Positions 1-33,749 of a stretch of DNA of 33,749 nt are shown one piece after another. The stretch is from Dethiobacteria bacterium (GTDB lineage Bacteria > Bacillota > Dethiobacteria > DTU022 > PWGO01). The notes under the pieces were generated by a model, which did no database searches, was not told the DNA's origin, and saw only the letters and a program-made list of their open reading frames with translations. The first letter of the stretch is position 1; every line of letters begins with the position of its first letter. The translations under genes were made by a program, and so were the position numbers. Where the stretch lies: positions 1 to 33,749 of the forward strand of contig JBASYW010000016.1 in NCBI GenBank assembly GCA_049277715.1, written 5' to 3'.

Positions 1-1
1 A

Positions 2-1861
2 CTCAAATCTGTGGGAGAAGAGGGGAAAACTCCATCCCCGCAATTATGGAAGCGGGCAAAGGAAGCAGGTTTTCCGGATGCATCCCTGTGTGAGTTGATG
101 CAGATCAATGAAGTGAAGGCGGAAGAATATAACCGGCGGGGTGATGTTTATCCGGTATATAAGAAGGTTGATGCCTGTGCCGGCGAGTTTGAGGCAGCGA
201 TCCACTATCTTTATTCATCTTTGGGCCGCGATGATGAATCTGCTCCTACCCCGGCGAGGAAGATGGTCGTGTTGGGGAGCGGCCCCATAAGGATCGGGCA
301 AGGCATTGAATTCGATTACTGTTCGGTCCATGCGGCGTGGGCTTTGAGGGCGGAGGGCATCGAAACCATCATTGTCAATAATAATCCGGAAACGGTAAGC
401 ACCGATTTTGATACTTCGGACCGGCTGTATTTTGAACCGGTCACCGTTGAAGATGTGATGAATATTATTGAGCGGGAAAAACCGGAGGGGGTTATCGTCC
501 AGTTTGGGGGACAGACGGCTATTAACATCGCCGGCTCTCTCCATAACAAAGGGGTTAAGATCATCGGCACTTCCGTGGACAATATTGATAGGGCGGAAGA
601 TCGGGAAAAATTTGATCTTATCCTGGAAGAACTCAACCTGAAACGACCACCCGGGAGAGCCTGTTATTCACTTGAGCAGGCCCTGGAGACAGCCTCGGCA
701 GTGGGTTTCCCGGTAGTGGTGAGGCCTTCCTATGTACTTGGCGGGCGGGCGATGGAGATTGTATATCATGATGATGAGTTGAAGGATTACATGGAGACGG
801 CGGTTAAGGTTTCCCCCCATCACCCCGTACTGGTAGACAAATATCTCAATGGTCTGGAGATTGAAGTTGATGCTGTATGCGATGGGGAAGATATACTGAT
901 ACCGGGGATCATGGAGCATATTGAGCGCGCGGGGGTTCATTCCGGCGACAGCATCGCCGTCTATCCGCCGCAGAGGCTGCAAGAGAGCATCTACGAAGAG
1001 TTGCTTGCCTCCACCCGTCGGCTGGGCAAGGCTCTGGATGTGCGGGGGATGATCAACGCTCAATATGTAGTATATGAGGGGGAGCTCTATCTGCTGGAAG
1101 TAAATCCTCGTTCCAGCAGGACAGTGCCGTTCATGAGCAAGGTAACGGGCATACCTCTGGTCAAACTGGCTGTAAAAGTGAGCTTGGGACAAACCCTGAA
1201 AGAGTTGGGTTACCGTAGCAGGATAATTGATCCCCCGTCATATGTGAGTGTTAAAGCTCCGGTGTTTTCGTTTGGTAAAATAATGGACCTTGATACCGTC
1301 TTGGGGCCGGAGATGAAGTCCACCGGGGAAGTAATCGGACTGGGCTCCACGTTTGCATCGGCACTTTACAAGGCCTTGGTGGCGGCAGGGTTTTCACTGC
1401 CCGCAGGCGGTCGTATTTTGGCCACGATTGCCGATAAAGATAAAGAGGAAGCCATGCCGATAATCAGAGGCCTGGCCGACCTCGGCTATGAGATAATGGC
1501 TACTCAAGGGACGGCAAATTTTCTGGAAAGAAACGTTATCCCGGTAAAGAGGGTTCGTAAAGTAGGGGAAGGATCACCCCATATTATCGATCTGCTGCGC
1601 AACGGGGAAATTAATCTCGTTTTAAACACCCTTACCAAGGGGAAAATCCCCGAAAGAGACGGGTTTAGAATCCGCCGGGCGGCGGCCGAACACAATGTAT
1701 ACTGCCTCACTTCCCTGGATACGGCCAGAGAAATCTTTCGGGTTCTCCAATATATCCGTAGGGGGAAAAAACTTGAATATATCTCGATACAGGATTATCT
1801 TAAGGAGAGGGATGTTTCTCCTTCTCTTCGAAATAATTATTCTAATGCGGGGGGCGGATAA
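2..1861 (+). CDS. carB: carbamoyl-phosphate synthase large subunit, C-terminal part (5' end outside window)
   Basis: Frame is open to the left edge. Second ATP-grasp half (GPIRIGQGIEFDY, VVRPSYVLGGRAM, EVNPRSSRTVPF) is followed by an MGS-like allosteric domain (ILATIADKDK...GTANFL). Stop TAA at 1859-1861. Confidence 0.93.
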   Translation, partial: LKSVGEEGKTPSPQLWKRAKEAGFPDASLCELMQINEVKAEEYNRRGDVYPVYKKVDACAGEFEAAIHYLYSSLGRDDESAPTPARKMVVLGSGPIRIGQGIEFDYCSVHAAWALRAEGIETIIVNNNPETVSTDFDTSDRLYFEPVTVEDVMNIIEREKPEGVIVQFGGQTAINIAGSLHNKGVKIIGTSVDNIDRAEDREKFDLILEELNLKRPPGRACYSLEQALETASAVGFPVVVRPSYVLGGRAMEIVYHDDELKDYMETAVKVSPHHPVLVDKYLNGLEIEVDAVCDGEDILIPGIMEHIERAGVHSGDSIAVYPPQRLQESIYEELLASTRRLGKALDVRGMINAQYVVYEGELYLLEVNPRSSRTVPFMSKVTGIPLVKLAVKVSLGQTLKELGYRSRIIDPPSYVSVKAPVFSFGKIMDLDTVLGPEMKSTGEVIGLGSTFASALYKALVAAGFSLPAGGRILATIADKDKEEAMPIIRGLADLGYEIMATQGTANFLERNVIPVKRVRKVGEGSPHIIDLLRNGEINLVLNTLTKGKIPERDGFRIRRAAAEHNVYCLTSLDTAREIFRVLQYIRRGKKLEYISIQDYLKERDVSPSLRNNYSNAGGG

Positions 1862-1863
1862 AG

Positions 1864-2604
1864 GTGCCGTTCTGGATCAAAGCCATGCTCCTGGGGCTTT
1901 TTGCCGGGGTATTGGGTACCGCCTGCGGGGGTTTATTATCTTTTCTGCTCTGGCGGCCCAGGAAGAAATTACTAAGTCTGATATTGGGTTTTTCAGCGGG
2001 AATAATGTTGGTGATTGTTTTTATGGAGTTGTTGTCCGAATCAGTAACCATAGGTGGTCTCTGGTTGGGGCTGATTGGTCTGGCAACGGGTATCCTGCTG
2101 CTGTATCTTCTTGATATTTATTTCCCTCACCAGCATTACATCTCCGAAGAAGGAAAGAAGAACCGTTTGCGCCAAGCGGGTGTTTTGCTCTGTATCGGGA
2201 TCGCGCTGCACAACGTTCCGGAAGGTTTGGCGATCGGGTCCAGTTATTATGCGGATGTAGATTTTGGTCTGGGGATGGCCATCATTATGGCCCTTCATAA
2301 TATTCCCGAGGGCATTGCCATGGCTACGACCATGAAGATGGGGGGAATCCGCAACTCCATAATATTATTGGCTACCATACTGGCCGGATTGCCGATGGCT
2401 TTTGGTGGTATGGTCGGAGCTCTGATAGGCAGTATCTCGTCCACTTTTTTAAGCTTGTCACTTGCTTTTGCGGGAGGGGCCATGCTGTATATCGTCTGTG
2501 ATGAACTGATTCCCGATGCCCATGATCTGTCCGAGGGACACTCCGCCACGTTGGGGATTGTCTTTGGCGTTATAATAGGGATGTTTATTTTATCGATCCA
2601 GTAA
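1864..2604 (+). CDS. ZIP-family divalent metal (zinc) transporter, ZupT-like
   Basis: 246-aa polytopic membrane protein with the two ZIP signature helices HNVPEGLAIG and HNIPEGIAMA. GTG start 3 nt after the carB stop; an internal ATG start is possible. Confidence 0.85.
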   Translation: MPFWIKAMLLGLFAGVLGTACGGLLSFLLWRPRKKLLSLILGFSAGIMLVIVFMELLSESVTIGGLWLGLIGLATGILLLYLLDIYFPHQHYISEEGKKNRLRQAGVLLCIGIALHNVPEGLAIGSSYYADVDFGLGMAIIMALHNIPEGIAMATTMKMGGIRNSIILLATILAGLPMAFGGMVGALIGSISSTFLSLSLAFAGGAMLYIVCDELIPDAHDLSEGHSATLGIVFGVIIGMFILSIQ

Positions 2605-2685
2605 TAATAAACTAAAGTCAATCCGAAAATCAGTATCAAATAGATTAACAAATATAATCAATCTGTTATTAAAATTTGAAATCTC

Positions 2686-2714
2686 TTGACTTATTGCTCT
2701 TTAAATCTTACTAT
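2686..2714 (+). promoter_or_regulatory. sigma-A-type promoter upstream of codY
   Basis: TTGACT (2686-2691), 17-nt spacer, TACTAT (2709-2714), about 35 nt upstream of the codY start. Confidence 0.5.
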
Positions 2715-2750
2715 TAAAAGGGAATTTAATGAAAGGTGGAAGCTGATGAG

Positions 2751-3542
2751 ATGCAAGCGTTAACTCTCTTGGAAAAAATAAGACATATGAAAAAAGCGAT
2801 TCAGAGTTCCACGGAATCACTTGACTTTGCTGAAGGCGCCCACATATTGCAGGAAGGAATAAGAGCTAACATTTTTATTATTTCCACCAAGGGGCAGATT
2901 TTAGGTTATAGTGTAGTTAAAGATTTCGGATGCAGTTATTTCCAGAAAAACATCATCGAAAAAGGCGAATTTCCTTCCTGGTACAATGAAAAATTTCTGA
3001 TGGGCAGCGATGAATCGAAGATCAACATTGTTTATCAGAGTGATAAATGCGTTTTTAAGAGAGATAGATCTTTGGATTGTCAGCATCATCCGGAAGCGAT
3101 GGCCGTTGTCCCTATTCTTGGGGAGGAACGGTTGGGCTCTCTTCTGCTCCATAGGTATAAAGACGAATTTTCCATCGACGATATCGTTCTGGCCGAGATC
3201 GGTGCGGCGGTAATCAGTATGGAGATGATGAGGGCCATGGAAGAAAGGAATATTGAGGACACCCGTTTCCGGGCGATCCTTGATGTGGCTTTCAGCAGCC
3301 TCTCTTATTCCGAGCTTGAAGCTCTGGAAGAAATATTCAGGGAGTTGGCCGGCAGGGAGGGCATCGTCGTGGCCAGCAAGATTGCCGACAATCTGGGTAT
3401 TACCCGTTCGGTTATCGTCAATGCTCTTCGTAAATTTGAAAGTGCCGGGGTTATTGATTCCCGTTCTTTGGGGATGAAAGGAACTTATATCAAAGTAAAG
3501 AATGCCATCTTCAAAGACGAAATAATGAAAAGAATCTCCTAG
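2751..3542 (+). CDS. codY: GTP/BCAA-sensing pleiotropic transcriptional repressor CodY
   Basis: N-terminal GAF-like region and the C-terminal wHTH signature ASKIADNLGITRSVIVNALRKFESAGVIDSRSLGMKGTYIKV. ATG at 2751 lies 10 nt after AAAGGTGGA; the listed ORF begins at an upstream GTG (2736). Confidence 0.92.
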   Translation: MQALTLLEKIRHMKKAIQSSTESLDFAEGAHILQEGIRANIFIISTKGQILGYSVVKDFGCSYFQKNIIEKGEFPSWYNEKFLMGSDESKINIVYQSDKCVFKRDRSLDCQHHPEAMAVVPILGEERLGSLLLHRYKDEFSIDDIVLAEIGAAVISMEMMRAMEERNIEDTRFRAILDVAFSSLSYSELEALEEIFRELAGREGIVVASKIADNLGITRSVIVNALRKFESAGVIDSRSLGMKGTYIKVKNAIFKDEIMKRIS

Positions 3543-3561
3543 TAAAAACATTCGATATTAC

Positions 3562-3605
3562 AAAGACATCCGCTGTATAAATGATCACGGCGGATGTCTT
3601 TTTTG
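3562..3605 (+). terminator. rho-independent terminator after codY (may also serve the convergent oxidoreductase operon)
   Basis: About 14-bp stem (AAAGACATCCGCTG / CGGCGGATGTCTTT) with a 12-nt loop, followed by TTTTTT. Confidence 0.65.
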
Positions 3606-3653
3606 ATCTGTTTATGAGTCTGACTCAGGAACAGAAGCTGCGGATACCTTGAT

Positions 3654-4583
3654 TTAGAGTTCTCCGCAACGCTTAAGCAGTATCTCCCAATCTTCATCCA
3701 CAAATTGTTGTAATTTAGCCAGCTGCGTCTCATTCTGTTTGTTTTTAAGCAGGTGAGCGAAACGGCCTTGGGATTTAATGTACTCCTCCAGATTTTTTTT
3801 CTGGCGTGGTTTATAGTTCAGCTTCCATTCTCCATTCTCCACTTCATACAGCGGCCATACACATGACTGGACGGAGAGGCGGGCAACTTCAATCGTCTCT
3901 TCCATGGGGAATCTCCATCCTCTGTGGCAGGGAGCCAGGACGTTGATGAATGCCGGGCCTTTGGCATCAAACGCCTTTGCCGCCTTGTTGGTGATATCTT
4001 TCCAATGGCTGATAGATGCCTGGGCCACATAAGGTATCCCATGGGCGGCTACGATAGAGGTAAGGTCTTTACGGTACTCGGTCTTGCCAAAACCGGTTTT
4101 CCCGATCGGACTTGTGGTTGTCCAGGCACCAAAAGAGGTGGCCCCCGAACGCTGGATTCCCGTGTTCATGTAGGCCTCATTGTTATAACAGACATACACC
4201 ATCCTGTGTCCGCGTTCCAATGCTCCGGACAGGGCCTGGAATCCAATGTCATAAGTGCCGCCATCCCCGCCAAAGGCTATAAAGCGATAATCTTCATCGA
4301 GCCGCCCTTGTTTTTTAAAGCTCCGGTAGGCAGCTTCGACACCGCTCAAAGTGGAGGCGGCGTTCTCAAATGCGTTGTGCAGGAAAGAGGTCTTCCATGC
4401 AGAGTAAGGATATATTGTGGTGGAGACCTCCAGACAACCGGTTGGATTTACGACCACCAGATGTACATCATCGGGTACCGCCATCAATATTTGGCGAATA
4501 ACGATCGGTGCGCCGCATCCCGCACACATACGGTGGCCACCGCTTAGATATTGTTTTTTCTGAACCGCTTCGGTTATCTTCAT
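3654..4583 (-). CDS. 2-oxoacid:ferredoxin oxidoreductase beta subunit (TPP-binding; pyruvate/2-ketoisovalerate type)
   Basis: CAGCG near the N-terminus and the TPP motif GGDGGTYDIGFQALSGALERGH. Its ATG shares one nucleotide with the alpha-subunit stop (TAATG). Confidence 0.88.
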   Translation of the reverse strand: MKITEAVQKKQYLSGGHRMCAGCGAPIVIRQILMAVPDDVHLVVVNPTGCLEVSTTIYPYSAWKTSFLHNAFENAASTLSGVEAAYRSFKKQGRLDEDYRFIAFGGDGGTYDIGFQALSGALERGHRMVYVCYNNEAYMNTGIQRSGATSFGAWTTTSPIGKTGFGKTEYRKDLTSIVAAHGIPYVAQASISHWKDITNKAAKAFDAKGPAFINVLAPCHRGWRFPMEETIEVARLSVQSCVWPLYEVENGEWKLNYKPRQKKNLEEYIKSQGRFAHLLKNKQNETQLAKLQQFVDEDWEILLKRCGEL

Positions 4584-5770
4584 TAGATATCATCCCCTTC
4601 CCTTAAGCCAAGATAACGTATGCCTTCAGGATGATGACCGTCGAGGAGATCCCGGTAAACGTCTTCGATGAGATCGGTACCCAGGTCTCTCCCTCCCAGG
4701 CCGTAAACCAACCCGAAGATATTGGGCCTGTTTTCCAAATCATATAAAGCCGAGCGGATCTCTGAAAATAGCGGTCCGCCTTGCTCTCCTGCAAACATCA
4801 GGGAGCGGTCCATGACCCCGATAACCGGGATATGAGCCAAAGCTTTTTGCAAAGCTTCCACCGGAAACGGGCGGAAGAGTCTCAGTTTCAAAAGCCCCAC
4901 CGGCAGGCCTTTTTTCCGCATTTCCTTCACTACATATTTAATCGTTCCTGATGCCGAACCGGCTACTACCAGTGCAACCTTGGCATCTTCCAGGTAATAT
5001 TCCTCGAACAATCCATAGTGACGGCCGAACTTATTTCCGAATTCCTTTCCTACTTCTTCCACAACCTGTAAAGCATTGCACAACGCCTCTTCCTGAGCAC
5101 GTTTGAATTCATAATAATAACCGCCCAGTGAATCAAAGTTTCCGATAGAGACGGGATGTTCAGGGTTAAGGAGGTAATGATCCGGATTGAAAGGCCCAAT
5201 AAAGCTGCGGACTTCTTCATCCTCATAGAATTCCGCGCGCTCCATACTGTGACTGACGATAAACCCATCCAGATTGACCATAACCGGCAGGAGAATCTCC
5301 TTATTTTCGGCTATCCTCACGGCCTGGATGGTGTTGTCATAGGACTCCTGGGCATTTTCACTGAATATCTGTATCCACCCGGCATCACGTGCACCCATGC
5401 TGTCACTATGGTCACAGTGGATGTTGATGGGGGCGGATAATGATCTGTTTACGTTGGGCATAACGATAGGAAGCCGTAACCCGGAAGCGATATACAGCAG
5501 TTCCCACATCAGGGCCAGTCCCTGAGATGAAGTTGCCGTCATTACCCTTGCGCCGGCGGCGGCGGCACCGATGCAGGAACTCATGGCACTGTGCTCGCTC
5601 TCCACATTGATCATTTCGGTATGGACTTCGCCGTTCACGACCATCTGAGAAAAAGTCTCGACGATTGACGTTTGCGGCGTAATCGGATAAGCCGATACAA
5701 CATCGGGTTCAATCTGACGCATGGCTTCGGCAACGGCATCGGTACCAAGAATAGCAGCTATTCTAGGCAT
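4583..5770 (-). CDS. 2-oxoacid:ferredoxin oxidoreductase alpha subunit
   Basis: 395 aa with AYPITPQT, ESEHSAMSSCIGAAAAGARVMTATSSQGL and other typical PorA/VorA blocks. Overlaps the delta-subunit stop by 8 nt. Confidence 0.88.
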   Translation of the reverse strand: MPRIAAILGTDAVAEAMRQIEPDVVSAYPITPQTSIVETFSQMVVNGEVHTEMINVESEHSAMSSCIGAAAAGARVMTATSSQGLALMWELLYIASGLRLPIVMPNVNRSLSAPINIHCDHSDSMGARDAGWIQIFSENAQESYDNTIQAVRIAENKEILLPVMVNLDGFIVSHSMERAEFYEDEEVRSFIGPFNPDHYLLNPEHPVSIGNFDSLGGYYYEFKRAQEEALCNALQVVEEVGKEFGNKFGRHYGLFEEYYLEDAKVALVVAGSASGTIKYVVKEMRKKGLPVGLLKLRLFRPFPVEALQKALAHIPVIGVMDRSLMFAGEQGGPLFSEIRSALYDLENRPNIFGLVYGLGGRDLGTDLIEDVYRDLLDGHHPEGIRYLGLREGDDI

Positions 5771-6098
5771 TATCCTTCACCTCTTTCTTCCTTAGAGTAG
5801 CTTCATCAACCATTTTAATTGCTTTTCTACGACATTCCCGGGCACAGATACCACACCCCTTGCAATGCTCAAGGTTGATACCGGTCATTTTGCCATCTTT
5901 GGTACATATGGCCGCATCCGGGCAGTACATAAAGCATAGAAGGCAGTTATTGCATAACTCATCATCTTTAATCGGCCGCCGGGAACGCCATTCTCCTGTC
6001 GAATATTGTTCGGCGTTGCCGGGCTCGGTAATTATCCCTCCCCGGGGATGCTTTTTCCAACCCCATTTATTAATGTCTTTTACTTCCCACTTTTTCAT
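5763..6098 (-). CDS. 2-oxoacid:ferredoxin oxidoreductase delta subunit (2x[4Fe-4S] ferredoxin)
   Basis: Two CxxCxxCxxxCP-type clusters (CNNCLLCFMYCP, CKGCGICARECR). The start is most likely ATG 6098 (MKKWEV), 9 nt after GAGGAGG, not the listed 6137. Confidence 0.8.
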   Translation of the reverse strand: MKKWEVKDINKWGWKKHPRGGIITEPGNAEQYSTGEWRSRRPIKDDELCNNCLLCFMYCPDAAICTKDGKMTGINLEHCKGCGICARECRRKAIKMVDEATLRKKEVKDNA

Positions 6099-6678
6099 GT
6101 AGTCTAACCTCCTCGTATGCACGTTTAAGAGCTTCAATATTCATATCTACTACTCGGGAAGAATACTTTTTGCTAAAAGAAGATCTCAGATTCTCTATCG
6201 CTTCTTCTTTCTCCAACAAACCGGAAACTTTTAAAAATGCGCCCAGCATGGGGATATTGGCAAAAGGTCTACCGATCACATCAAGGGCAATATGGGTTGC
6301 ATCCACGGTATAGAGCCGATAATCCTGTAATCCGTAGGCCTCCGATAATTCATTGGGGTTGAGGCTCGTGTTTACGATGATGATCCCATTTTTCTTTAAA
6401 CCGGAGGTAACATCGAGAACGTCCATCAACGTGGTATCTAAGACCAAAATCACATCCGGGTCTGTAATCCCACAGTAAACCGATATGGGGGATGAACTGA
6501 TACGGTTAAAAACCTGAATCGGGGCCCCCATCCGCTCAGGTCCGTATTCGGGAAACGATTGAAAGTACATGTTTTTGGGTAAAATCATTTCTACAAGGGT
6601 CTTGGATGCCGTAACCGCACCCTGTCCTCCACGGGCATGCCAGCGAATTTCTGTAACTTTATTATTGGAGCATTCCAA
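6070..6678 (-). CDS. 2-oxoacid:ferredoxin oxidoreductase gamma subunit
   Basis: IRWHARGGQGAVTASK motif. TTG start 9 nt after AGGAGG. The 3' end overlaps the delta start by 29 nt. Confidence 0.85.
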   Translation of the reverse strand: MECSNNKVTEIRWHARGGQGAVTASKTLVEMILPKNMYFQSFPEYGPERMGAPIQVFNRISSSPISVYCGITDPDVILVLDTTLMDVLDVTSGLKKNGIIIVNTSLNPNELSEAYGLQDYRLYTVDATHIALDVIGRPFANIPMLGAFLKVSGLLEKEEAIENLRSSFSKKYSSRVVDMNIEALKRAYEEVRLHEKVGSKRH

Positions 6679-6884
6679 GCATCTCCACCTCCTACAATAG
6701 CTAGTATTGGTTCATTTATAATTGTTACCCATCTAAAGAATATATCAAATTAGTAAATGCTTGTAAAGCAAAGGCACGGCTAACTAAAACAACTGATTAG
6801 TCTGATTATTTTAACTGTGCATGGCCTTCAAATTGCCTTAATAAATTGCCGCTTTCTGTACAAAAAATTAGCTCATTTCTACAA

Positions 6885-6913
6885 TTGACTTGATCTTACA
6901 AAGTTGCTAAACT
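6885..6913 (+). promoter_or_regulatory. candidate sigma-A promoter for murI
   Basis: TTGACT (6885-6890), 17-nt spacer, TAAACT (6908-6913). Confidence 0.4.
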
Positions 6914-6950
6914 TATTAAGTATTGATATGAATTCAAGGAGGATGCTGAA

Positions 6951-7751
6951 GTGAATTATGAAGCCGGTAAAGCTATCGGTATTTTGGATTCGGGAGTAGG
7001 CGGATTGACCGTAGTCCGCGAATTTTTTCAGCACCTCCCCTCTGAGAAAATAGTATATTTCGGCGATACAAACAGGTTTCCCTATGGTTCCCGCCCCCAT
7101 GATGAGGTCCGCCACTTTTCCCTTCAGATCATTGACTTTCTAATAACCCAGGAGGTAAAGATGGTTGTGGTGGCCTGCAACTCGTCTACGGCCGCGGGAC
7201 TTCCATATTACCAGCAGCAGTTGGAAGTTCCGGTCGTAGGGGTTATTGAGCCGGGGGCTCGGGCGGCGGTGGAAACCACCCGCAGTGGACGTATCGGCGT
7301 CATTGGCACCAGCGGCACTATTGCCAGTGGGGCTTATGAGAAAAGTATCTACGCTCTCGATCGCTCTTTGGAGGTATTTAGCGTAGCCTGCCCGCTGCTC
7401 GTCTTGATCGTGGAAAACAATTTGATCCATACACCCGAAGCGCGGAAAGTGGCATATGAATATCTCTATCCTCTCAAGCAAGCCGGGGTCGATACACTGA
7501 TCCTCGGTTGCACTCACTATCCCCTTATGGCGGATGTACTTCAGGATGTAGTGGGCAATGATGTAACGCTGATCAGCTCCGCGGAGGAGATTGCCCGGGG
7601 AGCAAAGGAATTATTTACCTCGCAGAACCTCTTGACCCCTCTTAAAGAAGGCACCCATCGCTTTTTTGTCAGTGGTGACCCTTCCAATTTTGAGGAAATA
7701 GGCCGGAAATTACTGGGCAGCAATTTAAAGGCCTACCGGGTTACTCTGTAA
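6951..7751 (+). CDS. murI: glutamate racemase
   Basis: GILDSGVGGLTV, catalytic Cys motifs VVACNSSTA and LGCTHYPL. GTG start 7 nt after AAGGAGGA. Confidence 0.92.
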   Translation: MNYEAGKAIGILDSGVGGLTVVREFFQHLPSEKIVYFGDTNRFPYGSRPHDEVRHFSLQIIDFLITQEVKMVVVACNSSTAAGLPYYQQQLEVPVVGVIEPGARAAVETTRSGRIGVIGTSGTIASGAYEKSIYALDRSLEVFSVACPLLVLIVENNLIHTPEARKVAYEYLYPLKQAGVDTLILGCTHYPLMADVLQDVVGNDVTLISSAEEIARGAKELFTSQNLLTPLKEGTHRFFVSGDPSNFEEIGRKLLGSNLKAYRVTL

Positions 7752-7858
7752 TTTAAAGACATCTTCTCTTATTTCGGGCATATTTTCACCTTTGGATCGA
7801 TATGAATATAAAAACAAATGATCGATTGATATGTGTATCTTCTTTAGGAGGTTGGGAA

Positions 7859-8908
7859 ATGAAGTTAACCTTGTTAAAGACGGCATTATGTTCGGCATTG
7901 ATTTTTCTGCTGCTGACGGCAGGGTGCGGCGGCAATGGATGGCCTCTTTCATCGTTGCAGAAAGAAATCCATAGATCTGAGAGATTGACCCTGCCTTCAA
8001 AAGAAGAAGATGAGGAAGAGGCGGCTCTGACCGACCTCTACACTTTGTACTATCCGGATATCAACAATCGTTTTCTGGTGCCGGTTACCCGTAAAATATC
8101 GTCTACGGAGATGATCGCCCGAAGCATAGTCGAGAATCTTATCGCTGCCGCGGAGCCTGATCCGGAGTTGTCCAGGGTAAAACTCTACCCCCCCATTCCT
8201 TCAAACACCATCATCAGGGGGCTGAATATTGAAGATGGATTGGCCACGTTGAATTTAAGCGCCTCCTTCCTGACTTATCCGCAAGAAACGGAGAGATTGG
8301 TTCTGGGGAGTATATGCGGCTCACTGCTGCAGTTTGAAAACATCAAGCGGGTATTGATAACGGTAGAAGGGGTAAAGATCGATAAATTCCCCGGAGGAAC
8401 CCCGGGCCGGGATCCCTTTGAAGAAGAGGATGTGATGATCAATCCTGAAATCAGCGATGAAGTTGAAGACTATCAGAGCAGCACGGCACTCACGGTGTAT
8501 TTTGCCTACGGGGCTCCAAACCGCATACTTTATGTTCCGGTAATCAGGGTGTTAAGCGACCCGCCGGCGGAGGATCCCGCGAAAGCTTCGCTGGAGGAGC
8601 TTCTTGCCGGGCCACGCCATCGAAGCGGTCTTTTCAGTGATATTCCTGCTGATACCAGATTGCTTGATTTTGAAATAAAAGACGGCATCGCCATCGTAAA
8701 TCTTTCTGCAGAGTTTACCGGATACCATGGAGGAAAAACCGGCGAGGAGAATATGCTAAATTTGATTGTGCTGACTCTGACCGCATACGAAGCGGTCGAT
8801 GAGGTAAAAATTCTAGTGGCCGGAAAAGAGATAATCTTGCCCGAAGGGGCTGACCTTTCTTTGCCTCTGTCCCGCCCCGAGCAGATCAATTACCTGAAAA
8901 AACAATAG
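7859..8908 (+). CDS. gerM: GerM-type sporulation/germination lipoprotein (two GerMN domains)
   Basis: Signal peptide with lipobox LLTAGC. Two GerMN-like repeats (LYYPDINNRFLVPVTR...; LTVYFAY...LYVPVIRVL...LEELLAGP). ATG 7859 lies after TAGGAGG; the listed ORF begins upstream at 7802. Confidence 0.82.
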   Translation: MKLTLLKTALCSALIFLLLTAGCGGNGWPLSSLQKEIHRSERLTLPSKEEDEEEAALTDLYTLYYPDINNRFLVPVTRKISSTEMIARSIVENLIAAAEPDPELSRVKLYPPIPSNTIIRGLNIEDGLATLNLSASFLTYPQETERLVLGSICGSLLQFENIKRVLITVEGVKIDKFPGGTPGRDPFEEEDVMINPEISDEVEDYQSSTALTVYFAYGAPNRILYVPVIRVLSDPPAEDPAKASLEELLAGPRHRSGLFSDIPADTRLLDFEIKDGIAIVNLSAEFTGYHGGKTGEENMLNLIVLTLTAYEAVDEVKILVAGKEIILPEGADLSLPLSRPEQINYLKKQ

Positions 8909-8954
8909 CCCATGGAGACCGGGCAGGATTTCACCAATGGCTGCGGTCATATCT

Positions 8955-9998
8955 TCAAGCGCGGTATAGTTCAAGGTAGGTCAGATGCCGGAAATACTTC
9001 AAGGCGCGGCTGGCGCCATAGACAACCGAGGTAAAAGGTTCTTTGACGATGTTTGCCGGCAGGTTCAATTCGTGGGTCAGAAAGAGATCAATATTTTTTA
9101 GCAGTGCTCCCCCGCCCACCAAAAACAGGCCGCTGTTCAATACGTCACTTGCCAATTGAGGGTGGACCTGATCAAATACGTTCTTTATGGCTATTGTCCA
9201 GGGATACAGGATAGGGGTGATGGCCTCATTAACTTCTTCGGCCGTTATCAGGGCCTTATCCGGTTTCTGAGTCTTCCAGTTTATACCCCGTATCTCAAAA
9301 GATTTATCGGGCGGCGGATTCAGGGCATAGCCGATCTCATGTTTGGTCCGTCCCGCGGTTCCCGAACCTATCTCCATGCTGAATTTATGGTAAACATATC
9401 TCTGTATGGCACTATCAAGGCTGTCTCCGCCCTGGCGGATGGATTTTGCAAATACAATGCCGCCCATGGCAACGGCGGCTATCTCCGTAACACCGCCGCC
9501 CATATTGATAATCAGACTGCCGTTGCTGTCTTCAATGGGCAACCCCGTGCCGATGGCGGCGGCCAAAGGTTCCTCAATCAGATAAATATCCTTGATACCG
9601 GTACGTTTCCCGGCGGTAATGACAGCCTGCCGCTCCACCTGAGTGGTGCCGCAAGGGATGGTGATAATGGCCCGCAGCCGCACCAGGGGAATCTTGTTGA
9701 CCGCTTTAAAGAGAAAATGCTGCAACATCTTCTGGGCATAATTGAAGTCGGCCACGACACCTTCCCGCAGCGGTTTGACTGCCTTGATATTTACCGGCGT
9801 CTTGCCCAGCATCAGATAAGCCTTTCTTCCTGCGGCAAGGAGTTCGCCGCTACGCTTATCTATCGCCACGACCGACGGCTCCTGCAGAATGATGCCTTTG
9901 CGGGGGGAATAGATCAAGGTGTTGGTTGTTCCCATATCCACGGCCAGATCTCGGCGAAAGAAGGAGGTCTGATATTCGCTTAAGCCTTTTTTATCCAA
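8955..9998 (-). CDS. divergent MreB/Mbl-family actin-like protein
   Basis: Actin-fold phosphate/adenosine motifs in MreB order (AVDMGTTNT, PLREGVVADF, EEPLAAAIG, INMGGGVTEIA, LVGGGALLKN), but several consensus positions differ from canonical MreB. Likely TTG start at 9998, 7 nt after AGGAGG. Confidence 0.78.
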   Translation of the reverse strand: MDKKGLSEYQTSFFRRDLAVDMGTTNTLIYSPRKGIILQEPSVVAIDKRSGELLAAGRKAYLMLGKTPVNIKAVKPLREGVVADFNYAQKMLQHFLFKAVNKIPLVRLRAIITIPCGTTQVERQAVITAGKRTGIKDIYLIEEPLAAAIGTGLPIEDSNGSLIINMGGGVTEIAAVAMGGIVFAKSIRQGGDSLDSAIQRYVYHKFSMEIGSGTAGRTKHEIGYALNPPPDKSFEIRGINWKTQKPDKALITAEEVNEAITPILYPWTIAIKNVFDQVHPQLASDVLNSGLFLVGGGALLKNIDLFLTHELNLPANIVKEPFTSVVYGASRALKYFRHLTYLELYRA

Positions 9999-10118
9999 TG
10001 GGGATCCTCCTATCCGGGTTTCCCCGCAAAATCTCTCTTTATTATTTATCCTCAAGAGAAGATGGATTATGCACAGGATTCGTTGTTTTTGTTGTTGAAG
10101 AAAATGGATTCAATGTTT

Positions 10119-11528
10119 TTATGCCGAGACAACCTGATTGCGGCCTCTTCTTTTGGCTTTATAGAGGGCCTGATCGGCTTGAGTAATAAACTCGGTGAGG
10201 GTGGTATGCTTATCTATAGCCGGGATCGAGGAGACTCCCAGGCTGATGGTCAGGTTTCCTGCAGGTTGAGAATGCTGATCCATGAATTTATAATTTTCCA
10301 CGGAGAACCTTATTTTTTCCGCAACGGTAATCCCGCCCGCAAGATCAGTTTCCGGCAGGACGACGGCAAATTCCTCCCCACCGTATCTGGCGGCAAGGTC
10401 GGAGCTGCGGATACATTGCTTCAAGATATTGGCGACTGTTCTCAGCACGATGTCACCTCTGGGGTGCCCGTAGCGGTCATTGTAATTTTTGAAGAAATCT
10501 ATATCGGCGATGATCAACGTCAGATCATGATGATAGCGCCGGCACCGTTTTATCTCTCTTTCCAGAAATTCATGGAAGTATCCGCGATTATAAAGTTCGG
10601 TCAGACTGTCGGTAATTGACTTTTTGACGGCGTGGTGATAATTCTGGGTTACCTCTTCATAGTAGAACTTTTTGCGTAAAACTGTTCTCATCTTGATTTG
10701 CAACTCGTTAAAATCAATAGGTTTGGTAATATAATCGTCCGCCCCTATTTCCAATGCTTTGAGCTTGCTATCGGAGTCGGAGAGCCCGGAAATAATAATG
10801 ACCGGTAACTGCAAAAGGTTTTTCTGTTGGCGTACCATCTCCAGAAGCTCCATGCCTCCAAGATCGGGAAGGATAATATCCAACAGAATAAGATCCAGAG
10901 CATGGTTCTGGGTTACTTCAAGAGCGGTATTCCCGTCGGCGGCGGTGATGACGGTACAGTTAAGAGATTCCACATAATCTTTAAGCTGTATCCTTATCAA
11001 TTTGTTGTCATCGACGATAAGGACCACCGGCTTTTTATCTTCATGGGGGACTACCCGATCATTTAAACGCGGCAACCTTGTTGAAGGTTCTTCCAAATTC
11101 AATTGAAGTTTCTGTTGCAGATTGCTCTCATTCAACAATCTATCTATCCTGAACAAGAGTTCCGTCCTGCTTAAAGGGCGGCTGATCAGATCATCGGCTC
11201 CATTGGCAATTGCCTTTACCTTCTGCTCTTCATTGTTGTTATCGGTTAACAAAATAAAGGAAACATTGGTGGATAGGGAATAATATTTCAATTTCGTCAA
11301 CAGTTTATCTCCAAATTCATCGGCACCCGAGGCGGTGATTATTATTCCCGGCAAGATGGAGGGGGCCAGCTTAACGGCCAGATCATAATTGGGAGCCTCT
11401 GTAACCTCATAGTCTCTTTTTATCAGGATACTTTTAATCAGCCCGCGTTCAATGGGGTTATTTAAGGCCAGCATGATATTAGCGTTGATAATTTGCCCCA
11501 AATTATCATTCATTTGATATTGCCTCAT
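10119..11528 (-). CDS. response-regulator diguanylate cyclase (pseudo-receiver + receiver + GGDEF)
   Basis: N-terminal REC-like fold lacks the acidic pocket. The second REC is canonical (VLIVDD, LLDIILP, ISGLS, ITKP). The GGDEF domain has RYGGEEF and an RSSD I-site 5 residues upstream. An alternative start at ATG 11513 has a better SD (GAGG). Confidence 0.88.
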   Translation of the reverse strand: MRQYQMNDNLGQIINANIMLALNNPIERGLIKSILIKRDYEVTEAPNYDLAVKLAPSILPGIIITASGADEFGDKLLTKLKYYSLSTNVSFILLTDNNNEEQKVKAIANGADDLISRPLSRTELLFRIDRLLNESNLQQKLQLNLEEPSTRLPRLNDRVVPHEDKKPVVLIVDDNKLIRIQLKDYVESLNCTVITAADGNTALEVTQNHALDLILLDIILPDLGGMELLEMVRQQKNLLQLPVIIISGLSDSDSKLKALEIGADDYITKPIDFNELQIKMRTVLRKKFYYEEVTQNYHHAVKKSITDSLTELYNRGYFHEFLEREIKRCRRYHHDLTLIIADIDFFKNYNDRYGHPRGDIVLRTVANILKQCIRSSDLAARYGGEEFAVVLPETDLAGGITVAEKIRFSVENYKFMDQHSQPAGNLTISLGVSSIPAIDKHTTLTEFITQADQALYKAKRRGRNQVVSA

Positions 11529-11743
11529 TATAGTATTTTTAAATAACCGCTAACATATGATATAATCCACAACGTAGATGAAAGGCGGACGGCTTCCGTT
11601 GAATAATATAATTATCAGCTTTAAATTGCAAGGGTTTCCCTTATTAATTGCTTATTAACCAGGGGAATCCAATGGAGAAACCTACCTAAATTATATACGT
11701 GTCTTTGGAGGCTGTCAATTATTGAAATTAATCGAATGGGGGG

Positions 11744-12508
11744 GTGGCGATGCGCAAAAATAACAGGAATGAAGATCAGTTGCGGCCTTTAAAAATTACC
11801 CGTAATTTTCTTAAAGACCCTGCCGGTTCGGTGTTGATTGAGACCGGGGATACCAAGGTAATATGCACGGCTACGATCGATGAGAATGTCCCTGCCTTTC
11901 TCAAAGGGGCATCTCAAGGCTGGATTACGGCCGAATATGCGATGATTCCTGGCTCAACGACTTCGCGCCACCAGCGTGAACGGGGGCGGACTTCAGGGCG
12001 CACTTATGAGATCCAGAGGCTGATCGGTCGTTCCCTGCGTTCCATTGTTCACCTGCCGGATCTCGGAGACAGAACCATCCTGATCGACTGTGATGTTATT
12101 CAGGCTGATGGGGGAACCCGCACGGCCTCCATCACCGGTTCTTACGTGGCGCTTATCGATGCCCTGTTTTACCTGAAGAGGGAGGAGCGGATTGAACGCT
12201 TGCCGATCATCGATTTTCTAGCTGCAGTGAGCGTGGGGATAGTAGACGGGGAATACCTGCTGGATCTGGATTACAAGGAAGACTCCGGGGCGTCCGTCGA
12301 TCTGAATGTGGTGATGACCGCGAGCGATAAATTCGTAGAGATACAGGGCACTGCCGAGGGGAAAACATTCAGCCATGAGGAACTTGATCTGCTTCTGGTG
12401 CTCTCCGGGAAGGGCATCAAAGAGCTAATCCTGGAGCAGAGAGCGATCCTCGGCCATGATGCTGTCGCAGAGATAGATGAAAGCATCAATTACTATCAGA
12501 ATACCTGA
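11744..12508 (+). CDS. rph: ribonuclease PH
   Basis: [63 protein letters not shown]. The start is GTG 11744 or ATG 11750. Confidence 0.92.
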
Positions 12509-12527
12509 GAAGAAGAGGGAGAATAAA

Positions 12528-13142
12528 TTGGGAAAGGGCGTCAGAAAGAAGCTGGTTGTGGCTACATACAACGAAGGTAAAGCAAGCGAGATCCGCAATT
12601 TACTGGCAGACCTGCCGCTTGAGATTGTGTTCCTGAAAGAGATCGAAGGGGCGCCGGTTGTCGTTGAGGATGGCGAAAACTTTACGGCCAATGCGATGAA
12701 GAAAGCGCGGCAGATATCTGCCTGCTGCGGGGAGATCACCTTGGCCGACGATTCCGGGCTGGAGGTGGAGGCTCTGGGCGGCCTTCCCGGAGTAAAATCG
12801 GCACGTTTTGCGGGGGCCGCAGCTGATGATCTGCAGAACAATCTGTTGTTGCTGGAAAAGCTGAAAGGGGTTCCTCAAGAGAGACGAGGCGCCATGTTTA
12901 CCTGCGTTCTTGCGATCGTCTGTCCCGACGGCACAACTGAAATAATCGAGGAGAGCTGCAAGGGGATCATCGCCGTCGCCCCGCGCGGAAAGAGAGGCTT
13001 CGGCTATGATCCCCTCTTTGTATTCGAAGGGGGAGAACTTACTTTTGCCGAGATGGGGCCGGGAAAAAAGAACATGGTCAGCCACCGCGGCAAAGCTCTA
13101 CGCAGACTGCGTCCGGTGATAGAAAAACTCTTCTGCTGCTAA
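12528..13142 (+). CDS. rdgB: non-canonical purine NTP pyrophosphatase (RdgB/HAM1 family)
   Basis: LVVATYNEGKASE, LADDSGLEVEALGGLPGVKSARF, GFGYDPLF, SHRGKA. TTG 12528 lies 6 nt after GAGGGAG and just past the rph stop; rph-rdgB is a conserved gene pair. Confidence 0.9.
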   Translation: MGKGVRKKLVVATYNEGKASEIRNLLADLPLEIVFLKEIEGAPVVVEDGENFTANAMKKARQISACCGEITLADDSGLEVEALGGLPGVKSARFAGAAADDLQNNLLLLEKLKGVPQERRGAMFTCVLAIVCPDGTTEIIEESCKGIIAVAPRGKRGFGYDPLFVFEGGELTFAEMGPGKKNMVSHRGKALRRLRPVIEKLFCC

Positions 13143-13189
13143 AAAATTTTGCATCTGCTTTTTTCCGCATCGACCCTGGAGGCCCTGAA

Positions 13190-14890
13190 CTATAAAGCCT
13201 GCCTTGCTTTCGTATCCAGATCAAAGGCCACTTTTTTCGTAAATCGGCTAAAGATAATACAGCATAACCCGGTGATTAACAGATGATAGGTGCTGAAAGC
13301 ATAGATGATAAACCACTTTAGATCCGGCAGGAAAACCTCATTCCCTCCCTGATTGATTGCGGCCACGATGATGACAACCAGCAAGGCAATAATCAAGACC
13401 GCCGTGTGCAGGGAGAAATTCTCGAAGCCGGCCTGCTCTTTCATCCACCGGACAAACAACAGATAAAAGAAGATAAAAGCGATCAATGCCGGCAAAGTAA
13501 TCATAGCCACGAATTTAAGATTTATATCGACGATACTGTAAGAATAATCGAGGCTTAAAAGCCTAAGAGTAAGTTGATAAACGATAAAATATACGATCGT
13601 AGCGGCAAAAGCACTGGCCAGGGCTCGGCCTCTGCCCCTGAACATATTCCTGACGTTATTCCACCGATAGAGTCCGAACCACAGAAAAATAATGATGAGC
13701 ATGATCGCCAGGATGATTATGGTAAAAACAAGTTGGGAATGAACCACTTTATCGTTCATTATTTCATGCAGGCCGGCGATCGATATCTCCTCCGCCCCGC
13801 CGGAATAGGGGATATCAAAACGATCGTATAGTGAGGCCACGAAAGGCCGGTGTAATTCACCAAGCGTGTTATTATGCTGTGTGACTGCTCCCTGCGCCCA
13901 GTTAAATGGTTCATCCATAACCCTTCCCTCCATGTAAGAAGAGAAAGGCACTCCTAAAATGGCCGCGATGGTCGGGGCGATATCGAACTGATTATAACCA
14001 TCCGCCGTTCCGGCCTGAACATTTCGCCCCCAAATCACAAGGGGAACTTCAACGGCCTCTTTTTCTGGCCCGCCGTGCCCTCCCCTGTCGATATGCCCAT
14101 GATCGCCGACGACGATGACGATGCTTTTTTCGGGATGGGGAATAGCCTCCACAAAGTCACGTATATAGAGATCATTTTCTCTTGATCTTTCGGAAAATTC
14201 CGGGGAGGTACCGCCGTAATTGTGCCCGGCCATATCGACTTCCATCGAGTGGACAATCAGAAAATTGGGGGAGTGCTCCTCCATGATCTTTCTTCCCTCG
14301 GCAAATATTTCCTGATCATCATAAGTATAATTATCATTATCGTCGTAGTAATATCCAAACTGGATGGGCAGGGTTATATCTTTAACGGTCCTGTTCTCGC
14401 ACCCTTTCCCTGTCCGGTAAGGGGTGCCCACGGCTATCTCATAGAACCATTTATATGCCGAAGCCCCGGTTTTCACCCCTTGATCGGCGATGATATCGTA
14501 GATGGTGGGGATGGTGAGTCTGCGTGCCTGAATATTGCTGTTTATACCGGTGATCGAGGAGGAAGCGCCTGTGATAATCCGCGCATAAGCGGGCCGTGAA
14601 AATGTCGGCTCCGGCACGGTCATGATGCCGTATCCTCCCTGGGCGGCCAATTCGCTGAGATAGGGCATACTGTCCATCCCATCAACTCGAAGCCCGTCCA
14701 CGATGATCAGATAAACATAATCGGCCAGCGCTTCGGAAGGTGCCGCCGAGAACTCGTCTTCCATCCGCTCTATCTCCGGATTGCGCAGTTCTACGGCTAA
14801 AACACCCTTGATTAAAAATAACAAGGCGGCCAAAGATATAAAAATCCAGAATGCCATCACTTTTTTCTCTCTTACCGTTTTAGTAGCCAT
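13190..14890 (-). CDS. membrane-anchored alkaline-phosphatase-superfamily enzyme (type I phosphodiesterase/nucleotide pyrophosphatase-like)
   Basis: N-terminal TM helix, then a catalytic domain with metal/nucleophile motifs (IIVDGLRVDG, PEPTFSRPAYARIITG, HSMEVDMAGHNYGG, VVGDHGHIDRGGHGG), then about 6 predicted TM helices. ATG lies 5 nt after GGGAGG. Confidence 0.7.
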   Translation of the reverse strand: MATKTVREKKVMAFWIFISLAALLFLIKGVLAVELRNPEIERMEDEFSAAPSEALADYVYLIIVDGLRVDGMDSMPYLSELAAQGGYGIMTVPEPTFSRPAYARIITGASSSITGINSNIQARRLTIPTIYDIIADQGVKTGASAYKWFYEIAVGTPYRTGKGCENRTVKDITLPIQFGYYYDDNDNYTYDDQEIFAEGRKIMEEHSPNFLIVHSMEVDMAGHNYGGTSPEFSERSRENDLYIRDFVEAIPHPEKSIVIVVGDHGHIDRGGHGGPEKEAVEVPLVIWGRNVQAGTADGYNQFDIAPTIAAILGVPFSSYMEGRVMDEPFNWAQGAVTQHNNTLGELHRPFVASLYDRFDIPYSGGAEEISIAGLHEIMNDKVVHSQLVFTIIILAIMLIIIFLWFGLYRWNNVRNMFRGRGRALASAFAATIVYFIVYQLTLRLLSLDYSYSIVDINLKFVAMITLPALIAFIFFYLLFVRWMKEQAGFENFSLHTAVLIIALLVVIIVAAINQGGNEVFLPDLKWFIIYAFSTYHLLITGLCCIIFSRFTKKVAFDLDTKARQAL

Positions 14891-15003
14891 TTTTCCTCCC
14901 TGTTAAAAACTCATATTCGATAATAAAACATCGGTGATAATACTTTATTACAGTATATCAAAAGTTAAAAAAAAAGGATATTGTTTAGCGGCGTTTGCCT
15001 TTA

Positions 15004-15032
15004 TTGAAATGATGTAAACTCTGTGTTAAAAT
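15004..15032 (+). promoter_or_regulatory. sigma-A promoter for tRNA-Pro
   Basis: TTGAAA (15004-15009), 17-nt spacer ending TGT, TAAAAT (15027-15032), about 60 nt upstream of the tRNA. Confidence 0.55.
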
Positions 15033-15091
15033 GAATACTGCCTTTGTGTTGGTTGAACCGGGCGGGAGCCCTTTTAAACCATCGGGATTGT

Positions 15092-15168
<77 letters not shown>

Positions 15169-15171
15169 CCA

Positions 15172-15208
15172 CCGGAAGGCCCGGGGGTAAAGGGCTTTCC
15201 GGTTTTTT
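15172..15208 (+). terminator. rho-independent terminator after tRNA-Pro
   Basis: 11-bp stem CCGGAAGGCCC / GGGCTTTCCGG (one G-U pair), 9-nt loop, then TTTTTT. Confidence 0.75.
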
Positions 15209-15304
15209 GTGTGTTGTAGTATGCCGTAGTATTTAGGCCCCAAAAGGTGCCGGAGTCCGTGAAATGATATTTCCGTCCCTGAAAGGTTAATCCTCGCCTT
15301 AATC

Positions 15305-16864
15305 TTATAATTTACCTATTAACTTTTTATTAAACCGCCCTGCTCTTGCCATTAAACCTAAAGGAAATGGTTCATCATGTCTTTTGTTATCTTTACAACT
15401 CCATTCTTCAGCCAGACATTTTAATTCCTCTGCTGTTATCAAAACTATGTTTCTACCTAAGTGATCGGAGGTATATTGAAAGGCAAGTATTTCAGACTCT
15501 TCTGTAAAATCAGGGGCAATGACAAGAAAAACAGGTACAGGCTTATCAGTACTTTCCATATAATCATGGAATTGCTTGATATGGTCTTTAAGATTAACTA
15601 AGCCTGGATTTTCTTTGCTTTTATTATCCCACATAACATACATGTCTTTAAAACTTAATAACCCATCTGGATGATTTGTACCAACCTGTTTTAAAGGTGT
15701 ATGGTTTAACTTATATTCAAATAAATATTTTGTAGCTTCTTCAAAATATCTTTCAACTTCTATATCTTTAGAAATAATATTGTGGCCTCGAAGTAATGAG
15801 TAATCTCTAATTGAGAGAGCCTCATACATTTCATACCATTTTTCTCTTTCATCCTCTGTTTTCTGTGCTGCTTGCCTTAAGTTGTCATAATATTTTATTA
15901 TTCTTTCAATTCTTTCTTGTTTTGTTCCACTAACAGGTAAATCTAATTCAGAACACCACTTATGTAACGACTCATTGTCTAACCCATTTCTTGATGTAGT
16001 ACCCCCAAGTAAAATAGATGGCTGAATATTTCTAATAACTTTTTCTGTAAGTTTTTCTACGGTATCGTTATTACTCCAAAAAATATTTGATTTATCAAGA
16101 GCATTCCTTAAGTACTGTTTCTTTTTAACAAATTTGTATTGCATGAGTATATTATAATTTGGTTCTTTAATTTCTAAATTTAAAATCTTTTTCATTACTT
16201 CTGCCAACTCTTTAGGAATAATATCAAGATCATCACCATTTTGGTCACGTATAGAAAATAAAAGCCCTTGCTTTTGTAAAAACTTTCTGGCATCTACAAT
16301 TTCTCCTCTAATATGAATGTCATTATTAACTTTGGGATATTTCCCTAACTTAGCTTCTAAAAAGGCATTGTCCCACTCATTTATATACAATCTTTCCCTT
16401 AATTTTTTAAGTAAATTAATTTCATCTGGACTTTTATTGTCTTGATATTCCCAGGCAACTTTCAGCACAAAATAATATAATTCAATGTCTTTTTGCCTCT
16501 GTGAATTTGTACTTGATAAATCTGAAACATCCATTTCATTAGATCTATTAACCATTTTTTGTTCATACGCCATTACTTTTTCTTCAGTTTCTTCACTACT
16601 TAAAACATATCCATCCTCATTAAGCAAAATATCCCTGATAATTATTTTGCTTAATACTCTATAATTTAAATTTAGGTGACCGTAAAAGGAATATTCCATA
16701 CTTTTAGAAACAGAGTCATAATGTAAGTATTGAGGTTTTACTTTTAAAAGAGCATCCTTTGTTTCTTCTTCACTTAAGTTGCGATGGTCAACTACATATG
16801 CTGAAGCAACCCTTCTTAAGTCAGGTATCGTTCCTATTGCTTTAATAACATCATCAAATTTCAC
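15305..16864 (-). CDS. orphan nuclease: unknown N-terminal region + SAP-like motif + FokI-type PD-DxK cleavage domain
   Basis: Uninterrupted 519-codon ORF with a GTG start 5 nt after GGGGAGGTG, strongly AT-rich. SAP-like motif: aa 296-330 [32 protein letters not shown]. Nuclease-like blocks in aa ~365-490: HPD400G, WD413-N-K415, [18 protein letters not shown] and VLITAEELK, colinear with FokI PDG, VDTK, ADEMQRYV, FLFVSGHF and AVLSVEELL. Confidence 0.6.
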
Positions 16865-16901
16865 AATAGCACCTCCCCAAAAATTGTTTTAAGTTTATAT
16901 C

Positions 16902-16924
16902 TTTCTACAAAAGTTTCTACAAAA
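16902..16924 (-). repeat. tandem 11-nt direct repeat in the nuclease promoter region
   Basis: TTTCTACAAAA (16902-16912), G, TTTCTACAAAA (16914-16924) on the + strand, which reads TTTTGTAGAAA x2 on the coding strand. It lies 38-60 nt upstream of the GTG start and just upstream of a TATAAA -10-like box. Confidence 0.7.
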
Positions 16925-17241
16925 TGACACATATTTCCTGCCCAATATATAAAAAGAGCTGGTTTTACCCCGGACCCTGGCATATTATGAAATGCCCTTC
17001 CCGTTTTGCCTGCTCTAATGCCTGCCTTAAAACATCAGATGCCCTTTTTAAGTAAACCGGATAATAATCATCTGATCCTTGCTTAACTTCAGGCTTTGGC
17101 AACCTTTTTTCTATGATTGACCCCGAATCATATATAAATGTACAATGAGATATTACAAGATATTAATGCGCTCTGCAGTCTTAAAATCCAATTATGGTTC
17201 TTTCTTAAAATAGAGCGCAATTAAACTATGCGAGGGACAAT

Positions 17242-18231
17242 ATGCCAAGAAAATTTATAGCGGCAACATTAATTATTATTATGGCCGTAACCCTTACCGC
17301 ATGTGACAGAGAGGATGACTGGAGGGACAAGGATTATGACTTATCCCTGCCGCAGCTTGGGGAGGATGGTTGGTATGAGGTTTTTACGGACCATTTTGAC
17401 GGCGATTCCTTAAATGAAGAAATCTGGACATATTCTCCTCACTGTTTGCGGTGGGAAACCCAGACAGGAAAGGAGATACACTCAAATTACTGGTGCGATG
17501 ATATGGTCAGTGTAGCGGACGGCTATGTTTCCATACGTGCATGCGAATCGGACAGTCATAGCTGCAGCAAGGGACTCTGCCCGTCCGGCGGCCGTTTTTC
17601 CGGCGGTATCGAGACCAGAAGGATTATATCTGATGATTTTGGCGACAACAAGGGCGACAGTGATGAGCTCCTGTTCTCGCAGGCTTATGGCTACTTTGAG
17701 ACAAGAGTCAGGTTTCCTGATGCCCCCGGACTTTGGGCGGCATTCTGGCTGCAGTCTTCCAACCAGAGAAAGGTGGGCAGCGAGGGCTGTGATGGCACCG
17801 AGATAGATATCTTTGAATCCGCTTTCCGGAAAAAGCCCCATAGAATGGGGCACGCCCTTCTTTGGGACGGTTATGGCCGCGATAGCAAAGTATCCGGGTA
17901 TATTACCAATTTGGATTACAGTTTATATGAGGGGTTCAACACCTTTGCTCTCAAATGGACGCCTGAATACTATGTCTTCTATATCAATGGCGTTCCGACC
18001 TGGGCGACCAATAGCGGCGGAGTATCCAAGGTAAGGCAATTCCTAAGATTGACGGTAGAGATAGACGCCGGCGATGCCTATGGCCCTCACGGCCAGAGGA
18101 TCGGGCATTTTAAATACGGGGAGGAGCCCGTATTCATAATAGATTACGTCAAGGTTTATCAAAATTCCAATTATGAGAAATACATAATAGATGATGATCT
18201 ATTCCCCGGCGAGCTTGATTATATTAATTGA
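17242..18231 (+). CDS. GH16-family beta-glucanase lipoprotein
   Basis: Signal peptide with lipobox LTAC. GH16 catalytic motif EIDIFE in GTEIDIFES, plus WAAFWL and beta-jelly-roll-type blocks. ATG lies after GAGGGA. Confidence 0.85.
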   Translation: MPRKFIAATLIIIMAVTLTACDREDDWRDKDYDLSLPQLGEDGWYEVFTDHFDGDSLNEEIWTYSPHCLRWETQTGKEIHSNYWCDDMVSVADGYVSIRACESDSHSCSKGLCPSGGRFSGGIETRRIISDDFGDNKGDSDELLFSQAYGYFETRVRFPDAPGLWAAFWLQSSNQRKVGSEGCDGTEIDIFESAFRKKPHRMGHALLWDGYGRDSKVSGYITNLDYSLYEGFNTFALKWTPEYYVFYINGVPTWATNSGGVSKVRQFLRLTVEIDAGDAYGPHGQRIGHFKYGEEPVFIIDYVKVYQNSNYEKYIIDDDLFPGELDYIN

Positions 18232-18314
18232 TAAATCGCCTCTTCCGACAAGATAATATTATACAGCGGCCAATTTAAGGGCATAGTTATTTGTTTCAAT
18301 AAAAATAAAATAGA

Positions 18315-18376
18315 AAGGCTAACGCGGGACAGATATACTTAATTTTTCCATGGCTCCCTACGTTAGCCTTTTTTAT
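18315..18376 (+). terminator. possible terminator after the GH16 gene
   Basis: 10-bp stem AAGGCTAACG / CGTTAGCCTT followed by TTTTTT, but the loop is unusually long (36 nt). Confidence 0.4.
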
Positions 18377-18467
18377 TCCGGGGACACTTTAAAAATCAGT
18401 TATTCTCTTTCATTCCGTCATAATTTTCACCAAAATATTTAATATCTATGGGCTTATTACAGGCCAA

Positions 18468-18561
18468 TCATATGGTTCGGTGCTCAGGGTCCTGTTTACC
18501 ATGCCCTGTTTCGCTTCCGCCGTGATCGGATGTGACCACCACAAGCCAATCCTCAAATATT
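18468..18561 (-). pseudogene. 31-codon fragment of an alkaline-phosphatase/nucleotide-pyrophosphatase-family gene
   Basis: The frame reads I-FEDWLVVVTSDHGGSETGHGKQDPEHRTI-stop and is bounded by an in-frame stop immediately upstream. VVVTSDHGG...GHG is the metal-binding block of this family. There is no start codon and no N-terminal part. Confidence 0.55.
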
Positions 18562-18627
18562 TATGGCATATTAACTTGTCTATATAAATAATGAGCAGAC
18601 ATAACAGCGGGGTGTTGCCGTTCCGCT

Positions 18628-19734
18628 TTAAATGCTTTCCAGTTCACTCATTATTTCTGCGGAAGGTTTATTGGGAATGACGGCGACGGTCTCTCCATTG
18701 TATTCAAAGATGGCCTTATCATCGGCGGTAACTTCACCGATTACCTCTACCCGGGCCCCCTTCGATCCGGCTGCGGCGATCACTTCATCCGCATGTGCGG
18801 GCGGTACCTGCAGCAACATCCTGGCCTGAGTCTCACAGATAAGAATCTCTTCGGGGGAGAGTCCTTCTTCTCTCAGCGGAACCTTGGAAAGATCCACGGT
18901 TGCCCCGAATCCGCCAAAACGTACGGATTCACACACGGCTGCTCCGAGTCCGGCCGCCCCCAGATCCGAACAGGATTCGATTCCGTCTACTTTATACGCT
19001 TCCAGGGTCGAGTCCATCGTTATTCTTTCTTCTTTAAAGAGGGCCAGGGCGGGACGCATCTCCGGAACCAGGCCGGCGCGGTAAAGGGTATCGTTGCCGT
19101 CGCTGCCGGTTTCGCCGATGATGATTAATTTGTTTCCGGCGCGCTTGGCCGGTTTGGTGAGCGGCTTTTTGGTGATCAACTTTCCAAAGGCGCTGATGAC
19201 CATAGCCGGAACGATATCGCTGAAGGATGTAGAGAAGCCGCCTCCGGCAACAAACATCCCCAGTGAAGCGCACATATCTCTGATTCCTTTAAGCATGAGA
19301 TTAAGTCGCTCCTGACTGGTCATTGTTTTGCAATTGCCACACGTGCATTTACCTGTAAAACCGCAGGGCCCGACGATCACTTCTTCATCGAGCGGTCTGG
19401 TGCCGATAAAATCAAGAATGAAGAGCGGTCTTGCCCCCATGGCGACGACGTCGCGAGCCGAGCCGCCTACTCCGGTGGCTGAACTGTCATAGGGCCGGGG
19501 CACGCAGGGGCTGCAGTGACTTTCCATCTTGGCGACAACGTATGTCTCTTCGCCGGGAAGCTTGAGCACAGCGGCATCATCGTTGGCATCCGGGCCCACA
19601 ATCATGCTGCCCGGCAGTGTTTCGCTGATCTTATCATTTAAATTTTTAAAAGCGTGAAAATCAATAGCTTTGTCGGCATTATGGTGAAGATGAACAAACA
19701 AGGCGTGCATTAGCGCTTTTTCAACCCGATTCAT
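18628..19734 (-). CDS. AIR-synthase-related (PurL/PurM-superfamily) protein, half-size PurL-like
   Basis: DDAAVLKL and KMESHCSPCVPRPYDSSATGVGGSARDVVAMGARP parallel the PurL block ETHNHPS..PY.GAATGVGG.IRD..AMGARP. A second PurM-like C-terminal domain is present. A Cys-rich insert reads GPCGFTGKCTCGNCKT. ATG lies after AAAGGAG. Confidence 0.75.
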   Translation of the reverse strand: MNRVEKALMHALFVHLHHNADKAIDFHAFKNLNDKISETLPGSMIVGPDANDDAAVLKLPGEETYVVAKMESHCSPCVPRPYDSSATGVGGSARDVVAMGARPLFILDFIGTRPLDEEVIVGPCGFTGKCTCGNCKTMTSQERLNLMLKGIRDMCASLGMFVAGGGFSTSFSDIVPAMVISAFGKLITKKPLTKPAKRAGNKLIIIGETGSDGNDTLYRAGLVPEMRPALALFKEERITMDSTLEAYKVDGIESCSDLGAAGLGAAVCESVRFGGFGATVDLSKVPLREEGLSPEEILICETQARMLLQVPPAHADEVIAAAGSKGARVEVIGEVTADDKAIFEYNGETVAVIPNKPSAEIMSELESI

Positions 19735-20085
19735 ATTAAATCTCCTTTTACTGTTATTTTAATTTTGTTGGTGTTTTTATCAACAATTTATTCTATCATA
19801 AAGAGCGGTTCTGTTGTAGCGTTAAGGGAAAAATCAAATCAAGGCACTGTAAGTTTAAAAGAATCCCACCCTAGCCTGCTTGAGTCGTCTGCAGTTATCA
19901 TTGCTATGAAAGCAAACGCTTCGTTGTTCGTTGTTACCCTGAAGCTAACGGATTTTCGTTTATCATGGTGTGGGCAGCGCGTGAGAATTCAGAAGGAAAT
20001 GGTACGTCCCGGCGATGGTATTGCGTGGCCGGAGGCGTCCGCTCGGATTGGTTCGGCAAGTCAGGGTTCTCGGTACCCGTAAACA

Positions 20086-20094
20086 TGATATAAT
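20086..20094 (+). promoter_or_regulatory. extended -10 promoter element upstream of the beta-mannosidase gene
   Basis: TGATATAAT (TGn + TATAAT) about 130 nt upstream of ATG 20225; no good -35 element. Confidence 0.4.
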
Positions 20095-20224
20095 CAATAA
20101 TATATAGCTGATTTTAGCCGGTGCACATCATTTCATCTGCTTAGTCGTGCTTGGTGTGTATGAAATATATGGCAGGGGAAGGCAACCTGCCTCACCCATT
20201 TTATGCGATTGATTTGGAGAGCTT

Positions 20225-22786
20225 ATGATTACATTGGATTTAAACGGACCATGGATATTAATGCGCAGTGATGATCCGGATAATCCGATCGAGGCCCGTA
20301 TCCCGGGATGCAATTATCTTGATCTGATGAGAGAAAAGATCATCGATGATGTCTTTTATGGCACCAATGAAAGGTTATACCGCTGGGTGGCCGAGAAGGA
20401 TTGGATTTATACAAGACAGTTTACGGTCGATGATCGGGTGCTGGATCATGATTTCATCTTTCTTTCCGTCAGCGGGCTGGATACCGTTGCTGATATTTAC
20501 ATCAACGAAGAGCTTATCGGACACGGTAAAAATGCTTATGTGGATTATCGGTTTGATCTTAAAAACCATCTGTTGGCGGGCGGCAATGAGATTAAAATAT
20601 ATTTTCATTCTCCGATAAAGTACATCTCCGAAAAACAGCGTAAAGACCCTTTTCCCCATAATTATAACGGGTTAACCGGTTTTCCCCATCTTCGTAAACC
20701 GGCCTATCATTTCGGGTGGGACTGGGGTCCGATACTTCCGCCCTCGGGCATCAGCGGAGGGATCTGCATCAACGCTTTTAAGCGGGGCTATATAAATGAT
20801 TTTGCGGTCAGGCAACAGCATTTTAAAGATAAGGTCAGGCTGGTCATGGCCCTGGAAACAGTCCGATCAGATAATGCCGAAAGCCGTGATTTTGCTTTAT
20901 TATGCAAAATATTCGGTCCTGATGATCAGGAAATTTGTACTCAAAGAATAAACCTGACCGGCGATAAAATGAACTGGGAGATGGATATCGATCATCCTGT
21001 TTTGTGGTATCCCAACGGTTATAGAGATGTTAAAACACAGCCGTTGTACAGGATTGAATTGGAACTCATCGATCAAGAGGAGATCCATGATAAAAAGCAT
21101 TATAAAATTGGCCTGCGAACCATAGAGCTGGACAGAGATAATGATCGGTGGGGGCAGACGTTTGCTTTCAAGGTCAACGGAAAGAAAATATTTTGCAAAG
21201 GTGCCAACTGGATACCTGCAGACAGCTTTATAACCAGGACGGATGCAGATCATCTTGAATATCTGGTCCGGAGTATGGCCCAAGCCAATATGAATATGGT
21301 ACGGGTGTGGGGCGGCGGTTATTATGGAAGTGAGGAATTTTTTGATCTCTGCGATAAATACGGCCTCCTGGTGTGGCAGGACTTTCAATTCGCCTGTGCG
21401 CCTTATCCTCTTTATGATCATGATTTTTTAAATGATGTTCTCCGTGAGATAGATGATCAGGTAAAAAGGCTGCGCCATCGCGCCAGTCTGGCCCTCTGGT
21501 GCGGCAACAATGAGATAGAGATGATGTCTCCGGCTTGGATGACCAGAAGAAAGTTTATCAGGAGCGCCGGCGATTTCTTTTATAAAATTCTGCCACGGAG
21601 AGTTAAAAGGCTTGATCCCGTAACCCCCTATTGGTACGGCTCTCCTTCCGGCGGCAGGTATTTGAAAGGTGTTAATGCCGATGCGACGGGGGATACCCAT
21701 TTATGGAATGTATGGCACGGATTACAGAGTTTTTCTTATTACCGGCGCAGATTGACCAGGTTTTGCAGTGAGTTCGGATTCCAATCGCTTCCCGATATTG
21801 ATACGGTAAGGACGTTTGCGACGGAGAAGGACCTGCATATGACATCGGAAGTCATGAATGTGCATCAAAAATGTATCAGCGGTAATGACAAAATAATTTA
21901 TTATATGGTCTCACACTTTTTTATCCCCTCCGATTTTGAAGATTTAATCTATATATCTCAGCTTATTCAAGCTGAGAGTATCAAGTATGCGGTGGAGCAC
22001 TTCCGGCGAAATAACGGAAGGTGTAACGGAGCTCTTTATTGGCAATTAAACGATTGCTGGCCGGTAAACAGCTGGTCGAGCATTGATTATTATGGAAAAT
22101 GGAAAGCTCTTCATTACTATGCAAAGAGATTTAACCAGCCGGTGGCTGTCTCCTTTCTGCCGGAAAGAAGAAGGATAAAGATATATGCATATAACGAAAA
22201 ACAGGATGATTTTAAAGGGGTTTTGAGATGGAAAATTGTTGGTTTTGATGGTCAATTATGGGAAGACGGTATGGAAACCCTGGTTTTAAAATTCAATGAG
22301 GTCTATATAAGAACCCTGGATGCGGCCCGTTATTTAAAGCCGGATTCAATCGGTAACACGGTGCTGTTTGCCGGAATCTATGATCAATATGACCGGCAGA
22401 TTGCTTACAATACCTTTCTGTTTACCAAAGAGCGGTATCTGCAGTTGACCAAACCGAAGATAACCAGACAACTCAGGCTGGAGGATGGGGTTCTGATTAT
22501 CACCCTCAAGAGCAATACTTTTGCCAAAGGGGTAATGCTGCACTTGAAGGGTATCCGCAACCCTTTTTCCGATAACTTTTTTGATCTGTTAAAAGATGAA
22601 GAGAGGTCTATAACCATTAAGGTGGGGCATAATTGTAATCTGGACGACCTGCGGGCCAGGCTTTCTGTGAAATGTTTAAATGATGCGGAGCGGAAATATG
22701 CAAAATTTCGGGAAAGGTTGATAAGGCTGAAGATCTTACTTCTGCCCATGAATATTGCTAATAAAATATTGTACAAGTTTTTGTAG
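20225..22786 (+). CDS. GH2-family beta-mannosidase (no signal peptide)
   Basis: 853 aa. VWGGGYYGSEEFFDLCDKYGLLVWQDFQFACAPYP, acid/base region LWCGNNEIE, nucleophile region FCSEFGFQSLP. Confidence 0.88.
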   Translation: MITLDLNGPWILMRSDDPDNPIEARIPGCNYLDLMREKIIDDVFYGTNERLYRWVAEKDWIYTRQFTVDDRVLDHDFIFLSVSGLDTVADIYINEELIGHGKNAYVDYRFDLKNHLLAGGNEIKIYFHSPIKYISEKQRKDPFPHNYNGLTGFPHLRKPAYHFGWDWGPILPPSGISGGICINAFKRGYINDFAVRQQHFKDKVRLVMALETVRSDNAESRDFALLCKIFGPDDQEICTQRINLTGDKMNWEMDIDHPVLWYPNGYRDVKTQPLYRIELELIDQEEIHDKKHYKIGLRTIELDRDNDRWGQTFAFKVNGKKIFCKGANWIPADSFITRTDADHLEYLVRSMAQANMNMVRVWGGGYYGSEEFFDLCDKYGLLVWQDFQFACAPYPLYDHDFLNDVLREIDDQVKRLRHRASLALWCGNNEIEMMSPAWMTRRKFIRSAGDFFYKILPRRVKRLDPVTPYWYGSPSGGRYLKGVNADATGDTHLWNVWHGLQSFSYYRRRLTRFCSEFGFQSLPDIDTVRTFATEKDLHMTSEVMNVHQKCISGNDKIIYYMVSHFFIPSDFEDLIYISQLIQAESIKYAVEHFRRNNGRCNGALYWQLNDCWPVNSWSSIDYYGKWKALHYYAKRFNQPVAVSFLPERRRIKIYAYNEKQDDFKGVLRWKIVGFDGQLWEDGMETLVLKFNEVYIRTLDAARYLKPDSIGNTVLFAGIYDQYDRQIAYNTFLFTKERYLQLTKPKITRQLRLEDGVLIITLKSNTFAKGVMLHLKGIRNPFSDNFFDLLKDEERSITIKVGHNCNLDDLRARLSVKCLNDAERKYAKFRERLIRLKILLLPMNIANKILYKFL

Positions 22787-22888
22787 TTGTTAATCATTGA
22801 ATTTTAAAGACTTATCCCCCTTGGCTCAGGCCGGCCAGGACCGGCAAGGAATCCCGATCGGAGGGGATAAAAAAAGGGCTTAAAAATT

Positions 22889-22917
22889 TTGACATAGGCC
22901 CGGATATTGGTTAAAAT
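22889..22917 (+). promoter_or_regulatory. near-consensus sigma-A promoter for tRNA-Gly
   Basis: TTGACA (22889-22894), 17-nt spacer, TAAAAT (22912-22917), about 38 nt upstream of the tRNA. Confidence 0.6.
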
Positions 22918-22954
22918 GGCTGTTGGGATTAATATATATTAGATGTAAATAATG

Positions 22955-23028
22955 CGGGTGTAGCTCAATGGTAGAGCCCTAGCCTTCCAAGCTAGTCACG
23001 TGGGTTCGATTCCCATCACCCGCTCCAT
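22955..23028 (+). tRNA. tRNA-Gly (anticodon UCC), CCA encoded
   Basis: Acceptor GCGGGTG/CACCCGC, D-arm TAGCTCAATGGTAGAGC, anticodon stem CTAGC/GCTAG with loop CTTCCAA, T-arm GTGGGTTCGATTCCCAT, discriminator T plus CCA. Confidence 0.93.
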
Positions 23029-23418
23029 TTATTTTAACCTGATCACTGATTTTGACGGTTATTTTTTATTTGAAGTATTATTCTGAAGGTAAAAAAAGGG
23101 GAGTGCCGAATAATTTTATGAAGAGAATTTTACAGAAAAATTCGGACTGCATCTTTTCTATACAATAAACGTCTCAACATTGCTACTTATTAGATATTCT
23201 ACTTGTTTTTAATCCAACATCGTGATATTTTTGTGTGTTTTTCAGTTCCTTATCAATATAATAGTATGAAAGCGTTAAATTAAACAGGATTTCATCTTCA
23301 GGTTTATTGACTGCCGGGTTTCTATATTTTCTTTTATGGAGAGAGAAAGCTTATTATTTCCCTTTTGAGAAGAGAAGGGCATGATTATGAGGATTGAAAA
23401 GATACAAAGGGGGACGAT

Positions 23419-26070
23419 GTGTTGAAAACTGAACATTACAGAGCTTTAAGGCACCTCAACACCGCGCTTAAAAATTATCCTGATCTGTCCATAGAGAATT
23501 TAACAAGGACCGTTGCCCTTCTGCTTGATGTCGAGCTCGTGGGGGTATGGTTCTTCAAAGATGATTACACCGCTATATTCTGCAAAAGGCTGTACTGTAA
23601 AAGCAAGGATGGATATGAGAAGGATCTGGTCATGGATGCCTCCCGATACCCTGTTTTCTTCCGGGTCCTGGAAGAAAAGCAGACGGTGGTAATCGACGAT
23701 GCTTCGGCCTATACCGGTATGGGGGCGGGGCATTATCTGCATAATTCAGCCCCACGGGCGGCGATCATCGCTCCGGTGTGGATTGATAAGATCATCGTCG
23801 GGATTGTCTCCCTGGAACATGCTGATAATAAGAGACTATGGACCTCCCGGGAGAAGACGATGGGGGCTTTGATAACCAATGTTATGGCTCTGTTGGTAGG
23901 ATCATCCCTGCAGCATAATGTAGAGAATATAACTTTTATCAACCATCTTCCGGGTATAGTTTATCGCTGCATTTGTGATCACGAATTGACGATCGAATTC
24001 GTCAGTGACGGATGTTTCCACCTCACAGGCTATCCCCCTTCGGATCTTAAAGAAAAGCGGGTATCTTATCCGGATATCATTCACCCGGCTGACCGATCCA
24101 GAGTGCAGAATGAGATCCGACACAAGATGGAGGGGGGGCTTCCCTTCACCGTTGAATATCGGATTATTACGGCCGATGAGCAGGTGAAATGGGTCTGGGA
24201 ACAGGGGTGGGTGCTAACAACCGCTCCGGAGGATGCAATCGTTCGGGAAGGTTATATCATGGATATCACTGCCTTGAAAAAAACAGAAGAAGATTTCAGG
24301 AATGCCGAGCAACGACTGAGAACCATTTTCAACAATGTTAATGATGCCATCTTCATCCATGATCTGGATGGACGGATCATCGATGTCAACGACAAGATGT
24401 TGGAAGTATACGGGGTTGATCGTGCGGAGGCTCTGGCGGGAAAGGTGCAGGATGATTATTCCAGCAGCAGGAATCCTGCCGGATTATTGTCCCGGTATTG
24501 GGAGGAGGCTCTTGGCGGGAAGAGTAAATTTTTCAAGTGGAAGGCAAGAAGGCCCGGTGATGATTCGGATTTGGATGTGGAAGTGCTGTTGACCAAACTA
24601 AATCTTGGAGAACAGGATGCTATCCTGGCGGCGGTCAGAGATATAACCGCATACAAGAATACGGAGGAGGCACTGCGGCAATCGGAGGAGAGATACAAGG
24701 AGATACTTTCATCGATAGAAGAACTTTATCTGGAAGTCGATCTGGCGGGGAATATTACCTTCTGCAATGAGGCGGCGTGCCGGATGCTTGGATATTCGCG
24801 GGAAGAGTTATTGGGAATCAATTATCGTAAACTTCACCTGGATCCGGATAAGGTTTACCAAGCCTTTAACCTCGTTTACCGCACCGGAAAACCGGATAAA
24901 GGCTATACCATGGAGCTTCTCTGCAAAGATGGCAGCCTGATTTTTATCGAGCTCTCTATTTCGCTGATCAAAGATAAAGACGGGAAGATCATCGGTTTTC
25001 GTGGGGTGGGAAGGGATGCAACCAAACGGAAACAGTTCGAGGAAAAACTAAAGTATATCAGCTTGCACGACCAGCTCACCGGACTGTATAACCGGGCATA
25101 TATGGAGCAGGAACTCCGTCGTCTTGAGGAAAAAGAGGGTTGTCAGGTATCAATTATTCTGGTTGATCTGGATGGTCTCAAGTTGATCAACGACACCATG
25201 GGGCATAAACAAGGCGATGAACTGTTAAAAAAATGTGCTGCCATTCTTAAACAATCGATCCGGGGTACCGATATATTGGCCAGATTCGGCGGAGACGAGT
25301 TTGCCATCATTCTCCCCTATACGGCGGAGCAGGCTGCAGAATTGATTCGCCAGCGGATAAGAACGGCGATTGAAAAATTTAACGAGAATAAACCGGATGT
25401 CCATCTGGGGGTCTCCATGGGAGTGGCCACCAGCTCCATGGATGGGGGATCACTGGAGGATACGTTTAACGAAGCCGATGACTATATGTACCAGGAGAAG
25501 TTATATCGCAGCGCCGAAGCTCATGAAAAGATTGCGGCAACGATATTGTACAAATTGGATGATCTTGATTATATTACCGCAGGCCATGCCGAGCGCCTGA
25601 AGGAACTGAGTATCAAACTGGGAACAAAATTTGAGCTTTCTTCACGGCAATTAAAAGATCTGGTCATCCTGGCCCAGGCCCATGATGTAGGAAAGATAAG
25701 TATTCCCAAGGATGTATTATTTAAAGAGCAGCCGCTTACCGAGGCGGAATGGAAGATTATCAGAGCACATGCGGAGAAAGGTTACCGTATCGCCCGTTCA
25801 ATCCCTACCCTGGCCACGGTTGCCGATCTGATTTTGCGTCACCACGAACGGTGGGATGGAACGGGGTACCCCATCGGTCTGAAAGGCAACAACATTCCCA
25901 TCGAATGCCGTATCTTTTCTATTGTTGATGCCTATGACGTTATGACCCACGACCGCCCCTATCGCCAGGCCCTGAGCCTTAAGCAGGCGGTGGCGGAACT
26001 GAGGCGGTGTGCGGGGACACAGTTCGATCCCGTGCTGATTGAAGAATTTATCAGGATCATAGAAGGATAG
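23419..26070 (+). CDS. GAF-PAS-PAS-PAS-GGDEF-HD-GYP c-di-GMP signalling protein
   Basis: 883 aa. N-terminal GAF-like region, three PAS/PAC repeats, GGDEF domain (RFGGDEF with an RGTD I-site), then HD-GYP (HDVGK ... HHERWDGTGYP). GTG start lies after AAAGGGGGA. Confidence 0.88.
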   Translation: MLKTEHYRALRHLNTALKNYPDLSIENLTRTVALLLDVELVGVWFFKDDYTAIFCKRLYCKSKDGYEKDLVMDASRYPVFFRVLEEKQTVVIDDASAYTGMGAGHYLHNSAPRAAIIAPVWIDKIIVGIVSLEHADNKRLWTSREKTMGALITNVMALLVGSSLQHNVENITFINHLPGIVYRCICDHELTIEFVSDGCFHLTGYPPSDLKEKRVSYPDIIHPADRSRVQNEIRHKMEGGLPFTVEYRIITADEQVKWVWEQGWVLTTAPEDAIVREGYIMDITALKKTEEDFRNAEQRLRTIFNNVNDAIFIHDLDGRIIDVNDKMLEVYGVDRAEALAGKVQDDYSSSRNPAGLLSRYWEEALGGKSKFFKWKARRPGDDSDLDVEVLLTKLNLGEQDAILAAVRDITAYKNTEEALRQSEERYKEILSSIEELYLEVDLAGNITFCNEAACRMLGYSREELLGINYRKLHLDPDKVYQAFNLVYRTGKPDKGYTMELLCKDGSLIFIELSISLIKDKDGKIIGFRGVGRDATKRKQFEEKLKYISLHDQLTGLYNRAYMEQELRRLEEKEGCQVSIILVDLDGLKLINDTMGHKQGDELLKKCAAILKQSIRGTDILARFGGDEFAIILPYTAEQAAELIRQRIRTAIEKFNENKPDVHLGVSMGVATSSMDGGSLEDTFNEADDYMYQEKLYRSAEAHEKIAATILYKLDDLDYITAGHAERLKELSIKLGTKFELSSRQLKDLVILAQAHDVGKISIPKDVLFKEQPLTEAEWKIIRAHAEKGYRIARSIPTLATVADLILRHHERWDGTGYPIGLKGNNIPIECRIFSIVDAYDVMTHDRPYRQALSLKQAVAELRRCAGTQFDPVLIEEFIRIIEG

Positions 26071-26316
26071 TCTTGTGGCGGAGTTCTGCAAGCACCGTTT
26101 TTATCTGTAAATCTGTTTGAATTTACCGGAAACCCGGCTACGTTTCTTCAATTTACGTTCCCCTGCCATCCCTCTCTTTCACTCCCTATCATGGACCGTT
26201 ATTGATTATTTCCTCACTGTTTCTCTGCATAAAATAATGTGCCGGTTTATGAAGAATAATATTATGAGGAATAATATACGGGACGGATAAATGTTAAACA
26301 GGGGAAGCGATAGCAT

Positions 26317-28437
26317 ATGAAGACAACCGCCAAACAGGCAAACCGCCTGATTAACGAAAAATCTCCTTATTTATTGCAGCATGCTTATAATCCTGTCAAT
26401 TGGTATCCCTGGGGAGATGAACCCTTCAAAAAGGCTGCCCGGGAGGATAAACCTGTTTTTTTGAGCATCGGTTATTCGACCTGTCACTGGTGTCATATTA
26501 TGGGAAAAGAAAGCTTTGAGGATCCGGCCGTGGCGGAAATACTCAATAATAATTTTATATCCATCAAGCTGGATCGTGAAGAACGGCCGGATCTGGATGG
26601 ATTTTATATGGATGTATGTCATCTGCTCACCGGCCAGGGAGGATGGCCCCTGACGATAATCATGACCCCGGATAAAAAACCTTTTTTTGCCGGCACTTAT
26701 TTTCCCAAAGATTCACGGTACGGGCTAACGGGGCTCTTAAGTCTTCTGCCCAAACTGTCCAAGCTGTGGAGAGAGGAACGTTCCAAGGTGTTAAACGCGG
26801 GTGAAGAACTGTGGGAGATGATCAGACAGATCCGTGAACCGTCAACGGATATGGATTATTACTTGCCGGGAACGGAGCTGTTAAAGGATGCTTTCAGCAA
26901 ACTATCGGAAATTCACGACCGCCATTATGGCGGATTCGGGCACAGCCCCAAATTTCCCATCCCCCATAATCTGATGTTCCTGCTACGTTTTTGGAAACTC
27001 AGCAGGAAAAAAGAGGCGCTCGATATGGTGGTAAAGACGTTAATCCATATGATCCGGGGCGGTATTTACGACCAGCTGGGGTTTGGTTTTCACCGTTATG
27101 CAACCGATCAGAAATGGCTTGTTCCCCATTTTGAGAAGATGCTCTACGACCAGGCGCTGATGGCTCTGGTTTATCTGGAGGCCTATCAGGTTACCGCCGA
27201 TGAACAGTACTCTGAAGCCGCCGGGCAGATCCTGGATTACGTGTTGAGGGATCTGATCTCCCCTGACGGCGCTTTTTTTGCCGCGGAGGATGCGGACAGC
27301 GAAGGTGAAGACGGGGCCTTCTACGTCTGGACGCCTGCGGAAGTAAAACAGATACTGGGAGAGGAGAAGGGACGTCTGTTCTGTGATTACTACGGTATAA
27401 CCGGGGAGGGGAACTTTGTACACCGGAAGAGTATCCTTCACCGTCGGTATGAAGAGAAGGAATTTGCCAGACAGAAGGTCATGAGTATTGCTGAACTGAA
27501 AGCTTTTCTGGAACATTCACGGGCCCAGCTTCTTGATGGGCGCTTCCGGCGGGAACGTCCGTTTCGTGACGAGAAAATTATTGCGGCCTGGAACGGGTTG
27601 ATGATCGCCGCCCTGGCCAAAGCATCCGTTGTCCTCAATGATCATTCCCTGGCCGAGATCGGCGCCGCCGTGGTACGGTTTATGCAGAACCATATGTTTA
27701 CGGCCGAAGGAAGGCTGCTCAGATGCTACCGGAAAGGGGAAGCGGCGATACCGGCTTTTTTGGATGATTATGCTTTTCTGGTCTGGGGGCTGATTGAACT
27801 TTATCAGGCCACTTTTGAGGCCGGATATCTACGACTGGCACACTCGTTAAATGAACACATGCTCGAACTTTTTGATAATGATGGCGGCGGACTAAACTTT
27901 GCAGCCGGCCATGAGGAGGACCTTCTATTCATCAAGGCCAATGCACAGGACAGTGCTCTTCCTTCGGGCAATTCCGTGGCGGCTATGAACCTGTTAAGAC
28001 TGGGGCGTTTGTTGCGCAAACCCCGGCTTGAAGAGCGGGGGGAAGCCATAATCCGTTCATTTTCCGGTGATATGCAGCGTTCTCCTACCGCTTTTACATT
28101 CCTGTTATCCGCCCTGGATTTAGCTCACAGTCCCCCTGAAGAAGTGGTGATCTGCGGCGAGGAAGGCGCGGCTGAAACAACTGCTTGCCTGAAGATGGTG
28201 CAGAGTGGATTTAATCCGCATCGAACCATTCATCTGCATCGGAGCGGCAGTAAGGGGGATCAGATTCGTGACCTCTGCCCCTTCCTGACGGAGATGGATT
28301 CAGGCGGGGAGCCGGTGCGGGCCTATATCTGCCGTGATCGCAGTTGCCTTCCCCCGGTAAGCGAAACGGCCGCACTGCAAGATCTGCTTGAGCGCCCCGA
28401 CCGCACCGGAGAGAACGGCGGCGGTTCCAAACGGTAA
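26317..28437 (+). CDS. thioredoxin-domain protein of the DUF255/YyaL family (Trx fold + alpha/alpha-toroid epimerase-like domain)
   Basis: [35 protein letters not shown], the signature N-terminus of this family; 706 aa, typical length. Confidence 0.85.
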
Positions 28438-28655
28438 ACGAGATAAAAGATGGAGCACTTGAAAGTGACAATTATCTCGGACCGCATTTGAGCACTTATT
28501 TGGCCGCCGGCTGTGCCCCGATCGAACTCGACATATTTCCTGGGAAATATACATTAATTTTTGGAAATGGCGAGCCATACCTTGTTTTTAATTATATAAT
28601 AAACTAAAATGCTTAAATATGTTGCCTCTTGGCCGGCAACGGGGGAGGGGTTAAG

Positions 28656-30500
28656 ATGAGCGGTTTTCTGGGGATTTGGCAAAAAAAAAGTGATGTATCC
28701 TTCCTCGATATGGAGGAGTTAACTTCGGTTTTGGCTCACCGTGGCCCTGATGAGTCGGGGCAATTTATTTCAATGCCGGTGGCACTCGGTTACAGGGGCT
28801 TAAACATTATTGATCTATCAAAGAGGCAGCAGCCCCTGTTTAACGAGAACCAAAATCTCTGTCTGGTATGTAACGGCAGGATTTATAACTATCTTCAACT
28901 GCGGCAGGAGTTGATCGATAAAGGGCACCATTTCCGAAGTGAGAGCGATTCCGAGGTGATCCTGCATCTCTACGAGGAGGAAGGCGAGCGCTGTGTGGAT
29001 CGCTTGAGGGGCATGTTTGCATTCTGTATTTACGATCGCGAAGAAGAACAGTTTTTTGGAGCCCGGGATCGTTTTGGCAACAAACCGCTGTATTATGTGG
29101 AGACGGCGGATCTCTTTGCGATAGCCTCCGAAGCCAAAGCACTGCTGGCCTTGCCCGGTTGCCACCGGGGTCTGAATGAGTCCGCCCTGCCTCATTATCT
29201 TACCTTTCAATACGTTCCGGAGCCGCAGACGATGTTCAAGGGCATCTTCAAAATACCCCCCGCCCATACCTTTACCTATAAAAACAACCGCCTGACACTG
29301 GGCCGTTACTGGAGGATCAGATTCCAACCGCGGGCCGGTTCTTTGGAAGATTTTACGGCCGGTACGCGCAGCATCCTGAGTGAAGCCGTAAAACTATATA
29401 CGCAGAGTGCGCTGCCACTGGGGGCGTTTCTCTCCGGTGGCATTGATTCGAGTGTGATCGTCGCCTTGCTCCGTGAACAGGGCCCGGTCTCCACCTTCAG
29501 CGTCGGTTATGAAGATCTTGCCTACAGCGAACTTTCCGAGGCGGCGGAGACAGCCCGCTATCTGGAGACCGATCACGAGGAATACCTGATTGACCCGGAT
29601 GAGTTCTGGGATCATCTTCCCCGGCTTGTCTGGCATTTTGATGATCCGGTGGCCGATCCGGCGGCGATATCCCTTTTTTTTGTGGCCCGGATGGCACGGA
29701 AAAAGGTTGCTGTTACCCTCTCCGGCGAGGGTGCCGATGAAGTTTTTGGCGGATATGGCATCTACCATGAGCCGAAGTCCCTTTCTCCCCTGACCTGGTT
29801 GCCGTCGCCTGTACTGGCGGCTATCGGGAAAGGAGCGCGAAAAATACCGGGGGCGATCCCCGGCAAGAATTATCTTCTGAGGGCGGCCACCCCGCTACGG
29901 CAGCGTTTTTTGGGCAATGCCCGGATCTTTACGGAAGAGGATAAAAAGCTGCTTTTAAATCGGAGCGATTTCCCGCCGGCCCGATCCGTCACCGACCCGC
30001 TTTATGATGAGGCCGAGCGATACGGATACGATGACGTTACGGCGATGCAATACATTGACCTGCACACCTGGATGGTAGGCGACATCCTTGTTAAAGCGGA
30101 TAAGATGCCTATGGCCAATTCTCTGGAGTTGCGCACCCCGTTTCTGGATCACCATGTGTTTGAATTTGCGGCCACGATTCCGACCGGGTACAAGATCAGG
30201 AAGGGGCTTACCAAGTATGTGCTCAGGCAGGCCTTTACCGATCTTCTGCCCGCTACGGCCATCACCCGTCCCAAACGGGGGTTTCCGGTTCCCACCCGGA
30301 TCTGGTTGCGAGGGCCTCTGAGCAGGCAGGTGGAGGAGTTACTCCGCGACCCTCTTCTGGATAAATATTTTTCAGGAGCGGTGATCCGGCAACTGATTAC
30401 CGATCACCGGACCGGGAAAACCGACAACAGTCGGCGGTTATGGGTCCTGATTATTTTTGCCCTCTGGCTGCATCAGTTCATGAAGGATGGAAAGCAGTAA
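28656..30500 (+). CDS. asparagine-synthase-family (AsnB-like) adenylating enzyme with a degenerate glutaminase site
   Basis: Ntn-type N-domain (HRGPDESG, NGRIYNY, SESDSEVIL) and a synthetase domain with an intact PP-loop LSGGIDSS and LSGEGADEVFGGYG. ATG 28656 lies 5 nt after GGGGGAGGGG. Residue 2 is Ser (AGC), not Cys. Confidence 0.85.
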   Translation: MSGFLGIWQKKSDVSFLDMEELTSVLAHRGPDESGQFISMPVALGYRGLNIIDLSKRQQPLFNENQNLCLVCNGRIYNYLQLRQELIDKGHHFRSESDSEVILHLYEEEGERCVDRLRGMFAFCIYDREEEQFFGARDRFGNKPLYYVETADLFAIASEAKALLALPGCHRGLNESALPHYLTFQYVPEPQTMFKGIFKIPPAHTFTYKNNRLTLGRYWRIRFQPRAGSLEDFTAGTRSILSEAVKLYTQSALPLGAFLSGGIDSSVIVALLREQGPVSTFSVGYEDLAYSELSEAAETARYLETDHEEYLIDPDEFWDHLPRLVWHFDDPVADPAAISLFFVARMARKKVAVTLSGEGADEVFGGYGIYHEPKSLSPLTWLPSPVLAAIGKGARKIPGAIPGKNYLLRAATPLRQRFLGNARIFTEEDKKLLLNRSDFPPARSVTDPLYDEAERYGYDDVTAMQYIDLHTWMVGDILVKADKMPMANSLELRTPFLDHHVFEFAATIPTGYKIRKGLTKYVLRQAFTDLLPATAITRPKRGFPVPTRIWLRGPLSRQVEELLRDPLLDKYFSGAVIRQLITDHRTGKTDNSRRLWVLIIFALWLHQFMKDGKQ

Positions 30501-30559
30501 GGATATTATCATGCCGTTGAACAGATGAGAGGGCACGGTTGCCGTCTTTGGAACAGGCC

Positions 30560-30604
30560 GTTCTCCGGGTTAATTTTAGATTCAGGTTCTCCGGGACAAT
30601 TTTA
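30560..30604 (+). repeat. 19-nt direct repeat pair upstream of larB
   Basis: GTTCTCCGGGTTAATTTTA (30560-30578) and GTTCTCCGGGACAATTTTA (30586-30604): 17/19 identical, 26-nt period, ending about 20 nt before the larB start. Confidence 0.7.
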
Positions 30605-30624
30605 AAGGATTTCCGCCGGGCAGG

Positions 30625-31398
30625 GTGAAATTATTAGATATGGACAAGCAGAAGATAACAGACCTGTTGCAGAAGGTAAAAGAACAGGAAATTACCGTTG
30701 AGGAAGCGATGGAGGCTCTGCGGGGGCTCCCCTATGAGGATCTCGGGTTTGCCAAAGTAGATCATCACCGGCTGTTGCAGAAGGGGTTTCCCGAGGTAAT
30801 TTACTGTCCCGGGAAGACGACCGCGCAGATTGTGGAAATATCACGGCGGCTGGAACGATCAGGGGCAGTGGTTCTGGCCACCAGGGCCGAACCTGCCGTC
30901 TATGAAGCGGTGCGGGAGGTCTTCCCCGCCGCCGAGTATTATGAACATTGCCGGGCGCTGGTAATCCGCCCGCCTGATCTCCCCCTTCCGGAGCCGGAAG
31001 GCAAGGTCGTGGTGCTGGCGGCCGGGACGGCCGATATACCTGTTGCCGATGAGGCGGCGCTTACCGCAGATTTGATGGGCTGCCGGGTGGTCAAGATTTA
31101 CGATATCGGCGTTGCCGGTATCCACAGGCTCTTTGACCATTGGTCCGAGATAAAGGATGCCCGTGTCATCATCGCCGTGGCCGGGATGGAGGGGGCTTTA
31201 CCCAGTGTCGTGGGTGGCCTGGCCGGCTGTCCGGTAATTGCCGTTCCCACCAGCGTGGGGTATGGAGCGCATTTTAACGGGTTGGCTCCTCTTCTGAGCA
31301 TGTTGAACAGCTGTGCTTCCGGCGTAGCCGTCGTTAACATAGATAACGGTTTTGGGGCCGGTTATACGGCGGCTCTGATCAACCGGATTAAAGGATAA
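30625..31398 (+). CDS. larB: nickel-pincer cofactor biosynthesis protein LarB (PurE-like NaAD carboxylase/hydrolase)
   Basis: FAKVDHHRLLQKGFPEVIYCPGKT and the PurE-like core VVVLAAGTADIPVADEA...IIAVAGMEGALPSVVGGL...VIAVPTSVGYG. The start is GTG 30625 or ATG 30640. Confidence 0.85.
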   Translation: MKLLDMDKQKITDLLQKVKEQEITVEEAMEALRGLPYEDLGFAKVDHHRLLQKGFPEVIYCPGKTTAQIVEISRRLERSGAVVLATRAEPAVYEAVREVFPAAEYYEHCRALVIRPPDLPLPEPEGKVVVLAAGTADIPVADEAALTADLMGCRVVKIYDIGVAGIHRLFDHWSEIKDARVIIAVAGMEGALPSVVGGLAGCPVIAVPTSVGYGAHFNGLAPLLSMLNSCASGVAVVNIDNGFGAGYTAALINRIKG

Positions 31399-31521
31399 CA
31401 GGCTGCAGGCTGCCGCCGGCATCATATTAAAGAAGTATAACTTTGATGTTTTTTTATCAGATAGAGAAAGACAACTTGTTTTTCTCCTCCCGTTGACAAC
31501 AACTTCAGGAAGGATTTATAT

Positions 31522-32733
31522 ATGGACAACAAGAGAATTATTTATCTGGATTGTTATTGTGGTATCAGCGGTGATATGTTGCTGGGGGCCCTTCTGGATG
31601 CCGGCCTGGAACTCTCTGCGCTGGAAGAAGGTTTGTCTTTGTTGGGCCTGGACGGTTATCGGTTGGGGATGGAGCGGGTTTGTCGCCGGGGAATTACCGG
31701 CACCTCTTTTATAATTGAGTCCGCGGAGGATACTGCCGAGAGAAAGTACAAGGATATCGTTTGCATTATTGGTGCCAGCCGCCTGCCCGAAGAAGTAAAA
31801 GAACGGGCGCTGGCGGTATTTTATCGGTTGGCGGCCGTGGAGGCGCGTATCCACGGGATGGCGCTTGAAGATGTTGCTTTCCATGAGATCGGGGCGCTTG
31901 ATTCCATTCTGGATATTGTGGGCAGTACCCTGGCTCTGCATATCCTGGGCATCGATGAGATCATCTCCTCTCCGCTTCCTCTGGGGCGCGGTATGATCGA
32001 GATCGGTCATGGGCGTGTGCCCCTGCCTGCCCCTGCAACAGCGGCACTTCTTGCCGCAGGGGATGTGCCTGTTTATGGGGTGGAGACCGAGGGCGAGCTG
32101 GTTACCCCCACCGGGGCGGCTCTGGTTACAACTCTGGCCTGCGGCTTCGGGGAAATTCCTGATTTTACGCTGGAGTCCGTGGGCTATGGTGCGGGTAAGA
32201 ATGAATACGAGACCCCGAATTATCTCCGGGTTCTGATGGGTGCCGCCTGCAAAATGGAGCCGCGTTATCGGGAAAAAGTAAATATCATCGAGGCCAACAT
32301 TGATGATTTGAATCCGGAGATCACCGGTTATATGATGGAAAAACTGTTTTCAGAGGGGGCACTCGATGTGTTTTTTACACCAATCCAGATGAAGAAGAAC
32401 CGCCCGGCGGTGAAGCTTTCGATAATCTCCCCTCCGGCCCTGACCGGGAGGTTGATGGATAGGATATTTTTGGAGACCACCACTTTGGGATGCCGGGTCA
32501 TGGAGGCGCGGAAGGCGGCGCTGCCAAGAACTGTTGAAGAGATGGATACACCTTGGGGGCCGGTGCGGTTCAAAATTGTAAACAGCAAGGTGCAGGATAC
32601 AGTTATCACCCGCTGTGCACCGGAATATGAAGACTGTCTTTCCATTGCCCGGCGGGAACAGATTCCCCTGCAGGAGGCTTACAGGAAAGTTGAAGAATTT
32701 TACCATACAGCCGTAAAAGATAAAGGGGAGTAA
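31522..32733 (+). CDS. larC: nickel insertion protein LarC (DUF111 family), single unfused-frame ORF
   Basis: IYLDCYCGISGDMLLGALLDAG N-terminal signature, HEIGALDSILDIVG, and the C-terminal LarC2-like region. ATG lies 7 nt after AGGAAGGA. Confidence 0.88.
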   Translation: MDNKRIIYLDCYCGISGDMLLGALLDAGLELSALEEGLSLLGLDGYRLGMERVCRRGITGTSFIIESAEDTAERKYKDIVCIIGASRLPEEVKERALAVFYRLAAVEARIHGMALEDVAFHEIGALDSILDIVGSTLALHILGIDEIISSPLPLGRGMIEIGHGRVPLPAPATAALLAAGDVPVYGVETEGELVTPTGAALVTTLACGFGEIPDFTLESVGYGAGKNEYETPNYLRVLMGAACKMEPRYREKVNIIEANIDDLNPEITGYMMEKLFSEGALDVFFTPIQMKKNRPAVKLSIISPPALTGRLMDRIFLETTTLGCRVMEARKAALPRTVEEMDTPWGPVRFKIVNSKVQDTVITRCAPEYEDCLSIARREQIPLQEAYRKVEEFYHTAVKDKGE

Positions 32734-32823
32734 ATTTTCAGGGTAGAATTGGTTATATCATATGATTGATCTGATCGGGTGGAATCCCCGATGATCAAAA
32801 AACCGAAAGGGAGAGAGTAACAT

Positions 32824-33660
32824 ATGAGCAGGCAGGATTTCTGGGATAAGATGGGGTTGGCCGGGGAGAGGGTTCTGATCATGCATCATGATGACCTCGG
32901 TTTCCTGTATTCTCAGGATGCCGCTTTTCACAAGTTGGGTTTTAAGACCGGTTCACTGATGATGCCCGGAACGTGGGTCACCGGGTTTTTGGGTCTCAAG
33001 GATGTCGATCTGGGAGTGCATCTTACATTGACCAGTGAATGGGATGCCCCCCGCTTGCGCCCGCTTACCGATGGCCCCAGTCTTCGAGATGCCCACGGGT
33101 ATTTATGGCCGACCCTCGAAGAGGCCTGGGTCAATATTACCCTTGAAGATGCCATGGCAGAGATGAAGGCCCAGGTAGAGAGTGCTTACCGTTTGGGTAT
33201 TGATGTTACTCATCTCGATACCCACATGGGAACGGTGCTTCGCCCCGATCTGGCCGAGGTGTATGTGCAGCTTGGCCGGGATTACCGCCTGCCGGTTTAT
33301 CTTCCGGCGAGCGTGGCGGAACATGGTATCGACGAACCGGCATGCTCGTTTTTTGATGAGATGCTCGGTAAAATCGAGATGCCCAAATACAGGCTGGTTG
33401 ACGGCTACAGGGTCCCTCCCCCGCAGCGGAAGGATTGGTACCTGGAGAAGTTATCGGGTCTGGAACCGGGCGTATATCATCTGATTCATCACTCTGCCGT
33501 TCCCGAAACGGATCTGGTCTTGCCCGATAGGGCTGTCCGCACGGCAGATTTTGAAGCACTGATCGATCCTCAGGTACGTGAGGTAATCGGTGAATTCAGG
33601 ATGTTGTCTTACCGTGAGATCAGGGATAAATTGAGGGAAGAACCGCCGGAACGGAACTAA
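32824..33660 (+). CDS. ChbG/HpnK (YdjC-like) family carbohydrate deacetylase
   Basis: MHHDDLGF (the DD metal/base motif), HLTLTSEW and THLDTHMG blocks typical of the YdjC fold. ATG lies after GGGAGAGAG. Confidence 0.78.
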   Translation: MSRQDFWDKMGLAGERVLIMHHDDLGFLYSQDAAFHKLGFKTGSLMMPGTWVTGFLGLKDVDLGVHLTLTSEWDAPRLRPLTDGPSLRDAHGYLWPTLEEAWVNITLEDAMAEMKAQVESAYRLGIDVTHLDTHMGTVLRPDLAEVYVQLGRDYRLPVYLPASVAEHGIDEPACSFFDEMLGKIEMPKYRLVDGYRVPPPQRKDWYLEKLSGLEPGVYHLIHHSAVPETDLVLPDRAVRTADFEALIDPQVREVIGEFRMLSYREIRDKLREEPPERN

Positions 33661-33749
33661 GCCGCAGAGGGTATGGCCGGGGCCTTGCCCGATATTGTTT
33701 ATTTGGTATCGATGTGTTAAAATAAGCTTTGTTTGTGCTTATGGTTTTA

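Follow-up and report, generated by a model that had tools for sequence, protein, structure and literature searches.

A gene on the minus strand of a Dethiobacteria contig, at positions 15,305–16,864 of the 33,749-nucleotide stretch analyzed here (the window), encodes a predicted restriction-type endonuclease of new architecture, in which a FokI-type nuclease is combined with SAP motifs and with a head that has no match among solved structures. The architecture was not found described in the literature on SAP motifs together with FokI-type, restriction or phage-defence nucleases, and in databases the members of the family are called only 'hypothetical protein' or 'SAP domain-containing protein'. 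The protein may well be a self-contained, horizontally mobile DNA endonuclease, Type IV-like and gated by its head, with a putative role in innate defence.

The Gene and Its Local Setting

The open reading frame, as read from the window, comprises 519 codons and a stop codon and starts with GTG (16,862–16,864). Positions 16,870–16,878 of the plus strand read cacctcccc, which on the coding strand is the Shine-Dalgarno sequence GGGGAGGTG, followed by the 5-nt spacer CTATT and the start codon. The clean 519-codon frame with a strong Shine-Dalgarno sequence 5 nt from a GTG, as claimed in the initial annotation, is present, and the strand, which that claim did not give, is minus. A frame of this length in 30% GC DNA, with 283 homologues of the protein in the databases, is not due to chance; by ORF call, homologue search and alignment it is complete and belongs to a conserved family of ~520 aa. 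An identical protein is deposited from a Dethiobacteria MAG (NCBI MFY9113697.1, 'hypothetical protein'). A promoter scan gave no convincing promoter for the nuclease gene.

The neighbors are as they had been described: a tRNA-Pro(TGG) gene on the plus strand (15,092–15,168), followed by a terminator-like hairpin (15,181–15,202), and on the other side a GH16 gene (17,242–18,231). The window contains no partner ORF, again in line with the initial annotation. The 'gene remnant' reported next to the nuclease gene was not recovered; the interval 16,865–17,241 is a spacer with short ORFs only, without similarity to other loci.

The FokI-Type Nuclease Domain

The C-terminal part of the protein (aa 340–519; 15,308–15,847, minus strand), as delimited by Foldseek, hhalign and the family alignment, is predicted from the AlphaFold model to have a FokI-like PD-(D/E)xK fold with an E375...D400...D413-x-K415 site. 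When the model is compared with the PDB by Foldseek, the first three matches are all FokI chains (E 6.4e-6 to 9.4e-5, probability 0.98–1.0), the best being 2fok_B (E 6.4e-6) and 1fok_A (E 2e-5). N.BspD6I ranks fourth (E 5.4e-4), and HindIII and the small subunit of R.BspD6I (2p14, TM 0.50 on target) are among the further matches. Whole-chain TM scores are low because the arrangement of domains differs. An hhalign comparison with the FokI cleavage domain, taken as a single sequence, is weak (E 0.1, 31 columns) and places PD400G on PD450G and D413-N-K415 on D467-T-K469. This is the register claimed in the initial annotation. Three other blocks that the initial annotation had aligned to FokI coincide in the model with the helix, the strand and the strand-plus-helix expected of them, a placement that comes from the model.

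The four residues of the site (codons checked in the sequence: E375, 15,740–15,742; D400, 15,665–15,667; D413, 15,626–15,628; K415, 15,620–15,622) show no variation across 43 homologues, nor in relatives that are 25% identical. The assignment had been staked on the conservation of D400, D413 and K415, and it stands. At the sequence level the relationship to FokI is weak. The protein gives no match to the Pfam family FokI_cleav_dom (PF09254) even at E ≤ 10, and its best rescanned homologues reach 13.8–20.1 bits, below the 25-bit threshold, over profile positions 37–97 of 188. In Pfam it is nonetheless the only nuclease family that homologues match, and the sole precomputed match at E ≤ 1e-5 belongs to a variant, P0214, whose nuclease domain is 50% identical to the one described here. 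FokI was not found by phmmer or profile searches of the PDB, whether with the full protein, the full-family profile or a broadened profile of the nuclease domain.

SAP Motifs and the N-Terminal Region

In front of the nuclease lies a flexible linker (aa 331–339; 15,848–15,874, minus strand, as are all the coordinates below), with pLDDT below 50 at residues 333–336, and in front of the linker a canonical SAP/HeH motif (aa 293–330; 15,875–15,988), assigned from Pfam profiles (PF02037, PF18953) and the model. The protein itself scores below threshold over aa 298–329 (SAP_new25: E 1.3e-4, 22 against 26.3 bits; SAP: E 3.7e-3, 17.3 against 23.9 bits), while 14 and 17 of 43 homologues exceed the thresholds at the same columns, the best with 39.6 bits (E 3.7e-10). 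In the model a helix (297–306), a loop and a second helix (315–327) form a helix-extended loop-helix, and the motif aligns to the SAP of MKL1. The SAP/HeH motif claimed at residues 296–330 is therefore upheld by the homologues and the model helices. The preceding sub-domain, D4 (aa 233–292; 15,989–16,168), is the least conserved one, and its residues 249–287 are a degenerate SAP repeat, collinear with the first Pfam-detected repeat of the homologue P0137.

Three further sub-domains make up the rest of the N-terminal region. D1 (aa 1–117; 16,514–16,864), defined by alignment, model and fold search, is an all-helical head without a fold match, in which R18, D26, Q45, R69, N109 and E110 are invariant. 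D2 (aa 118–178; 16,331–16,513), defined by alignment, model and conservation, is a three-helix unit with the motif VAWE..KSPDE.NLLRKLR.RL; weak ENT-domain matches are seen to it in variants only. D3 (aa 179–232; 16,169–16,330), defined by the model, weak fold matches and relatives, has a helix-strand-strand-helix order, of which aa 186–228 are winged-helix-like, with weak Foldseek matches to the winged helices of MarR, RPC62, ORC and eS10.

The first 292 residues are modeled with confidence (pLDDT 91), and against the PDB their model finds by Foldseek generic winged-helix proteins only, at a best E of about 1. The region has no match in Pfam, NCBIfam, PADLOC or PHROGs, the NCBIfam and PHROGs models do not match the protein anywhere, and a BFVD search returned only generic Mrr and restriction-enzyme folds. 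The modified-base reader folds (SRA, EVE, YTH, DpnI-type winged helix, sulfur-binding domain) were not detected in it by Pfam or Foldseek. The initial annotation was thus right that the 290-aa N-terminus resembles nothing in these collections, but wrong to treat it as one block, since it divides into a helical head, a winged-helix-like element and a degenerate SAP repeat. D2 and the nuclease domain are the most conserved parts of the protein, each with a mean majority frequency of 0.73, and the N-terminal head as a whole (0.65–0.73) comes close to the nuclease (0.73) in this respect, which would agree with a ligand that does not vary, for example a chemical modification.

In the compact full-length model (pTM 0.79), a single flexible linker tethers the nuclease. 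This fits a sequestration like that of FokI and is a point in favor of a triggered immune nuclease encoded by a single gene, in which the head would autoinhibit the FokI-like domain until an infection cue releases it to degrade DNA selectively or abortively. By analogy with the logic of Shedu (SduA), a phage protein, a replication intermediate or free DNA ends may serve as the cue. Heads are indeed modular: P0214 and haloarchaeal relatives keep the D3-SAP-nuclease core but have exchanged the N-terminal head, and searches that included Pfam gave no identity for the alternative head of P0214. There is also a weak fold match to E. coli SduA (Foldseek rank 32, E 1.1), but this similarity is not significant, and the head shows high conservation from phylum to phylum, in which it differs from many sensors whose evolution is coupled to that of phage proteins. 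Taken with the genomic evidence below, a triggered nuclease appears rather unlikely.

A Stand-Alone Gene among Housekeeping Genes

Across 84 loci no neighbor family is conserved within four ORFs on either side. Among 263 immediate and second neighbors, the 25 commonest Pfam families include no recurrent methyltransferase, helicase or ATPase; 128 Pfam families occur in the 137 neighbors at ±1 and 161 in the 126 at ±2, and housekeeping families dominate at both positions. A crude regular-expression screen found a DNA-methyltransferase-like motif within ±5 kb in 1 of the 84 loci. The view that the gene stands alone thus extends from the window to the family: homologues are not routinely paired with a methyltransferase, nor do they share a conserved non-defence context. 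The expected enrichment in defence islands, in contrast, was not seen. PADLOC matches in the 137 immediate neighbors are sparse and mostly to generic HTH models, and since the neighbors are mostly housekeeping genes, the gene is not embedded in such islands. AbiE, AAA_15 and ImmA/DUF4411 genes occasionally lie nearby. A toxin-antitoxin pair was considered and set aside, there being no recurrent small neighbor.

For the triggered nuclease, the setting counts both ways. A single gene without a methyltransferase would suit it, and one variant adjoins an ImmA/IrrE and DUF4411 module, but defence-island enrichment is absent. A further alternative is an ordinary Type IIS enzyme whose cognate methyltransferase is encoded elsewhere or has been lost. 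The FokI-like cleavage domain, set apart from an N-terminal DNA-binding region, is what such an enzyme would have, and in a Natrinema relative a gene for an N6 DNA methylase lies about 5.4 kb upstream. However, the adjacent cognate methyltransferase of Type IIS systems is missing from the window, none is linked to the gene in the 84 loci (the single motif noted above aside), and a sequence-specific cutter would be lethal if unprotected. The putative recognition region is moreover about 50% identical across phyla, and Type II specificity domains usually diverge much faster than that. One Chloroflexota chromosome carries three intact paralogues (59–90% identity), each of which would need an unlinked methyltransferase. 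That the protein is such a Type IIS enzyme is very improbable.

Insertion and Mobility

The gene belongs to the accessory genome and was inserted through horizontal acquisition. The interval between tRNA-Pro and GH16 (15,169–17,241, no strand) varies between strains and contains low-GC DNA: GC is 0.29–0.32 within the gene and 0.45–0.57 in the flanks. Synteny with related strains ends exactly at the 3' end of the tRNA-Pro gene. In one relative (L091) the site is empty exactly at this end and the tRNA-Pro/GH16 interval measures 298 bp, and in another (L090) the same site holds a different cargo in an interval of 1231 bp. In almost all of the 84 loci the GC of the gene is below that of its flanks. 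Of 60 other loci, 10 have a tRNA gene no more than 1 kb away (p about 8e-6 against a rough expectation of 3.5%, our own estimate). Loci resemble one another over the ORF alone, and so do the three copies in one chromosome, whose nucleotide identity there is about 70%. The insertion in the window is not flanked by terminal or target-site repeats, and the spacers inside it match no other locus. An insertion sequence or transposon was rejected on these grounds, namely the ORF-only identity of paralogues, the lack of flanking repeats and the unmatched spacers.

Movement as a bare ORF is what would be expected of a selfish nuclease gene, either homing-endonuclease-like or a restriction-type addiction element, of little or no benefit to the host. 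Similarity among loci, paralogues and the virus and plasmid relatives ends at the ORF borders, the gene is inserted between housekeeping genes and often near tRNA genes without an integrase or repeats, its GC is below the host's almost everywhere, and one genome can hold several copies. However, the insertion sites vary from locus to locus in spite of a conserved DNA-binding region, so that there is no common homing target. Free-standing homing genes thrive in viral contigs, and the main family is absent from the 2.9 million viral contigs of IMG/VR. Nor is there an antitoxin-like or methyltransferase partner that could support addiction, and 83 of 84 copies are intact, with evident constraint on the sequence. 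We consider a selfish gene of this kind improbable.

Distribution and Variants

The family has hundreds of full-length homologues at 40–70% identity in many bacterial phyla, yet its spread is patchy, with 123 matching places in one-genome-per-species data from 185,579 species. In variants there are 2–4 SAP repeats, and the N-terminus is lengthened by additional zinc-ribbon or basic extensions. A haloarchaeal virus and a megaplasmid carry distant relatives; for the main family a phage-borne gene was rejected, because IMG/VR holds none and a phage collection gave only the one distant match in the haloarchaeal virus. An archaeal member of the main family is doubtful, as the copy on a 'Thorarchaeota' contig is 92% identical to Aegiribacteria copies. 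PADLOC-DB v2.0.0 gave matches at noise level only (GajB, E 0.019; PglX, E 0.036).

The distribution argues against a cellular DNA-processing nuclease that would act in repair, recombination, or the processing of chromosomal or competence DNA. SAP motifs typically occur in proteins of chromatin and repair, and the eukaryotic SAP proteins Ku70 and PIAS act on chromosomal DNA. Housekeeping neighborhoods, strong conservation over the full length, and a gene position that is shared in some clades (L018, L026 and L027, for example) would also agree with a cellular function. But a gene so extremely patchy, present or missing at the same site depending on the strain, and foreign in GC almost everywhere, does not behave like one. 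It has no conserved operon partner or synteny, and the nearest folds of its nuclease domain are all restriction enzymes. There is only a slight chance that the protein serves the cell in this way.

A Model for Action and Its Implications

With these alternatives weighed, the reading that we prefer remains the Type IV-like endonuclease gated by its head. The SAP and winged-helix-like modules would tether the protein to double-stranded DNA. Each monomer is predicted to have one active site, as in FokI, so that a double-strand break would require two molecules paired on DNA. Host DNA would be spared if cleavage is licensed only once the N-terminal head has recognized some characteristic of foreign DNA, most probably a base modification missing from the host, which would make the enzyme modification-dependent. 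The biological role would then be innate defence against phages and other incoming DNA.

In winged-helix fusion endonucleases, standing alone without a neighboring methyltransferase has been used as an indicator of modification dependence, which was confirmed experimentally for N6-methyladenine-dependent enzymes (PMC11037411). The present gene likewise stands alone, with no protective methyltransferase beside it. The other hallmark of Type IV enzymes, a recognizable reader domain (SRA, DpnI-type winged helix, YTH/EVE, sulfur-binding or McrB-N), was not found by Pfam or Foldseek. The three paralogues kept in one Chloroflexota chromosome also speak against modification reading, since three readers of one and the same modification would be redundant. 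More broadly, and tentatively, the protein could be the founding example of a widespread family of single-gene immune nucleases, in which the head is a novel sensor of a DNA modification or another non-self feature that licenses the SAP-held FokI-type domain, and which passes from one phylum to another as nothing more than an ORF, entering intergenic hot-spots, tRNA 3' ends for example, with no recombinase of its own.

Should the protein prove to be a restriction or immunity nuclease that works without a methylase, the readers of modification or non-self would gain a new sensor fold, FokI-type cleavage domains would no longer be confined to Type IIS restriction-modification systems, and bacterial SAP motifs would have a concrete role. 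If it is a new modification-dependent cutter, it would also be a tool for epigenetic mapping. Zinc-finger and TALE nucleases rely chiefly on the cleavage domain of FokI, and a compact natural FokI-like nuclease with different gating and a different dimer surface could therefore be useful. Because the family lies among housekeeping genes and not in defence islands, discovery pipelines based on such islands would miss it.

Comparison with Known Systems

Like FokI (1FOK/2FOK; PF09254) and N.BspD6I/R.BspD6I, the protein has a C-terminal PD-(D/E)xK domain with the same catalytic register. As in FokI, a linker joins the nuclease to an N-terminal DNA-binding region with a winged-helix-like element, and one active site per chain would imply dimer-dependent cleavage of both strands. 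Unlike FokI, the family has no cognate methyltransferase, contains tandem SAP/HeH motifs, of which FokI has none, and falls below Pfam's threshold in sequence similarity. The N-terminal region also differs from the D1–D3 recognition domain of FokI, which is absent among the N-terminal fold matches listed. At the positions that align, in the putative register, with D483 and R487 of the FokI dimer salt bridge, the family has invariant Q431 and Y435.

The NTP-independent modular Type IV enzymes (DpnI/HhiV4I-type N6-methyladenine readers, PMC11037411; MspJI/AspBHI) likewise combine in a single polypeptide a sensor or DNA-binding module with a separate nuclease. They too stand alone without a methyltransferase and are horizontally mobile, and in both cases cleavage would be expected away from the recognized feature. 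However, the protein has no detectable homology or fold match to SRA, DpnI-type winged helix, YTH or EVE. Characterized modular Type IV enzymes use nuclease domains of other kinds, such as DpnI/MspJI-type PD-(D/E)xK, HNH, GIY-YIG or PLD, and we know of none described with a FokI-type domain and SAP motifs.

Shedu (SduA) is also a single gene with a C-terminal PD-(D/E)xK nuclease and an N-terminal region that possibly gates it, and in Shedu-type nucleases, as here, head modules are exchangeable across relatives. Unlike SduA, the protein has no PADLOC match, and the two compare only at the Foldseek E of 1.1 given above; unlike Shedu-type nucleases, it has SAP motifs and a conserved rather than hypervariable head, and it lies outside defence islands. 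Finally, the helix-extended loop-helix at aa 296–330 resembles that of eukaryotic and viral SAP (HeH) proteins such as Ku70, PIAS and MKL1, but here, in prokaryotes, the motif is fused to a restriction-type nuclease and is preceded by a degenerate second repeat.

The nuclease gene and its catalytic domain

The minus-strand ORF at 15305..16864 begins with GTG and codes for 519 aa, and a strong Shine-Dalgarno sequence, GGGGAGGTG, can be read from the sequence 5 nt before the GTG on the coding strand, as the initial annotation had described apart from the strand. Of the neighbours named there, tRNA-Pro(TGG) at 15092-15168 and a GH16 gene at 17242-18231 were located; the gene remnant was not confirmed, the spacer at 16865-17241 showing only short ORFs and nothing similar to other loci. 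In the window, GC is 0.29-0.32 in the ORF vs 0.45-0.57 in the flanks. Because the DNA is so AT-rich, a stop-free run of this length is unlikely to arise by chance, and 15305..16864 is a real gene. An 80-aa minus-strand ORF at 15001-15243, antisense over tRNA-Pro, is almost certainly spurious.

The AlphaFold2 model of the full-length protein is confident (pLDDT 88.7, pTM 0.79); a linker at about aa 331-339 is disordered. The best PDB fold matches are to FokI (E 6.4e-6 and 2e-5, probability 1.0), followed by the FokI-like nickase N.BspD6I, and then by HindIII and the small subunit of R.BspD6I. At the sequence level the evidence is weak: the query has no Pfam nuclease match, profile searches of the PDB came back empty, and in homologues FokI_cleav_dom scores 13.8-20.1 bits vs a 25-bit cut-off, over the catalytic core only. 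Alignment by hhalign with a single sequence of the FokI cleavage domain gave E 0.1 in the register that had been proposed. P0214, a variant that shares 50% identity with the query in the nuclease domain, has a precomputed FokI_cleav_dom match (E <= 1e-5). E375, D400, D413, and K415 do not vary across the family, nor in relatives as distant as 25% identity, among them one protein from Halorubrum virus Humcor1 and one from a Natrinema megaplasmid. The fold, the register and the invariance of D400, D413, and K415 bear out the FokI-type assignment of the initial annotation; formal Pfam FokI membership is not reached, the scores being below 25 bits. A FokI-type PD-(D/E)xK cleavage domain is accepted here as a structural and functional resemblance.

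SAP motifs and the N-terminal region

A SAP motif had been proposed at aa 296-330. Pfam matches in the query are below threshold (SAP_new25, E 1.3e-4; SAP, E 3.7e-3; aa 298-329), but homologues pass the threshold in the same columns (top score 39.6 bits vs a 23.9-bit cut-off), and helices 297-306 and 315-327 of the model are the two expected of SAP, in agreement with the proposal.

The region before it, aa 1-292, folds confidently when modelled alone (pLDDT 91, pTM 0.87). It has no significant PDB match (best E ~1, the weak matches all being winged-helix proteins), and no family match in Pfam, NCBIfam, PADLOC, or PHROGs. The fold libraries were PDB and BFVD, so that "no matching fold" covers solved or viral-predicted structures. 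To that extent the description of the N-terminus as unrecognisable was apt; the region is nevertheless divisible. A helical head comprises D1 (aa 1-117) and D2 (aa 118-178); D2 and the nuclease domain share first place in conservation. D3 (aa 179-232) is a winged-helix-like element. D4 (aa 233-292) contains a degenerate SAP repeat, since aa 249-287 are collinear with the first of the two SAP repeats that Pfam detects in variants of about 600 aa.

The family and its variants

A protein search returned 283 relatives of the query, the best 120 of which are nearly all full length (~515-525 aa), with identities to it of 48% or more. One, from a Dethiobacteria MAG, is identical and is labelled "hypothetical protein"; names of family members in databases are uninformative throughout. 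In a 43-sequence alignment mean column identity is 65%, with the N- and C-terminal halves about equally conserved. We sampled 84 loci, of which 80 are in species-representative genomes and 4 in metagenomes, and called ORFs by a simple longest-ORF procedure. The copy is intact in 83 of the 84, and purifying constraint is evident along the whole length of the protein. Carriers, every one a MAG in the main family, belong to Dethiobacteria, Syntrophomonadaceae, gut Oscillospiraceae, other Clostridia, and Chloroflexota, and further to Armatimonadota, Fermentibacterota, Myxococcota, and Victivallales. The sole archaeal copy of the main family ("Candidatus Thorarchaeota", L023, JABCSP010000174.1) is on a 5.3-kb contig and 92% identical to the Aegiribacteria copies L030 and L033. 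Mis-binning of the contig is the probable explanation, a very recent transfer the alternative. The family was not found in the 2.9 million viral contigs of IMG/VR. One Chloroflexota MAG (OZ242304.1, a 2.44-Mb chromosome) carries three intact paralogues (L024, L036, L045), whose proteins are 59-90% identical, to a similar degree in every sub-domain; heterodimers or differing specificities are possible.

An exhaustive search of 1.84 billion representatives with a profile of the N-terminal module found 283 proteins, and among the matches listed the other architectures were only variants of the same design, with added basic or zinc-ribbon N-terminal extensions, 2-4 SAP repeats, or, in P0214, a swapped head. 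Haloarchaeal relatives share with the query D3 through the nuclease only. They are two distantly related 546-aa proteins, of the temperate Halorubrum virus Humcor1 (HrrHm1_140; L097, 5455-7095) and of the Natrinema versiforme megaplasmid pNVE500, with an integrase nearby (WP_138247088.1; L098, 5455-7095). Their mutual identity is 74%; to the query they are 23-25% identical from aa ~171 on, and they retain the ADG...WDNK motif and have N-terminal ~170 aa unlike the bacterial head. What is conserved is thus a core made up of the winged-helix-like element, one or more SAP repeats, and the FokI-like nuclease, on which heads are exchangeable.

Other variants hint at recruitment of further DNA-binding modules at the N-terminus: P0144 (594 aa) has a zinc ribbon ahead of the conserved head, and P0147 (437 aa) an extension, VRLSKSTIAWLNSL..., that is ribbon-helix-helix-like by eye. 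P0147, possibly a gene fragment, stops just past the SAP motif. P0137 (~610 aa; L099, 8861-10541) combines two SAP repeats with a basic extension at the N-terminus. Next to it come an HTH_3/Peptidase_M78 (ImmA/IrrE-type) gene and then one for DUF4411, which together resemble a toxin-antitoxin or defence pair; the three genes are flanked by ClpB and a glycosyltransferase gene.

A stand-alone gene

Clustering of all ORFs within +-4 genes revealed no conserved partner; the commonest neighbour family occurs at 6 loci in inconsistent positions. The 137 immediate neighbours fall in 128 Pfam families and the 126 second neighbours in 161, mostly housekeeping, with no recurrent DNA methyltransferase, helicase, or ATPase among the commonest families listed. 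The gene thus stands alone at the sampled loci, as had been claimed for the window. Among immediate neighbours at the 84 loci, the commonest family is the four-helix-bundle protein 23S_rRNA_IVP (4 loci), and DUF559 (Vsr-like), phage integrase, and HTH_3 occur at 2 loci each, counts too small to interpret. A crude regular-expression motif screen found a candidate DNA methyltransferase within +-5 kb at 1 of 84 loci. A Type IIS enzyme whose methyltransferase is unlinked is considered a less likely reading.

Defence-island enrichment, a check that the initial annotation had put forward, proved negative, PADLOC matches in immediate neighbours being few and generic. We infer a role in defence; against it stand this lack of enrichment and of any match to known defence models. 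A DNA-processing enzyme outside defence is likewise regarded as less likely than the main reading.

Mobility and an empty site

At nearly every locus GC of the gene is under that of its flanks. A tRNA gene lies within 1 kb at 10 of 60 loci examined, the window being additional (p ~8e-6 vs a rough 3.5% expectation, the background rate being our own estimate). Two metagenomic relatives, L090 and L091, are syntenic with the window at 77-84% nucleotide identity, sharing a phosphodiesterase/sulfatase-like gene, tRNA-Pro, and GH16. Between tRNA-Pro and GH16 lie 2,079 bp in the window (variable part 15169-17241), 1,231 bp in L090 (3770-5000), and 298 bp in L091 (1576-1873), where the site is empty. 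In L090 the place of the nuclease is taken by a PadR-like regulator of 151 aa and a small membrane protein of 184 aa. Homology with the relatives breaks exactly at the 3' end of tRNA-Pro, and the interval downstream is a strain-variable hot-spot. None of the three intervals contains an integrase or att-like repeat.

No flank is common to the nuclease loci. Similarity is confined to the ORF in the three Chloroflexota paralogues (~70% nucleotide identity) and in the haloarchaeal virus/plasmid pair, whose DNA similarity ends at the ORF ends. The gene behaves as an accessory unit moving as a bare ORF. A purely selfish mobile nuclease gene is a less likely account.

Two Dethiobacter relatives (L005, 11641-12822; L010, 2583-3764) carry a homologue 70-71% identical to the query at a site other than the window's, with a truncated phage-type integrase (168 aa) directly downstream and then a five-tRNA cluster. 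The arrangement resembles the degraded border of an integrative element.

Proposed mechanism

The following scheme builds on what is demonstrated: the architecture, the invariant catalytic site, and a gene that is both stand-alone and accessory. Tandem SAP motifs, together with the winged-helix-like element, would hold the protein on duplex DNA, and the FokI-like domain, having a single site, would need a partner molecule for both strands to be cut. When the hhalign register is extended, D483 and R487 of the FokI interface correspond to the invariant Q431 and Y435. Because there is no methyltransferase, self-DNA would be spared through the conserved head, which may license cleavage only on a non-self feature. 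That feature is most likely a base modification, by a Type IV-like logic. The head is as conserved across phyla as an enzyme domain, which would suit a constant chemical ligand. A base modification is also favoured because the same stand-alone criterion, applied to winged-helix fusion endonucleases, was upheld experimentally (PMC11037411). The main rival reading is that of an immune nuclease, triggered or autoinhibited, which by analogy with Shedu would sense a phage component, a DNA end, or a DNA structure.

Relation to known systems

No description of a SAP plus FokI-like architecture was found in the literature searched, and the family is a good candidate for experimental characterisation, if conceptually unsurprising. 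Since no methyltransferase regularly accompanies it at the sampled loci, it does not qualify as a Type IIS restriction-modification system. With Type IV enzymes it shares stand-alone status, but it has none of the known reader domains. It would work like the FokI-type modular nucleases, with a sequence score below the Pfam FokI threshold, and we rate it as a restriction-type endonuclease whose predicted module for targeting and gating is new.
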